The position numbers were made by a program, and so were the translations under genes. A stretch of DNA of 64,000 nt from Spirochaetaceae bacterium (GTDB lineage Bacteria > Spirochaetota > Spirochaetia > DSM-2461), in the NCBI GenBank assembly GCA_051531975.1, contig JAOPTT010000002.1, positions 217,968 to 281,967 on the forward strand. Reading direction: 5' to 3'. Under the pieces are notes generated by a model. It saw only the letters and a program-made list of their open reading frames with translations. It was not told the origin of the DNA and made no database searches. Below, one piece after another: positions 1-64,000 of the stretch. Position 1 is the first letter of the stretch. Every line of letters begins with the position of its first letter.

Positions 1-1948
1 TCCTGAAGTTATTCAGTCATCTATTAAACCAGAAGAGAAATATGGAATACCATTTGATAACATGCCATTCTCTTTTAATTCACCTGATGTAATTGAAAAT
101 ACAACATGGAATTATTTAAGCCAATTTGGTGTAAAAAAAGATGTCTTTGATAAAGCATTAAGAAAAGCGGAAGCTGCCCATTATGTATATAAGCAGAGAG
201 TTGTAGAAGAAGGTCAACGAATTGTTGATGCTGCTCAGAAAGACAACCGACTTGTAATAATGTTATTAGGTAGACCATACCATGTAGATTCACTTGTGAA
301 CCACAAAGCACCTGAGATGATTTCAGCAATTGGTGTAGATGTAATAACAGAGGATTGTATTCCAGTAGATGATAGAACGGATATGAATAAAAGTGTTCAT
401 GTTTTATCCCAGTGGACACTTCCAAATAGACTCTACGATTCAGCAATTTGGGCTGGAGAGAGAGATAACGTAGAAGTTGTTCAGTTAAACTCCTTTGGTT
501 GTGGACCTGATGCAATTGTTGTAGACGAAGTTAAGCCAATTTTAAATGTATTTGGTAAAAACCCTACAGTATTAAGAATTGATGAGATAAGTTCCCCTGG
601 TTCTGTAAAACTTAGAATTAGATCTTTAATAGAATCTATGAAAATGCGTGGTGAGAACTATATTAAAGAACTAAAACCTAGAGTAGTTTTACCAACTTTT
701 GAAAATGAAGATATTAAGGGTCGAACTATTTTAGCACCTCTATTTTCAAACTTTTATACTAGATATTTAACTGCAGCATTTGAATTAGATGGATTTAAAT
801 TTGAAGTTCTACCTGAACCAGATAGAGAGAGCATCGAAACTGGATTAAAGTATACAAATAACGATATTTGTTATCCTGCAACAATTGTTATAGGGGACTT
901 AATTAAAGCATTACAATCTGGTAAATATAAAAGCAGTGAAGTTGCTGTTGGTCTATCAACAACTGGTGGACAGTGTAGAGCATCTAGTTATGCATCACTA
1001 TTAAAAAGAGGTTTAGTTAATGCCGGTTACGACGATGTTCCAGTAGTTGCTGTTTCAACATCTAATAGTAAGCCACTTAATATTCAACCTGGTTTTCAAG
1101 TAAGTCCTGTTAAGTTCCAATATAGTGCATTTTTTGGTTCACTATTTGGAGACTGTCTTGCAAAACTATATTATAGAACTGCAGTAAGAGAGAAAAACAA
1201 AGGTGAAGCGCAAAAGCTTGTAAATAAATATATTGACTTATCATTCCCATTAGTAAAAATTGGTAGACATGGTAAATTATTTAAACTACTAGAAGAGTGT
1301 GTTCATGAGTTTAACCAGATAGAAGTTGATCCAACAGAACTACCTAAAGTTGGTATTGTTGGTGAAATCTACGTTAAGTTTAACGACTTTTCTAATGGTT
1401 ATATAAATAACTGGTTAATGAGTAAAGGAATAGAAGTAGAGGTTACTCCACTTATTACTTTCTTCTTAAAATCTTTTGTGGCAAAACCATTTAACAGTGA
1501 ATATAATATTTTACCTAAGAGTAAGTTATACTTAAAAGCTTTAAAGGCTGCTGAAAACATATGTTACGGCTTCATTAATAGAGCAAATAATATAATATCA
1601 AATTATCACCTAGGTATGGGTCCAATACACAATGTTCAAGATGTTGGAGCTACAGCAGAAAAAGTATTAAGTATTAACCATCAGTATGGTGAGGCTTGGT
1701 TAGTTGCTGGAGAGATTGGTACATATGTTCAGGATGGTATTAATGATGTTGTTTGTCTTCAACCATTTGGTTGTATTGCAAACCATATTGTAGCTAAAGG
1801 TGTTGAGAAAAAACTTAAAGAAGTTCACCCTCACCTTAACTTACTTTTCTTAGATATGGATGCTGGTACTTCGGAAGTAAATACTGCTAATAGATTGGAG
1901 TTCCTTATTAAGGGTGCTAAAGAATCTATGGCTGCTAAACAAGTATAG
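1..1948 (+). CDS. C-terminal part of acyl-CoA dehydratase activase-related / 2-hydroxyacyl-CoA dehydratase family protein (DUF2229-type); 5' truncated by the window
   Basis: Frame open from position 2 (PEVIQSS...). Motifs GRPYH, QLNSFGCGPDA, NNDICYP, GGQCRAS, VGEIYVK, QPFGCIANH. Confidence 0.85.
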   Translation, partial: PEVIQSSIKPEEKYGIPFDNMPFSFNSPDVIENTTWNYLSQFGVKKDVFDKALRKAEAAHYVYKQRVVEEGQRIVDAAQKDNRLVIMLLGRPYHVDSLVNHKAPEMISAIGVDVITEDCIPVDDRTDMNKSVHVLSQWTLPNRLYDSAIWAGERDNVEVVQLNSFGCGPDAIVVDEVKPILNVFGKNPTVLRIDEISSPGSVKLRIRSLIESMKMRGENYIKELKPRVVLPTFENEDIKGRTILAPLFSNFYTRYLTAAFELDGFKFEVLPEPDRESIETGLKYTNNDICYPATIVIGDLIKALQSGKYKSSEVAVGLSTTGGQCRASSYASLLKRGLVNAGYDDVPVVAVSTSNSKPLNIQPGFQVSPVKFQYSAFFGSLFGDCLAKLYYRTAVREKNKGEAQKLVNKYIDLSFPLVKIGRHGKLFKLLEECVHEFNQIEVDPTELPKVGIVGEIYVKFNDFSNGYINNWLMSKGIEVEVTPLITFFLKSFVAKPFNSEYNILPKSKLYLKALKAAENICYGFINRANNIISNYHLGMGPIHNVQDVGATAEKVLSINHQYGEAWLVAGEIGTYVQDGINDVVCLQPFGCIANHIVAKGVEKKLKEVHPHLNLLFLDMDAGTSEVNTANRLEFLIKGAKESMAAKQV

Positions 1949-1966
1949 AGTATATAAATTACTTAC

Positions 1967-1994
1967 AAACCCCCACGAAAGTGTGGGTTTTTTT
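1967..1994 (+). terminator. Intrinsic terminator
   Basis: aaacccccac-gaaa-gtgtgggttt followed by a T tract, just after the stop codon. Confidence 0.75.
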
Positions 1995-2001
1995 ATCTAC
2001 T

Positions 2002-2035
2002 AAAAAAAAGCCACAGGGTTAATTCCTGTGGCTTT
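2002..2035 (-). terminator. Intrinsic terminator of the minus-strand lipoprotein gene
   Basis: A8 then aagccacagg..cctgtggctt inverted repeat. Confidence 0.75.
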
Positions 2036-2066
2036 AAGAGTTCTAGAGAGTTATACTCCCCTTTTT

Positions 2067-2444
2067 CTAGTATTTGACAACTGTACCACTAATCTTAACT
2101 ATTGAAGGTGCATAAATTCCACCTGTAAGACTATTAAGGAACATGTTGACAAGGTTTGCACCATATTCAATTTCAATATTAACTGCTGCATCCCCTCCAT
2201 ACTTTCCTATCTCTCTTTGAATGGCATCATAAACTGGATCAATAGAGTTATTTCTTCCCATATTAAATAATGTAACTCCTCCAGCAGCACCCAAAAACTT
2301 AGTAATAGTAACTCTTGTTTTAAATTCACCTATTACTTCGAATGTAGGCATCTCATCAGTCATTTGTAATCCACCAAACTTTGCTGTAGTACAACCTGTA
2401 AATAGTAATAAACCAACTATTATCAATAATAACTTTTTCATCAT
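2067..2444 (-). CDS. Hypothetical lipoprotein
   Basis: Signal peptide with lipobox LFTGC and an AGGAG RBS. Confidence 0.75.
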   Translation of the reverse strand: MMKKLLLIIVGLLLFTGCTTAKFGGLQMTDEMPTFEVIGEFKTRVTITKFLGAAGGVTLFNMGRNNSIDPVYDAIQREIGKYGGDAAVNIEIEYGANLVNMFLNSLTGGIYAPSIVKISGTVVKY

Positions 2445-2630
2445 GGCTCCTTTTTATATATACTTAATTATAATTGTTTTATAAGTGATTTACAAAGAAT
2501 AAATAAAATAAATTAAGGTTTTATTAATATAGCCCCTCTATTTTATATTTCATGAATACTTATTAACAAATCAGATAATATATACCAATAAATAATTACT
2601 TTTAACATCAATATTGCTTATACTATATAT

Positions 2631-3725
2631 ATGGATAGATTATTAAAACTCTTAGGCTATACAAATGATATAGAAGTAAATACTAAATTTGCTTATATAA
2701 TTAACAGTGTCAGTATTGGAATGGTTACTCTGTTTTTTGTATTCTATATTATGTTTGCCAATTCTATAATATTAAATATTGCTACAACAGTATGTTTAAT
2801 GATCTTTATATATGTCTATGTTTTATTAAAAAAGAAACGTTTATTAACTGCAAAACTGCTATTAATGATTGGGTTTTTCTTTCAGGAGTTTTCTATTGTC
2901 TTTTTATGGTTCCCAAATGAAACAAATTTCAATTATTTCTTCTTTATAATTGCTCCTATAACATTTTTTATTTATAACATAGATATTAAAATCGAAAAGA
3001 TATTTCTTTTTACATTTAATATATTAGCAATAGTTTTACTTTTTCTAAGTGAACTTGTGGTAAATGTTAATCCTCTTATAATAATTGATGAAAGTATAAT
3101 TACTCTTTTTAGTAGCATGTCAGTTTTATCCACAATTTCATCTATTACTATCGTTTATTTCTTTTATGGACGTACTCTTACAACAATACATAAAGAGTTA
3201 AAATTATTAGCAAATACAGATGCTCTTACAAGTATCTTAAATAGAAGAGCACTGTTTAGAGCAGGTGAAGAACTTTTTGAAGCTTGTAAAAAAAGGGATC
3301 TACAATTTACTCTAATATTAATAGATATAGATTTTTTTAAGGATGTAAATGATTCATATGGTCACCCTGTTGGTGATGAGATACTAGTACAATTAACAGA
3401 ACTAATAACCACACATATAAGACGTAATGATATTTTTTCCAGGTATGGAGGAGAAGAGTTTGCAATAATTCTAAAAAATACAGAAGAATCAGATAATGAG
3501 AAAACAGCAACTATGTTAGGGGAATTTGTTAGAGATCATGATTTTATCGTATCGGATGGAACAGTTATTAAATTAACTATAAGCCTTGGTGTTGTCACCT
3601 CTTCTTCTAAATATTCAGATTTTTCTAGTCTTGTAAAACTAGCTGATAAAGCTCTATACGAAGCTAAAGAGCGTGGACGAAACAGAGCAATAAAATACAG
3701 TGACGAATTGTTAGAAAACTGCTAA
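2631..3725 (+). CDS. Membrane-bound diguanylate cyclase (GGDEF)
   Basis: About 6 TM helices, then DALT..NRR, DIDFFK.VND.YGH..GD, RYGGEEF, ADKALY.AK..GRN. Confidence 0.92.
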   Translation: MDRLLKLLGYTNDIEVNTKFAYIINSVSIGMVTLFFVFYIMFANSIILNIATTVCLMIFIYVYVLLKKKRLLTAKLLLMIGFFFQEFSIVFLWFPNETNFNYFFFIIAPITFFIYNIDIKIEKIFLFTFNILAIVLLFLSELVVNVNPLIIIDESIITLFSSMSVLSTISSITIVYFFYGRTLTTIHKELKLLANTDALTSILNRRALFRAGEELFEACKKRDLQFTLILIDIDFFKDVNDSYGHPVGDEILVQLTELITTHIRRNDIFSRYGGEEFAIILKNTEESDNEKTATMLGEFVRDHDFIVSDGTVIKLTISLGVVTSSSKYSDFSSLVKLADKALYEAKERGRNRAIKYSDELLENC

Positions 3726-3746
3726 ATAATATAGGTGATATAGAAC

Positions 3747-3773
3747 AAGTCACAGAGTAATACCCTGTGACTT
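3747..3773. terminator. Hairpin between convergent genes
   Basis: aagtcacag...ctgtgactt inverted repeat. Confidence 0.6.
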
Positions 3774-3784
3774 AGTAATTAATT

Positions 3785-4180
3785 TTATTTAACCTTTAAA
3801 GTTGTACCCCAAAGACCTGCTAATATAATAACTTGTAAAGATAAATCTCTTAGCCAAGGTAATAGATCTGGTTCTAAAAAGTTATTCATGAAATAGTTCA
3901 TAACTATATAAACAATCCATAAAATAAAAATTACTAAAAATACAACTGGTTTTTTAAAGGAAAGTAAAACACCAGCTAATAAAGCTAAACCTGAAACTAA
4001 GAAACAAATAGATATAATTAGTGGTAGATAATTATTACTTCTTCCAAGGAAGTTATTAACGTCCTTAATTAATTGGTTTGTTCCTGAGTTATACCCCATA
4101 AGACCTAATAGACCACTTAGTGTGAAATATAATCCTATTGCAATTTGAATTAAGAAAGAACTTGATAGATTTTTTTTCAT
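3785..4180 (-). CDS. Hypothetical 4-TM membrane protein
   Basis: Four hydrophobic segments and an AGGAG RBS. Confidence 0.75.
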   Translation of the reverse strand: MKKNLSSSFLIQIAIGLYFTLSGLLGLMGYNSGTNQLIKDVNNFLGRSNNYLPLIISICFLVSGLALLAGVLLSFKKPVVFLVIFILWIVYIVMNYFMNNFLEPDLLPWLRDLSLQVIILAGLWGTTLKVK

Positions 4181-4409
4181 TTATAATCTCCTATACTTAA
4201 TCATACATATAAAACGAATTAAATGAAAATAAAAAAGATAAAGATTAAATAAATTATCTTTAGTTTGCTTCTACAGTACTTATAACTAAATATTTGTAAA
4301 TTTTGTAAATATTATACAAGACCAAATTAAGACCTTATAACCCAGTAGGGTTATATACAAGAACTTAATACACCCAAATTATATGTGTATACAGAGCGTA
4401 GGGGTTTTA

Positions 4410-5252
4410 ATGAATTTAAATGAATGTTTAAAAAAGTATTTAGATAAAAAAAGTAGTATTAAATGTTTTAAAGAAGAGATTTTAAATTATGTGTATAAAC
4501 AAGTTAGTAAAGATAAATACATAGAAGCTGGCGACTTTATTTTAGAGTTCATGCCAAAATTAGACTCCATTATAGACAGTTATAATAATACATTATCTGG
4601 CTTTAATCACTTTATAAATAAGCATATAAAGTGGTTAATGTATAGTTTTAGTAAAGAGTATGTAACCAAGAAAGAGAAATACGATGCTTACCAGTCCCAC
4701 TATCTTGCAGAGTGTAAGAGTACTTATTGTTTAGATACACATATTAACACCTGTAGTATTACTGATAAAGCACTAAAAGTATTAGGTATAAAAGATGGTC
4801 TAATAGTGAAAGCTTCTTCTAAAAAACGTCTAGAAATATTCACATTAAAAAACTCTAGAAGTTTAACTTCAGACCAAATAAATATTCTAGCTCCACTTTT
4901 TGACAAGACACCTGAGTGGTTATATAAAACAAAAGAGTTATTAGACGATCTTTGTCAATCTAGAATTGAGAACAGGGAGTACCAAACTCTACGATACAAT
5001 AGACTTTTTATAGAGATAACAAGAGCACAAAAAAAGCTAACAATTATGGATGATGGCATTGAAAAGGATATCCTGTTTGCCAAGATGTTAGAAAAACAAG
5101 AGATTAAAAAAAGATTATACGAAAACATGTCAAAAAGGAACTGTGGTCCAAAAAACGAAGAGATAGCCAAAATCCTAGGTATCCCCAAAGGAACAGTAGA
5201 CTCCTCCCTATTCTACATGAAAAAGGCTTTAAGTGAGTTACTTGATGATTGA
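4410..5252 (+). CDS. Sigma-70/ECF-like protein with C-terminal region-4 HTH
   Basis: C-terminal NEEIAKILGIPKGTVDSSLFYMKK. Start taken at ATG 4410, behind GGGG. Confidence 0.6.
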   Translation: MNLNECLKKYLDKKSSIKCFKEEILNYVYKQVSKDKYIEAGDFILEFMPKLDSIIDSYNNTLSGFNHFINKHIKWLMYSFSKEYVTKKEKYDAYQSHYLAECKSTYCLDTHINTCSITDKALKVLGIKDGLIVKASSKKRLEIFTLKNSRSLTSDQINILAPLFDKTPEWLYKTKELLDDLCQSRIENREYQTLRYNRLFIEITRAQKKLTIMDDGIEKDILFAKMLEKQEIKKRLYENMSKRNCGPKNEEIAKILGIPKGTVDSSLFYMKKALSELLDD

Positions 5253-5309
5253 AAATAAAGGTAAAATAAATAATGATGATGAAGATTAGAATCCACAGGA
5301 GTTTTAATA

Positions 5310-5555
5310 ATGCATATACCAATAATAACAAAAGTAATTCCAAAAAAGAATCTAATTTTAACAGTTGAGTTCTCTAATGGAATAACAAAAGAATATGACT
5401 GCAACAATATCATTATTAGAAATGAAAGCCATAACAGATTACGGGATCAAAATTACTTTAAAACTGTTAAAATAGACAAAGGTGGTCATGGATTGAGTTG
5501 GGATGATAATATTGATTTAAGTGAATACGAAATTCTTAATAACTCTATAAATTAA
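5310..5555 (+). CDS. DUF2442-family protein (antitoxin-like)
   Basis: L.V.F.NG..K.YD, F..V.ID.GG.G.SW.D.IDL pattern; AGGAG RBS. Confidence 0.8.
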   Translation: MHIPIITKVIPKKNLILTVEFSNGITKEYDCNNIIIRNESHNRLRDQNYFKTVKIDKGGHGLSWDDNIDLSEYEILNNSIN

Positions 5556-5632
5556 CGATAAATACTTAGACGAACCAACCCTTCGTGTAAGTAACATAGA
5601 ATCTCCTTAACAGTATATTTAGGAGATTTAAA

Positions 5633-6660
5633 TTGAAGGACCACAAAGATTATCCACGACTTAGATACATGGGTAGTAAATATATATTATTAGACTGGAT
5701 TAAAGAAGAATTAAGCAATATACCCTTTGATACAGTATTAGATGGCTTCTCAGGCTCTGGAGCAGTTTCGTACATGTTTAAAACACTAAACAAACAGGTA
5801 TATTCAAATGACTTCTTAAACCTGTCTTATACGATAGCTAAGGCTACAATTGAAAACTCAAATAAAAAGATAACAAAGAACGATTTAAAAATACTTCTAG
5901 AAGAGAACACACCCTACCCTCAATTCATAGAAGAAACTTTTAAAGATATTTTTTACACAGTTGAAGAATTAAAGTTTTTAGATCAGATATCATTTAATAT
6001 GACAAAACTAAAAGGACAACATAAACAAGCTTTAGCAATGTCTGCCCTACTTAGATCATGTAGTAAAAAACAACCAAGGGGAGTATTTACAATTTCTGGG
6101 AACCTAGACCATTACAACGATGGTCGTAGAGATTTAAGACTTACTATAAAAGAGCACTTTTTAGAGCAAATAGAAATATATAACACAACAGTTTTTGACA
6201 ATGGTAAAAAAACAAATCATTTAATGGAGATATTTATAGCTTCGATGAAAAGCAATATAAACCAGATCTAGTATATCTTGATCCACCCTACGTACCAAAG
6301 TCAGACGATAACTGTTATGTAAAAAGATATCACTTCCTAGAAGGTCTATCTAAATACTGGAAGGATGAAGAGATCAACTACAAAACAAAGACAAATAAAA
6401 TCAACAAGAAATCCACACCTTTCTCATACAGAAAAACAGCCATAGTAGCTTTCGACAACATGTTCAAAAAGTTCCAAGAGAGTAAAATAGTTCTATCCTA
6501 CTCCTCAAATGGATACCCTGATCTAGGAACATTAACAGGACTACTTAAAAAGTATAAACAAGAGGTAGTAGTAAAAAAGAAAGAACATACTTATCACTTT
6601 GGAAACCATAAAACAGCAACACGATCGAAGGTTGATGAGTATTTGATTATAGGGTTATAA
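5633..6660 (+). pseudogene. D12-class (Dam/FokI-like) N6-adenine DNA methyltransferase, frameshifted at A7 (6206-6212)
   Basis: First frame has RYMGSK and DGFSGSG. The catalytic DLVYLDPPY (DPPY at 6280-6291) lies in the alternative frame, which is open to the stop at 6660. Adding one A restores a continuous ORF. Confidence 0.88.
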
Positions 6661-6690
6661 AATTTCAACATCAAATATAAGAGAATATAA

Positions 6691-7923
6691 CTATATTGAA
6701 TGAACTTGATTCAAAAACTCTACAATTGATAATCCAATTTCTTTAGCAAAATTAACAGGAACAGCATTACCAATTTGTTTGTATTGCTGTGAAGCTGAAC
6801 CTTCAAATATCCAGTTATCTGGAAATGTTTGAATCCTAGCATATTCTTTTACTTGAAAAGGTCTTGTAATATCTGGATGGCACCTTTCTGTTTGTTTCTG
6901 AGCTGGAGCACAAGTTAGAGTTAAACATGGTTCATCCCAGCTAATTCTTCTAGCCATACCTGTCTTACCACCGCCTAAATAATAACTTTTAAGCATATAT
7001 TCTTTTTGTATAGATTCTGGTAAATCTCTCCAGTAACCTCCAGGTGGAACCATATCTATAATCTCTTTCTTCCTTGGTGGATATGTCTGTCCAGGAGATT
7101 CTTCAACATCTGTGTCAAAAAGATCTCCCTTTTTAAGGGCATCTTTTAAATTATAGATTTTACTATATGGCTTTGGATAATTAAAATCTACTTTTATATC
7201 TTTTCGAATTGCTACTAATATTAATCTTTCTCTTTTTTGTGGAACTCTATAATGGATAGCTTTTAAAACTCTAGGTTCTAAAACTCTATAACCAAGCTCC
7301 TCTAAAACGTCGATCATACCTTGAAGTGTTTTTCCACCTTCATGGTTTAAAAGACCTCTTACGTTTTCTCCAATACATATTTTAGGTTGGATTTCTTTTA
7401 CAGCTCTTGCAAATTCAAAAAAAAGAGTTCCTCTAGCATCTTTGAATCCAAGTTTTTTGCCTGCAAAACTAAAAGCCTGACAAGGAAAACCACCTGTAAC
7501 AATATCAGCTTTGCCTTTATAATCTGAAAAATCAACTTTTCTAACATCACCTTCTATAACATTCCAATCTGGTCTGTTTTTTCTAAGAGTCTGACATGCC
7601 CACTTATCGACTTCATTAAGAACTGAGTGATGTATTCCAGCTTTTTCTAAACCTAAGGCTAACCCACCACCTCCAGCAAATAATTCCACCGATTTATAAG
7701 TTGATAAAGGTTTTATAGAGCGTTCTACTTTCTCTTCTGGATAATAAAGATTTAAAGTTTCGCAAAGTTCTAGATGTTCTTCGGTATAGTATCTATAATC
7801 ACTAATAGCATGTCTGTTAGCCTTAAGTTTTCCACTATTATCCCAGCGTCTTAAAGTCTCTTTTGATACATCTAGAAATTTTGAAAACTCATCTAAACTA
7901 TATTTCCGACTCTCAACTGACAT
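6691..7923 (-). CDS. C5-cytosine DNA methyltransferase with N-terminal MerR-like HTH (M.Eco47II-like)
   Basis: ELFAGGGG, GGFPCQAFS, ENVRGL, PQKRER, ARIQTFPD, QIGNAVP; N-terminal VSKETLRRWD..GKL...YRYY. Confidence 0.93.
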   Translation of the reverse strand: MSVESRKYSLDEFSKFLDVSKETLRRWDNSGKLKANRHAISDYRYYTEEHLELCETLNLYYPEEKVERSIKPLSTYKSVELFAGGGGLALGLEKAGIHHSVLNEVDKWACQTLRKNRPDWNVIEGDVRKVDFSDYKGKADIVTGGFPCQAFSFAGKKLGFKDARGTLFFEFARAVKEIQPKICIGENVRGLLNHEGGKTLQGMIDVLEELGYRVLEPRVLKAIHYRVPQKRERLILVAIRKDIKVDFNYPKPYSKIYNLKDALKKGDLFDTDVEESPGQTYPPRKKEIIDMVPPGGYWRDLPESIQKEYMLKSYYLGGGKTGMARRISWDEPCLTLTCAPAQKQTERCHPDITRPFQVKEYARIQTFPDNWIFEGSASQQYKQIGNAVPVNFAKEIGLSIVEFLNQVHSI

Positions 7924-7941
7924 TAAATAACCACCTTACAC

Positions 7942-7986
7942 AACCTTATATATGGTTACTTTAATACATGTAAATTCTATTGTCAA
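7942..7986 (-). promoter_or_regulatory. Sigma70 promoter of the C5-MTase with a palindromic operator over the start site
   Basis: Minus strand TTGACA(7986-7981)-17-TAAAGT(7963-7958), adjacent to palindrome AACCtTATATAtGGTT (7942-7957). Confidence 0.6.
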
Positions 7987-8063
7987 TCAATATTAATACT
8001 AAACGTACGTGTAGCATAATATTTTTTAATGTACAGCCTATCTTATGTATGATAAAAATACAT

Positions 8064-8798
8064 ATGAGCTACTTACCATATATAACTGATGACAGATTAC
8101 TAGAACTAGTAAAAGAAGTATTAAATGTTGGAATTGCTAAAAAAGAAACAGCATTAAAAGAGTTTAATAAAAATGTTATTGATCCCTTTGGTGCCTATTT
8201 TGAAGCTGGTGCCTTCAATATTGATTATATAACTTGGGTAGAATCAGAAACAATTAGACAGTGTCAAAAAACTCTACAAAATCATATAGGAGATTTCCAT
8301 CAAAAAATACTTGGATCAGTTGAAGGATTTGATGATTTAGGAGTAGGTGCAAATTCCGGTGTCGACTTGGAATGCAAATCTAAAATGATAGTTGCTGAGA
8401 TTAAAAATAAACATAATACAGTAACTGGCGGTAAGTTAGCGGATCAATATTATTCATTAGAGCGTCAAGTTATGCCTAAAAGTAGTACATATAAAGGTTA
8501 TACTGCATACTTCGTTAATATAATCCCTAAAAAACCTGAACGGTTTAATATTCCATTCACTCCATCGGATAAAGATAAAGGTTCACAATGCCCAGCAAAT
8601 GAATTAATTAGAAGAATTGATGGCGCAAGTTTTTACACATTAGTAACTGGATATGAAAACGCATTAGAACAACTACATAATATTCTACCAACAGTAATTG
8701 AAAAAGTGTTATCTGAAAATTTTAATTTAAGATCAGATCTAACAAATTCTGATGAATTTTCAAAATATTTTAATTTAGCATACAAAAAACAAGAGTAA
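8064..8798 (+). CDS. Eco47II-family type II restriction endonuclease
   Basis: KNVIDPF, RQ.QKTLQN.IG.FHQ.ILG, D...AEIKNKHNTV (PD-(D/E)xK), IRRIDGASFY.LVTG; divergent from the C5-MTase. Confidence 0.82.
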   Translation: MSYLPYITDDRLLELVKEVLNVGIAKKETALKEFNKNVIDPFGAYFEAGAFNIDYITWVESETIRQCQKTLQNHIGDFHQKILGSVEGFDDLGVGANSGVDLECKSKMIVAEIKNKHNTVTGGKLADQYYSLERQVMPKSSTYKGYTAYFVNIIPKKPERFNIPFTPSDKDKGSQCPANELIRRIDGASFYTLVTGYENALEQLHNILPTVIEKVLSENFNLRSDLTNSDEFSKYFNLAYKKQE

Positions 8799-8804
8799 TA
8801 TAAC

Positions 8805-9210
8805 ATTATTTCCCGAAACAACCTTGTAAGACAGGCTGACACTATACTTATAGATACCTACTGAAATGTTGGAGCATATCTATCAGGTAAAGTTAAAAGT
8901 TCTGAATGGGGTAAAGGTGTTGTAAAAGAACTAGTTTTATATATTAAAGAAAAAGATCCTGAAATTAAAGGTTTTAATGCTTCTAATATGTGGCGTATGA
9001 AACAGTTTTATGAAGTTTATAGTAGAAATGAAAAACTTGCCCCACTAGGGTGAGTTTTAAGCTGGACACATCATAGAAATCTTATATCTAAATGTAAAAA
9101 CGTTGATTAACATATCTTCGATGCAATATCTGCATCCAAATTTAACTGGTCAAAAAGAGAACTAATACGTCAGATAAATAGTGGTTCATTTGAAAGAACT
9201 ATATTAGCTG
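8805..9210 (+). pseudogene. DUF1016/YhcG-family N-terminal remnant with three in-frame stops
   Basis: One frame reads SRNNLVRQADTILIDTY*NVGAYLS..EWGKGVVKEL..KGFNASNMWRMKQFYEVY..EKLAPLG*VLSWTHH..NWSKRELIRQINSGSFER. Stops at 8862, 9051 and 9108; no PD-(D/E)xK C-domain. Confidence 0.85.
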
Positions 9211-9251
9211 ACTTTTTCGTGGGAGATTTCATTATTCAATCAATCAAATGT

Positions 9252-9299
9252 AAAAAAATAGAGGACCACCGTTAAACTTAGGAGGTGATGATCCTCTAA
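9252..9299 (-). terminator. Probable terminator of the Fe-S protein gene
   Basis: A7 then tagagga-ccacc...ggtg-atga-tcctcta imperfect hairpin. Confidence 0.5.
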
Positions 9300-9323
9300 T
9301 ATTGCTATTGTATTGTAAGTTTG

Positions 9324-10187
9324 TTAAATCCAGTTCTCAGAGTTGATCTTACCATCTCTTGCTACTGTTACTACCTTTAAAGGTATCTTTCTTGCTGCTC
9401 TTTGTGTTGCTAGTTGTGCTGTTTTTAATAACCCGGAACAACAAGGAACTTCCATTATCATAACTGTTAAAGTATTTGTTTCAGCTGTATCAATAATATC
9501 AACAAGCTTAGTTACATACTCTTCCTGGCTGTTATCTAATTTAGGACAAGCTATTGCTAAACCTTTATCTTTTAAATATTCCTTATGAAAGTTACCAACT
9601 GCAAAAGCTACACAGTCAGCTGCTAAAAGTAAGTCCTTCTTTTTAAAGAAAGGTGCTGATGGTTTTACTAAGTGTAATTGTACTGGCCATTGTGTTAATT
9701 CGCTATTCATCTCTATATCTCCTGTTTGTTTGTTATCTGTATCTGGTCTATTTATTTCCATCTGTTTACTACCTGGGCAACCAACATGTTCTTTTGGTTC
9801 ATCTTTTATTGATTCAGGTGTATTTAAACCAAACTTTAATGGGTTATCTGCACCCATCTCCTGTAAGTAGTCTAAGGCCTGGTTAAAGAACTCCATCTCG
9901 TTATGATCTTTTAAATGTCTTAAGTGAGCTAAAATTGTTTTTTCACCTTTAGTTACAATATTTGCCATTACAACTCTCTCGTCGTATGGAGGAACATCTC
10001 TTTTTTCTATAACTAGGGCACCTGTTGGACAGTCACCGATACAAGCTCCTAAACCGTCACATGATAGGTCACTAACTAGTCGTGCTTTACCATCTATTAT
10101 TTGTAGTGCGCCTTCTGGACAGCCAGGTATACATAATGCACAACCATCACATTTATCTTCATCTATAGAAATTATATCTCTTAACAT
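9324..10187 (-). CDS. 4Fe-4S dicluster protein of the type often found next to hcp
   Basis: CDGCALCIPGCP, CDGLGACIGDCP, GCPGS, L.QWPVQL, AADC, IACPKLD, MEVPCC. Confidence 0.88.
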   Translation of the reverse strand: MLRDIISIDEDKCDGCALCIPGCPEGALQIIDGKARLVSDLSCDGLGACIGDCPTGALVIEKRDVPPYDERVVMANIVTKGEKTILAHLRHLKDHNEMEFFNQALDYLQEMGADNPLKFGLNTPESIKDEPKEHVGCPGSKQMEINRPDTDNKQTGDIEMNSELTQWPVQLHLVKPSAPFFKKKDLLLAADCVAFAVGNFHKEYLKDKGLAIACPKLDNSQEEYVTKLVDIIDTAETNTLTVMIMEVPCCSGLLKTAQLATQRAARKIPLKVVTVARDGKINSENWI

Positions 10188-10233
10188 CGGTTTAGCTCCT
10201 TGGTAATAATCTACAGTACTTGGTAGGATAATG

Positions 10234-10251
10234 CTGTAACAGATGTTACGT
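10234..10251 (-). promoter_or_regulatory. Crp/Fnr (HcpR-type) binding box
   Basis: cTGTAAC-agat-GTTACg, centred 29.5 bp from the -12 base of a TAGATT -10 (10213-10208), i.e. at -41.5. Confidence 0.65.
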
Positions 10252-10307
10252 AATTGTTATAAAAGTGAAACTTGATCAAGAGTATATTTAGAGAGTACAC
10301 TTTAGAC

Positions 10308-10901
10308 ATGAAAATATTATTAGCAAGTGGGAACGCCCACAAAAAAGAAGAATTAAATAAGATATTATCTGGACATACATTAATATTACCTAAAGATTTA
10401 GGAATTAAAATGGATGTTGATGAGACAGGAAATACATACTTAGATAACGCACTATTAAAAGCTGAAGCACTATATGAACTATCTGGTGGAATGCCAGTAT
10501 TATCAGATGATTCCGGAATATCTGTAGAATTTTTAGATGGTAAGCCAGGAATACATTCGGCTAGATACGGAACAGATGAACTTGGTAGAGAGTTAACTGA
10601 TGAAGAGAAATATATCTATCTTCTTAAAAATATGGAGAAAGCAACCAACAGAAAAGCTGCTTTTATCTGCTGTATGGTTCTAATATTAGATAAAAACCGT
10701 ATCTTTTCTGTGCAAGAATCATTTGAAGGTGAAGTTACATTAGAAGCATATGGTAAAGGTGGCTTTGGTTACGATCCTGTATTTTATGTACCAGAGTTTA
10801 AAAAGACAGCTGCAGAATTAACAGATGAAGAGAAAAACAAAGTATCCCACCGAGGAAAAGCTGGGGCAACACTAAATAAGCTTTTAGAAATGTATGATTA
10901 A
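10308..10901 (+). CDS. rdgB: Non-canonical purine NTP pyrophosphatase (RdgB/HAM1)
   Basis: ASGNAHK..E, DDSG, PGIHSARY, GFGYDPVF, KNKVSHRG. Confidence 0.93.
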   Translation: MKILLASGNAHKKEELNKILSGHTLILPKDLGIKMDVDETGNTYLDNALLKAEALYELSGGMPVLSDDSGISVEFLDGKPGIHSARYGTDELGRELTDEEKYIYLLKNMEKATNRKAAFICCMVLILDKNRIFSVQESFEGEVTLEAYGKGGFGYDPVFYVPEFKKTAAELTDEEKNKVSHRGKAGATLNKLLEMYD

Positions 10902-11799
10902 TACATTAGCTGTACTATTTATACCAATTTTACTTGGATATTTTTTAGTTAAAATAAAGTACTTAAAAGCTGACATTAGTCTGAGTATAAAACAGTTTGT
11001 AATTAGAGTTGCAGTACCATGTAGAATATTTATCTCCATGACAGAATTAAAGTTAGAGACTATTAAACAGATATTCCCTTTAACCCTATCCTTTATACTG
11101 CTAACTATATCTTTAATATTTATTAGTTTTTTAGTATTACGAATTAAAGATAAAAAGATGAAAGCTGCTTACATTATAGCTATAGCTTTTGGTAATTATG
11201 GATATATGGGTTGGGCAGTATTAGATGGAGCTATGGGTCCAGAAGGACTATCTAGAGGAATGTTTTTTACAACTCTTTGGTGGCCAGTTATATATATTGG
11301 TACATTTCTAATTGGTAAATTATTAAAAGTAGAAAGCAAACTAGATGTTAAAAACTTTAGACTAAACATGATAATACCATCTGCAACACTATTAATTGGT
11401 ATACTGTTTAACTATTTAAGTATACCAATCTACGAACCTTTAAGACATACAATTACTAGTTTAGGGGATATGACAGTTACATTAATACTATTTAGTGTTG
11501 GTTTAACAATATCATTTGGTGATAGTTTTAAATATCTAAAGAGATCGATTGTACCAGTATTATTACGGCCAATATTAGGATTAATCACTGCTTCTATAAT
11601 AATTAATATTATAGGATTAACTGATCCGCTATCTAGGAATACAGTACTTATTGAATCAACTATGCCAGCTGCTGTTATGACTGTGGTTTTAGGTGATATG
11701 TTGGGTTTAGATGAAAAGCTTACATCAGCTATTCTTATTTTATCTACCCTACTCTCTTTAATAACAATCCCATTAACACTTTTGTTTGTAGGCTTATAA
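10894..11799 (+). CDS. AEC (auxin efflux carrier) family transporter
   Basis: About 10 TM helices; FGNYGYMG and MPAAV motifs. Confidence 0.85.
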   Translation: MINTLAVLFIPILLGYFLVKIKYLKADISLSIKQFVIRVAVPCRIFISMTELKLETIKQIFPLTLSFILLTISLIFISFLVLRIKDKKMKAAYIIAIAFGNYGYMGWAVLDGAMGPEGLSRGMFFTTLWWPVIYIGTFLIGKLLKVESKLDVKNFRLNMIIPSATLLIGILFNYLSIPIYEPLRHTITSLGDMTVTLILFSVGLTISFGDSFKYLKRSIVPVLLRPILGLITASIIINIIGLTDPLSRNTVLIESTMPAAVMTVVLGDMLGLDEKLTSAILILSTLLSLITIPLTLLFVGL

Positions 11800-11801
11800 A
11801 T

Positions 11802-11831
11802 AAAAAAACCAACAGAATTAATCTGTTGGTT
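11802..11831. terminator. Terminator between convergent genes
   Basis: A tract plus aaccaacaga-attaa-tctgttggtt. Confidence 0.75.
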
Positions 11832-11854
11832 CTATTGGTTATCTAACTAAATAA

Positions 11855-13792
11855 TTAGCCTCGATCTCGGTTTCCACCACCACTTCGATTTCTATCTCCG
11901 CCTTGGTAACCACCGCCACCACCACTTCGATTTCTATCTCCACCTTGGTAACCACCGCCGCTTCGATTTCCACCTTGGTAACCGCCACCGCCGCTTCGAT
12001 TTCTATCTCCGCCTCGGTAACCACCTCCGTCGCCGCCGCCACGATTTCTATCGCCGCCGCCTTCGCCTCGGTTTCTATCTCCACCACTTCGATTTCGATC
12101 ACCACCACGGTAACCACCGCCGCCGCTTCTGTTTCTATCTCCGCCTCGGTAACCACCGCCACCGCCGCCTCGATTTCCACCACGACCACCGCCGCCGCCA
12201 CCTTTAGAATCTTTAGCTTGTTCAACTAAAGGTCTATTGTCTCGACCTGAACTCTTAAATGCTAAGATAATCTCTTCAGCATCTTCGAATGGTACAGTAA
12301 CAAATGAGAACTGATCAAAAATTTGAACAGAGTCTAATCTCTTACCTGGAACATTTGTTTCAGAAGTAATTAAATCAACTAATGATTTTGCTGTTATATT
12401 GTCCTGACGACCTTTAGCAACAAATAGTCTAGTTGTTCCACTTCTTTTCATGTTAATTTTTCTGATTTCGTTATAGTTACTTTCATCTAAATCTTCAGCA
12501 TAAGCCTGACTTAATACAGAAGCTATTACCTCAACTGGGTTTTCGCTCTCTTGTAAAAGTGTTAATGCCATTTCGTTAAATGTATTTCCAACTTTATCAT
12601 GGTTTTCTAAAGACTTTAAAATCTCTTTCATGATTCGATCTTTTTTAGTAGAGATAATTTTATCTACACCTGGAATCTCATCTTTTTTGATATTTTTACC
12701 AGAAACTCTTTGTATATATAAAAGTTTTCTGTATTCGTCTTTAGTTACAAATGTTATTGCAGTACCTGTGTTTCCAGCTCGTCCTGTTCTACCAACTCTG
12801 TGTACATAGGATTCAGCATCCTGTGGTAAAGAGTAGTTAATAACGTGGGATAAGTGATTTACATCGATACCCCTTGCAGCAACGTCAGTAGCTACAAGTA
12901 TATTTATCTGTTTTGATTTAAGTTGTGCTAAGATTCTCTCTCTCATTGCCTGGGAGATGTCTCCATGAAGTGCTCCAGAAGAGTACCCTCTCTCAGTCAG
13001 CTTTCGAGAAACCTCGTCTACATCAACTTTGGTTCTACAGAATACGATACCAAAGAATTCTTCTTCGATATCTACAATTCTACATAAAGCTTCAAATTTA
13101 TCGCCTCGTGTTACCTCAAAGTATATCTGCTCAGTTAAGTCTGATGTCAGATCTCTGTTTTTAACCTTAAAAAGTTCATAGTCGCCCATGTATTTTTTTG
13201 CTATATGTTGAATCTTAGATGGCATTGTTGCAGAGAACAGTAACATTTTTTTATCTTCGTTTACTGTCTCAAGGATTTTTTCGATATCATCTACAAAACC
13301 CATGTTAAGCATTTCATCTGCTTCATCTAATATTAAGTAACTAAGTTGTGAAAGATCTAAACTACCACGATTGATATGATCTTGAATTCGTCCCGGAGTA
13401 CCTACGACAATGTCTACTCCACGTCTTAAACGTCTCAGTTGTTCGCCCATGGCTTGTCCACCATAGATTGCTGCAACACTCAAACGTTTTTCACCTTTTA
13501 GTGAGTTTATCTCATCACTTACCTGAACTGCCAGTTCCCTGGTTGGTGTTAAAATTAACGCTTGAACATTCTTATCTTTACTACTTGTAAGAGTATCTAG
13601 GATCGGCAGACCAAAAGCAGCTGTTTTACCAGTACCTGTCTGTGCTTGTCCTATAATATTCTTATCTCCCTTTAAGAGGATAGGTATTGTTAACGCCTGT
13701 ATCGGTGACGGTTCTTCAAATCCTTTCTTCTCAATCGCTTGTAAAATCTCTTCTGAAAGACCTAGGTCTCTAAAAGTTTTTTTCTCTTCCAC
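11855..13792 (-). CDS. deaD: DEAD-box RNA helicase (DeaD/CshA-like) with DbpA-type RNA-binding domain and RGG tail
   Basis: Q motif, AQTGTGKT, PTRELA, TPGR, DEAD, SAT, ARGID, HRVGRTGR. Confidence 0.92.
   Translation of the reverse strand: MEEKKTFRDLGLSEEILQAIEKKGFEEPSPIQALTIPILLKGDKNIIGQAQTGTGKTAAFGLPILDTLTSSKDKNVQALILTPTRELAVQVSDEINSLKGEKRLSVAAIYGGQAMGEQLRRLRRGVDIVVGTPGRIQDHINRGSLDLSQLSYLILDEADEMLNMGFVDDIEKILETVNEDKKMLLFSATMPSKIQHIAKKYMGDYELFKVKNRDLTSDLTEQIYFEVTRGDKFEALCRIVDIEEEFFGIVFCRTKVDVDEVSRKLTERGYSSGALHGDISQAMRERILAQLKSKQINILVATDVAARGIDVNHLSHVINYSLPQDAESYVHRVGRTGRAGNTGTAITFVTKDEYRKLLYIQRVSGKNIKKDEIPGVDKIISTKKDRIMKEILKSLENHDKVGNTFNEMALTLLQESENPVEVIASVLSQAYAEDLDESNYNEIRKINMKRSGTTRLFVAKGRQDNITAKSLVDLITSETNVPGKRLDSVQIFDQFSFVTVPFEDAEEIILAFKSSGRDNRPLVEQAKDSKGGGGGGRGGNRGGGGGGYRGGDRNRSGGGGYRGGDRNRSGGDRNRGEGGGDRNRGGGDGGGYRGGDRNRSGGGGYQGGNRSGGGYQGGDRNRSGGGGGYQGGDRNRSGGGNRDRG
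11858..12203 (-). repeat. Coding tandem repeat (GGGY[R/Q]GG[D]RNRS)n
   Basis: GC-rich imperfect ~30-39 bp repeats, e.g. ggtaaccaccgcc/cttcgatttctatctcc on the + strand. Confidence 0.9.
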
Positions 13793-13867
13793 TATACATC
13801 CTTAGAGTAATATGAGCCTAGTATATGCTTTTTTACACTTTTATTACTATAGTCAGGAGGATGTAAT

Positions 13868-14725
13868 CTACATGTTTTCGATTTTGTAAAGTAAATTAAG
13901 TTCTGAATCTGATAAAAATGCATTATACATCTTTATATTATCAATTTTACCAACGATGTTATATGTAGTAAAGTCTAATCCAAACTTATAGGTTAAGAAG
14001 TATAGAGGCCAACTTCCTTTTAATAGAGTTGTTAAAGGTATTACATTTTTTCCAACAGTTTCTCCATTAACATATAAAGACATTTCACCACTATTAAACC
14101 TCATAGCTATACTATTCCACTGTTTTAAATTAAGAACATCGTTAACAGCTAAAGCTTGGTGATATCCAGAACTATCTACAACATTATAAACAAGATTTTT
14201 CCCTTTAACTGCTAATGTGAAACGTCCATTTGCTTTTCCACCCTTTAATGTATTTTCCCAGTTAGAGATTAGATATCTATACTTTGTTGTATCAACAGGG
14301 TAAAAATTAAGTGCAATAGTAAAATTATCAACTTCGCTTATAGAACTGCTATCCTCGATATAAAAGTATTGCCCATCTCCACTAGATTCTAATGCTGCTT
14401 TTTCATCATTTAATACACCTTCGGTATATGGGATGCTTTTAGTTACTATAGGATATCCACTGCCAGAAGTATCTTTAATTTTTCCATCTAATAGAAATTC
14501 AAAGACCAATTCTCCACTTAATTCAGAACCTTCACCAAAAAACTCCCCTCGAACTATCCGGGTTTTTTCAACTTCTAGGACTCCATTGGAGGTTTCAATC
14601 TTTACAACAGTGTCAGAAAGTTCAATAATTTTACCTTTTACAACATTATTATTGGAAAGATATAGGGTATCGGCGCTCAAAAGGCCACCTACTAAAAATA
14701 AAATTAAAATAGATAGAGTTTTCAT
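13868..14725 (-). CDS. Secreted LamG/concanavalin-A-like domain protein
   Basis: Signal peptide; W..IA......LYVNG and G.IDNIKMYN..LS..E. Confidence 0.75.
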   Translation of the reverse strand: MKTLSILILFLVGGLLSADTLYLSNNNVVKGKIIELSDTVVKIETSNGVLEVEKTRIVRGEFFGEGSELSGELVFEFLLDGKIKDTSGSGYPIVTKSIPYTEGVLNDEKAALESSGDGQYFYIEDSSSISEVDNFTIALNFYPVDTTKYRYLISNWENTLKGGKANGRFTLAVKGKNLVYNVVDSSGYHQALAVNDVLNLKQWNSIAMRFNSGEMSLYVNGETVGKNVIPLTTLLKGSWPLYFLTYKFGLDFTTYNIVGKIDNIKMYNAFLSDSELNLLYKIENM

Positions 14726-14763
14726 ATTTCCAATAATAACATAATTATTGTAATATAATCAGC

Positions 14764-16041
14764 ATGTTAGATTTGAAATTTATTAGAGACAATGTTGAAG
14801 CTATAAAAGCCAACGTAAAAAACAGATTCATGAATGCAGATGTAGACCTTGTAGTAGAACTTTATAATAACTACAGCGAGAGTCTTTCTAAACTTGAAGA
14901 TTTAAGAAGACAATCAAATGAGAATGCTTCCAACATGAAAGGGAAATTGACCCCAGACGAGCGAGCAGTTTTTATTTCAAATGGGAAACAATTAAAATCC
15001 CTAATAGCTTCTAGTGAATCAGAAACATCGGAATTAAAATCGAAACTCTCTACTGAAGCCTCGAAAATACCTAACATGGCACATCCAGATGCTCCTATAG
15101 GTAAAGAAGACAAAGAGAACTTTCAGATTAAAGTTTGTGGAACTGTACCTACTTTTGATTTTAAACCACTTGATCATGTAAAACTTGGAGAGCAACTTGA
15201 TCTAATAGAGTTTGAAAGAGCAACAAAGGTATCTGGACCAAAATTTTATTACCTTAAAAACGAAGCCGCTATTTTAGAAATGGCGTTAACACGATATGCA
15301 GTTGATATTTTAATGAAGAAGGGTTTTAGTATTTCTATTACTCCGGACATTGCTAAAGTTGAGATTTTAGAAGGAATTGGTTTTAACCCAAGAGGTGCAG
15401 AGTCAAATATCTATTCTATTGAGGGTACAGATATGTGTCTTGTTGGTACTGCAGAGATTACTTTAGGTGGTTACCACGCTGGAGAAATTATAGACCTTTC
15501 TAAAGGGCCAATTTTAATGGCAGGTATTTCACACTGTTTCAGACGAGAAGCTGGAGCTGCAGGGCAGTACTCTAAGGGTATTTATCGAGTTCATCAATTT
15601 ACTAAAATTGAGATGTTCATCTACTGTAAACCAGAAGAGTCAGATGCCCTACATGAAACTCTCCGGGAAATTGAAGAGGAGATCTTTAACGGTTTAGAGG
15701 TTCCTTTTAGAGTTGTAGATACATGTACTGGGGATTTAGGTTCACCTGCTTATAGAAAGTATGACTTAGAAGCATGGATGCCTGGTCGTGGTGAGACTGG
15801 AGATTGGGGAGAGATAACATCTACTTCAAACTGTACAGACTACCAAGCTAGACGTTTAGGTGTACGATATAAAAATGATGATGGAAAAACTACAATTTGT
15901 CATACTTTAAATGGTACAGCAATTGCAATTTCAAGAGCGTTAATATCTATTATTGAAAATAACCAACAAGCTGATGGATCTGTTACAATTCCTAAAGCAC
16001 TGGTTCCTTATACAGGATTCGATATTATTAAAGCTAAGTAG
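14764..16041 (+). CDS. serS: Serine--tRNA ligase
   Basis: MLDLKFIR, GTAE, CFRREAG, RVHQF.K.E, EITSTSNCTDYQARR, HTLNGT. Confidence 0.97.
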   Translation: MLDLKFIRDNVEAIKANVKNRFMNADVDLVVELYNNYSESLSKLEDLRRQSNENASNMKGKLTPDERAVFISNGKQLKSLIASSESETSELKSKLSTEASKIPNMAHPDAPIGKEDKENFQIKVCGTVPTFDFKPLDHVKLGEQLDLIEFERATKVSGPKFYYLKNEAAILEMALTRYAVDILMKKGFSISITPDIAKVEILEGIGFNPRGAESNIYSIEGTDMCLVGTAEITLGGYHAGEIIDLSKGPILMAGISHCFRREAGAAGQYSKGIYRVHQFTKIEMFIYCKPEESDALHETLREIEEEIFNGLEVPFRVVDTCTGDLGSPAYRKYDLEAWMPGRGETGDWGEITSTSNCTDYQARRLGVRYKNDDGKTTICHTLNGTAIAISRALISIIENNQQADGSVTIPKALVPYTGFDIIKAK

Positions 16042-16060
16042 TTCTTTGTAATATTTAAAT

Positions 16061-16088
16061 AAAGCCGACTCTTTTGGGTCGGCTTTTT
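16061..16088 (+). terminator. Intrinsic terminator after serS
   Basis: aaagccgac-tc-tttt-gg-gtcggcttttt. Confidence 0.8.
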
Positions 16089-16128
16089 ACATATCAGGGT
16101 TTATGTGCCAATGCAACCAGGGAGTTTT

Positions 16129-17211
16129 ATGAGTTATTCAAAATTAGGTCGAACATTTATTATAGCAGAAATAGGTACTAGCCATGGTGGTGATCTAAAC
16201 AAAGCCATAGAACTAATTCGAGTTGTCAAAGAATCAGGTGCTGATTGTGCAAAGTTTCAGGTAGTTTATGCCGACGAAATTATCCATAAAAATACTGGAT
16301 TAGTTAAATTACCCGGTGGAGATACTCCTTTATACGATGTTTTTAAAAGTCTTGAGCTTGGTATAGAGTTTTACCAAAAACTTAAAGATGAAACAGAAAA
16401 AGTTGGCTTAATATTTATGGCATCTCCTTTTGGGGAAAAAAGTGCCAAGCTATTAGAGGATATAAAATCAGACCTATTTAAAGTTGCAAGCCCGGAACTT
16501 AACCACTTTCCATTAATTAAACAGTTATTATCCTATAAGAAACCAATAATACTATCATCTGGAGTTTCTAAATTTGAGGACATTGATAGAGTTATTAGAT
16601 TAACAGGGGAAAAAGATATAACCCTACTACACTGTATTACAAGTTACCCTGCACCAGTAGAGGACTATAACTTAAAAGTTATACCATATCTAAAAGAGAC
16701 ATTTAATATAGAGACAGGGGTTTCAGACCACTCCTTAGACCCAATATTAGTACCAAGTTTAACAGTATTATTAGGTGGATCAGTAGTTGAGAAACATATT
16801 ACCCTATCTAACGACACAGATGGTTTAGATGACCCTGTGGCACTTAATCCAGCTAACTTTAAAATTATGTGTGTCTCTATTAGAAAATACGAAAAATTAA
16901 GTTACGAGACTGGTATCAAAGAGTTAGAAGCTATTTATGGGAAAGATAAAATAGAGACAATTTTAGGTACAGGTATTAAAAAACTAGCAGAATCTGAAAT
17001 AGCTAACTACGGCAAAACAAATAGATCTCTCCACACTGTTTTGGAATTAAAACCTGGAACTATTATAACTAAAAACAACTCAGCTCTGCTAAGAACCGAG
17101 AAAGTTTTAAGGGTTGGTATAGCTCCCCACCTTGTAGATAACTTTTATGGTAAAAAACTTACGAAGTTAGTACCAGATGGAGAAGGTATACGATTAGAAG
17201 ATTTTCTGTAA
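16129..17211 (+). CDS. N-acetylneuraminate synthase (NeuB/PseI/SpsE) family protein
   Basis: IIAEIG..H.GD, GAD..KFQ, K.AS.E, LLHC...YP, G.SDH, EKHITL, C-terminal SAF-like domain. Start at ATG 16129 after AGGGAG. Confidence 0.88.
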   Translation: MSYSKLGRTFIIAEIGTSHGGDLNKAIELIRVVKESGADCAKFQVVYADEIIHKNTGLVKLPGGDTPLYDVFKSLELGIEFYQKLKDETEKVGLIFMASPFGEKSAKLLEDIKSDLFKVASPELNHFPLIKQLLSYKKPIILSSGVSKFEDIDRVIRLTGEKDITLLHCITSYPAPVEDYNLKVIPYLKETFNIETGVSDHSLDPILVPSLTVLLGGSVVEKHITLSNDTDGLDDPVALNPANFKIMCVSIRKYEKLSYETGIKELEAIYGKDKIETILGTGIKKLAESEIANYGKTNRSLHTVLELKPGTIITKNNSALLRTEKVLRVGIAPHLVDNFYGKKLTKLVPDGEGIRLEDFL

Positions 17212-19323
17212 TTCTTCATTATCTGCTAATATTTTAAAAGCAGCACACTCTTCCTCTTCTATTCCAAAGAAACTATTATCAGATAGTTTACCAATTACAG
17301 CCTCTTTCTCTTTTGGGTTATCAAATGTAATACTTCTAAAGCTACATGTGTAATCCTTCTCCCTAGAAGTAAAAACCCGATCTTTAATCTCTAATCTTGT
17401 TTCTACAGCCTCAGAAATAGATCTTAACCACATATCATTATCAATTACTGTTACACCGTTTAAGGTTTTAAGGCTATCTAGTGCGTTTTGGGCTCTATCC
17501 TCTTTATATAACATAGAACAAACTCTGTAGTTATCGTGTACATCATCCCAACTAGAGATTCCACCATTTACAACCTGGGATGTAATAAAATCAACACGTT
17601 CTTTTGGTATAAATTGACCACCACAATTAACCCACAGGGCTGGTGTTAATAGGCCGTTACCTTTAAGTATAGACTTTGAACCACCATCGTTTATATATTC
17701 TAATATAGCAGAAACAGAGTAATAATTAATCATCTTTTTATACTCATTGTAAGCCTCTGCTGGTTTATGAATTAATACTTCATGGTTTTTATTCTCTATA
17801 GATGTACTGTATACTGAAAAGTTACCAAAATCATCGTAGTTTGTTAATAACTCCTCTCCAGTTATATCCTCTTTTGATATTTTTCTGTGGGAGTACTCTG
17901 CACATTTCTCCAAGAACGTAAGTGCATTTATCATCTCTGCTACTGTATCTGGAGCAAGAAAATTAAAATCAAAGTTAGGGAAGTTTTCAGTCCTACCATC
18001 TCTGGCTCCATACTTCCAACTATTTCTTTTTAATGCAAACATATTATGTTTAAACCAATACCCAGGATATACTTCTAGTTTCCCCCCTGTATTTAGAGAG
18101 AGTAGTGAAAATGGTAATGGATTATTAATCTCGTGGGAATAACTTCCTTTCACAATAATATTAAATGATGAAAACTTAGAATCATGTTTTAAACTACAGT
18201 TTAAACCTGGCCAAAATCCACGGCCTGCAACTATCTCACCATCGTTTTTTCTTGAGTTATGATTACTACCAACAGTTGCACCAGAAGCTATATTTGTCTG
18301 CCCTTGAAGTACTGACGCAATTAAAAATGAACTATTATGATGCTGTTCATGGCCTGGGAAGATAAAAGAGTTTAGAACCTCACAACAACTGATTGTTGAG
18401 TTCTCTCCTAATATAGAGTTAATTAACCTGGCACCATACTTTAACGATGAGTGATCCATTAACTGAAACCGTACAGCCATTGCACCATAAAATATTTTAC
18501 AGCCTTGGCCAATAATTCCATTTACAAGAGTACAGCCCTCACCTATTTGAGTTCTATGCCCTCTATTACTTTTAATAGTTAGGTTTTTAAGTTTATTACA
18601 ACCTTTAATATAAGCATCTTCTCCAATAACAACATCTTTTATAATTCTGGAGTTTTTAATTACAGTTCTGTCCCCTATAATTCCGTAATAACCCCTTTCT
18701 GAGGAGTATTCGTTTTCTACAAACTCTTTAAACTTTGCCATTAATTCAGAGTTATCCCTGTATTTATACCAGAGGTACGCATCTGGTGTTAACATTTTTG
18801 CAAATGGTAAAACTTCTCTACCCCCGGCTTCGTTGGCAATTTCAAGTTCAATTCGGCCTTTAGGATCGTCACCCTCTTTTACAATTCCGTTACCAAACTT
18901 AGCATGATCCGATGTAACTAGCTCGTTAATATCTTTTAATATTACCTGCTCACCTAATATAAAGTGAGACATAAATGATACATTGTTTACTGAACAGTTT
19001 TTACCAATATCACATGAACCAATTTGTGAATCGTATAAACCTACAGGTACAACTAAATCGTGGAACTCTAATGATATCTGCTCCATATCTGAGATACGAA
19101 CTGTTCCTGTAAAGTAACAGTGTTTTACCTGTAAAGGCTCAAACATATCTGTTACTAATATTTTAGACCAGTCGTGACACCTGTTCTTTTGCATTTCTAA
19201 TAACTCTATCTCGTTTCTTGTAAGTGCCCTATATTGGCTATTTTCTCTGCCTGATTGATCTATTCTTAACTGATTATATTCTTCTGTTGACCCATCTAGT
19301 GGTAGTATATTGATTTTATTCAT
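17194..19323 (-). CDS. DUF4954-family protein (beta-helix-like repeats)
   Basis: YRALT..EI..L..Q.N, NEAGGREV, hexapeptide-like I/VG repeats, HEQHHNSSFLI, GSNHNSR..DGE. Confidence 0.78.
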   Translation of the reverse strand: MNKINILPLDGSTEEYNQLRIDQSGRENSQYRALTRNEIELLEMQKNRCHDWSKILVTDMFEPLQVKHCYFTGTVRISDMEQISLEFHDLVVPVGLYDSQIGSCDIGKNCSVNNVSFMSHFILGEQVILKDINELVTSDHAKFGNGIVKEGDDPKGRIELEIANEAGGREVLPFAKMLTPDAYLWYKYRDNSELMAKFKEFVENEYSSERGYYGIIGDRTVIKNSRIIKDVVIGEDAYIKGCNKLKNLTIKSNRGHRTQIGEGCTLVNGIIGQGCKIFYGAMAVRFQLMDHSSLKYGARLINSILGENSTISCCEVLNSFIFPGHEQHHNSSFLIASVLQGQTNIASGATVGSNHNSRKNDGEIVAGRGFWPGLNCSLKHDSKFSSFNIIVKGSYSHEINNPLPFSLLSLNTGGKLEVYPGYWFKHNMFALKRNSWKYGARDGRTENFPNFDFNFLAPDTVAEMINALTFLEKCAEYSHRKISKEDITGEELLTNYDDFGNFSVYSTSIENKNHEVLIHKPAEAYNEYKKMINYYSVSAILEYINDGGSKSILKGNGLLTPALWVNCGGQFIPKERVDFITSQVVNGGISSWDDVHDNYRVCSMLYKEDRAQNALDSLKTLNGVTVIDNDMWLRSISEAVETRLEIKDRVFTSREKDYTCSFRSITFDNPKEKEAVIGKLSDNSFFGIEEEECAAFKILADNEELQKIF

Positions 19324-19447
19324 AACATATTATACAAACATTATTTATTTTTTGCACTTAAAATTGTAAAATAATGTACTATCTACTTAACATAAGTAGA
19401 GACAATTAGTATCATACACCAAACAAACTAATTAAAGGGAGAATATA

Positions 19448-21343
19448 ATGTCCATTATAGTTGATAAAATGACAGGTTTTAATTTGGGAAATCCAGAGTT
19501 AAAACCATTTAATAGTTTAGATATAACTTTACAAGAGGTTCAGGAATCTCTTAAACCAATGATTCTATCAGCATCTGGATGGAGAAAGGTTTTTGCAAAT
19601 GGTGGGGACGAAGAGTCAACAACTCCTGAAATCTCTAATACTGATAAAGTATTAGCATCAGCAATGGCTTTAGTATTCTCTAATTTTGTAAAAGAAAAAA
19701 CTGGTATAAGTAACCCAGAGATTGTATTAGCTCAGGATAGTAGACATACCGGGACAGCAATTGCAGACTGTATGATTAGACTGTTTATAGCTGAAGGTTT
19801 AACTATTCAATATCTGTTTATATCAGCGGCTCCAGAGGCTTTCTGTTATACAAAAATGGATAAAAAAGCTGACGGTTTTGCATATATCTCCGCAAGTCAT
19901 AACCCTATTGGACATAACGGTGTTAAGTTTGGTCTTAATACAGGTGGTGTTATAGACGGAACAATGGCTAAACCTCTGATTGAGAAATATAAGGAAGCTT
20001 TATCAAACCAGGAAAATATAGATAGTCTAATGGCAAAAGCTAATAGTGCAAATTCTGACAAGATAACTGAAGTTTATAATTCATCATCACAATACAGAGT
20101 TGCTGCTAAAAAAGCTTATACAGAATTTACTAACTTAGTAATTTCAGGTTCTACTGATACCCAGGTACAAAAGACATTTTTAAGTGACTTAAAGTCTAAA
20201 ATAGAAAAAAATGGATTTGGTATTGTTGCCGAGTTTAATGGTAGTGCTAGAACAGAGACAATAGATAGTGATTATCTGAATTCTATTGGTGTTAAAGTTA
20301 AAAGAGTTAACGATAAACCAAGACAGATTACCCATAGAATAGTACCAGAAGGTCGAAGTTTAAACCTTTGTAAAGAGGTATTAGAAGCTGAGTATAAAAA
20401 TGACAGTACTTTTGCTCTAGGTTATGTTCCAGATAACGATGGAGACCGGGGAAATGTTGTTTTTTACAATACTAAAAAAGGTGAAGCTGAAATCATAGAA
20501 GCACAGACTGTTTTTGCAATCTCTGTATTAGCTGAACTTTCATCTCTTTATTACAACGGTGGCCAGCCAGGTAAAGTAGCTGTTTGTGTTAACGGCCCTA
20601 CTTCCATGAGAATAGATGCCATGACAAAATGTTTTGGTGCAGAGACTTTTAGAGCAGAGGTTGGGGAAGCAAATGTTGTTAACCTGGCAGTTGCAAAAAG
20701 AGAGGAAGGTTATACTGTTCGAATCTTAGGTGAAGGATCAAATGGTGGTAACATCACTTTCCCTGCTGCAGTAAGGGATCCTTTAAATACAATTTCTGCA
20801 ATAATGAAGCTCTTAATGTTAACCTCGGAAGCTGATAACAAAGGTCTATTTGAAATTTGGTGTCAAAAAAGTAACCAGATGGATAAATACAAAATTGACT
20901 TCACTCTCTCCGACGTTATAGATTCTATTCCAGCTTTTATTACTACTAGTGCTTATGAAGATAGAGCTATGTTAAAAATTAAGAGTGAATCCCATGCTGT
21001 TTTAAAAAAGAACTACGAAGAACTATTTTTACAGGAGTGGGAACTTAAAAAAGTCATTCTTAAAGAGAAATACAACATAACTAGTTACCAAGAGATAAAC
21101 AGTGAAGGTCTAAATGAAGTTATCGGAATGGGTCCACATACTAGATCTGGTGCGGAATCTGGTGGTTTAAAGATTTTATTAAAAGATAACAATAACCAAA
21201 ACTCTGCATATCTATGGATGAGGGGTTCTGGAACAGAGCCTGTATTTAGAGTTTTAGTTGATTCAAAATCAGATAACTTAGAAAAAGAGGCTTTCCTATT
21301 AGATTGGCATACAAATATGATTAAAATTGCAGATACTAAATAG
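19448..21343 (+). CDS. Phosphohexomutase (PGM/PMM family)
   Basis: SASHNP, D.DGDR metal loop, GEGSNGG, RGSGTEP. Confidence 0.88.
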   Translation: MSIIVDKMTGFNLGNPELKPFNSLDITLQEVQESLKPMILSASGWRKVFANGGDEESTTPEISNTDKVLASAMALVFSNFVKEKTGISNPEIVLAQDSRHTGTAIADCMIRLFIAEGLTIQYLFISAAPEAFCYTKMDKKADGFAYISASHNPIGHNGVKFGLNTGGVIDGTMAKPLIEKYKEALSNQENIDSLMAKANSANSDKITEVYNSSSQYRVAAKKAYTEFTNLVISGSTDTQVQKTFLSDLKSKIEKNGFGIVAEFNGSARTETIDSDYLNSIGVKVKRVNDKPRQITHRIVPEGRSLNLCKEVLEAEYKNDSTFALGYVPDNDGDRGNVVFYNTKKGEAEIIEAQTVFAISVLAELSSLYYNGGQPGKVAVCVNGPTSMRIDAMTKCFGAETFRAEVGEANVVNLAVAKREEGYTVRILGEGSNGGNITFPAAVRDPLNTISAIMKLLMLTSEADNKGLFEIWCQKSNQMDKYKIDFTLSDVIDSIPAFITTSAYEDRAMLKIKSESHAVLKKNYEELFLQEWELKKVILKEKYNITSYQEINSEGLNEVIGMGPHTRSGAESGGLKILLKDNNNQNSAYLWMRGSGTEPVFRVLVDSKSDNLEKEAFLLDWHTNMIKIADTK

Positions 21344-21350
21344 TAAGAAA

Positions 21351-21387
21351 TAAGCAATCTAGATCTTATAATTATCTAGGTTGCTTA
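21351..21387. terminator. Hairpin between convergent genes
   Basis: taagcaatctagat...atctaggttgctta. Confidence 0.65.
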
Positions 21388-21398
21388 ATAAAGTAGTC

Positions 21399-22820
21399 CT
21401 AACCTCTAAACCTAAATAGGAACTTTAATAGCCTTCTATTTCTACTGTTAAACAGTTTAGATGAATAATAGTTACCTGCAACCTCTCTATGTATCTCGCC
21501 AAGTGTTGGATATGGATATATTGGAGACAAAAATGTTGACAGTTTTTTACCAATTGTCATTATAGATGGAAGAATCAATTCACCTGCACTATAAGAAACA
21601 ATCTGTGTACCAATAACTCTATCTTTTTTATCAATTAATACCTTAATTTTACCTTCTGTTTTTCCCTCGGCATGGGCACGGTCTATATCATCAACTTCCG
21701 CTTCTACTACTTTATAAAATATCCCAGCTTCTTTAGCTCTGACTTCGTTATACCCAATAGAGGAAATCTCTGGTTTTGTATAAGTACACCAAGGAACAAC
21801 CTGATAGTTCATTTTACTTTTTATACCAAATATATTTTTCTTTATTGCATTGGAAGCTTCAGCTCCCGCAACATGGGTAAAGAGGAACTTTCCGTTACAG
21901 TCTCCTATTGCCATAATGTGTTTTTGTGATGTTCTAAGGTATTTATCAACTTTAATAAAACTATTTTTTAGATCTATACCAATATCCTCTAACCCTAAAC
22001 CAGATGTATTTCCTTCTCTACCTACAGATAATAAAATAGTATCGGCTTCGACACATAAATTTTTAGCATGACCGGTATAAAGAACTCTTTTAGTATGATG
22101 AAACTCAGTTACACTATTTATTTTTGCATTAAATATAAGTTCAACACCTGAATTTAGTAGATCGTCCTGTACTATTTTTGACATATCAGAATCTTCTTTA
22201 GGCAAAATTGTAGCTGAATCTGTTATAATTGTTACCTTTGTTCCCAATTTAGATAAAGCCTGACTTAGCTCTATACCTATAGGTCCCGCACCTATTGTAA
22301 CCAGTGTTTTAGGTAATTTTTTAAGTGAAAAAATATCTCTATTAGTTATATACCCAGTATCTTTTAAACCTGGGATATTAATAAACCTTGGAGATGAACC
22401 AGTTGCTATAATTATTTTTTTTGAAGATAATTCATCACCGTTTTTAAGTTGAAGAGTATATTTATCTTTGAACTTTACTGTTGTTAAATAGACGTCACAA
22501 CCTAAATCCCTAAACCGCTGTGGGGAGTCGTGGTATTCTAGATCCTTAATTATATTTTGTACCCTATCGTTTATTAGTTGCATATCAACTTCAGGTTTTT
22601 TTATTTTAGGTAGGCCTAACTTTTCAGTATGGGACATACTCTCATAAAAATCCGCAGATTTAATTAAACTTTTACTTGGAACACAACCAAAATGCAGACA
22701 GGCTCCACCTAACTGCCCTTTATCTATTAATGCGGTTTTAAGTCCTAATTGTGCTGCACCGGAAGCAACAGACAGTCCCGCGGCTCCACCACCAATAATA
22801 ATAATATCATGGCTAAACAT
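21399..22820 (-). CDS. Pyridine nucleotide-disulfide oxidoreductase (LpdA/MerA-like family)
   Basis: GGGAAG, GGACLHFGCVPSK, GAGPIGIE, FTHVA, PYPTLGE. Confidence 0.88.
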   Translation of the reverse strand: MFSHDIIIIGGGAAGLSVASGAAQLGLKTALIDKGQLGGACLHFGCVPSKSLIKSADFYESMSHTEKLGLPKIKKPEVDMQLINDRVQNIIKDLEYHDSPQRFRDLGCDVYLTTVKFKDKYTLQLKNGDELSSKKIIIATGSSPRFINIPGLKDTGYITNRDIFSLKKLPKTLVTIGAGPIGIELSQALSKLGTKVTIITDSATILPKEDSDMSKIVQDDLLNSGVELIFNAKINSVTEFHHTKRVLYTGHAKNLCVEADTILLSVGREGNTSGLGLEDIGIDLKNSFIKVDKYLRTSQKHIMAIGDCNGKFLFTHVAGAEASNAIKKNIFGIKSKMNYQVVPWCTYTKPEISSIGYNEVRAKEAGIFYKVVEAEVDDIDRAHAEGKTEGKIKVLIDKKDRVIGTQIVSYSAGELILPSIMTIGKKLSTFLSPIYPYPTLGEIHREVAGNYYSSKLFNSRNRRLLKFLFRFRG

Positions 22821-23499
22821 CTTTTTTACCTTTTATTTTTTTGACAATAACTGGAACTAGGGATAACAACCCTAATAGAACAAAAGCTATAATAACCTCT
22901 TTTGACAGTAGTGGACCTTCAACGACCGTAGTTGTTCCTGCATATCCTAAATAGGCATAAATAATTGAACCTGGTATAATTCCCACCGAAGTAGTCCATA
23001 TAAACTTTTTAGCAGAAACATTTGTTAAACCTGCTAATATGTTAATTAAGAAAAATGGAAATAGTGGTATAAACCTAAGTGTTAATAGGTAGTTAGAACC
23101 ATTTTTGTCAAGCTCATTATTAAACTTTTTTAGCTGAGGTTCATACTTTTGTTGAACACTATTCCCTAGTAGGTATCTTGTTATTAAAAAGATTATTAAC
23201 GCACCAATTGTTGCACCAACATTTATGTAAATAGGGGCAAAAACAGGACCAAATAAAAAACCTCCGGTAATAGTTAATAAAGTAGCTCCCGGAACTGATA
23301 AGGCTACTGTTAATATATAAACTAGTATAAAAATAACCGTAGTAGGAATATAGTATTGTTCAACTTGATTTAATAAAAGATCCCTACTTTCTGTTATTCT
23401 AGATAGATCTATAAGCTGACCTACATTTGTAAATTTTATTATAATAAATAGGGCTATTATACTAACTAATAATACTGTTTTTTTAATATTTTTCTTCAT
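22813..23499 (-). CDS. TVP38/TMEM64 (DedA/VTT) membrane protein
   Basis: PG...LT..GG.LFG, GAT.GA, LR..P..PF..IN..AG. Confidence 0.88.
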   Translation of the reverse strand: MKKNIKKTVLLVSIIALFIIIKFTNVGQLIDLSRITESRDLLLNQVEQYYIPTTVIFILVYILTVALSVPGATLLTITGGFLFGPVFAPIYINVGATIGALIIFLITRYLLGNSVQQKYEPQLKKFNNELDKNGSNYLLTLRFIPLFPFFLINILAGLTNVSAKKFIWTTSVGIIPGSIIYAYLGYAGTTTVVEGPLLSKEVIIAFVLLGLLSLVPVIVKKIKGKKDV

Positions 23500-24250
23500 G
23501 CAGTAATCTCCTATGTAAAACCTCTATAAGTGTAAATAGAACAATTGGAATCAGTAAAAATATTATTGATAAAACTGATGATATATTTAAATCTTCAGAC
23601 CTTAAAAATGGAACAAGATAACCAGTAAATGAATTTACCCTTCCCCCTCCAATTAAAAAGACTAAAAAGTAAGATGAAAAAGATGATAAAAACACAACTG
23701 TCCCCCCTGATATGACAGAGGGTAATAGTAGTGGCAGATGAACTTTAACTATTCTAGTAAATAAGTTTGCACCAAGATTTTTTGCGCTTACATCTAAGTT
23801 GTGAGAGTATAGAGAAAAACCAGCAATTAGGGATCTTAATAGGTATGGATAAGAAAACATTGTTAAAACTATTGTTACTCCTATAAAACTGTCAGATAGT
23901 CCTAATTTAATAAATATCCAGTGAATTCCCATAGAATAGGTTATAGATGGTATTAAAACTGGAGATAGTAGTAGAGCCTCTAATATACTCTTTCCAACAA
24001 ACTCATTCCTTGCTAAATAGGATGCTGGTAATATTGTAATAAGCAGAGAAAAAACAACTGATAACAGTGAAAAACCCAAGGATGTAAATATCGATAAGGT
24101 TATAGGGTTTATATTTTTAACTAAAAACTTTATCCCTCTTAAATTATAGCTTCTAGGTAGTAGATCAGGGTATTTCCAGATCCCTACAAATATATAAAAT
24201 ACTAAAAATAGTGGAGGTATTAAAAAGAATAAAACAAAGATCTTTTTCAT
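23483..24250 (-). CDS. ABC transporter permease (YnjC-like, C-half)
   Basis: EAA-like loop SAKNLGAN; W.YPDLLP. Confidence 0.85.
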   Translation of the reverse strand: MKKIFVLFFLIPPLFLVFYIFVGIWKYPDLLPRSYNLRGIKFLVKNINPITLSIFTSLGFSLLSVVFSLLITILPASYLARNEFVGKSILEALLLSPVLIPSITYSMGIHWIFIKLGLSDSFIGVTIVLTMFSYPYLLRSLIAGFSLYSHNLDVSAKNLGANLFTRIVKVHLPLLLPSVISGGTVVFLSSFSSYFLVFLIGGGRVNSFTGYLVPFLRSEDLNISSVLSIIFLLIPIVLFTLIEVLHRRLLHEEKY

Positions 24251-25113
24251 AATTTCCTCCCTACAATTGATATTTTCCTAACAAAAAATGTATATAAAAC
24301 AACAAATAGAGAAGAAAATATAAACAGAATAATTAAAGATGCCATAGCAACAGGTCTTAAATCTAATCCCATTTCAAAATAAAGTTTGTATATATAAATA
24401 GGGATCATCTCAGGTCTACTAGCACCTAATAAAAATGGTATTTCAAATGAACCTAAACTAAATAAAAATAGAATAATAAATGTACTGTTAATTACAGGTT
24501 TTAAAATTGGAATAAGTATCTTTGAAAAAATATCAAACTTGTTTCCTCCAAGATTTTTAGCTGCTATAATTAGATTATTATCGATTTTAGAGTATATAGC
24601 TAATTGTAAAAGTATAACAAATGGAACTTCTTTATATATATAAGCAAATATAATACCTAAACCATGTTCCCCACTTATAATATTGGGGAACTCTGCTGAA
24701 CTAGTAATAATGTTTAACTTAAACAATAGGGTTGATATCAATCCACTATTTGAAAAAAATATTTGAACAAAAAAAGCTGCTATTATATGAGGTAAAATTA
24801 GTGGAATTTTATATAAGATAACCCACTTCTTATTTATCGAGGCCGTATCCCATAAATTATATGCAATAGATGAACCAATTGATATTGATAAAAAAGCGGA
24901 TAAAAAAGCTATTTTAATTGAGTATAAAAATGATGAAATAAACCACCGATCTTGAAACAACTGTCTATAAGAATCAAAACCAGTGTATATAGTTTTTGTC
25001 GGTGTTAAATAACCAACAGATTGTAAAAAAGCAAAAACAACTGCAAATAGGAAAAAGAGAATAAATGGAATTAGTATAGGCAGTAGTTTAAGTTTTTCAC
25101 TTTTTAAGAACAT
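24247..25113 (-). CDS. ABC transporter permease (YnjC-like, N-half)
   Basis: P.ILPH, YKEVPF, AAKNLGG, FEIPFLLG. Confidence 0.85.
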   Translation of the reverse strand: MFLKSEKLKLLPILIPFILFFLFAVVFAFLQSVGYLTPTKTIYTGFDSYRQLFQDRWFISSFLYSIKIAFLSAFLSISIGSSIAYNLWDTASINKKWVILYKIPLILPHIIAAFFVQIFFSNSGLISTLLFKLNIITSSAEFPNIISGEHGLGIIFAYIYKEVPFVILLQLAIYSKIDNNLIIAAKNLGGNKFDIFSKILIPILKPVINSTFIILFLFSLGSFEIPFLLGASRPEMIPIYIYKLYFEMGLDLRPVAMASLIILFIFSSLFVVLYTFFVRKISIVGRKL

Positions 25114-26305
25114 ATTTATCCCAGCCTTTCTCCAAAGCTTCAAGATATTCTGATGGGATCTCTGGAACTGCATATTTATCTAGTGTATCAATACCTACTG
25201 TAGCTTTCCCTAGATCTAAAGAGAGGAACTTATCTGTATAGTTTGAACTTAGTTTATCCATTGATAAAACAGTAAAATCTCCCCAATTGTCTGGACTGTT
25301 TTTAGATAACTGAACCCCTGGAGATATCAATAGATTAGACAGTAGTAGTGCTCCAGCTCTATTAGGAGAGTTAAATGGAATTGCTGTATAATGCATATTG
25401 GATAAAGAGCCATCAGTAAAAATAAAACTTCTAACACTTTCTGGGTAAAGACCTTCATTTATCTTATTCTGAGCAGCAGTTTGGGTAAATGACATTGTAA
25501 ATCCAACTTCTCCTCTACTAAACAGTTTATCTAAAGCGGAGAGTTCTTTAGGATAATTTTTTCCTTTACTCCATAAATATGGTTCAAGTTCATTTAGATA
25601 ATCCCATAATACCTGGGATTTTTTTGTAAATAGTTCTAAATCAAACTTACCTTGGTACTGTTCATGCCCTCCAGTTAAAGAATAGAAGGCATGCTTAATA
25701 AATGCTGAGCCAGTAAAGTCTGGTGGCTGGGGATATGTAAATAACCCAGGATTACTTTTTGCCCAGCTAAGAAGTTCTTTAAAATTATTAGGATGATCTT
25801 TTATTTGTGCGCTATCATAAATATAGTTAAACTGGGCTTTCCCATATGGTAGTTCATAACCGTCTATTGGAAATCCACTATCAGATTCACTACTTTTTGG
25901 ATCTATATACATTTGAAAGTTTGGTAATTTATTAAGATAGGGACCATATAAAACCTCTGCTTGTTTAGCATTTTTAAAGTTTTCTCCATTAATCCAAACT
26001 AAATCGATATCTCCAATTAGCTTTTTAGCAGATTTTTCTACAATTAACTTATTAACAAAAACTGAAGCATCCATAGGAACTCGAACCAGCTTCATATCGT
26101 ATTTTATTTTTAGCTCTTTTGCGACATAATCATCTATCCAGCTGTTTATCTGTTCTGAACCACCCCACATGTAAAACCTAACTTCTGAACCTATTGCTAT
26201 TTTTTCTATTTCATTAAAATCTAGTGATTCAACTGAAACAACATTTTCTTTTTTACATGATAAAACTAATATTAAAATGGCTATTGTAACTATTTTTTTT
26301 AACAT
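25097..26305 (-). CDS. ABC substrate-binding lipoprotein, YnjB-like
   Basis: F.MWGG...IN, DLVWINGENF, G.E.P.GKAQF, FTYPQPPDFTGSAF, H..AIPFN. Confidence 0.85.
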   Translation of the reverse strand: MLKKIVTIAILILVLSCKKENVVSVESLDFNEIEKIAIGSEVRFYMWGGSEQINSWIDDYVAKELKIKYDMKLVRVPMDASVFVNKLIVEKSAKKLIGDIDLVWINGENFKNAKQAEVLYGPYLNKLPNFQMYIDPKSSESDSGFPIDGYELPYGKAQFNYIYDSAQIKDHPNNFKELLSWAKSNPGLFTYPQPPDFTGSAFIKHAFYSLTGGHEQYQGKFDLELFTKKSQVLWDYLNELEPYLWSKGKNYPKELSALDKLFSRGEVGFTMSFTQTAAQNKINEGLYPESVRSFIFTDGSLSNMHYTAIPFNSPNRAGALLLSNLLISPGVQLSKNSPDNWGDFTVLSMDKLSSNYTDKFLSLDLGKATVGIDTLDKYAVPEIPSEYLEALEKGWDKYVLKK

Positions 26306-26306
26306 T

Positions 26307-27266
26307 TTATTCCTCCATTAAATAATTATTAATATTTATAGAGACTCTATCTCTAACTTTTAAACTACTATTCATACTACAACTTATATAATTTAAACCA
26401 TTACAAATAACGATATATCGAATAGTTTCTCCGTTATATATAATGTTTTGAATCTGGGCGATGCTACTATCATCTTTTATAATTTCTATATCGTTTGCCC
26501 GTACACAAATATTACTCTTTGGTTGTATACCTTTAATATTTAGATGTCTAAATTCATTAATAGGGATTCGATTAACAGGTCCTATAAACTCAGCAGCCTT
26601 AACATTATGAGGAGAATTAAATAGATCTTTTGTAGTTCTAAGTTCTAATAATTCACCATCTAATAACACACCAATTTTATCGCTCATTGCAAATGCTTCC
26701 CTCTGATCATGTGTAACACATATTGTTGTTACATTAAAATCTTTTTGGGTTTTACGTATAAACTGAGCAGTATCTGACTTAAGGTTATAATCTAAATTTG
26801 CAAATGGTTCATCTAACAATAAAAGTGATGGCTCTACAACCATTGCCCTTGCTATTGCAACTCTCTGCTTCTCTCCTGCTGACAGTTCATCAGGGAATTT
26901 TTCTGTTTTATTTGATAAACCAAAATAGTCCAAATATTCTAATACTTTTGTTTTTATATACTCTTTTCCTAACTTTCTAGCTTTAAGCCCAAATGCAACA
27001 TTATTATAAACATCCATATGTGGAAATAGTTGATAATCTTGAAACACTATGATTCTAGGCCTGTCTTTTGATGGTTCTGGAATAAAAGACATGTTACCTG
27101 AACTTGGTTTTAATAGACCTGTAATTATTTTTAATAAAGTCGTTTTCCCTGCGCCTGAAGGTCCAATAATGGAGATAATATCACCATGACTAATTTCCAT
27201 GCTAACATCTTTTAATACAGTGTTTTCACCATATTTATAATAAATATTATTTAATTTGCACTGCAT
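26307..27266 (-). CDS. ABC ATP-binding subunit (YnjD/PotA-like)
   Basis: GPSGAGKTT, LSAGEKQR, LLLDEPF, VTHD. Confidence 0.9.
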   Translation of the reverse strand: MQCKLNNIYYKYGENTVLKDVSMEISHGDIISIIGPSGAGKTTLLKIITGLLKPSSGNMSFIPEPSKDRPRIIVFQDYQLFPHMDVYNNVAFGLKARKLGKEYIKTKVLEYLDYFGLSNKTEKFPDELSAGEKQRVAIARAMVVEPSLLLLDEPFANLDYNLKSDTAQFIRKTQKDFNVTTICVTHDQREAFAMSDKIGVLLDGELLELRTTKDLFNSPHNVKAAEFIGPVNRIPINEFRHLNIKGIQPKSNICVRANDIEIIKDDSSIAQIQNIIYNGETIRYIVICNGLNYISCSMNSSLKVRDRVSININNYLMEE

Positions 27267-27293
27267 AATTTGATTATCGTCTATAATTAAATT

Positions 27294-28076
27294 ATGAACA
27301 ATATAAGAATAATTACTTTTATCAGTATAACAATTTTAATAGCAATACTAGAATTTGTTATACCCCAAAAGAAGAGGAATCACTCCAGGTGGTTTAGATG
27401 GTCAAATAACATATTAATAGTACTTTTAAATAGATTGATAACACCACTTTTTTTATTAATTCCTATATTTATAATTGATCCACCTATAAATGGATTATTA
27501 GATCTGTTGAACTTTGGATTTTATTTTAACTTCATTATTGGGTTTATACTTTTAGATATAATAATTTACTTCCAACATAGGATTTTCCATGTTGTACCAA
27601 TTTTTTGGGCATTACATAAAATGCACCACACAGATAGGGACTTAGACTTTACAAGTGCCCTAAGATTCCACCCTTTAGAGATATTACTATCAATGTTAAT
27701 TAAACTACTTTTTGTATGGGTAATAGGAATAGATTTGACTACTTTAATTATATTTGAAATATCTATTAATACATTCGCTATTTTTAACCATGGGAATTTT
27801 AGAATTAATAATAAGTTAAATGATTTTATTCAAAAAATTATTATTACTCCTAACATACATCGAATCCACCACTCAACAAAATTAAAAGAGTGTAACAGTA
27901 ATTATGGAACAATTTTTATATTTTGGGACAAATTATTTAGATCCATAGTTTTAGAACCTCAGTTAGGTCATTTAAAAATGAACTTAGGGGTTCCTGGGTA
28001 TAAAGATAAAAAATACCAAAAAATACACTGGCTAATTATTACACCATTTACAAATAAGGAGCCCAAAATTGTTTGA
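27294..28076 (+). CDS. Sterol desaturase / fatty acid hydroxylase family protein
   Basis: His boxes HRIFH, HKMHH, FNH, HRIHH, plus RFHPLE and NYG. Confidence 0.9.
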   Translation: MNNIRIITFISITILIAILEFVIPQKKRNHSRWFRWSNNILIVLLNRLITPLFLLIPIFIIDPPINGLLDLLNFGFYFNFIIGFILLDIIIYFQHRIFHVVPIFWALHKMHHTDRDLDFTSALRFHPLEILLSMLIKLLFVWVIGIDLTTLIIFEISINTFAIFNHGNFRINNKLNDFIQKIIITPNIHRIHHSTKLKECNSNYGTIFIFWDKLFRSIVLEPQLGHLKMNLGVPGYKDKKYQKIHWLIITPFTNKEPKIV

Positions 28077-28677
28077 TACAGCTTTAAGGCCTATAAAAGA
28101 GAGAATATTATTACCATTTGCTAAATTTTTAGCTAAATATATATCCCCTAATAAAATGACAATGATATCTCTAGTTTTGGGTATATTAGCTTTTTTTACA
28201 GTTTTGTTAGGTCTATATAAGATTGCTTTAATATGTTGGGTACTAAATAGAATTACAGATGGTTTAGATGGAACTATTGCTAGGATCTCTGAAACACAGA
28301 GTGATTATGGTGGATATATTGATATAATGAGCGATTTTCTAATATATGCAATAATTCCAATAGCATTTGTAATGAATAGAGGTTTTATTAAATTAGAGAC
28401 AATATTATTAGTATTTATGTTAGCAGCTTTTTATATAAACTCAGCTTCATGGATGTATCTATCAGCCATCTTAGAAAAAAGAAATTATTTGTCACAGAAA
28501 AGTTTAACATCTGTAAATATGCCCAAGGGGTTAGCAGAGGGTTTTGAAACAATAATAATTTATACACTTTTTTTTATTTTACCAGATCAAATTGTTATAC
28601 TATTTATTGTTATAAGTGTTTTAGCTTTAATTGGTTCGATTCAGAGAATTATATGGGCGAAAAAGGAAATCAAATGA
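28069..28677 (+). CDS. CDP-alcohol phosphatidyltransferase (YnjF-like)
   Basis: PN.MT, DGLDG.IAR....S.YGG..D...D, GLAEG.ET. Confidence 0.88.
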   Translation: MFDTALRPIKERILLPFAKFLAKYISPNKMTMISLVLGILAFFTVLLGLYKIALICWVLNRITDGLDGTIARISETQSDYGGYIDIMSDFLIYAIIPIAFVMNRGFIKLETILLVFMLAAFYINSASWMYLSAILEKRNYLSQKSLTSVNMPKGLAEGFETIIIYTLFFILPDQIVILFIVISVLALIGSIQRIIWAKKEIK

Positions 28678-28711
28678 ACTACTATAATTAGAATAGATAC
28701 AGCTATTAGAG

Positions 28712-29596
28712 CTATTTAAATATAACTCTATTTTTCCCTGTCTCTTTGCCATCATATAGACCTATATCGCACCTTTTTATGGCGGCTTCTAATTTGTCTT
28801 TTTCGGTTAATATTGATATACCAAATGTCATAGTAACTTTATGTTTGTGATTATTAAATTCAAATATATAATTTTCAATTGTATGGCGAATTTTCTCTCC
28901 AACATCTAGTGCACCCTCTTTTTTTATTTGTGGAAAATATAAAAGGAACTCCTCTCCTCCCCAACGGCCAAATAGATCTTCAGATCTTATATTTTCCCTT
29001 ATAATTGCGGCTATACTCTGTAATACATAATCACCATAATCATGGCCATATGTATCGTTTATAACTTTAAAATCATCTATGTCACCTAACATAAGATAGC
29101 CCTCTGTTCCACCTCTAGATAACCTATGGTATTCAACCTCTAATTTATCTACAATTCCACGTCTATTATCTATCCTAGTTAGAGGATCAGTTATAGAACA
29201 TCTAAGCAGATCTTTTTTTAGTTTATGAAGTTCAAGGTGAGTCTTAATTCGGATTTTAAGTTCAGCTTGATGAAATGGTTTTTTAATATAATCTATTCCA
29301 CCAACTTCAAACCCCTTAACAACATTTTCAACATCACTGAATGCAGTCAAGAAAATTACAGGTATATTTTTTAATCTCTGATCTCTTTTTATATACTCAC
29401 AAACTTCATATCCATTCATATCTGGCATTGAGATATCTAATAATACCAGATCAGGAATACTATCTTCCATTGCTGCAATAGCCGATTTACCACTGGTAGC
29501 CATAATTAGTTCATAGGGTTCATTCACTAAATGACTAGCGATCACTTGTAAATTTTTGGGGATATCATCTACGATAAGAATTTCTTGATCAGACAC
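28712..29596 (-). CDS. Response regulator REC-GGDEF diguanylate cyclase
   Basis: IVDD, LDISMP, KPF; RWGGEEF. Confidence 0.9.
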   Translation of the reverse strand: MSDQEILIVDDIPKNLQVIASHLVNEPYELIMATSGKSAIAAMEDSIPDLVLLDISMPDMNGYEVCEYIKRDQRLKNIPVIFLTAFSDVENVVKGFEVGGIDYIKKPFHQAELKIRIKTHLELHKLKKDLLRCSITDPLTRIDNRRGIVDKLEVEYHRLSRGGTEGYLMLGDIDDFKVINDTYGHDYGDYVLQSIAAIIRENIRSEDLFGRWGGEEFLLYFPQIKKEGALDVGEKIRHTIENYIFEFNNHKHKVTMTFGISILTEKDKLEAAIKRCDIGLYDGKETGKNRVIFK

Positions 29597-32024
29597 TGTT
29601 TATAGCCTCCACGAAGTGGTACTTTGTTAATAATTCCTGCATTGTTTCTATATCATAACTCTCTATGGAAAGATCAAATTTACTAGAAAAATTATGACAT
29701 TCTGGAATATCCTTTAATATTTTTGCTAACTTTTTCATCTCTTTTACTTTAATTATTGTTCCTGACTTGTTTGTAACTGGAAGTAGCTTTTTTACCTTTA
29801 TATAATCATCTTTATTAAGTTGTAGGATGTAACTATCTGCATTTATATTTGTATTATCAGCTATATTATATGGAATAAAATATCCAATTTTCTTTAAAAG
29901 ATTCGAAATCTTTGTTGGTTTAAATATTACATCATTAAATCCACAGTCTTTCATAACATCTATATTTCCTAGGTTTAATGATGCTGTAAAAGCTATTACT
30001 GGAGTGAACTTCAAAGTATTACACTCTCTAATCAATTTTATAGTCTTCCAACCATCTGAATTTGGCATTCTTATATCTAATAATATTAGATCAGGTTTAA
30101 TTTCCATCGCGAAATTAAAACCATCTATTCCACCTTTAGATTCTAAGACATTCAGTCCAACAATTGTTAATGCCTCTTTTACTATTGTTCTATTAAATTC
30201 TTCATCGTCTATAATCAGAACTGTGGAAGAATTAAAATGGTAATTTATAAAACCAATTTTCTCTTTATCTGGCTTCGTTAGTCTATTTTTTATTGATATT
30301 TTTTTTAATTTTACTATAAAAGAGCTACCTACACCAATATCACTTATTACTTCAATTTCCCCACCTAGAAGTTCTGTTAGACGTTTACATATAGGAAGCC
30401 CTAAACCTGAACCTGTTATTCCACTTTGGTCACCTTCCTGATGAAACTCATTAAAAATATGCGAAATAGATCTATCTGATATACCTCGACCACTATCTTT
30501 AACTTCTATAATTAGATCTGCACCATTAAAGTGGGTTTTTATCTTAATAAGACCTTCATCTGTGAATTTAATAGCGTTCCCAATTATGTTAATTAAAATT
30601 TGTCTTAACTTAGTCTCATCACTTTCTATAAAGGTTGGGGTATTTTCATCTATATCAACAATAATCTCTACTGATTTGTTTTGAGTAGCAAATAAAAATA
30701 GATGTGTTACTTCGTTTATTAAAGTTTCAAGATCAATAACTGTTAGTGTTATTTTCATTTTACCTGATTCAATTTTAGACAGATCTAAAATATTATTTAT
30801 TAGATGAAGTAGACTTTTACTGGATGTTTGTATCGCCTGAACGTAAGACTTATCTTTTTGGTCTGTTATAGTTGAAGATAACAGTTCAGAGAAACCTACA
30901 ACAGCATTAAGAGGTGTCCTTAATTCGTGACTTATATTTGCAAAAAAGTCACTTTTTGCTTTTGTCATAACTTCTACTCGATCTCTCTCTATTCTAATAC
31001 GAGTAGATTCATTTTCAATTAATTTCTGTTTTTGAGTCGTAATATCAATTCTATTTAATAACTCAATTACTCTATCTATAAGTAATCGATATATTTTTTT
31101 TGTTTCAATATTCTCCTGAAATATTAAGTCCTTTGATTCTATTCTTTTTTTGAGTTTTATTAGAATCTCTCTATAGGAATCAAAAGGATCTAATGATTCT
31201 GGTAACTGCTCATCATTTATTATAGAGAGATCGGTAACTATAGAATTTATCTCTTCTGATTCTTCTTGCAATTTTTTTAGACCATTTTTTATATTTTTTA
31301 TATAAATGTTAAAAAGAAAAATAGATAGAGTAAAAACTAAACCAATTATAATAAGTATATAAAAATGGGTACTAATGTCCCGCAGCATAAAAATGGACTG
31401 GATATCACTATGATCAACTAAAATCCTACTACTTAAAAATACTTTCCCATTCTTAAATATTACAACCCTCGGCTTCATTTGAGATCCAATATAATCATTA
31501 TGTGTACTATAAAGAACCTTCCCATATTTATCATAAAAGAGGACAATTGTATTAGAAAGAGTTGGTGGTATGAACTCTTCAGGGGGATAATTTATTATTG
31601 CATATCCACCTATATCCTTTCGAATAAAATAGGCTTTCAACCTGTTTTCTAATAAACCAGAATCTAATAATATATACTCTTCACCCTCTTTTAATTCTGA
31701 TATTTTTTTAAAAAGTGAACTATTTTGTAAACTAAAACCTTTTAATATTGCTGAATTTGATTCAATAATTACACCATTTATATCTAAATAGAAATAGTTT
31801 GACGATTGTCTTTTATTATCTGCTAAACCAATCTTAGCACTAACTGAGAGGAGATTTAGTTTGTCTTTTAGTAAATGAGACCAAGATTCTGTATCACTTT
31901 GGTGAGAGAGTTTAATTTCTCCAATCATAAATATTACACCCACTAAATACATTAAGACTATAAAGATCCATATTCGACCTAAAAGTCGAATAATATTTTT
32001 TAGTAGCCCATGAACACTCATCAT
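29589..32024 (-). CDS. Hybrid sensor histidine kinase (HisKA-HATPase-REC)
   Basis: SHELRTPL, N..GNAIKFT, DSGRG, GSGLGL, LDIRMP. Confidence 0.9.
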   Translation of the reverse strand: MMSVHGLLKNIIRLLGRIWIFIVLMYLVGVIFMIGEIKLSHQSDTESWSHLLKDKLNLLSVSAKIGLADNKRQSSNYFYLDINGVIIESNSAILKGFSLQNSSLFKKISELKEGEEYILLDSGLLENRLKAYFIRKDIGGYAIINYPPEEFIPPTLSNTIVLFYDKYGKVLYSTHNDYIGSQMKPRVVIFKNGKVFLSSRILVDHSDIQSIFMLRDISTHFYILIIIGLVFTLSIFLFNIYIKNIKNGLKKLQEESEEINSIVTDLSIINDEQLPESLDPFDSYREILIKLKKRIESKDLIFQENIETKKIYRLLIDRVIELLNRIDITTQKQKLIENESTRIRIERDRVEVMTKAKSDFFANISHELRTPLNAVVGFSELLSSTITDQKDKSYVQAIQTSSKSLLHLINNILDLSKIESGKMKITLTVIDLETLINEVTHLFLFATQNKSVEIIVDIDENTPTFIESDETKLRQILINIIGNAIKFTDEGLIKIKTHFNGADLIIEVKDSGRGISDRSISHIFNEFHQEGDQSGITGSGLGLPICKRLTELLGGEIEVISDIGVGSSFIVKLKKISIKNRLTKPDKEKIGFINYHFNSSTVLIIDDEEFNRTIVKEALTIVGLNVLESKGGIDGFNFAMEIKPDLILLDIRMPNSDGWKTIKLIRECNTLKFTPVIAFTASLNLGNIDVMKDCGFNDVIFKPTKISNLLKKIGYFIPYNIADNTNINADSYILQLNKDDYIKVKKLLPVTNKSGTIIKVKEMKKLAKILKDIPECHNFSSKFDLSIESYDIETMQELLTKYHFVEAINSV

Positions 32025-32025
32025 A

Positions 32026-33123
32026 TTAATTATCCTCAAATGTAGGAATTATAAACTTCTCTTTTAGATTTAATTCATTGTTCATGATTTCATATAAATA
32101 ATAATATTGGTTATGGGCGTCTCCAAAAGAGTCAATTCTGACCTTCCCAAAAGACCAATCGATTACTCTATTTTCACTTAGATATTTTAGTAAGTTATCT
32201 CTATTATCTCCTACCTGTTCTATAACATTATATATATATTCCATTGAGGACAGTGTTAGAGTTGATACAAAAGAAGATTTAATTCTATAGTTTTCTTCAA
32301 ACTCTATTGTTAGTTTTTCAAAATAATCCTCTTGTTTATCCCCGGAAGGCGTGATCACAATCAGGTTATTAAGAATATCTCCAGAAAAAACAGATTCTAA
32401 TTGTTGATGTCCCCAAGTTGATGTCATTCTTACAATATCTGGTAAATCATCGTATATAGGTTGCAAGTATTGCATCATTTCACAAGTTGATAATATAAAA
32501 AAGATGCCGTCTGGTCTTAGATTAATAATTTTTTGTGGATCTGGATGATCTACATCATTAAAAACTTTTATTCCTTCTCCATTAAAGTTTTTTATAAAGG
32601 CATCGGCTAGAGGTTCACTATAGGCCCTATTTTGCTCAGATAACAGCATCACTATACGTTTTAAATTGGTAGTATTAAGATACTCTGCAGGGTATTGTCC
32701 TTGAATATAATTAGAAGCAATTAGTCTATAAAAGTTGTCTTTTTTATTAGATAGTTGGACTGATGATGTCGATGGGCTAAAAAATGGAACATCTCTAATT
32801 GAATCATCATTAGCAATAACAACACCTGTTGCACTTATTGCAGCTCCTATAATTATAGAGACTCCCTCTTCATATAATTTGTGATAAGCTTCTTTTATAG
32901 ATGTCTCTTCTAGTGTTGGATTTTCTATAATAAGCTTAACTGGCCTTAAACCTATTTTAGGGTACTTATGATTATAAAATTGAACAGCAAGGTTCTCTTC
33001 ATTTCCAGTTGAAGTTTCTAATGAGAATAGAACACCTATTTTAATAGGTCGTCTTAACCATAAAATACCTGAAAGCACTACGATAAGAATTAAACTTATT
33101 ACGATTATTAACTTTTTAGACAC
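32026..33123 (-). CDS. Type I periplasmic binding protein (branched-chain amino acid binding-like)
   Basis: IKIG, IIG...S, SP...S..LS.....FYR, FD.FGD-like C-terminus. Confidence 0.72.
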   Translation of the reverse strand: MSKKLIIVISLILIVVLSGILWLRRPIKIGVLFSLETSTGNEENLAVQFYNHKYPKIGLRPVKLIIENPTLEETSIKEAYHKLYEEGVSIIIGAAISATGVVIANDDSIRDVPFFSPSTSSVQLSNKKDNFYRLIASNYIQGQYPAEYLNTTNLKRIVMLLSEQNRAYSEPLADAFIKNFNGEGIKVFNDVDHPDPQKIINLRPDGIFFILSTCEMMQYLQPIYDDLPDIVRMTSTWGHQQLESVFSGDILNNLIVITPSGDKQEDYFEKLTIEFEENYRIKSSFVSTLTLSSMEYIYNVIEQVGDNRDNLLKYLSENRVIDWSFGKVRIDSFGDAHNQYYYLYEIMNNELNLKEKFIIPTFEDN

Positions 33124-33263
33124 TTTTAGCCTCTATATATAAAGCTAAATTAAAGTGATATAAAATGCAAATTTAACAAATATAAACCCTATAAACTTGA
33201 ATAGTTATCATCTATCCGTATTTATTACGACTAAAAACAGTAATAACATGGGTAATTTTAGTA

Positions 33264-33863
33264 TTAAGTTATTATATCATTGAGAATATCCTCTAAACTA
33301 TGGCTATCTAATATTTCAATTTTACCTGCTACTTTTTTAATTATACCTTCCTGGGTCATTGCAGATAATGTCCTTGAGACAGCTTCTCTTGAGCTCCCTA
33401 TTTTATTTGCAAGAGAAGAAATTGTTGGGGATTCAATTAATTTATTACTATTATAAAGTAGTAGATATGAGATCTTCTGCTTAACAGTTTTAAGGCTTAA
33501 AATCTCAATAGTATTTGTTAAGCCAGAGACCTTATTAGAAACACATTTTAAAAATGAAAGTGTTTCTCCTTCCTGTTTTAGGTTTTTTAGTAATGATTCT
33601 AAACCAACCTCAACTACAATGGATTCTTCATTGGCAATTATCCAACCTGGATAGTTATCTCCTGAAAAAACAAGTAGATCAGCAAATAGATCTCCAGCTA
33701 TAAACTCTTTTAATACGATCTCTTTACCAGATTTTAACATACGGACTATTCGAATTGAACCTTTTTCAACTCTACCAATATATTTACATTTTTCATCCGA
33801 TGTATAAAGAACATCCCCTGGTTCAAGTTTTGAAAATTTACCATTATTAAATAGAGAATCCAT
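33264..33863 (-). CDS. Crp/Fnr-family regulator (HcpR-like)
   Basis: cNMP-binding barrel plus HTH LANKIGSSREAVSRTLS; no Fnr Cys cluster. Confidence 0.88.
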   Translation of the reverse strand: MDSLFNNGKFSKLEPGDVLYTSDEKCKYIGRVEKGSIRIVRMLKSGKEIVLKEFIAGDLFADLLVFSGDNYPGWIIANEESIVVEVGLESLLKNLKQEGETLSFLKCVSNKVSGLTNTIEILSLKTVKQKISYLLLYNSNKLIESPTISSLANKIGSSREAVSRTLSAMTQEGIIKKVAGKIEILDSHSLEDILNDIIT

Positions 33864-34177
33864 TATAGAATTTTTACAACCATTACCCTTAAGACCTTAT
33901 CTTTATTATAGTTTTCAATTCCATGGGGAATATTTTTTGGACTTTCCACTACAGAATCTTTATCTGCTCTCTCACGCTCATCCCCAATCTCTATCCATGC
34001 CTCTCCTTCTAAAATATAAAAGAATACATCCACAGGTGTAGAGTGTGTTTCAAGTTTCGCTCCAGGATTCAGTGTTAAATGCATAACTTTTAACCTTGGG
34101 TCATCGAATATTTTTTGCGCTTTAACTCCATTTATAGTTTTCATAACTTCTCCATCAAATGCTTTACTTACTTTCAT
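33863..34177 (-). CDS. Cupin domain protein
   Basis: L.PG....HS.P, ILEG, P.NIPH. Confidence 0.85.
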   Translation of the reverse strand: MKVSKAFDGEVMKTINGVKAQKIFDDPRLKVMHLTLNPGAKLETHSTPVDVFFYILEGEAWIEIGDERERADKDSVVESPKNIPHGIENYNKDKVLRVMVVKIL

Positions 34178-34832
34178 AATCATTCTCCTCATTTTTTTTT
34201 AGTATAATACAATCCATTATATTTTTATCATTAGCCTCAACTGCTAATGCAAAATCAATACAACTTAAATAACCACAAGCTCCACAATTTAAATTAGGTA
34301 AAGATGAAACTATATCCTGATTATTCTCTTCAGTTATCTCATCTCTTTTAATTAGTTTCTCTACTAAAAGGCTCATAATATATATTGCAGGAACTGTTAA
34401 AACAAAACGTATCGCTGTAAATTTTATTCCAAGAAAACTTGTTTCCACAAAAAGCATAGGTATTTTAATAACAGCCCAAGAACTTAAAATGATAACCATA
34501 TTAGAAATACTTGCACCTTTTTTAAATAGAACTAAAACTGCAGGGAAAGCTGCATATATAGGTCCAGCGGAAATAGCACCAATAAAAAATGATAATAACC
34601 TACCCTTAATACCTGACTGTTCTCCTAATCCTTTACGTATTACACTAGAGGGAACCCAGACTGTAATTAATGCTGTAATAACAAGAACAGGTGGTAAAAC
34701 CTGGATCATCTCTAATAAAAACCCTTTGGTTATGTTTATGGCATTAAAAAAAAGATCACTTCTAAAAATTAACAGACCTATATATAAAATTATAGCTATT
34801 ATTATTAATTTAAACTTCTTTATATGTTTCAT
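34164..34832 (-). CDS. DUF318-like permease with C-terminal Fe-S domain
   Basis: AGP.YAAFP, W...KIPM..E; C-terminal LP.LNCGACGY.SC.....C. Confidence 0.8.
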   Translation of the reverse strand: MKHIKKFKLIIIAIILYIGLLIFRSDLFFNAINITKGFLLEMIQVLPPVLVITALITVWVPSSVIRKGLGEQSGIKGRLLSFFIGAISAGPIYAAFPAVLVLFKKGASISNMVIILSSWAVIKIPMLFVETSFLGIKFTAIRFVLTVPAIYIMSLLVEKLIKRDEITEENNQDIVSSLPNLNCGACGYLSCIDFALAVEANDKNIMDCIILKKNEENDYESK

Positions 34833-35305
34833 AATAATAGCCCCATTCCAAATGCAATGATTAAAGCCATAGCAAAACTAATAACATTCCTAATAAGTGT
34901 AAACTTAATACCAAAATGCTTGATTTCAATTGGAAACGTTGCTACTCCTACCATGGTTAATGTTGTTAAAAAAGAGGCTATAGCTACTAAATGAGCTCCA
35001 CTTATATAAAGTGATTTTGAGAGAGGGAAAGCAATAAAGGCAGGCATTATTGTTATTGTCCCAATAATTGCTCCATATATAGAACTGAGTAATTTACTAC
35101 TGCTACCTAGTAGATTTTTTATTAAATCCGGTGGTAATAGTGCTAAAATAAAACCAACTATTGCCATTACACCTAAAATTTCAACAAAAGTATTGATAAA
35201 CATTCCTTTTGCAAATTTAACTGCTTGCCTTGTTTTAGATCTACTTTTTGTAATAGAAAACAAAAGAAAAGACAAAGCTATTATTATCATTATTACCGTC
35301 GTCAT
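34829..35305 (-). CDS. DUF318-like permease subunit
   Basis: G.I...P.FIAFPL, TL.MVG..T.P.E...FG.KF...RN. Confidence 0.8.
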   Translation of the reverse strand: MTTVIMIIIALSFLLFSITKSRSKTRQAVKFAKGMFINTFVEILGVMAIVGFILALLPPDLIKNLLGSSSKLLSSIYGAIIGTITIMPAFIAFPLSKSLYISGAHLVAIASFLTTLTMVGVATFPIEIKHFGIKFTLIRNVISFAMALIIAFGMGLLL

Positions 35306-35347
35306 ATATACCCTCTATTTAATAATAGATTAAGTTATACTAACAGT

Positions 35348-35365
35348 CTGTGATAATTATCACAT
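35348..35365 (-). promoter_or_regulatory. Crp/Fnr-family binding box
   Basis: Perfect TGTGA-taatta-TCACA, centred at -41.5 relative to a TATTAT -10 (35327-35322). Confidence 0.78.
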
Positions 35366-35377
35366 TTTTTAATTTTA

Positions 35378-37027
35378 TTATATCTTAGGTAGGTAACTAA
35401 AACTAGAAAACTCCGCCCATTTCTTTTGTCTATCAAAATCGTGGGCTGTCATACCAACAAATGTTCCATCAAAAGCACCTGGCCCACTATTTGTAAATTC
35501 ATCTGATAAAACTGTACTATCCATATCAAATCCTACTCTTTTAAAATCAATAGCATTATTAGAGAAATAGAAACTAATTGTAGATCCTGATAATGATATT
35601 TTTAAAGTTATCTCTCCAGAATATGGCAAAACTGTTCGTGCCTCTTCATGTTTTTCCCCATTTAAACTAACCATAAGACCTAATGCTGGGGATTTTAAAG
35701 TTTCGCTATAATAATAACGTAGATAGTAGAATGTCATACTTCCTGTTTGTATAACTAGACCTGCCATTTGTCTGCAGTTTTCTGGTTCAAAATCCATTGT
35801 TGTCAAAATATCACAGTGTAAATGTTGGACCCTTCTAGAAACTAAAGATAGATCATGGGCTGAATATGGAGAGTTTCGTCCCCTTAGGCTTAATACTCCA
35901 ACTTTATTACTTAAACTACACCAACTTTCATCTAATATATTTTTTAAGGAATAGAAGTTTTCTGGTAGTTTTTTCATGTTAAAATTTACAGTACCTGGTT
36001 CTGTTACATCAATATATTCACCTTCAGAATGATTAAAAGATACATGCTTTTTAGGCTTAGAATCTCCAGAAATAAGAATAGGCCAATCATTAACCCATTC
36101 AATTTTTTGGATACTAGTTTCCCTATTTAATACACATCTCATCTGGGGCATTATAGGTTGGGCTGAGAGATGAAATAAGACACCTTCACCATCAACTGTA
36201 TCTATAATTGAACCATGTCCAGATTTTTGTAATTCCGCACCAGGATTATAAAATTGAGGTTTTAAAAAATCTGAATCTGGTTTTGGTTTATCTGGATCAA
36301 CATTAAGTCTAGAAGTTATTAATGGACCATTGGTGGACTCAACATATGGACCTAAAACAGATCTTGATCTAGCTATTTTTACTGCATGCCCATATCCTGT
36401 TCCCCCCTCTGCAGTCAACAAAAAGTACCAGTCATTTCTTTTGTAGAGATGTGGTCCTTCAGTACAACCAAACTTAACATTACCTGTGTATATTATTTTG
36501 GATTCAGATTTTAAACTTAAGGTTTTAATATCAAGTTCTTGAATAATAATTGGCCCTGGATGTGGATAGTTATCTCTAAACTCCCAAGCTAAGTTTAATA
36601 ACCAACTTTTACCATCATCATCATGGAAAATAGACGGATCAAAACCACTGGAGTTAAGATATGTAGGTTCTGACCATGGACCTTCTATATTATCAGCATA
36701 GACAACATAATTATTTAGATCAAAAAAAGAACTACTCAAACTTTTAACATCAGTATAAGTTAAATAGAACTTTTTTTCCTCGGAATTATAACTTATTTGT
36801 GGGGCCCATACACCAGTGGAATCTTGGTTCCCCCGTAGGTCTAGTTGGGAAAGTCTATCTAAAATATTTCTAACCAACCTCCAGTTTTTTAAGTCTGTAG
36901 AATGATAGAGACTTACACCGTTACACCAGTTAAATGTACTAGTAACAACGTAATAATCTGAACCTACTCTTAAAGCAGAAGGGTCAGCATTAAATCCTGG
37001 TAAAATTGGGTTTATAATATTTATCAT
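35378..37027 (-). CDS. GH43 beta-xylosidase/arabinofuranosidase (XynB-like)
   Basis: NPILPGFNADPS, WAP, SGFDPS, EGPH, AEGGT, GHGS; C-terminal beta-sandwich. Confidence 0.92.
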   Translation of the reverse strand: MINIINPILPGFNADPSALRVGSDYYVVTSTFNWCNGVSLYHSTDLKNWRLVRNILDRLSQLDLRGNQDSTGVWAPQISYNSEEKKFYLTYTDVKSLSSSFFDLNNYVVYADNIEGPWSEPTYLNSSGFDPSIFHDDDGKSWLLNLAWEFRDNYPHPGPIIIQELDIKTLSLKSESKIIYTGNVKFGCTEGPHLYKRNDWYFLLTAEGGTGYGHAVKIARSRSVLGPYVESTNGPLITSRLNVDPDKPKPDSDFLKPQFYNPGAELQKSGHGSIIDTVDGEGVLFHLSAQPIMPQMRCVLNRETSIQKIEWVNDWPILISGDSKPKKHVSFNHSEGEYIDVTEPGTVNFNMKKLPENFYSLKNILDESWCSLSNKVGVLSLRGRNSPYSAHDLSLVSRRVQHLHCDILTTMDFEPENCRQMAGLVIQTGSMTFYYLRYYYSETLKSPALGLMVSLNGEKHEEARTVLPYSGEITLKISLSGSTISFYFSNNAIDFKRVGFDMDSTVLSDEFTNSGPGAFDGTFVGMTAHDFDRQKKWAEFSSFSYLPKI

Positions 37028-37029
37028 AT

Positions 37030-37854
37030 TTATCCTTTAACTGCACCTGCAGTAACTCCAGCAATAATTTGTTTAGAAAATATAATATAAATTGTGATAG
37101 GAATAATGGCAATTATCATCATACATGCAAACTGTACTGCGTAATCAGCACCATATTCACCCTCAAATTTTATTATTGAAAAAGGCAGTGTTCTTTTGAC
37201 TTCGGAAGTTAAAAATGTATTGGCCATAATAAACTCATTCCAACAATTTAAAAATGCCATAATACCAACGGTTACAAATCCAGCTTTTGACATTGGTGCT
37301 ACAATTTTAATTAAGATTGTAGGTAGACCTGCACCTTCTAAATAAGCAGATTCTTCCATGGCAAATGGTATTGATTGTATAAATCCAGAGAACATCAATA
37401 CACTAAATGCTAAAAAGAAAGCTGTATACGGAATAATTAATGCAAAATGGCTATTTATCAAACCAAATTCTTTAAACCACATAAAGTTAGGTAGCAGTGT
37501 TGTATGAATTGGAATAACCATACCTAATAAAACAAAACTATATACTAAATTACTTAATTTCCACTTCATTCTTTTGCAAGCATATGAGATCGTAAATGAA
37601 ATTATGATAATTAGAACTATTGATACTGAACAGACAAAAATACTGTTAAAAAGGTATTTTAATATGTTTCCATCAACCCAGGCTCTCTGATAGTTAATCC
37701 ATTGTGGTATTTCTGGAATATCAAATAATTTTTTACCAAATAAATTACTACTTTTTTGTAAAGAGTAGTTAAAAAGCCAAATTAATGGAAATAGTTGTAG
37801 TAGTGCAATTATAGTTAAGACACTATGTAATATTATAGATTTAAACTTTTTCAT
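37030..37854 (-). CDS. Carbohydrate ABC permease
   Basis: EESAYLEGA, WNEF, G...GAVKG. Confidence 0.92.
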   Translation of the reverse strand: MKKFKSIILHSVLTIIALLQLFPLIWLFNYSLQKSSNLFGKKLFDIPEIPQWINYQRAWVDGNILKYLFNSIFVCSVSIVLIIIISFTISYACKRMKWKLSNLVYSFVLLGMVIPIHTTLLPNFMWFKEFGLINSHFALIIPYTAFFLAFSVLMFSGFIQSIPFAMEESAYLEGAGLPTILIKIVAPMSKAGFVTVGIMAFLNCWNEFIMANTFLTSEVKRTLPFSIIKFEGEYGADYAVQFACMMIIAIIPITIYIIFSKQIIAGVTAGAVKG

Positions 37855-38735
37855 TACTCTACCTCCCCTGCTAAATATTTGTTTGCTAACATAGTTAGTG
37901 TTAAAGCAATTATTACAAATACAATTGATATTGCATTTCCATAACCATATCTAGAGTACCTAAAAGCTTGTTCATATAAATGAAATGCAACAAACTGTGT
38001 TTGATTTCCAGGACCTCCACCAGTTGCTAACATTGGAATCTCCATCTGTTTTAGACAAGCAGTAATATCTATAATAATAACAGATGCAATAACTGGTAAC
38101 ATATGTGGGATAATTACGGACTTATACTTCTGAAAAGTATTTGCACCATCAACAGTGGCAGCCTCGTGTAACTCCTTTGGAACCGTGGTTAAACCTGAAT
38201 AATAAAAAAGTAGAGCCCATCCAAATCCGTGCCAAACAGTGATAAAAAGAACTGCTCCAAGTGCTGTTTTAGGATCACTTAGCCAGCTAAATTGTAATGA
38301 TTCTAAACCTATAGCCCCTAATAGTTTATTTATTAAACCATAGTTTGGGTTCATTAAACTTACCCAAAGTTTTGTTATAACAACAACTGTTAATATTGCA
38401 GGTATAAAATATATTGTCCTTAGAAACAGGGATTTTTTCTCGTTTAGTTTGTTTAAAGTAGCTGCAAGTATAAAAGCAAGTACGTTTTGTATAAAAATAG
38501 TAACTAATAAAAGAACTAGTGCATTTAATAATGATCTCCAGAATACTGGGTCTGCTGTTAATACCTCTTTATAGTTTTCAAAACCAATAAATGTTTTTGC
38601 TCCAAAACCTGACCAATCTGTAAAACTATAAAATATACTTAAAATAATTGGTGCTACTATGGCAAACATCATAATCAAGATCCCAGGACCTACTAGAAAA
38701 AGGATTGTTCGCTTATTTGTAAATAAATTCGTCAT
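37854..38735 (-). CDS. Carbohydrate ABC permease
   Basis: F.G.ENY, EAATVDGA, GGPG. Confidence 0.92.
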   Translation of the reverse strand: MTNLFTNKRTILFLVGPGILIMMFAIVAPIILSIFYSFTDWSGFGAKTFIGFENYKEVLTADPVFWRSLLNALVLLLVTIFIQNVLAFILAATLNKLNEKKSLFLRTIYFIPAILTVVVITKLWVSLMNPNYGLINKLLGAIGLESLQFSWLSDPKTALGAVLFITVWHGFGWALLFYYSGLTTVPKELHEAATVDGANTFQKYKSVIIPHMLPVIASVIIIDITACLKQMEIPMLATGGGPGNQTQFVAFHLYEQAFRYSRYGYGNAISIVFVIIALTLTMLANKYLAGEVE

Positions 38736-38746
38736 ATAAAATCCTT

Positions 38747-38771
38747 AAAAAGCCCCCTCGGACGAGGGGAC
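38747..38771 (-). terminator. Intra-operon hairpin after the SBP gene (partial terminator or mRNA stabiliser)
   Basis: cccctc-ggac-gagggg with a minus-strand U tract. Confidence 0.6.
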
Positions 38772-38779
38772 TATATCTA

Positions 38780-40075
38780 TTATTTAATTGCTTTTTGTAA
38801 AGCTGCATCCATTGCGGCACAGAACTCTTCTGGAGTAATGATTCCAATAGCTAAGTCTTTACACAGTTTCTGATTAGTCTCTTTAAATGCTGGTGTTAAC
38901 ATATCTAAAGCAGCAGCACCACTTGTAGCTTTTGCATCAGCAGCTATACCTAATAGGTCTTTTGCTACAGCTGTATCTTTAGCTGTTGGAGTTACAGCTT
39001 GTGCTGGGAAACCAGCCTGTAATTCCCATACAATATCTGCATGGATTTTTGCATATAGTTCTAAATACTCTAATGCTAAATCTTTATGTTCACTATCAGC
39101 TTTAACTATATAGTTACCACCATACCATGCAAATAGATCGTTTATACCACTCTCTTTACCCTTGGCAGTTGGGAATTTTGCAGCTCGAACATTTGCTCTG
39201 AAGTCTTCAGAGAAGTTTTCGTCGTTAGCCATACCCATTTCCCAAGCACCCATAATATACATAGCGGCTTGTTCCTGACCAAATAGGTTTCTAGCAGCTC
39301 CATAATCAGTTGTTGTTAAATCGTTTTGGAAGATACCATCGTTTAAAAAGAAATCTTGATAAGCTGTAGCAGCATCTACAAAAACTTTATCTGTAAAACT
39401 ACCTTTACCTTTTAGAACATCAGCCATAATTGAATAATCACCAGAAACTCTCCAGAAAATATTGTCAAAGGAGATACTTAAAGGCCAACCGTCTTTACCA
39501 TCGGTTACTGCAGGAATAAATCCAGCTTCAGATAATTGACCAGAGACCTCTTTCATACCTTCTAACGTTGTAGGCATTTCTAGACCTAACTTGTCAAAAA
39601 TTCCTTTATTGTAAAATACAACCCAAAGGTCTGCAGACATTGGGATACCATATAATTCACCATCGTAAATATTACCGTCTAATGCTCCTGGGATCCAAGG
39701 ATATTTTTCAAAGGATGCTTTATCTAAAGGCTCAACAATTTTACTATCAACTAGTGGTTTTAATAGAGTTGAAAAACTCCAATACTTCATTACATCTGGT
39801 AATTGGTCAGCAGTTGCATAGATCTTTATCTTTTCCTGATAAACCTGATCCTGGTAACTTTCAACTTCGAATGTAACTTCTGGGTGCAACTTCATAAACT
39901 CTTTGTTTACGGCTTCAGCTACTGCGCCCATACCTACGTTTCGATCAGGTAAATTATCACCCATTCTGATTACAACAGATTCATCTTTAACTTCGTTTTG
40001 TCCACTTGCAAAAAGAGATCCAGTTGTTACTAAAAGAATTAATAAAATTGAAAAAACATTGTGCCTACGTCTCAT
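38780..40075 (-). CDS. Carbohydrate ABC substrate-binding protein
   Basis: LFASGQNE signal peptide, LPDV, DG..YGIP, YNK.IF, AAMY.MG.W. Confidence 0.9.
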   Translation of the reverse strand: MRRRHNVFSILLILLVTTGSLFASGQNEVKDESVVIRMGDNLPDRNVGMGAVAEAVNKEFMKLHPEVTFEVESYQDQVYQEKIKIYATADQLPDVMKYWSFSTLLKPLVDSKIVEPLDKASFEKYPWIPGALDGNIYDGELYGIPMSADLWVVFYNKGIFDKLGLEMPTTLEGMKEVSGQLSEAGFIPAVTDGKDGWPLSISFDNIFWRVSGDYSIMADVLKGKGSFTDKVFVDAATAYQDFFLNDGIFQNDLTTTDYGAARNLFGQEQAAMYIMGAWEMGMANDENFSEDFRANVRAAKFPTAKGKESGINDLFAWYGGNYIVKADSEHKDLALEYLELYAKIHADIVWELQAGFPAQAVTPTAKDTAVAKDLLGIAADAKATSGAAALDMLTPAFKETNQKLCKDLAIGIITPEEFCAAMDAALQKAIK

Positions 40076-40171
40076 GGCATCCTCCTAAATTTTTGTTAAC
40101 TACAATAATGCTAACACTGGAATTTCCATAACACCATGAACCTAAATACTATTTCTTGATCATTATTATGA

Positions 40172-41350
40172 TTATAAAGCTCTATTCTTAGAATATTTGT
40201 TAGGAGTGGTATTAGTTACTTTTTTAAAAATCCTAGAAAAGTGCTCAACATTAGGATACCCAACAGCCTCACTTATTTCATAAACTTTTAGGTTTGTATC
40301 AGTTAATAATTTCTTAGCTTCGTTTACTCGAACTTTCATTACATAATCCCTAAATGTTATACCAGCCTCTTTCTTAAATTGAGCGCTTAAATGATTTTTT
40401 GAGATCTCTACATAGGTACTTACTTCTTCTAGAGATAGTTGGCTATTGTTATAATGCTCCCTTATATATTTTTTAGATCTTCTGACCATTCTACTTTCGC
40501 TTCGTTCCATTGATTTAATATATTTATACAATTCTGGTAATGTTTTAATATCTTCAGCTTCATAACTTACAAAATAATCTAAATTTATTCCTAGACCATC
40601 GTATATTATACTTAAAAAATCCTTACAAAATGACTTACAATAACTTTCTGGAGTCTTATTATCATTAACTTCTAATATACAAACCCACTCTTTTTTATTT
40701 ATTGGAGTAAAATAACCTTTCCCTCGTTTTTTTAAAAACTGTTTACCTTGAATTGTTATTAAGTCGGGAATACTCTGTTCCTCTTTTCTAATTTCGCTAT
40801 AAGGATCTGTTATTGAGCATAATATGAGAGGTGGTTCAATTTTAATATTAATATCATCTAACAAGGTTAGTGTATTATAAAAGTTCTTGTTTTCAAGTAG
40901 ATCTATTATTAATTTATGACCCATATAATCTAAGTCCTTTTTTTTAACAACCGATGATTTATCCACCCTAGAAGAGACCTCTGTACTACTCTTTTTTAAT
41001 ATAGATAACAGACTTTCTTCATCTATATCCATCTTTAAGATATAATCTATTGCACCTAACTGAAATGATTTTCTAACATAGTCATACTGATCATTAGCAC
41101 TTAATACAATAACTCCACCCTTAAAGTCTGTTTGTGGTAACTGCTCTAAAAAACCTATTCCATTAAGTTTTGGCATGTGCATATCTAAGAGAATAATATC
41201 TATTTCTGTTCCATTATTTATTATTTCAAGTGCTTCTAAACCATTAGAAGCTTCTGCAACAAAGGAAAAATTGTGCTCCTCCCAGTTGGAGAAAGATAAA
41301 ATAGATGCTCGAACTAATGGTTCATCGTCTATTATCATTACGTTAATCAA
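40172..41350 (-). CDS. YesN-like response regulator (REC + AraC HTH)
   Basis: IIDDE, LDMHMP; C-terminal AraC HTH (VGY...HFSRIFKK). TTG start after GGGAG. Confidence 0.9.
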   Translation of the reverse strand: MINVMIIDDEPLVRASILSFSNWEEHNFSFVAEASNGLEALEIINNGTEIDIILLDMHMPKLNGIGFLEQLPQTDFKGGVIVLSANDQYDYVRKSFQLGAIDYILKMDIDEESLLSILKKSSTEVSSRVDKSSVVKKKDLDYMGHKLIIDLLENKNFYNTLTLLDDINIKIEPPLILCSITDPYSEIRKEEQSIPDLITIQGKQFLKKRGKGYFTPINKKEWVCILEVNDNKTPESYCKSFCKDFLSIIYDGLGINLDYFVSYEAEDIKTLPELYKYIKSMERSESRMVRRSKKYIREHYNNSQLSLEEVSTYVEISKNHLSAQFKKEAGITFRDYVMKVRVNEAKKLLTDTNLKVYEISEAVGYPNVEHFSRIFKKVTNTTPNKYSKNRAL

Positions 41351-43055
41351 TAGTTTCTCCCTTGTACGGTAATAAAACACTTACTTTGGTATAACAATTA
41401 GTTTTACTAGATGTTCTGATTCCAAATTCGTCTCCGTAGTTGAGCTTTATTCTTCTATCTACATTTTTTAAGCCAATATGGGTAAAAGAACCTCTGTTTT
41501 GCTGATGCTGATTATTAGAAATACCTACACCGTTATCAATAATATCTATTAATATATTTTCATTATGTTTTTTAACCCTAATTAATATAATATCTCTAAC
41601 CTTGGAATCGACAAAACCATGAACAATAGAGTTTTCAACAATTGGTTGTAATAACATTTTTAAAATAGTTAAAGATTCTAAATCAATATCTATGTTTGTC
41701 TTTAAATCTATAGGAGTACTAAACCGTACTTTCATAATATGAATATAACTTTTTAATAACTTTATCTCATCTTTTATTGTAGTTTTATTACCGTCGTTCC
41801 TAAAACTATCGTTTACTAACTTCATTAAAGATGCTGTCATATTTTTAATATTATCGTTTTTATTAACAACAGCCATTAACCTAATAGAGTTTAGAGTATT
41901 TCCTATGAAGTGTGGATTTATCTGATACTGTAGAGCTTGTAATTCTAAACGACTTTTTTCTTTTTCATTTTTCTCTTTTCCCTTTGTTAATAGATGTATT
42001 TTTTTTACCATACTATTAAAACTATGAATTAACCTTCGCATTTCAAACTCTTTTGGTTCAGGTGCTTGAGTAGTATAATCCCCGGATTCAACTAACTTCA
42101 TTTTCTCTATTAAACCATTTAAGGGGTTAATTAAACTATTAAAAAACAGTAATGAATAAAGTAAAAAAAGTAGAATCAATCCACTTATAATTATTATAAA
42201 TATTCTCTGTATAGCAAAAAGTGATTTTGTATGTTTATCTAGATTTAATGACTGAGTTAAGGTCCAAGTAGTAGATAAAATTGCAGAATCTAATAATATC
42301 CAATTCTTTTTATCAATAACACTGTTTTTTCTCTTATTATTTAAATCATTAGATAAATTGTGGCCATTAGGATCTAAAATTACATCTCCCAAATTACTAG
42401 TAATATATAAAAACTGGTCTAAAGATGAGTTTTTTGTTATATCCATTAATAAGTTAATAGGGTATGAAAATACTATTTTATCAATAAACTCATAATGTGT
42501 AGTTCCTTTTAAGTCTAATGCAAAAGATAAATGTGGTGTTTTATCTATAATAGTAAATAAATTATCAAATAGTTTTAATCTTCGTGGAGTCTCTTCAAGG
42601 TTATCTAAAAATACTTGATCGATTATTGGTGGTTTACCTACATTGGTAAACAGAGGACTATTTTTATACATAAAAGGTGGTTTCCCATTTATATAAACAG
42701 TAATAAAACCAACTTTATTTGTATATAAAAACAGTCTACTTAATTCTAAGTCTATAAGATTATACAGGTCATATAATTTCTCTTTATCCTTTTCCTTACT
42801 ATATTCGACACAATGTTTAAGAAACTCCTTGTTATGGCTTAAAGCACTACTTAATATACTTAGAGAAATTACTTCGTTACTAATATTTTGTGACATCTGG
42901 TTAACCGTTTCCTGCATCTGTACGTGATACAAATTCTGCTGGGACCTAATATATACAAGATTAATACCTACTACAGTCAATGTAACAGGTATCATTATAC
43001 AGAGAGAAAAGGTAATTAGGTATTTAAACGATAACTTATGAATTTTAAATTTCAT
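41343..43055 (-). CDS. YesM-like sensor histidine kinase
   Basis: HAMP domain, LQYQINPHF..NTLNSI, LQPIVEN...HG, DNGVG. Confidence 0.9.
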   Translation of the reverse strand: MKFKIHKLSFKYLITFSLCIMIPVTLTVVGINLVYIRSQQNLYHVQMQETVNQMSQNISNEVISLSILSSALSHNKEFLKHCVEYSKEKDKEKLYDLYNLIDLELSRLFLYTNKVGFITVYINGKPPFMYKNSPLFTNVGKPPIIDQVFLDNLEETPRRLKLFDNLFTIIDKTPHLSFALDLKGTTHYEFIDKIVFSYPINLLMDITKNSSLDQFLYITSNLGDVILDPNGHNLSNDLNNKRKNSVIDKKNWILLDSAILSTTWTLTQSLNLDKHTKSLFAIQRIFIIIISGLILLFLLYSLLFFNSLINPLNGLIEKMKLVESGDYTTQAPEPKEFEMRRLIHSFNSMVKKIHLLTKGKEKNEKEKSRLELQALQYQINPHFIGNTLNSIRLMAVVNKNDNIKNMTASLMKLVNDSFRNDGNKTTIKDEIKLLKSYIHIMKVRFSTPIDLKTNIDIDLESLTILKMLLQPIVENSIVHGFVDSKVRDIILIRVKKHNENILIDIIDNGVGISNNQHQQNRGSFTHIGLKNVDRRIKLNYGDEFGIRTSSKTNCYTKVSVLLPYKGETID

Positions 43056-43128
43056 TTGGTAATGTTATTATTAAATCCTTTAATTAGCAAACAATATTAT
43101 TCCTTATTAAAAAGTGTATTAAACAATA

Positions 43129-43695
43129 TTATTTCCCCAATCCCTTTTTTAAAAAGTGTAAAAATTGATCAATGTCGTTAAAATCTGTAAAGATATCGTG
43201 GTATAAATTAAAAAGAGAAGAGATAAGTTTTAATATAAAATCATCCGTATATTCTTTAGAAAATTCCTGGTTTTTAATTGCTCTGAAAATCATATTTTCT
43301 AAGGTTTTTGTACTATCTCCACCTAAATCTACTAGAACCTGTTTATATATAGGTTTATCTTTTTCTTTAATTAACTTCTGGGATAAAGCTTCATATTTAG
43401 GATATTTATTACCAAAGCTAAGACCTAACTTCATTTGATAACTTAGCGTTTCAAAAATATCTAAATTGTCAGATTTTAAACTTTGTTCACTGTTAATAAA
43501 CTGCCATTTTTTATCAAAAGAATCTTTAAGTAAATATATATAAATGTCATATTTATTTTTAAAATGATGATAAAAGGCACCTTTACTCATCCCAGATTTT
43601 TTAATAATTGTATTAAGTGAGGATTCATCATAACTTTTAGATGAAAACTCACTTAGAGCAGATTCAAGTAGTTCATGTTCATATTTAAAACTCAT
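43129..43695 (-). CDS. TetR/AcrR regulator
   Basis: S...I...SGMSKGAFYHHF.NK. Confidence 0.9.
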   Translation of the reverse strand: MSFKYEHELLESALSEFSSKSYDESSLNTIIKKSGMSKGAFYHHFKNKYDIYIYLLKDSFDKKWQFINSEQSLKSDNLDIFETLSYQMKLGLSFGNKYPKYEALSQKLIKEKDKPIYKQVLVDLGGDSTKTLENMIFRAIKNQEFSKEYTDDFILKLISSLFNLYHDIFTDFNDIDQFLHFLKKGLGK

Positions 43696-44564
43696 TTAAG
43701 TTCATCTATATAAGATAGTGACAAATTCATAACCTTATCTATGTTTTCTAAATTATGGGTATACTTATTTGAATCAACAACGTTGTTTTTCTCATTGAAA
43801 TATTTACCTGAGATGTTATTAACTTCATCTGAAATCGACAGATATGTATATGTTTTAGCCATTTGAGCCGTTGTTAAAGATTTTTTAGCTTTTTGTTTAT
43901 AAACCCACTTCATAAATGATGATAACTCTGGATGCCTAGATATATCAATTTGTACTGCAGTTACTCTTATTGAATTCACGGTTATATTACTATCTTCTAG
44001 TTTTTTTGCTAACCAATATGTATACATAACCTGAGCTCTTTTAGACTGATAATATGCATTAACTATACTGAATTTCCTGTTTTTAAACTCAGGATCAACT
44101 AAGTCTACTTTTAACATAGGTTTTGCTAATAATCCCTGGGACGATATTGTAATAATCCTGCCCTGTTTACTCTTCTTTAATAGATCCATTAAAAGATGTG
44201 TTAATAAAATTGGACCGATATGATTTATTGCCCATATATTTTCAATGCCTTCCTTTGTCAAAATAGGTTCTTTTTGAGTTATATTAAATACTGCCGCATT
44301 ATGAATTAAAACATCAACTTTATCATATTTTTCATTTATAGATTTAGCAAACGCCCTAACAGAATTTAATTCCCCCATATCAACAATTTTTAGCTCAAGT
44401 GAAAAATCGGCATTTAGTTTCATAATGTCTTTATATGTCTCTTCACCTCTGGTGATATTTCTACAAGCCATAATTACATGGCAATTATTTTCTAATAATT
44501 GGATTACAGATTCTCGTCCAATACCTGCATTTGATCCTGTTACTATACAAATCTTTTTGTCCAT
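43692..44564 (-). CDS. SDR oxidoreductase (retinol-dehydrogenase-like)
   Basis: TGSNAGIG, NAA, YYQSK. Confidence 0.9.
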   Translation of the reverse strand: MDKKICIVTGSNAGIGRESVIQLLENNCHVIMACRNITRGEETYKDIMKLNADFSLELKIVDMGELNSVRAFAKSINEKYDKVDVLIHNAAVFNITQKEPILTKEGIENIWAINHIGPILLTHLLMDLLKKSKQGRIITISSQGLLAKPMLKVDLVDPEFKNRKFSIVNAYYQSKRAQVMYTYWLAKKLEDSNITVNSIRVTAVQIDISRHPELSSFMKWVYKQKAKKSLTTAQMAKTYTYLSISDEVNNISGKYFNEKNNVVDSNKYTHNLENIDKVMNLSLSYIDELK

Positions 44565-44573
44565 ACACACTCC

Positions 44574-44623
44574 TAGACCACATGGTCTAATCAAAGATTA
44601 CAGCCACATGTCTATAATGTCAA
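44574..44623 (-). promoter_or_regulatory. SDR-tetR promoter with two putative TetR operators
   Basis: TTGACA(44623-44618)-17-TAATCT(44600-44595). Palindrome TAGACC-acat-GGTCTA (44574-44589) and a degenerate copy at 44601-44614. Confidence 0.68.
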
Positions 44624-44650
44624 GTCACCGATATACAAGAAACTATTATT

Positions 44651-46000
44651 TTATAGAGTTTCTTTATTTGTAGTAATATCTTGTTTACCAAAGCTATACC
44701 AATCGATTTTTCTTGTTACAACCATAATTCCTCCAACAATAGTAAATAGACCAAGACTTCCCATTAAAAGGGCATAATCTTCAGAGTTGATCATGAAAAA
44801 CATAAAGACATATGTAACTAACATTATTGGAAATAGTAGCAGACCTTGTTTAATACTTTTTAAAAAATAGCAGGCATAATATGTAATTAGGGCACTGACC
44901 ATTGTCACTCCAACAATATATGACCAATAAAAACTAAAATGTTCCCCAAATGATAACAGTAGTAAAAAAAACAGAATTGAAGTTATACCAACAAATAGAT
45001 AGTGGAAGACATGAACTCTTTTTTTACTAAATATCTCCATCAAAAAGAATGTAATAAAAGGTATAATTAAAAACAGACCACCATATTTAACACACCTTTC
45101 TGCCATTAAATATAGATCCACAGGGAATAATAATTTAAGCCCAAAAGATGAGGATTTAAAGTTACTACTTTTCATATCTGCTTCATTCATCTCTTTAGAA
45201 AAATCTCTAGAGAATGAATTTACATACCAGTTTGCATTAAAACCTTGGTTTTCTACGATATTATGCTCTGTAGGTAAGTTAGAACCGTAAAAAGAAGGTG
45301 AATCCCACTTTGATTTGATATTTACATTAGTTTCAGATCCTAAGGGTATAAACCCTAAACTCTTGCCACCTTGAATAGAAGTTAATAATCTAAAAGATAA
45401 ACTTTCTGTTCTTTGACCTATTTTAATTGGAGTTGATAGACCTCCAGAATATACAATATTACTGTACGATCCTTTTTCCAAATTATACTCCATATTATCA
45501 ATATAAAGTTTAGGTCTACTTGTATAACCTTTTATATTTGAAACCTCATAAACAACAAATGCTTTATCCCAGAATATTGAATCGATAGTATCTGAAATGT
45601 TAGTAAAATCTGGTTTTGAAAAAGTTCCAGCCATCTCTATATTTGAGTTATAAACAAGAAATTCATAAATACCTCTCTTTTTGATAACAGGGTTGATATC
45701 ACCAGTAATATTAAGTTCATTAGGTAAAAAATATGCATTTCTCTGCAAATATCGTACCTTCTTATCAACATCTACAATCTTTACATTATACGGAATTATC
45801 AATACTGGGCTTGATAAAACCATCCCGCCACCATAACTTTGTATTAGTTCATTTTCTGCAACTTTCCTTGTACTGTTTCTCTGCTTAATAACAGATTCAA
45901 TCATTCCCAATGGAATTAATAATAACGATGTTATTAAAATCATTGTTAAACCCTTTAATACAATTGGGTCTTTTACTAATCCTTTTTTTTCTTTAATCAT
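44651..46000 (-). CDS. creD: Cell envelope integrity protein CreD
   Basis: LLIP, RGIY, W.SPSF.G..LP, KYG.LFL, LLLLSF.EH, SEDYALL.GS, TRKIDWY. Confidence 0.92.
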   Translation of the reverse strand: MIKEKKGLVKDPIVLKGLTMILITSLLLIPLGMIESVIKQRNSTRKVAENELIQSYGGGMVLSSPVLIIPYNVKIVDVDKKVRYLQRNAYFLPNELNITGDINPVIKKRGIYEFLVYNSNIEMAGTFSKPDFTNISDTIDSIFWDKAFVVYEVSNIKGYTSRPKLYIDNMEYNLEKGSYSNIVYSGGLSTPIKIGQRTESLSFRLLTSIQGGKSLGFIPLGSETNVNIKSKWDSPSFYGSNLPTEHNIVENQGFNANWYVNSFSRDFSKEMNEADMKSSNFKSSSFGLKLLFPVDLYLMAERCVKYGGLFLIIPFITFFLMEIFSKKRVHVFHYLFVGITSILFFLLLLSFGEHFSFYWSYIVGVTMVSALITYYACYFLKSIKQGLLLFPIMLVTYVFMFFMINSEDYALLMGSLGLFTIVGGIMVVTRKIDWYSFGKQDITTNKETL

Positions 46001-46093
46001 TTTATCTCTCCTAATATTTTATATTTGTATTGTAGGTATCAAAAAAGATTAAAAGATGTTCAAAATGTGGCAAAACTGTGTCATATTATTTAT

Positions 46094-46789
46094 ATGGAAT
46101 TGCATAAACTAAATATTGTCATTGTTGAAGATGAAGAAAACCTACGTCACAGTCTTGAATATACCTTTAATAAAGAGGGGTATAATGTCGCAGTATTTCC
46201 TAACGGAAAAGTTGCATTAGAAAATATAAAGGAAAAAATCCCGGATCTAATTATTTCAGATATAATGATGCCCTTACTTGATGGTTTAGAGCTGTGTAAA
46301 GAGGTTAGAAAGTTCAATCAGCAAATTCCTTTTATTTTTTTAACATCTAGAGATGATGAATTTGATCGTATTTTAGGTCTTGAAATTGGTGCAGATGATT
46401 ATCTATGTAAACCCTTCTCTTTAAGGGAACTAACAACAAGGGTCAAAGTTCTTTTTAGAAGAGTTAATAGAAATAAAGTAGATGATTCTAAAAATATTAA
46501 ATCAGGAAATTTGTCCCTAAACCCTAATTCATATACCGGGGATTTAGATGGTAAAAATATAACATTAACAGTTTCTGAATTTCGTCTATTAGAGTCTTTA
46601 ATGGAAACCCCTGGTAATGTAAAAACCAGAGAGCAATTGATTAAAGCAGCCTACCCCCACGATAGTTATATCTCAGATAGAAATATCGATTGTCATATAA
46701 AAAGAGTAAGAAAGAAGATTACATTATTAGACCCAGAGTTTAATAGAATTAAAACAGTTTATGGATTAGGATATAAGTTAGAACTATGA
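46094..46789 (+). CDS. OmpR-family response regulator (ChvI/CreB-like)
   Basis: REC plus winged helix; DR.ID.HIKR.RKK, VYGLGY. Confidence 0.9.
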   Translation: MELHKLNIVIVEDEENLRHSLEYTFNKEGYNVAVFPNGKVALENIKEKIPDLIISDIMMPLLDGLELCKEVRKFNQQIPFIFLTSRDDEFDRILGLEIGADDYLCKPFSLRELTTRVKVLFRRVNRNKVDDSKNIKSGNLSLNPNSYTGDLDGKNITLTVSEFRLLESLMETPGNVKTREQLIKAAYPHDSYISDRNIDCHIKRVRKKITLLDPEFNRIKTVYGLGYKLEL

Positions 46790-48354
46790 TATTAAAAAAA
46801 GTTATTAAACTATTATCAAAAATCACTGTTAGGTTACTACTTTTTAATATACTACTTATCTTTATTCCAATTGCTTTTTTCTTCTACTTAGATATTTACG
46901 AAAACAAACTTTTAACTGCCCAAGAAAACTCAATGGTTATGCAGGGAAGAATAATATCCAGTTCTTTAGAAAATAGAGAAAACTTACAATTAGAATCTAA
47001 AAACTTAATAGATAATTTAAATAAAAATGTTACTTCAAGAATAAGAATAATATCAAAAGATGGAGTCTTATTAGCAGATTCTAGTAAACAAGATTTTATA
47101 TTAGAACCAATTGCAGATAGAGAATATAAAATCGAGGAACTATCTGTAGATGAGAATATACTTTATAAGTTAGTTCGTTTCCCTCTAGATTTTGTTAGAT
47201 ATGTATTAAGAGGCCCAAAAGAGGGTACGAGTTCAACAGAGTATTATTCAGATAATAGTTACTTAGATGGTTATGAAGTTAAACAATCTTTATTGGGAAA
47301 GTACGGTGCAAATACTAGAATATCATCAGGAGGGGAGAGGTCTGTTACACTTTATATATCCCTACCTATCTATAATAACAGCGATATTGTTAGTGTTGTA
47401 CTATTATCAAAATCTACATATGGCATTCTACAGGACTTGTATCAGATCCGTTTAGAAATATTAAAAATATTTTTAGTATCATTCTTTTTAGCAATATTAA
47501 TAAGCCTAATTTTATCTAAAACTATTGCAGGACCAATTAAAAACTTACGAAACCAAGCTAAGGAGATTGTAGATAAGAGAGGAAGATTAATAACTCACTT
47601 TAAAAAAAGTAGACGATTAGATGAAATTGGAGATCTAAATATATCTCTGCAAGAGTTAACATATAAACTTCAAAATTATACAGAAAAAACAGAGTCTTTT
47701 GCTTCTGACTTATCCCATGAGTTTAAAAATCCACTTTCTTCAATAAAAACTGCAACAGAGATTATTAAAAACAACTCAGGGAGTTCAGAAAACAGTAAAT
47801 TCCTAGATATAATTGAGAGTGAAATTTCCAGGTTAAATAGATTAATAACAGATGTTAGGGAGATATCTATAATTGATAGCCAAATAGATCCTTCCGATGG
47901 AGTAATTATACATCCAATAACAGTTATTAAATCTATTGTTGCAAATTTTGAGTTAAAAACAAAAAACCGAGGTCTGATTTTTGATATTATTAACAACACA
48001 GATAAAGCTATATTAGTATCACCAATTAGGTTCTCTAGGGTAATTGAAAATATAGTATCTAATGCTATTAGTTTTTCTCCAGATAATTCCACTATAACTG
48101 TAGAAATAACAGCTAATAAAAAATATATAAATATTGTTATAAAAGACCAAGGACCAGGTATTCCTACAGAAAATATAAACAAAATATTTAATAGGTTTTT
48201 TACTTACAGAGAGAGTAATAAAAATCGAAACTCAGGGTTGGGACTATCTATAAGTCTGGCCATAATTAAGGTTTATGGTGGGAATATCAAGGCTTTTAAT
48301 AATATAGATATTGGTGCCAATTTTCAGATTGAACTTCCACAATTTAAGCCTTAA
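46786..48354 (+). CDS. Sensor histidine kinase (ChvG/CreC-like)
   Basis: HAMP DEIGDL, DLSHEFKNPL, NAISFSP, DQGPG, NSGLGLSIS. Confidence 0.9.
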   Translation: MILKKVIKLLSKITVRLLLFNILLIFIPIAFFFYLDIYENKLLTAQENSMVMQGRIISSSLENRENLQLESKNLIDNLNKNVTSRIRIISKDGVLLADSSKQDFILEPIADREYKIEELSVDENILYKLVRFPLDFVRYVLRGPKEGTSSTEYYSDNSYLDGYEVKQSLLGKYGANTRISSGGERSVTLYISLPIYNNSDIVSVVLLSKSTYGILQDLYQIRLEILKIFLVSFFLAILISLILSKTIAGPIKNLRNQAKEIVDKRGRLITHFKKSRRLDEIGDLNISLQELTYKLQNYTEKTESFASDLSHEFKNPLSSIKTATEIIKNNSGSSENSKFLDIIESEISRLNRLITDVREISIIDSQIDPSDGVIIHPITVIKSIVANFELKTKNRGLIFDIINNTDKAILVSPIRFSRVIENIVSNAISFSPDNSTITVEITANKKYINIVIKDQGPGIPTENINKIFNRFFTYRESNKNRNSGLGLSISLAIIKVYGGNIKAFNNIDIGANFQIELPQFKP

Positions 48355-48411
48355 TTAAGATTTACGATTTAACAGATTGCTTATAGCCTTCTGTTAGAGT
48401 AATATCCACCT

Positions 48412-48480
48412 ATGAAGAAAACCTTTATAATGGCACACCCTAAAAAAGCTAAGGATAGACTGTTTGAGCAAGTTAACTAA
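48412..48480 (+). CDS. Putative leaderless 22-aa uORF (MKKTFIMAHPKKAKDRLFEQVN) overlapping the fliB start
   Basis: TTGCTT(48377)-17-TAATAT(48400)-6 nt-ATG. Confidence 0.35.
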   Translation: MKKTFIMAHPKKAKDRLFEQVN

Positions 48481-49621
48481 AATATTAAGACCATCATACA
48501 TTAAAGGTTTTAAATGCATAGGTGGTACCTGTGAAGATAGTTGCTGTATTGGTTGGAATATAGATATTGATAAACTAACTTTTCGTAAATACTTTCGAAC
48601 AGATAATGTCTTAATGAAACAAAAATTTAAAAAACATGTATATAAAAATGAAGAATGTGATTTTGAAGAGATAGACTATGGTCGAATGAAAATCCCAGAT
48701 AGTAAGTGGTGTCCATTTTTAGATGAAGATAAGTTATGTGAGATTTATTCTAATCTGGGAGAAGATCATTTATCAAATGTTTGCCACAGTTATCCAAGGA
48801 TTTACAATGTTCTAGATGGAGTTTATGAGATATCTCTTTATATGTCATGCCCAGAAGCTGTGAGAATGTTACTTCAAAATAAAAATCCAATGAAATTTAT
48901 AGAAGAAGAGATAAAATTAGATAAACATATAGTCCACAGTTATGTTAATACCTTGGACAAACAGTGGAAAGGAACACCTATTAAAGAACTTAAAAAATTA
49001 CGTTCTATGTCAATAAAGATGATACAAAATAGGAGTTTACCCTTAGATGAGAGGTTATCTAAACTTGGTAAAAAATTAAAAAGTAAAAATATAACCGAAC
49101 CTCTAAAAGTAGAAAACAGTTTCACATTCCAACTTAGCTTTTTTAAAGAAGCCATGAATACCCTAAATGTATTTACAGAAATAGATAGCCCTGTTTTTAA
49201 AGTGTATACTAACAATATTATAAAGGGATTCAATATTAATAGTTCACAAGGTTGGGAATCAACATCAACTTACCAAGATGTTATGAACAGAGTTGTAAAA
49301 CCATTTATATTAAAAAATGAATACATGTTTGAACACTATTTAGTAAATTCAATATTCCAAGGAAATTTCCCATTTAATATAAACCAAGATCAGTTTGATG
49401 GATACCTAATGTTAGTTGTTCGTTATACATTTATCAGGTTTTATCTAGCAGGAATAGCTATAATAAATGGCGAAATAACAAAAGAAGATGTTGTTTCCAT
49501 GATTCAAGTTCACACTAAAACAATTAATCACCACGAGACCTTCATATCCCAGACATTAGACAATATAAAAGAGAGAGAGTTTGATAATATAGATTTTACA
49601 GAAATAATATTAAGGGTATAA
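48464..49621 (+). CDS. fliB: Flagellin lysine-N-methylase
   Basis: F.CIG..CEDSCC.GW.I.ID, CPFL...LC.I, C..YPR, SCPEA. Confidence 0.88.
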   Translation: MSKLTKILRPSYIKGFKCIGGTCEDSCCIGWNIDIDKLTFRKYFRTDNVLMKQKFKKHVYKNEECDFEEIDYGRMKIPDSKWCPFLDEDKLCEIYSNLGEDHLSNVCHSYPRIYNVLDGVYEISLYMSCPEAVRMLLQNKNPMKFIEEEIKLDKHIVHSYVNTLDKQWKGTPIKELKKLRSMSIKMIQNRSLPLDERLSKLGKKLKSKNITEPLKVENSFTFQLSFFKEAMNTLNVFTEIDSPVFKVYTNNIIKGFNINSSQGWESTSTYQDVMNRVVKPFILKNEYMFEHYLVNSIFQGNFPFNINQDQFDGYLMLVVRYTFIRFYLAGIAIINGEITKEDVVSMIQVHTKTINHHETFISQTLDNIKEREFDNIDFTEIILRV

Positions 49622-50251
49622 GTTTTTATATAGATCTAAATATTCTTTAAACAGAGGATTTGTAGAACTTTTTTTAGTATAATGTTTAATTGATTTATCT
49701 ATATACTCTAAATGTTTATTGTCATTTTTATTAAACATTGTTTTACCTATAAGATCGATTTCATCTCCCCTATCAAGTGATATCCTCATTATTTCATGTG
49801 CCCATTTTCCCTCAAAACACAAAAGCTCTTTTTGTATTTTAAATCCGGCTAATTTTAAAAAACTACGTAGCTCCGGTGTTCTGTTTTGTACAGATAAAAT
49901 AATATCATGGCCTAATAAATTGTTATTTTTTAATAGACCAGTAATTATATCTTTAGCAGTTTCACTACCTACTCCACAGATACAGACAAGAGCTCTATTT
50001 CCTGTCAATTTTATTTCTTCTGCATTTAATAATTGTACAGTAAATCTAGAGGAATCGATGGAATTTATCTTATCGAGCTTAGTTTTTAGATTAGACATAA
50101 TACTTGGGATACAATCCACAAAATGAACTATTTTTACTCTACTATTTTGTAATAGATATATTCCTAACTTACCATGATCGCAACATGTATCCCATATTTC
50201 ATCATATTCTGTCTCTATGAATCCTGTAATATATTTTAATCGTGTTTTCAT
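49610..50251 (-). CDS. trmK: tRNA (adenine22-N1)-methyltransferase TrmK family
   Basis: RL..I, WDTCCDHG.LG, I.G.G, LR.FL. Confidence 0.75.
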   Translation of the reverse strand: MKTRLKYITGFIETEYDEIWDTCCDHGKLGIYLLQNSRVKIVHFVDCIPSIMSNLKTKLDKINSIDSSRFTVQLLNAEEIKLTGNRALVCICGVGSETAKDIITGLLKNNNLLGHDIILSVQNRTPELRSFLKLAGFKIQKELLCFEGKWAHEIMRISLDRGDEIDLIGKTMFNKNDNKHLEYIDKSIKHYTKKSSTNPLFKEYLDLYKNLYP

Positions 50252-50255
50252 TTTA

Positions 50256-51146
50256 TTAACTTTTAACCCTACCCATAATAATAGTTCTTCCAGCAGAAAA
50301 TTTTATCTCTTTAGTAACGATAATACTGTCTGGTAATTTTTTTAATATCTGATCAGGGAATATTACACAGAAACTTTTAATATATGGTATCCAAGCTTCA
50401 AACAGTCTTAATGAGAGGTCTACAACTGTTGTATCCCATGATCTATCAGCTGGGAAATCGCTAACTAAACAACAATCCTTTATCCATGGATCAAAAGCAT
50501 CTTTTTTCTGTATTTTAATATCTAAATTAAGGTTATCCCTATTTATTCGAGCTTTTCTTAACATGTTATAGTTATTATCTGCCATGTATGTTTTTTTATT
50601 TCTTAACATTGCTGCCAAAGGAATTAGTCCAGTACCACAACATGGATCAACAATTGTCTGATCACCAACAATATTAACCATTGCTAATGCCGCCTGGGAA
50701 GTAAGAGATACTGAAGTACGTTGGGTAATCAAACTCATCTGATCTAAGATACTATTCTTCTTTTCTGTAAGGAACCCTGCAATCCATACTTTTTCATCTG
50801 GAGTGAATACTAAAATAATAGAAGCTGGATTTGAAGCTCGAACTACTCCACCATGGATCTCTTCTGCAAGGGCAGCATATGTTAAAGAGCCCCGGCGTCT
50901 TTTTCTTGAAACCTTTTCCATCCTGTAAGGAGATGGTATATCCTGGTCGAAGTTTTTTATAGCGTCCTCTGCACTTTCACCTCTAGAGACCTCTTTTACA
51001 CTAAAAGAAGCGTATGCACTCCCAGATAGATCAAAAGTATCTCCAGAAAAATACCTATTAGAGTTTTGTTTTAAACCTGCTGATAACATCTCTGCTAATG
51101 ATAATTCTTCAAATCCATGTGGTGCAGTTCTATATACCCAGATCAT
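50256..51146 (-). CDS. Class I SAM-dependent methyltransferase (TRM11/RNA methylase-like)
   Basis: VDPCCGTGLI, AR.N, DFP. Confidence 0.65.
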   Translation of the reverse strand: MIWVYRTAPHGFEELSLAEMLSAGLKQNSNRYFSGDTFDLSGSAYASFSVKEVSRGESAEDAIKNFDQDIPSPYRMEKVSRKRRRGSLTYAALAEEIHGGVVRASNPASIILVFTPDEKVWIAGFLTEKKNSILDQMSLITQRTSVSLTSQAALAMVNIVGDQTIVDPCCGTGLIPLAAMLRNKKTYMADNNYNMLRKARINRDNLNLDIKIQKKDAFDPWIKDCCLVSDFPADRSWDTTVVDLSLRLFEAWIPYIKSFCVIFPDQILKKLPDSIIVTKEIKFSAGRTIIMGRVKS

Positions 51147-51331
51147 TTATATGGTACTCCTCTAGTGTTTTATTAGGTGTTAAAAAATTATGTTATTTTA
51201 CATACAATTTAATATTAATGATATGTTTCAATATTTAATAATTTTAGTCATATATCACTATTTATTGCGAATCCCATAAACATGACTTAAGTTTAATATA
51301 TAGTTTTAAAAAAATCGAATTAGAGGTTATA

Positions 51332-52090
51332 ATGAAAAAGATACTTTTTATTATCTGTGAAGTAGTATTTCTGTCTATTTTTATATTTCCAGATGAGATT
51401 CCTCCAATAATTATTGGTACGGATCCATTCCCTCCATATTCAATACAAAATAACTCAGAAGAATATACCGGCTTAGCTACTGACATTATTAAAGAAATTT
51501 TAAATGAGATGGAAACACCTTATAAAATAGAAGTATATCCATGGGCAAAATCACTAATAATGTTAAAAACAGGAAAGATCCAAGCTCTATATACAATTGG
51601 AAAAACAGAAGAGCGGGAAAAAGACTTTTACTTCCCAGATGAACCACTTTGCTTTTCTAGGTGGGTATTTTTTATACGGAAAGAAGATAAAGGTATTTTA
51701 AAATACAATTCATTAGATGATTTAAAAGGTAAACAAATAGGTCTAATAAGAGACTATAAATATACTCCAGAACTTTGGGAGTTTGTAAATAAACATAAAA
51801 ACTTTTATATACTACCAGATGAAAAAACAAGCTTTAAACTATTAGCCTCAAAAAGAGTTGATTATATTATAAACGACTATATCACTGGAACAATTTTATC
51901 CAAGGAACTTGGTCTCTCAGAATCTATAACGGCTCTTAACGAAGTTCCTTTGGAAATAACACCTCTTTATATTGCTTTTAGTAAAAGTGAATACAGTGAA
52001 AAAGTTGTAAAAGAGTTTTCTACCAGGCTTAAAATATTTAAGAATAGCAGTAGATATTCAACTTTATCTAACTCTTATTTAGATCAATAA
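51332..52090 (+). CDS. Orphan family-3 substrate-binding protein
   Basis: FPPY, G...DI, PWA, T.ER, DLKG..IG, RVD, AFSK. Confidence 0.85.
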   Translation: MKKILFIICEVVFLSIFIFPDEIPPIIIGTDPFPPYSIQNNSEEYTGLATDIIKEILNEMETPYKIEVYPWAKSLIMLKTGKIQALYTIGKTEEREKDFYFPDEPLCFSRWVFFIRKEDKGILKYNSLDDLKGKQIGLIRDYKYTPELWEFVNKHKNFYILPDEKTSFKLLASKRVDYIINDYITGTILSKELGLSESITALNEVPLEITPLYIAFSKSEYSEKVVKEFSTRLKIFKNSSRYSTLSNSYLDQ

Positions 52091-52097
52091 TATTGTA

Positions 52098-52832
52098 TTA
52101 AAACATTAATTCATGGGTGAGAGGGGATTTATAATTAGGTATATGTTCTATTTTTAAACCATCTGTTTGTAGAGCATTTTCAACTATTTTTTTAACAAAG
52201 ATATGGGTATTTGCATCAGATAATAGTTCATCTACTGGCATCCAGATAGCTTTAGATATTTCTGATGGATCAATAATTATTTCAGAACTCAGAGGTTTTA
52301 ACATACAAGTAAAATATATGTCAGATTTTCCATACCTATAACCATGCCAATGTCTAAAACTATTAACAGAGATAAACTCAGTTGTTATGCCAGTCTCCTC
52401 AAAAACTTCTCTAACAACAGCATCGGAAATATGTTCCCCAGGATCTAAAGCACCTCCTGGAAGTTTATATGTTTTTATCTTATGAAACCTTTCGTGGATA
52501 ACAAGGATTCTATTTTGATCATCAATTACTACACCACCGGCACCAATATAATGTGTAGCATAACCAGGAACAAAAGCATCTTTTACTAATTTAAGGGTTA
52601 GAAGTAGTCCATTTTCATCGGCGTGGTGAAACAAAAAACCTGAATCAACAGCAGCTGAAATTAAATTAGCTTTAGATGTTGGAAGAAATAACCATATTAG
52701 TCTTGCAGTATCATTACTTAATTCTTGTATTGTTTCTTCTAAATTTAGTTTAAATGTTTTAGCATCAGTTTCTAATATCTCTGAGTCTATAACAGCCCCA
52801 CCAAACTCATTTATTTCATATTTTAATATCAT
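52098..52832 (-). CDS. NUDIX hydrolase (NUDT6-like)
   Basis: GF.FHHA N-domain; PGG..DPGE....A.REV.EETG. Confidence 0.9.
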   Translation of the reverse strand: MILKYEINEFGGAVIDSEILETDAKTFKLNLEETIQELSNDTARLIWLFLPTSKANLISAAVDSGFLFHHADENGLLLTLKLVKDAFVPGYATHYIGAGGVVIDDQNRILVIHERFHKIKTYKLPGGALDPGEHISDAVVREVFEETGITTEFISVNSFRHWHGYRYGKSDIYFTCMLKPLSSEIIIDPSEISKAIWMPVDELLSDANTHIFVKKIVENALQTDGLKIEHIPNYKSPLTHELMF

Positions 52833-52888
52833 ACATATAATTTATACGTTTTTACTAATGTTATCAAATGATAAAATACCTTATTGCA

Positions 52889-54580
52889 TTAGCTGGACAT
52901 TCTATTATAAATTTCTTCCATCTGTTTGTGTAGCTTTAAAAAAGCTTTAAAAACAACCGGTCCAAAAATATCTTCACCAGATCTACCAGTTCTATCATCG
53001 GTGGTTAAGATATTAAGAGTCTTTTCATGACTAAACCCATCTTTATATTGCCTTGGACTTCTAAGGGCATCATACCTATCAGCTAAAGATACAATTAAAC
53101 ACTCTATTGGTATTTCATCTGCCTTTAAAGGCCTACATTTGGAATAAAAGCCTGGTTCAGTAGAGAGTTCCTCCACCATATTTCCATTAGTATTTATTAA
53201 AGCTGGATATCCAGAACCTGACCACTCTTGATGATGTAATAAAGAGATTTTTTTTGCCAATTCTAATCTAGGATCATCTTCGACACCTCTACTTATCATT
53301 TTCTCGATTATCTGTGCACCATAAATTGGATGCATCTGCATTAATTCTCTCTCGGCTGGAGTATATATTCTATCAATTTTAATTATGTCTGGTATGGCAA
53401 CCTTCCCGATATCGTGAATTGCAGCAACTTGTCCTATCCAAACAGATGTCTTTTCATCTAGATTTAACTCTCTAGCAATTAATTCCGAATAATAATTAAC
53501 TCTATAAATATGTTGCCCTGTTATTTCATCACTAAATTCTGCTGCTGCACAGAGCCCATCAATTGCTTCTAAGAACCTTAAGTCATTCTTCTTTGCCATA
53601 TCGATTAAAGTACTTATAATCCTGGTATTATCTAATAAAGCTTCCATTGCTTTTAAATCATAGCTGGTTATTTCAGATTTTTTATTAAAAGTGATAATTG
53701 AAATATTTTCTTTATGATAATTTATAAAGTTAGTAATATCGAAACCCATAAATTCCTTAATTTTATTATCAAAAGGATAAATTGATTCAAACTCTGTTTG
53801 GTTGTTATAATTTGATTTAGAATCCGTTACAATTTTATTTTTTTGTCTAGATATATTAATCGGTGCTGAACTATCAGAACTTATAGCTATAGATTCTGAC
53901 TTCACTAAAACACCATTATCAATACGATATGCATGGCCGTTTAATGAACCACTATAATTTAACTGAGTAATAAACAGTCCTGAGTAATCTTTTTTTAATA
54001 CAAGAGCCGATAGTCTATCATATACATCATTAGTATATATAAGATCATCTAATGAGTTTAAAATATCATTACTGAAATGTTTTTGTACTTCTAGTTTAAG
54101 ATCAAGGTTACGACTCAGGGTAATATCATGCAACCACACAAGTGAATTATTATTTACAACTTTAATACTTGCGCTATACCATTTTTTTAATTTAATTGAG
54201 AAAACTTGGTCTTCATTTTTAAGTTTTTTATCTCTTAAAGTTATTAGATCAGATAGTTTTTTTATTCCATGCTCTTTGAAAAGATGTTCCGTTTTTCCTG
54301 CAGCTGCAACAATATTCCCATTTTCATCCATTACAAAAGCTGGATCATTATTCTCTTGAGGAAGAAGTAATAAAATATCTTTTTTTCTATTTTTAAACAT
54401 AACTGCTGCTTTAGAAAATGATTGAACAAAGATAGGAACTAAAAACGGTGTTAAATTAGAAAAGATATATCCTGTTGTAATCAGATTTATAATTAACCCA
54501 ACAATAAATGAAATTAGATAATTTAAAGGTTTAATCAATTCTAAAAAGATAAGTTTTGCCATAATAATAATTTTTTTCAT
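52889..54580 (-). CDS. HD-GYP c-di-GMP phosphodiesterase
   Basis: TG.H..RV, HDIGK, HHQ.W.GSGYP, AD.YDAL...R.YK; N-terminal TM and PAS/GAF-like region. Confidence 0.88.
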   Translation of the reverse strand: MKKIIIMAKLIFLELIKPLNYLISFIVGLIINLITTGYIFSNLTPFLVPIFVQSFSKAAVMFKNRKKDILLLLPQENNDPAFVMDENGNIVAAAGKTEHLFKEHGIKKLSDLITLRDKKLKNEDQVFSIKLKKWYSASIKVVNNNSLVWLHDITLSRNLDLKLEVQKHFSNDILNSLDDLIYTNDVYDRLSALVLKKDYSGLFITQLNYSGSLNGHAYRIDNGVLVKSESIAISSDSSAPINISRQKNKIVTDSKSNYNNQTEFESIYPFDNKIKEFMGFDITNFINYHKENISIITFNKKSEITSYDLKAMEALLDNTRIISTLIDMAKKNDLRFLEAIDGLCAAAEFSDEITGQHIYRVNYYSELIARELNLDEKTSVWIGQVAAIHDIGKVAIPDIIKIDRIYTPAERELMQMHPIYGAQIIEKMISRGVEDDPRLELAKKISLLHHQEWSGSGYPALINTNGNMVEELSTEPGFYSKCRPLKADEIPIECLIVSLADRYDALRSPRQYKDGFSHEKTLNILTTDDRTGRSGEDIFGPVVFKAFLKLHKQMEEIYNRMSS

Positions 54581-54761
54581 ATAAATAATATTATGTCGAC
54601 TCTGTATATTATGCAACATTATTGAACTTTTTGTATTGTTAATTTCAGTATTTCAATTAAAACTGATATTTTATTTGATCTTACTCTCTTTTTTTGTGTT
54701 TTGGGAAGAAATGACTAATTCTGTTGTTTATAAGATTATACAATTATGATTATTATTATCA

Positions 54762-54790
54762 TTTACAAGCAGTAAAACCTTTGTTATAGT
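54762..54790 (+). promoter_or_regulatory. Sigma70 promoter of the ABC-F leader
   Basis: TTTACA-17-TATAGT with extended -10 TGn. Confidence 0.7.
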
Positions 54791-54814
54791 TAAATTATTA
54801 AGAAAGGATGACCG

Positions 54815-54862
54815 ATGAAAATTACCGTATTAAATGCAAAGAAATTTGAAAGAGACATTTAG
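54815..54862 (+). CDS. Leader peptide MKITVLNAKKFERDI
   Basis: AAAGGA RBS, 15 codons, tandem TAG TAG stops, directly upstream of a terminator. Confidence 0.72.
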   Translation: MKITVLNAKKFERDI

Positions 54863-54885
54863 TAGGTAATTATAATCTTATATAT

Positions 54886-54914
54886 AAACCCGAGGCTAAT
54901 GTCTCGGGTTTTTT
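54886..54914 (+). terminator. Attenuator terminator in the ABC-F leader
   Basis: 11-bp stem aaacccgaggc-taat-gtctcgggttt plus T tract; no long + strand gene upstream for it to terminate. Confidence 0.85.
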
Positions 54915-55012
54915 ATTTATAACTAATTTTTACAAAAAAACAGGAGAGAGAACATGAAAATTAAGCAGATGGAAAACAAAACAAAGAGAACTAAAACAGA
55001 AGGAAGTCAATT

Positions 55013-56575
55013 TTGCTTATACAGGGACAAAAAATATCATATAGATATAAAACAAACAGTGAATATACATTAGAAGATATCTCATTTAGATTAGACAACA
55101 AAAGTAAAGTTGGACTAATTGGAGATAATGGAACAGGAAAATCAACACTACTTAAAATATTAATTGGTCAATTAAAACCAGAGGGTTTATTAACCAATAG
55201 TATGGAGATAGCATATCTATCCCAGGAAGTAGAAACAGAATCAAATAAAGTAATAGACCTACTCTATTTAAAGAAGGAAAAGTTATTAAATCTACGGATT
55301 GCAATCGAAGCGTTCCAAGATGATGACTGCACTATATTTTCTGATTATCAGGAAGCAGGTGGTTGGGATTACGAAGTCCAGATTGATAAATGGTTAACTA
55401 GATTTAACTTTACAAAAAAAGACCTATACAGAGATTTAATAGAGTTAAGTGGTGGTGAGAAAACAAAGATTAATCTAATTTCCCTACTCTTACAAGATCC
55501 TGATATTCTACTGCTAGATGAACCAACAAATCACCTCGATTTAGAATCAACTCTATGGTTAGAATCATTTCTTAAAAGTCATAAAACCCCTTACATTATT
55601 ATTAGTCACGATAGAGAGTTTTTAGATAATATAACGACTACAACGTGGGAAATAGAAGATAACAGGCTAGAAGAGTATTCAGGAAACTACAGCTTTTATA
55701 AAAAGATGAAGGAAGAAAAATACAATCTAGAGATGCATCTCTACCAAGAGCAATGTAAAAAGGTTAACAAGCTAAAAAAGTCTTTAAAAGATAGGAAGGA
55801 CTGGGGCTTAAGTCACCAAGCCCAGACAGGGCCTAATGGTTATGCACCAATTTACGAAGAGTTAAAAAACAAAGCCAAAAATACAATGAGAAATGCAATG
55901 GTTCTAGAAAATAGGATTCACCTACTAATTGAAAAAGAGGAGAAGAAGAAACCAACTATAAAAGAGAGTGCAAGAATTGTATTTGAACAGAACCTTGGAA
56001 AAGCAGGTAAAAATTGCATAACCATGGAAAATCTAGGTAAATCATTTACTAAAAACCTCTTTAGTGACCTTAATTTAGTAGTTAAACATGGGGAAAGAGT
56101 TGCTGTTACTGGATTAAATGGTTCAGGAAAAACTACCCTACTTAAAATGATTATGGGTTTGGATATAAATTATTCTGGACGGATATTTATTCCAAAAAAT
56201 GTTTTAATATCATACTTTAGCCAAGAGTACGAAGATTTAAACCATAAAAATTCTATTTTAGATGAAATAACAGATGGCGAACTTTCAAACCAAGGGAATG
56301 TAAGACGCTCTTTAGCATCTATAGGATTTAAAGCTGATGATGTATTTAGAATTATAGAAGAGTTAAGTCCAGGGGAGAAAAGTAAGGTAGCACTAGTTAA
56401 GGCAATGTTATCTAATACGAACCTCTTAATTCTAGACGAACCTACAAATCATTTAGAAATTAGAACACGGGAAGTTGTAGAAGAAGCTCTATTAAACTAT
56501 AAAGGAACCATAATTTTTGTATCCCATGACAGAAGGTTTACAAAAAAAGTAGCAACTTCAACTTTTAATTTATAG
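55013..56575 (+). CDS. ABC-F ATPase, ribosomal-protection (ARE)-like
   Basis: Two NBDs (GDNGTGKS/LSGGE/DEPTNHLD; GLNGSGKT/LSPGE/DEPTNHLE), no TM helices, long interdomain linker. Confidence 0.9.
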   Translation: MLIQGQKISYRYKTNSEYTLEDISFRLDNKSKVGLIGDNGTGKSTLLKILIGQLKPEGLLTNSMEIAYLSQEVETESNKVIDLLYLKKEKLLNLRIAIEAFQDDDCTIFSDYQEAGGWDYEVQIDKWLTRFNFTKKDLYRDLIELSGGEKTKINLISLLLQDPDILLLDEPTNHLDLESTLWLESFLKSHKTPYIIISHDREFLDNITTTTWEIEDNRLEEYSGNYSFYKKMKEEKYNLEMHLYQEQCKKVNKLKKSLKDRKDWGLSHQAQTGPNGYAPIYEELKNKAKNTMRNAMVLENRIHLLIEKEEKKKPTIKESARIVFEQNLGKAGKNCITMENLGKSFTKNLFSDLNLVVKHGERVAVTGLNGSGKTTLLKMIMGLDINYSGRIFIPKNVLISYFSQEYEDLNHKNSILDEITDGELSNQGNVRRSLASIGFKADDVFRIIEELSPGEKSKVALVKAMLSNTNLLILDEPTNHLEIRTREVVEEALLNYKGTIIFVSHDRRFTKKVATSTFNL

Positions 56576-56587
56576 TAAGGAAAAATT

Positions 56588-56609
56588 AGGACTACCATAA
56601 GGTAGTCCT
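56588..56609. terminator. Hairpin between convergent genes
   Basis: aggactacc-ataa-ggtagtcct. Confidence 0.75.
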
Positions 56610-56616
56610 TTAATAA

Positions 56617-58698
56617 CTATTTTTTTAATATTTTAATCCCATAGGGTTTAATTTCCCACTTTAAACCTCTGTTAAAATCTATTAAACACTCATATTCTGA
56701 TGCTGTTTTAAACTCTTCACTGTTGGAGCTGAAGTTCATAACAAATAGATATTCATTATTGATATCAGTCCTTTTTTGAAAGTTTAATAAACCTGTAAAA
56801 CTGTCTATCTGCTCCAAATTAGAGCTTAAATCACAACTAGTAATTAATTTATTATAGAACTTACCTAAATCCTCTACATCCATTCTACCAGCGATATGCA
56901 TAGCCTCCCCCTTACCATAATGATTAATAGTTACAGATGCTTTGCCGTCTGCAATTCCTCCACTAAACGTTGATAAAGTTTTAGCCGTTTTTAGATTAAC
57001 GATCTCGTAGTAGTCCTTAATAGTGGCACTCTTTTTTGTATTACAATCGATACTTTTTATACTTTCAAACTGATGAAGAACATCGATCTGTTCAATATTT
57101 ATTCCTAAAATTTCTGTTAATGGCCCAGGAGCTCCACCCTCAAAACATAGATCTGTTTCATTTACATAACCAGTCTGGTAAGTGGTTATAAGAGTTCCAC
57201 CATTTTTAACAAATTTTTCTATAGTTTTAACCATCTGTTTATTAACCATATGTAACATTGGAGCTACTAAAACTTTATAACCTTTTAGGGAATCCTCACC
57301 AGAAACGATATCCATCTGAATACCTTTGTCCCATAGCGCATAATAATGCTTTTTTATAGTTTCAAGGTATGCTTTTTGTCGGGTATTTATTGGACCTTGG
57401 CTATTTTCAAATGCCCATCTATTTTCCCAATTAAACAAAAGAGCAACTTCAGATTTATACTCTGATTTTGATAATGGTTTTATATCTTTAAGTATCTGGC
57501 CTAATTTTTTTGACTCTTTAAATGTCCTTGTTTCATTTGATCCACTATGATCAACAACTGTACCGTGGAATTTCTCTGAACTACCTTTACTACTTCTCCA
57601 CTGAAAATATTGTACAGAGTTAGAACCGTGGGCTATGGCTTGTAGACTTGTTAATATATTCATACCTGGCTTTTTAAGTTTGCTTATTTTTTGCCAGTTA
57701 ACATTTGTAGGAGTACTCTCCATAAGTAAAAAGTGCCCATTACCAATTGATCTAAAAAGGTCATGGTTAAATGCAACTTCAGAAGCTCTTCTATAATCAT
57801 CTACAGGTATATCTTCTATAGAATCAGGTATGAATTGAAAACCAGGTAGATGCCAGGCTGGGTAAGAGTCCCAAGATGAGACATCTATTTCATCCCTAAA
57901 CTTCCAATAATCAAGAAGAAAGTCGGTGTTTGGATCATCGGCAACTTGCATCATATTTGTAGTGGTTGGAATATCTGTACTAACTTCTCTTAATGTTTTT
58001 ATCTCGGACTTCATAAAATCTATGGTTTTAAATGTTATAAACCGTTTCCAGTCTAAGTTTTTAGCATGTAGAGTAGAATCACCATGGGGAACAGGAGAGT
58101 GAATAAAATTCCAATCAGTTATTTTATGAGACCAAAAAATTGACCACCAGGCCCGGTTTAAATTATCTAAAGTTTTATATCTATCTTTTAACCAATCTCT
58201 AAAACCTTCTTGGCAAAGTTCACAGTGACAATCTCCACCATACTCATTGGAGAGATGCCATAATATTACAGCTGGATGTTTTGCATATCTAGCTGCTAAT
58301 TTACTATTTATTAAATGTAGTTTTTCTCTATATATAGGAGAACTATAACAGTGATTATGTCTTTCTCCATAAATATTTCTTTGTCCATTTTCAGATGTTC
58401 TTAATACCTCAGGATATTTATGTGCTAACCAGCTAGGTCTTGCCCCAGATGGAGTTGATAAAAAAACCTTAATACCAGCGGAATGCAGATTATCTAAAAT
58501 ATCATCTAACCATTCAAATGTAAAAACACCTTCTGTAGCTTCTATTGTACTCCAAGAGAACATTCCTAGGGCTACAACTGTTATATTAGCTTGCTTCATT
58601 AGTTCTATATCAGACTTTAATATATCAGGCCTATCTAACCACTGGTCAGGATTATAGTCTGCTCCATATAACATATCGTCGGTTATTTTCCATTTCAT
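56617..58698 (-). CDS. GH42 beta-galactosidase
   Basis: GADYNPDQW, WH.SNEY, C.C..C, LMES, YFQWR..EKFHG. Confidence 0.94.
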   Translation of the reverse strand: MKWKITDDMLYGADYNPDQWLDRPDILKSDIELMKQANITVVALGMFSWSTIEATEGVFTFEWLDDILDNLHSAGIKVFLSTPSGARPSWLAHKYPEVLRTSENGQRNIYGERHNHCYSSPIYREKLHLINSKLAARYAKHPAVILWHLSNEYGGDCHCELCQEGFRDWLKDRYKTLDNLNRAWWSIFWSHKITDWNFIHSPVPHGDSTLHAKNLDWKRFITFKTIDFMKSEIKTLREVSTDIPTTTNMMQVADDPNTDFLLDYWKFRDEIDVSSWDSYPAWHLPGFQFIPDSIEDIPVDDYRRASEVAFNHDLFRSIGNGHFLLMESTPTNVNWQKISKLKKPGMNILTSLQAIAHGSNSVQYFQWRSSKGSSEKFHGTVVDHSGSNETRTFKESKKLGQILKDIKPLSKSEYKSEVALLFNWENRWAFENSQGPINTRQKAYLETIKKHYYALWDKGIQMDIVSGEDSLKGYKVLVAPMLHMVNKQMVKTIEKFVKNGGTLITTYQTGYVNETDLCFEGGAPGPLTEILGINIEQIDVLHQFESIKSIDCNTKKSATIKDYYEIVNLKTAKTLSTFSGGIADGKASVTINHYGKGEAMHIAGRMDVEDLGKFYNKLITSCDLSSNLEQIDSFTGLLNFQKRTDINNEYLFVMNFSSNSEEFKTASEYECLIDFNRGLKWEIKPYGIKILKK

Positions 58699-58892
58699 TT
58701 TATACCACCTAAATTTCGTTTATATAATATTACATGGTGTTTCCCAAATTGACTTCTATCAATTTAATAGAGGACTAACAATTACCAAGATAATGTGGAA
58801 ACACCTATTGTATTGGGAATGCCTATTGATTTGTTAGTATATGCATAACTCTTTTAGACCTACCATAAAAAACATAGATAAGGATGGTTTAA

Positions 58893-60371
58893 ATGATTAA
58901 TTATATAATTAATACAAATGCAAAAAAATCTAAGATCAATAAAAATATTTATGGGCATTTTTCTGAACATCTAGGTAGATGTATATATGAAGGTCTATTT
59001 GTAGGTCCTGAATCAGAAATTGAAAATGTAGATGGTATTAGGACAGATGTTGTAAATGCACTAAAAAATATGAAAATACCAGTCTTAAGGTGGCCTGGAG
59101 GTTGCTTTGCAGATGAATATCACTGGAAAGATGGTATTGGACCAAAAGAGAATCGTAAAAAAATGATAAATACCAACTGGGGTGGACTAGTTGAAGATAA
59201 TAGTTTTGGAACCCATGAGTTTATGAAACTTTGTGAACTACTAGATTGTGAACCGTATATAAATGGAAATGTTGGTAGTGGAACAGTTCAGGAGATGTCA
59301 GAATGGGTTGAATATTTAACCTTTAATGGAACCTCTCCAATGGCTAAGCTCAGGGAAGAAAATGGTAATAAAAATCCATGGGATGTGAAGTATTTTGGAG
59401 TTGGTAACGAAAGCTGGGGTTGTGGTGGAAATATGCGCCCTGAATATTACGCAGACTTATATAGGCAGTTCCAGACATATGTAAGAGATTATAGTAATAA
59501 TAAAATATTTAAAATTGCTTGTGGTCCAAACGAAGATAACTATGAGTGGACCGATGTTTTAATGTCTAGAGCTGGTGAATTTATGAATGGGCTAACACTA
59601 CACTACTATACAATACCATTTGAATGGGAAAATAAAGGTTCTTCTACAATAATGAGTGATTCAGACTTTTATGTAACCATTAAAAAGACACTATTTATGG
59701 AAGAACTACTAGTTAAACACAGTAGAATTATGGATAAACACGATCCTGAAAAAAAGGTAGATCTAATTGTTGACGAATGGGGAAGTTGGTACGATGTAGA
59801 ACCTGGAACAAACCCTGGGTTTTTATACCAACAAAATACAATGAGAGATGCATTAATAGCAGGAATAAATCTTAATATCTTTAATAAACACTCAGATAGG
59901 GTTCGTATGGCAAATATTGCCCAGGTTGTTAATGTTCTTCAGGCTGTTATATTAACAGATGGTAAAAAAATGATATTAACCCCAACATATCATGTTTTTG
60001 AAATGTTTAAAGATCACCAGGACAATATACTTCTAGAAAGTTCTATAGATTCTGATTTGGTAGGAACTAAGGGTAGTGAAGTAACAGAGTTAATAGAGTC
60101 GGCATCAGTAAATGAAAATGGGGACATAATTATAACAATATGTAACCTTGATATCTATAAAGAGAAACAGATAAATACCCTTTTAGTTGGTTTTAATTGT
60201 AAATCTTTAACAGGTGAAATTATATCTGGAAAGATGGACGACCATAATACTTTTGAAGTCCCTGAATCTGTAATCAAAAACAATTTTGATAACTTTACAA
60301 TAACAGATAATGGTTTTGAAGCTGTTATCCCACCTTGCTCTATAGTTAAGATAGTTGCAAAAAACTCGTGA
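58893..60371 (+). CDS. GH51 alpha-L-arabinofuranosidase
   Basis: [46 protein letters not shown]. Confidence 0.95.
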
Positions 60372-60625
60372 TTTATTGTAGAAAATGTAATGAGTTTTCT
60401 GATGATTCTATGGAACTTAAAAGTAAAATTGAGACCTATATTTCAGATATAAAACAAGAGAACAGAACAACTGAAGAAGTTTACAACAATCGTTTAATGG
60501 TTTGTGAAACATGTGACAAATTAATAAATGGAGTTTGCGGAGTTTGTGGCTGCTTTGTACTTGTTAGAGCAGCAATGTTAAATCAGAGCTGTTCCAATCC
60601 TAAAAAAGATTTGTGGAACAGTTAA
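60368..60625 (+). CDS. Small Cys-rich protein (DUF6171-like)
   Basis: CxxC, R...CxxC, G.C..CGCFV..RA.....C; GTGA overlap with the GH51 stop. Confidence 0.75.
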
Positions 60626-60657
60626 TAAATAAGAATTAAAAGAAATAAGAGTTTATA

Positions 60658-62007
60658 ATGATAGAAGAATCAATAGAGTTTAAAAACAGACTAATAAAAA
60701 TAGCAATACCAATTATGTTAAGTAAATTTTTATCATCATCTATATCTTTAGTTGATAATATTATGATCGGAAGCCTTGGGGAGATTCCTATTGCCGGAGT
60801 CTCTCTAGCTAACGAGTTTACCTTTATATTCATGATTTTAGTAAGCAGTACCAGTTCTGGGGCATCTATATTTATTGCCCAGTACTGGGGTAAAAAAGAT
60901 CTAAAAAGTATTCATAGTTTTATGGGGATATGTTACCGGATATCCTTAACTATTTCTCTTATATTTTTTATAGGTTCAAGCTTCTTCCCCATGGAACTAC
61001 TCTCTTTTTACTCCAAGGATATAGATGTACTAAATACAGGTGCTAATTATCTGAAAATAATATCTTTAACATTCCCACTTAGTGCAATCTCTATAACAAT
61101 ATCTAGTACCCTCCGGAGTACAGAAAGGGTAAAAACCCCTTTAATAGTTTCTACTGGGGCAATAATTTTAAACTCCATACTTAACCTACTTCTAATTCAT
61201 GGTATAGGTATCTTCCCAGAACTTGGTGTAACTGGTGCAGCTATTGCGACACTGATTTCTAAAGCTCTGGAAACCTTAACAATAGTAATTATAGCTTATT
61301 ATAAGAAAACCCAGGCTGCTACTCCTTTAAAGGACCTATTACATATACCAAAAACATTCTGGAATAAATATTTAAAAACCTCATTCCCTGTAATTATAAA
61401 TAATTTTGGTTGGGCTGCAGGTATGACAATCTGTATATCTGTTTATAGCAGAATGGGAATAGAGAGCATTACATCTTATAAAATATCAGCAGTTATTATG
61501 GATCTGTTTTTTGTCATCATCACCGCCTCGGCAAATGCATCTGCAATAGTATTAGGAAATATTATAGGGACTGGTGATTTTCAAAAAGCGCAACGTTATG
61601 GAAAAAGGTTTCTAAAGTTATCTATAATCATGGCTATAATTCTTGGAATAATAGTTGCCAGCCTATCTTCTACAATTCCAAACATGTTTAACGTTAGCCA
61701 ATCAATAAAAGATAATAGTAGGATTATTTTATTAATTTTTTCAGTCTTTCTAATTTTTAAAGGCATCAATAATCACCTCATTACAGGCTTTTTTAGTTCT
61801 GGTGGAGATACATTTGTATCAATGTTATTAAACACCCTTGGTATTTGGTTCTGGGCAGTACCAATTAGTATCTTTTCTGGATTGTATTTATCACTACCAA
61901 TCTACTATGTATTTGCCTTAGTTTGCCTAGAAGAGATAATAAAAGCCTTATTTGCAGTTCCACGTTTTAGATCAGGTAAGTGGATAAAAGAAATAATTTC
62001 AAACTAG
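60658..62007 (+). CDS. MATE family efflux transporter
   Basis: AIP, DNIMIG.LG, AQYWG, LG..GAAIAT; about 12 TM helices. Confidence 0.92.
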   Translation: MIEESIEFKNRLIKIAIPIMLSKFLSSSISLVDNIMIGSLGEIPIAGVSLANEFTFIFMILVSSTSSGASIFIAQYWGKKDLKSIHSFMGICYRISLTISLIFFIGSSFFPMELLSFYSKDIDVLNTGANYLKIISLTFPLSAISITISSTLRSTERVKTPLIVSTGAIILNSILNLLLIHGIGIFPELGVTGAAIATLISKALETLTIVIIAYYKKTQAATPLKDLLHIPKTFWNKYLKTSFPVIINNFGWAAGMTICISVYSRMGIESITSYKISAVIMDLFFVIITASANASAIVLGNIIGTGDFQKAQRYGKRFLKLSIIMAIILGIIVASLSSTIPNMFNVSQSIKDNSRIILLIFSVFLIFKGINNHLITGFFSSGGDTFVSMLLNTLGIWFWAVPISIFSGLYLSLPIYYVFALVCLEEIIKALFAVPRFRSGKWIKEIISN

Positions 62008-62170
62008 CAGTCTGTCGGACTTGATGCTTACAAGGATATTTGCAGAGATTTTTGTTCTATTTGAGGCGTGAATGAGGAGAATATTTCCAATATTTGACAA
62101 TTGAACAACGAAAAATAGGGCAAAAAGATCAAAAATAGACTGTAATTGATTAAGTCCGACAGGCTGCTAG
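62004..62170. mobile_element. MITE-like non-coding element with terminal inverted repeats and CTAG flanks
   Basis: ctag-cagtctgtcggactt ... aagtccgacaggctg-ctag (15-bp TIR, 1 mismatch); internal stem 62049-62062 / 62113-62126; no ORF. Confidence 0.8.
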
Positions 62171-62320
62171 AACTATCAAATACATATGACACCTATCAAA
62201 ACTATAGATAAAGTGCCCATTTCTATTAAATTGATAATTCACTTTTATATTGTTAGTTGCTGGAATCTGGATTGGGGATGAATATGAAACATCGATTATT
62301 ACTTAAGGAGAACAGACTAT

Positions 62321-63217
62321 ATGAATAAAAAGTACGGTACGTTATTACTAATGGCAATCCCGGGAGTACTATATTTTATTATCTTTCATTACATACCTAT
62401 GACAGGTATAGTTTTGGCATTTAAAAACTTTCATGCAGCTAAAGGGATCTTCGGCTCTCCATGGGTTGGCTTTGACAATTTCAAGTTCCTTGTTATATCA
62501 GGAACCCTAGGAAGAGTTACTCTGAATACAATAGGTTACAACATAGTTTTTTATCTAACTAATGATGTATTAGCAGTAATTATAGCTATCTTTATTTCTG
62601 AAATGACTAAAAGATCACACCAGAAGTTTTTTCAATCCCTATTGTTCCTTCCATACTTTATGTCCTATGTAATTATGGGGGTTATAGCGTATAACTTAAT
62701 GAATTATGAGTATGGTGTTTTAAATAATATCATTACTTCTCTGGGGTTTGCACCGGTGGACTTCTATAATAAACCCGGATTCTGGCCATATATAATTCCA
62801 CTTTTTAATATCTGGAAGTGGGTTGGTTATACATCCATTATCTATATGGCTGCAATAGTTGGTATAGATCAGTCCCAGTTTGAAGCTGCCAAAATAGATG
62901 GTGCCAATATATGGGATATTATCAGACACATTATTCTTCCCGAGCTTATTCCTACTTTTGTAATTCTATTCCTTTTTAGAGTTGGACAGATGATGCGTGG
63001 ACAGTTCGATCTTTTTTACAACCTTGTAGGTAATAACAGTCCAATATACGAATCAACTGATGTTATTGATACTTTTGTATTCCGTGCTCTTGTTAATAAT
63101 TTTGATATTGGTATAGGTTCAGCAACCGGTGTCTATCAATCTGTTTTTGGTTTGATTCTTATACTTTCAATTAACGCTTTTGTTAAACGTATCAATGCTG
63201 ATAACGCACTGTTTTAG
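62321..63217 (+). CDS. LplB-type carbohydrate ABC permease
   Basis: YIPM.G..LAFK, SPWVGFDNF, EAAKIDGA, DVIDT.V.R. Confidence 0.92.
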   Translation: MNKKYGTLLLMAIPGVLYFIIFHYIPMTGIVLAFKNFHAAKGIFGSPWVGFDNFKFLVISGTLGRVTLNTIGYNIVFYLTNDVLAVIIAIFISEMTKRSHQKFFQSLLFLPYFMSYVIMGVIAYNLMNYEYGVLNNIITSLGFAPVDFYNKPGFWPYIIPLFNIWKWVGYTSIIYMAAIVGIDQSQFEAAKIDGANIWDIIRHIILPELIPTFVILFLFRVGQMMRGQFDLFYNLVGNNSPIYESTDVIDTFVFRALVNNFDIGIGSATGVYQSVFGLILILSINAFVKRINADNALF

Positions 63218-63226
63218 GAGATTAAA

Positions 63227-64000
63227 ATGATTAATACAATTAGTAAAAAAGATCCACAGGAAATTGCATTTAAAGTTATAAGTTATTCAGTTGTAACTAT
63301 CCTTGCTCTGTTTTGTGTTATTCCGATAGTTTTGATTGTTTCTGCATCTTTTTCATCAGAAGAATCAATATTCAAATATGGGTATTCTCTATTTCCTAAA
63401 GAGTTCTCCCTGGAAGCATATAAGTTAATATTTAAAGCCCCTGAAGGTTTGATAAGTGCTTATGTCGTTACCATTTTTATTACAACAGTTGGTACCTTAC
63501 TTGGACTTATTGTTACAAGTATGACAGCGTATGTAATCTGGAGAAAGGATTTTAAATTCAGAGCCCAGTTAGCATTTTTTATCTACTTTACAAGTATTTT
63601 CTCTGGTGGTTTAGTTCCAGGTTATATATGGATAGTTAAATACCTAGAATTAAAAAACACTTTATGGGTTTTAATGTTACCAAACTTAACAAATGCCTGG
63701 AATATTATGATATTCAGATCTTACCTGAATAATACTCCAAACTCCCTAATTGAAGCGGCTAAAATTGATGGTGCTGGGGATTTTAGAGTCTATCTGCAAA
63801 TTGTAATGCCGATAGCAGTACCTGGTTTAGCAGTAGTTGGAATGTTTCAGGCACTGTACTACTGGAATGACTGGTCTCTGGCAAAACTATACATAGATGA
63901 AGCCGGTAAATTTCCACTTCAATTTTTCCTATACCAACTTTTAAACAACCTTCAAGCAATGCAAAAGTCAATTTCAGGTGCTGGTATTCCAATTCCGGAT
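63227..64000 (+). CDS. LplC-type carbohydrate ABC permease, 3' truncated by the window (absent from the ORF track)
   Basis: AGGAG RBS; frame open to the window end: MINTISKK..FSGGLVP..EAAKIDGA..YWNDW. Confidence 0.9.
   Translation, partial: MINTISKKDPQEIAFKVISYSVVTILALFCVIPIVLIVSASFSSEESIFKYGYSLFPKEFSLEAYKLIFKAPEGLISAYVVTIFITTVGTLLGLIVTSMTAYVIWRKDFKFRAQLAFFIYFTSIFSGGLVPGYIWIVKYLELKNTLWVLMLPNLTNAWNIMIFRSYLNNTPNSLIEAAKIDGAGDFRVYLQIVMPIAVPGLAVVGMFQALYYWNDWSLAKLYIDEAGKFPLQFFLYQLLNNLQAMQKSISGAGIPIPD

Follow-up and report, generated by a model that had tools for sequence, protein, structure and literature searches.

The ABC-F gene examined here raises the question of how its expression is controlled in a spirochaete, as its 5' leader contains an intrinsic terminator preceded by a very small open reading frame. 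Does a ribosome on that reading frame decide whether the gene is transcribed? To our knowledge, nearly all that has been established on inducible ARE ABC-F genes comes from Firmicutes and Actinobacteria. Our best explanation, to which we give somewhat better than an even chance, is that a ribosome-sensing transcription attenuator stands before a monocistronic ARE-type ABC-F gene in a Thiospirochaeta-like spirochaete. The locus is probably an additional example of a known design, the uORF/terminator attenuator of an ARE-type ABC-F, from which it departs in having a weaker switch and possibly a second sensor. The parts of the locus and their order, the fold statistics, the ribosome-dependent alternative pairing and the placement of the protein are computed results, obtained on the window, which is the whole 64,000-nucleotide stretch of DNA analysed. 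A preliminary description had taken the host for a spirochaete; its SerS shares 90% identity with the Thiospirochaeta perfilievii protein, and by this protein sequence the host is a free-living relative of Thiospirochaeta.

Table 1. Coordinates of the features of the ABC-F locus, numbered from the first letter of the window
Feature	Position	Strand	Details
Promoter-like site	54762..54790	+	-35 TTTACA 54762-67, 17-nt spacer, extended -10 TGtTATAGT
uORF1 Shine-Dalgarno AAAGGA	54803..54808	+	6 nt 5' of ATG 54815; read from sequence
Putative leader ORF uORF1, 15 codons MKITVLNAKKFERDI	54815..54865	+	stop TAG 54860-62; second in-frame TAG 54863-65
Leader hairpin, candidate anti-antiterminator	54820..54871	+	5' arm 54820-36 (codons 2-8), 3' arm 54856-71
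Antiterminator 5' strand GAGACA-U-UUAGU	54852..54863	+	pairs with 54895-54905; folding models
Intrinsic terminator	54886..54921	+	stem-loop 54886-54911, 11 pairs (6 G-C), loop TAAT; U-tract TTTTTTATTT
Second small ORF uORF2	54942..55073	+	Shine-Dalgarno AGGAG 54942-46, ATG 54954, 39 codons, stop TAG 55071-73
ABC-F Shine-Dalgarno AAGGAAG	55000..55006	+	6 nt before TTG 55013; read from sequence
ABC-F gene, 520 aa, TTG start	55013..56575	+	homologues, Pfam, NCBIfam, PDB, tree
Hairpin, probable terminator for both genes	56588..56609	.	between convergent ABC-F and GH42 beta-galactosidase

The promoter-like site has its -10 hexamer at 54785-90 and the TG at 54782-83, and scores 10 of 12 matches in a promoter scan that covers sigma-70-type sites only. 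Sites of this class are not enriched in 54400-56800, with 10 found and 13.1 +/- 3.9 in shuffles. From the position of this site the transcript would start near 54797, and the putative uORF1 has its own Shine-Dalgarno sequence close to that 5' end. The uORF1 peptide has 15 residues and is hydrophilic. The terminator stem-loop has an energy of about -17.5 to -18 kcal/mol and is the only strong terminator-like site of positions 1-60000 that lies in a 5' leader; the remaining strong sites are at the 3' ends of genes. The order given by the preliminary description (promoter, Shine-Dalgarno, 15-codon leader, strong terminator, ABC-F gene) is seen as such in the sequence, and the terminator that it called strong is, at -17.5 kcal/mol, the joint strongest in 1-60000. 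The sigma-70-type scan found no promoter-like site between the terminator and the ABC-F gene (54912-55012), so expression of the ABC-F would need read-through. Rfam 15 gave 0 matches in the whole window at any family's gathering score. Up to E = 10 there were 14 matches in 54400-55200, all of them far below threshold and none of them rli53, and the lowest E-value belonged to Leu_leader (22.9 bits vs a threshold of 50).

The attenuator had been described as complete, and in this the description fell short, having missed both the anti-antiterminator hairpin at 54820-54871 and a second ORF beginning at 54954. The hairpin takes in part of the antiterminator strand and both uORF1 stop codons. The fold of 54797-54885 has an energy of -15.2 kcal/mol (z -3.41) and an equally good fold is reached by 1 of 200 shuffles. 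In a growing-chain model run in silico, the hairpin allows 0 antiterminator pairs in the ribosome-free leader. The modelling places uORF1 in an anti-antiterminator hairpin which a ribosome on uORF1 would disrupt.

The last leader codons had been said to complement the loop and 3' arm of the terminator, and this complementarity is exact over 8 nt, GAGACATT at 54852-59 being the reverse complement of AATGTCTC at 54898-54905. An exact leader-terminator complement of at least 8 nt occurs in 53 of 2000 dinucleotide shuffles. Two optional extensions can be drawn, one pairing GGU 54865-67 with ACC 54888-90 and the other pairing AGAAAUUU at 54840-47 with GGGUUUUU at 54906-13. The energy of the leader:terminator duplex is ordinary, as 389 and 421 of 2000 shuffles are equally good. 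Duplex energy was set aside as a statistic; it fails to tell known leaders from unknown ones and is uninformative.

At equilibrium the terminator prevails. The antiterminator has an energy of -7.5 kcal/mol as first drawn and about -11 to -14 kcal/mol when extended, vs about -18 kcal/mol for the terminator; a further estimate puts the antiterminator at -7.5 to -11.8 kcal/mol. With the leader complete, no structure has a lower energy than the terminator for a ribosome at each of codons 1-16, and the probability of the terminator pair is 0.9991-0.9999 when the ribosome is on codon 1, 3 or 5. In contrast, the control leader L056, a vmlR-type locus from Peribacillus, falls from 0.9999 to 0.08-0.25 in the same test. 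The freed antiterminator strand had been said to allow read-through; at equilibrium the antiterminator does not displace the terminator, which has a probability of 0.999 with an early ribosome against 0.08-0.25 in the control. No upstream partner was found for the 5' arm of the terminator, the best duplex having -2.9 kcal/mol (-4.3 in another window). Because that arm has no such partner, its CCC:GGG pairs can nucleate and displace the antiterminator. The head start of the antiterminator is merely a few nucleotides since it pairs with the loop and 3' arm and not with the 5' arm.

The growing chain behaves differently. Without a ribosome there are 0 antiterminator pairs at every length, but with a ribosome on codon 1, 3, 5 or 7 the antiterminator has 11 pairs and is ahead from exposure of 54905 up to 54906-07; the terminator wins from exposure of 54907-08, once G54907-08 emerge. 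Among 1000 dinucleotide shuffles of 54837-54885, the terminator is kept out in 69 at exposure 54905, in 24 at 54906 and in 4 at 54907. The statement that an early stall frees the strand and a late ribosome masks it is borne out in this model, where the 11-pair antiterminator forms for codons 1-7 only (24/1000 shuffles at 54906). With a ribosome on uORF1, then, the antiterminator loses at equilibrium and leads transiently in the growing chain, and therefore the modelled switch is plausible only as a kinetic one; its kinetic working is what we infer from these two results. Applied to L056, the same scripts recover a published design (Shine-Dalgarno AGAAGGG, uORF MIN and terminator), in agreement with passages of Takada 2022 (PMC9226507). 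The Listeria rliI-type leader L082 showed no flip with a ribosome at the start of its 36-codon uORF and is a control in neither direction. A masking run on msrDL was uninformative, as a competing hairpin removes the chosen pair even without a ribosome.

Could the complementarity be due to chance? It may be that uORF1 and the terminator form a separate short unit, coding for a small RNA or protein, or that the terminator is fixed and leaky, with the ABC-F expressed by constitutive read-through or from an unrecognised promoter. The victory of the terminator at equilibrium in all states fits such an arrangement, as do the ordinary duplex energy (389/2000) and the moderate rarity of the 8-mer (53/2000), and the promoter scan was limited to sigma-70-type sites. 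We consider it improbable, however, since the hairpin (1/200) and the ribosome-dependent pairing (24/1000) are rarer than in shuffles and are logically consistent together, ARE genes elsewhere show the same layout, 54912-55012 has no promoter-like site, no Rfam sRNA family reaches threshold and no role suggests itself for a hydrophilic peptide of 15 residues. It would be more surprising still if the terminator responded not to a ribosome on uORF1 but to, for example, an RNA-binding antiterminator protein, a small ligand or temperature, and we hold this to be very unlikely. An antiterminator made of RNA only is weak at equilibrium, so a helper could be needed. Against a helper, the leader has only about 90 nt before the terminator, mostly occupied by a well-placed ORF with a Shine-Dalgarno sequence, no riboswitch or leader family matches, and the adjoining genes (an HD-domain protein and a GH42 galactosidase) offer no candidate regulator.

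In the attenuator reading, transcription from the promoter at 54762-90 would give a leader of about 120 nt. The strand 54852-63 would be held in the hairpin or covered if the leader carries no ribosome or has one at codons 8-15 or at the stop. With this strand unavailable, the terminator at 54886-54911 would form and the transcript would end in the U-tract. A ribosome stalled on codons 1-7, as expected with peptidyl-transferase-centre inhibitors that act on initiation or early elongation, would cover the 5' arm of the hairpin, and the freed strand would zip through 11 pairs onto the terminator's loop and 3' arm as they emerge. The antiterminator would slow closure of the terminator while the polymerase crosses the U-tract, allowing some read-through. 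The read-through RNA would bear uORF2 and the ABC-F with its TTG start, and the ABC-F protein would most likely act by binding stalled ribosomes and lifting the block. The inducing drugs would then presumably be found among such inhibitors and the protein may confer resistance.

ARE ABC-Fs are usually controlled by uORF-dependent attenuation, according to Obana et al. (bioRxiv 10.1101/2022.12.05.519065). The window is like vmlR of B. subtilis, as described in passages of PMC9226507, in having a promoter-proximal uORF with its own Shine-Dalgarno sequence inside a 5' anti-antiterminator hairpin, and a ribosome at or near the uORF start that frees a strand rivalling the terminator upstream of an ARE ABC-F. 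The same passages give vmlR a 3-codon uORF (MIN), a 219-nt leader, a separate pause hairpin and a hairpin that sequesters the Shine-Dalgarno sequence. The window has instead a 15-codon uORF, a leader of about 120 nt, an antiterminator directed to the loop and 3' arm that wins transiently, and no structure sequestering the Shine-Dalgarno. In L056, the orthologous vmlR locus of Peribacillus, the antiterminator takes the 5' arm of the terminator and wins at equilibrium. The 15 codons also compare with 3-4 in ARE genes of the pleuromutilin/lincosamide/streptogramin A type, in the passages from Obana.

According to passages of Obana and of PMC11550727, cplR of Clostridioides difficile and lmo0919/vgaL (rli53) of Listeria resemble the window in their repressed state, a uORF hairpin followed by a terminator, and in the proposed mode of induction through ribosome stalling on the uORF. 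The uORFs start with Met, a basic residue and a hydrophobic one, as MRI in cplR and MK[L/Q] in vmlR2, and as MKI in the window. The cplR terminator is there described as hiding the Shine-Dalgarno of the gene and ending at the start codon, whereas the terminator of the window lies 101 nt upstream and the gap holds a second ORF. There is no sequence similarity to rli53, which is absent from the Rfam matches up to E = 10.

The msrDL-msrD system, in passages of Fostier et al. 2023 (PMC10314930), likewise combines a leader peptide, an intrinsic terminator and an ARE ABC-F under control at the level of transcription. There a ribosome stalled at the stop codon gets physically in the way of a weak terminator, which begins 4 nt past the stop; our calculation for the msr(D) locus L089 gives -7.8 kcal/mol, vs -7.9 in the paper. 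In the window a late-stalled ribosome would instead favour termination. Direct blocking in the manner of msrDL was considered and is excluded because the uORF1 stop sits 23 nt before the stem (vs 4 nt in msr(D)) and the terminator has -17.5 kcal/mol. The new leader architecture that had been claimed is one of degree, as the window does differ in degree but the logic of anti-antiterminator, antiterminator and terminator is that of vmlR and cplR. An ARE ABC-F was also no novelty for spirochaetes. Passages of Card et al. 2018 (PMC6018095) describe Brachyspira tva(A)/tva(B) as ARE-type ABC-F genes and part of Murina et al. 2019 (PMC6723617) lists Spirochaetes with ARE1/ARE3 members. In the tva paper (PMC6018095) "attenuat..." and "leader" occur 0 times, tva is likened to the window by description, and the host of the window is a free-living relative of Thiospirochaeta.

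What is the role of the second small ORF? The AGGAG of uORF2, 7 nt before its ATG, is the strongest Shine-Dalgarno sequence of the region. The frame of uORF2 differs from that of the ABC-F, and it crosses the ABC-F Shine-Dalgarno and start and ends 58 nt into the gene. Both uORFs open with an identical 10 nt, ATGAAAATTA (Met-Lys-Ile), found only at 54815 and 54954 on both strands of the 64-kb window, with 1.34 occurrences expected. The uORF2 peptide has no relatives among 1.84 billion representatives, where only a self-match was found; ORFs as short as uORF2 are seldom called, which weakens this absence. The N-termini of 19 homologues put the ABC-F start at TTG 55013. A frameshifted gene starting at ATG 54954 was considered and ruled out, as the 19 homologues start at TTG 55013 and the family model NF000355 aligns from residue 3. 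Around the start (54912-55090) no significant structure was found (z +0.34; 120/200 shuffles fold equally well), and no structure hiding the Shine-Dalgarno, of the kind used in translation attenuation, was found, the terminator being 101 nt from the ABC-F start.

These features allow the main control to be translational, with uORF2 traffic blocking ABC-F initiation, a stall at the uORF2 start clearing the way and the terminator just setting a low transcript level. Such control is in keeping with the AGGAG of uORF2, with its overlap of the ABC-F Shine-Dalgarno and start and its end 58 nt inside the gene, and with the shared opening ATGAAAATTA, present in only two copies in 64 kb (1.34 expected); two-level control is also known for vmlR and cplR, in passages of PMC9226507 and of bioRxiv 10.1101/2022.12.05.519065. 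It would, however, leave the terminator, the hairpin and the pairing unexplained, the structure of the start region is insignificant (z +0.34, 120/200 shuffles) and the peptide has no relatives in 1.84 billion representatives (weak, given how rarely short ORFs are called). As the main control it seems to us a poor prospect. It is compatible with the attenuator. A less improbable form, still an unlikely one in our judgement, is a leader acting as a two-stage sensor, in which uORF1 and uORF2 are duplicated arrest modules that gate transcription and translation. A drug would stall the ribosome on the start of uORF1, and the brief antiterminator on the 3' arm would carry the polymerase through; the same drug would stall a ribosome on uORF2 and stop the traffic over the weak TTG start. 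Passages of Takada 2022, Obana and Fostier 2023 on ARE ABC-F genes do not describe such a layout of duplicated arrest modules.

The best explanation also includes an ARE-type protein. The ABC-F is a single polypeptide without a membrane domain, with two ABC domains (Pfam ABC_tran in 2 stretches, 162.4 bits, plus ABC_tran_Xtn), an arm insertion, a long interdomain linker and no C-terminal extension; the arm insertion and the missing C-terminal extension are listed among its differences from the vmlR system. NF000355 is the only curated cut-off that it reaches (446.9 bits vs 380; residues 3-518 on profile positions 3-497 of 499) and is the best family for 20/20 members of its subfamily (best E 3e-143), with the cut-off being non-discriminating, as 78/78 other ABC-Fs scanned pass it (386.6-518.6 bits), YheS-type included. 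The named ARE families all stay below their cut-offs: Vga 313.9/725, Sal 300.5/725, CplR 294.7/780, Lsa 280.9/750 and Msr 275/680, with OptrA at 249.6/1450 and the producer type at 237.9/800. The linker (query 203-304, 102 residues) is about 25 residues beyond that of M. tuberculosis EttA (218-294, 77 residues) and longer than the EttA PtIM. Counted from where the first ABC domain ends to the end of the second, there are 377 residues vs 374 in VmlR, and 373 vs 379 in ExpZ chain 8buu. The best PDB matches are two ExpZ chains, 8buu and 6ha8 (VmlR), with close scores of 250.8-259.6 bits for VmlR vs 241.9 for EttA.

In a quick IQ-TREE analysis of 56 rows, the 20-row subfamily of the window forms a clade of its own (SH-aLRT 98). 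On one side of a branch supported at SH-aLRT 96 are this subfamily, Vga(C), Msr(D), Msr(G), Lsa(B) and L056, and on the other are E. coli EttA, Uup, YbiT and YheS and 27 others; the tree is unrooted, has long branches (Lsa(B) 3.1) and takes in 26 of 78 locus proteins. Two "ribosomal protection-like" proteins, from a staphylococcal plasmid and from Listeria, fall on the E. coli housekeeping side. The fork joining the subfamily, Vga/Msr/L056 and Lsa(B) is unresolved, and none of the named AREs is resolved as sister to the subfamily. The ARE-like label of the preliminary description agrees with the side taken by the protein in this quick unrooted tree, but not with the subfamily HMM check, where no named ARE cut-off was reached and NF000355 does not discriminate. 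The subfamily was seen only in uncultured genomes and metagenomes. The closest relatives are scattered and have 57-66% identity, none higher being found, and the first named hit is a Cloacimonas MAG at 44%. This patchiness fits an accessory gene. The gene is flanked by those for an HD-domain protein and a GH42 galactosidase, with no mobile genes nearby, and there is no sign of recent transfer because the GC content is that of the flanks.

It has to be asked whether the protein is an ARE factor at all. The leader may sense translation stress and the ABC-F may be a general ribosome-rescue or translation factor which the attenuator tunes to any stalling. The separate clade without a resolved sister among named AREs agrees with this, as do the missed ARE cut-offs beside an NF000355 passed by 78/78 others, the EttA score almost equal to that of VmlR, the native GC content and the lack of mobile genes, and passages of Takada 2022 (PMC9226507) report that defects in ribosome assembly induce B. 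subtilis vmlR as well. We regard the rescue factor as rather doubtful nonetheless, as the linker matches VmlR in length and has about 25 residues over EttA, the distribution is patchy, and 4/4 named ARE references share the window's side of the branch supported at 96, with 4/4 E. coli housekeeping proteins opposite. We also know of no housekeeping ABC-F behind a leader terminator.

If the attenuator works, the logic of the stalled ribosome as sensor is used beyond Firmicutes and Actinobacteria, in a free-living marine-type spirochaete, and this unnamed ABC-F subfamily is probably antibiotic-responsive. A compact 120-nt leader could then act through kinetic competition alone and, being small and easy to test, could serve as a reporter of compounds that stall ribosomes. 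Were the two-ORF reading true, the locus would present a new way to couple transcriptional and translational control.

The frequency of upstream terminators was also counted for ABC-F genes in general. Eleven of 80 loci have one within 350 nt, vs 3/80 on the opposite strand, by a strict rule that permits no bulges and with 4 loci having less than 100 nt of upstream sequence. The 80 loci were taken among the matches listed (at least 601 stretches), at 28-41% identity and with the pattern DEPTNHLD/E, and are mostly longer ABC-Fs; because NF000355 does not discriminate, it does not sort them into ARE and non-ARE, and the comparison was set aside. At least one of the terminators seems, by eye, to come after tRNA-like sequence.

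The region upstream of the ABC-F gene contains the parts of a proposed attenuator, and their layout matches that of known attenuators of ABC-F genes of the antibiotic-resistance (ARE, ribosomal protection) type. The preliminary description listed a promoter, a Shine-Dalgarno (SD) sequence, a 15-codon leader ORF (uORF1), a terminator and the ABC-F gene in this order, and each was confirmed in place by reading the sequence. It is slightly favored that these parts form a ribosome-sensing attenuator that controls an ARE-like ABC-F.

Features of the ABC-F leader region (window coordinates)
Feature	Position	Strand	Details
HD-domain gene	52889-54619	-	divergent neighbor of the leader; weak match to c-di-GMP phosphodiesterase response regulator
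Intergenic gap	54620-55012		between the divergent HD-domain gene (-) and ABC-F gene (+)
Promoter-like site	-35 TTTACA 54762-54767; -10 54785-54790	+	17-nt spacing; TGtTATAGT; 10/12 matches, extended -10 TG
SD of uORF1	54803-54808	+	AAAGGA, from the sequence
uORF1	54815-54862	+	ATG 54815, stop TAG 54860-54862; encodes MKITVLNAKKFERDI; from the sequence
Leader hairpin	54820-54871	+	predicted fold; corrects the preliminary description
Terminator	54886-54911, then TTTTTTATTT	+	11 pairs, 6 G-C; loop TAAT
uORF2	ATG 54954 to 55073	+	39 codons; SD AGGAG 54942-54946; ends 58 nt inside ABC-F
ABC-F ORF	start TTG 55013	+	SD AAGGAAG 55000-55006

The terminator is the joint strongest of the terminator-like sites in positions 1-60000 and the sole strong one in a 5' leader, the remaining strong sites lying at gene 3' ends. 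A promoter scan found no promoter-like site between the terminator and the ABC-F gene. Rfam gave nothing at gathering score across the whole window, and its matches in 54400-55200 were all sub-threshold and driven by the terminator. The end of the leader was said to be complementary to the loop and 3' arm of the terminator, and this holds: GAGACATT (54852-54859) and AATGTCTC (54898-54905) are exact reverse complements. An exact 8-nt leader/terminator complement also occurs in 53 of 2000 dinucleotide shuffles, and the total leader:terminator duplex energy is ordinary (389/2000 shuffles equally good). The leader also folds on itself. The segment 54797-54885 has a predicted energy of -15.2 kcal/mol (z -3.41; 1 of 200 shuffles as good), and in this hairpin uORF1 codons 2-8 form the 5' arm while the 3' arm overlaps the proposed antiterminator strand. 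Tandem stops, TAGTAG (54860-54865, the second TAG at 54863-54865), close uORF1 and both lie within the 3' arm of the hairpin.

The preliminary description proposed that a ribosome at the leader stop masks the antiterminator strand, and that a ribosome stalled early frees it and allows read-through. In the folding models this logic stands in a kinetic sense and fails at equilibrium. The terminator has an energy of -17.5 to -18 kcal/mol, and the antiterminator pairing as first proposed has -7.5 kcal/mol; an extended version (GAGACA:UGUCUC, UUAGU:GCUAA, GGU:ACC and AGAAAUUU:GGGUUUUU) reaches -11 to -11.8 kcal/mol. When a ribosome was modeled as a 30-nt mask placed at each of uORF1 codons 1-16, the terminator was kept in the minimum-energy structure at every codon, and its pair probability was 0.9991-0.9999 with the ribosome on codons 1, 3 or 5. 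No upstream partner was found for the 5' arm of the terminator, the best duplex being -2.9. A Peribacillus ABC-F gene (L056) served as positive control. The same scripts recovered its SD (AGAAGGG), a Met-Ile-Asn uORF and a terminator, the same set as reported for B. subtilis vmlR (Takada 2022, PMC9226507). Under the same masking its terminator probability fell from 0.9999 to 0.08-0.25. The method therefore detects a true equilibrium switch, and the window leader is not one.

Since termination is decided as the RNA elongates, a separate fold was computed for every chain end between 54898 and 54913. In the ribosome-free case the antiterminator strand formed 0 pairs with the terminator region at every length, and the terminator grew from 54903. 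When a ribosome occupied codon 1, 3, 5 or 7, the best structure was the alternative helix, having 5 pairs from exposure of 54899-54900 and 11 pairs at 54905-54906, and the terminator displaced it only once G54907-54908 was exposed. The free segment 54837-54885 was also dinucleotide-shuffled 1000 times with the ribosome on codon 3, and the terminator stayed excluded in 69 shuffles at exposure of 54905, in 24 at 54906 and in 4 at 54907; at the stage that matters, chance seldom yields such an antiterminator pairing. It is from these folds and shuffles that the kinetic form of the proposal follows. Its weak point is that CCC:GGG stays unblocked, so that the terminator can nucleate there and replace the alternative helix. 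In the folding model the antiterminator is thus a transient, ribosome-dependent competitor and is much weaker than that of the vmlR-type control.

Attenuation dependent on a uORF is the common form of control of ARE ABC-Fs, according to the Obana preprint (10.1101/2022.12.05.519065), which cites Dar 2016, Vimberg 2020, Koberska 2021 and Ohki 2005. The same preprint describes the uORFs of the pleuromutilin/lincosamide/streptogramin A type as having 3-4 codons (MIN, MRI, MK[L/Q], MAGN), and it employs a B. subtilis delta-vmlR laboratory strain. A ribosome could also obstruct a terminator directly, as shown in the msrDL-msr(D) leader (Fostier 2023, PMC10314930). In that leader the stop and terminator are 4 nt apart, whereas the gap in the window is 23 nt, which places the terminator out of reach of a ribosome at the uORF1 stop. 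For spirochaetes, ARE1 and ARE3 members have been listed, and BAF/DAF groups as well (Murina 2019, PMC6723617), and in Brachyspira the ABC-F gene tva(A) gives pleuromutilin resistance (Card 2018, PMC6018095); the terms "attenuat" and "leader" do not occur in the searched text of the latter paper. A literature search of limited coverage found no report of uORF control of an ARE ABC-F in a spirochaete. The window leader is most likely a further example of known regulation, in a phylum for which the literature so covered holds no earlier description. In Listeria monocytogenes (NZ_LR134400.1), the Rfam sRNA rliI (282.6 bits; L082:343-647) lies directly 5' of an ABC-F gene. It includes an ORF of 36 codons that has its own SD, and, 70 nt ahead of the gene, a terminator of -15.4 kcal/mol. 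This sRNA looks like a leader of the adjoining gene.

The protein has two ABC domains and the linker piece ABC_tran_Xtn (Pfam). An arm insertion is present and a C-terminal extension is absent; the linker exceeds that of M. tuberculosis EttA by about 25 residues and equals that of VmlR in length. The protein scores 446.9 against NF000355 ("ribosomal protection-like ABC-F"; cut-off 380 bits), but 78 of the 78 other diverse ABC-Fs scanned also pass this cut-off, including YheS-type proteins with 811-825 bits on their own model. The match therefore proves little, and the name of the model alone is no evidence of a resistance function. Among the NCBIfam profiles, no cut-off of a named ARE family is reached. 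The best PDB matches are two ExpZ chains, 8buu (259.6 bits) and 6ha8 (VmlR, 250.8), with EttA near (241.9). A 56-row tree, built quickly with IQ-TREE, combined all 20 subfamily members with E. coli EttA, Uup, YbiT and YheS, with Vga(C), Msr(G), Msr(D), Lsa(B), a staphylococcal plasmid ABC-F and a Listeria ABC-F, and with 26 of the 78 locus proteins, leaving aside L081 and 52 locus proteins. The subfamily is a clade (SH-aLRT 98). In this unrooted tree with long branches, a branch with support of 96 joins the subfamily to Vga(C), Msr(D), Msr(G), Lsa(B) and the Peribacillus protein, and all four E. coli proteins lie on its opposite side. The tree settles no sister for the subfamily, and its root is arbitrary. 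In this tree the protein groups apart from housekeeping ABC-Fs, yet it belongs to no named ARE family.

The TTG start at 55013 is matched by the aligned N-termini of 19 homologues, and the NF000355 alignment begins at residue 3. ATG 54954, the first after the terminator, was rejected as the ABC-F start; it is in the wrong frame and the 19 homologues start at the TTG. It opens uORF2, whose SD is the region's best and which spans the ABC-F SD and TTG. The overlap contains a six-A run (55029-55034), the ABC-F frame being -1 relative to uORF2; frameshifting is not suggested here because the homologues start at the TTG position. Both uORFs begin Met-Lys-Ile. The 10-mer ATGAAAATTA has exactly 2 copies across the two strands of the window (1.34 expected), at the uORF1 and uORF2 starts (54815, 54954), and none of the 52 long ORFs of the window begins with ATGAAAAT. 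Around the uORF2 and ABC-F starts the RNA shows no significant structure (z +0.34), so any effect of uORF2 would be through ribosome traffic and not a hairpin. A search of 1.84 billion representatives gave no relative of the uORF2 peptide; since ORFs of this kind are seldom annotated, the evidence from this is weak. Two sensors with one common Met-Lys-Ile start would be the boldest interpretation open to these data, and an unlikely one.

The window encodes a SerS with 90% identity to the Thiospirochaeta perfilievii protein and about 70% identity to its counterparts in other Spirochaetaceae. The GC content is 31%, and the ABC-F gene is like its flanks. The gene is monocistronic, with the HD-domain gene on one side and a convergent gene for a GH42 galactosidase on the other, and no mobile genes were seen near it. 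Its nearest homologues have 57-66% identity over the alignment and the next group 40-46%, with a Cloacimonas MAG among them; the distribution looks patchy from these comparisons. The ABC-F gene and the convergent GH42 beta-galactosidase gene are separated by a 9-pair hairpin (56588-56609), T-rich on both sides, which probably terminates transcription in both directions. A MATE-family efflux transporter gene (60658-62007; TIGR00797, 197 bits) is 4 kb downstream of the ABC-F gene, with the GH42 galactosidase and arabinofuranosidase genes in between. Genes for cyclic-di-GMP-type signaling encode two GGDEF proteins (2631-3725 and 28712-29596) and the HD-domain protein (52889-54619). The window also has a DNA cytosine-5 methyltransferase gene (6691-7923; TIGR00675, 266 bits).
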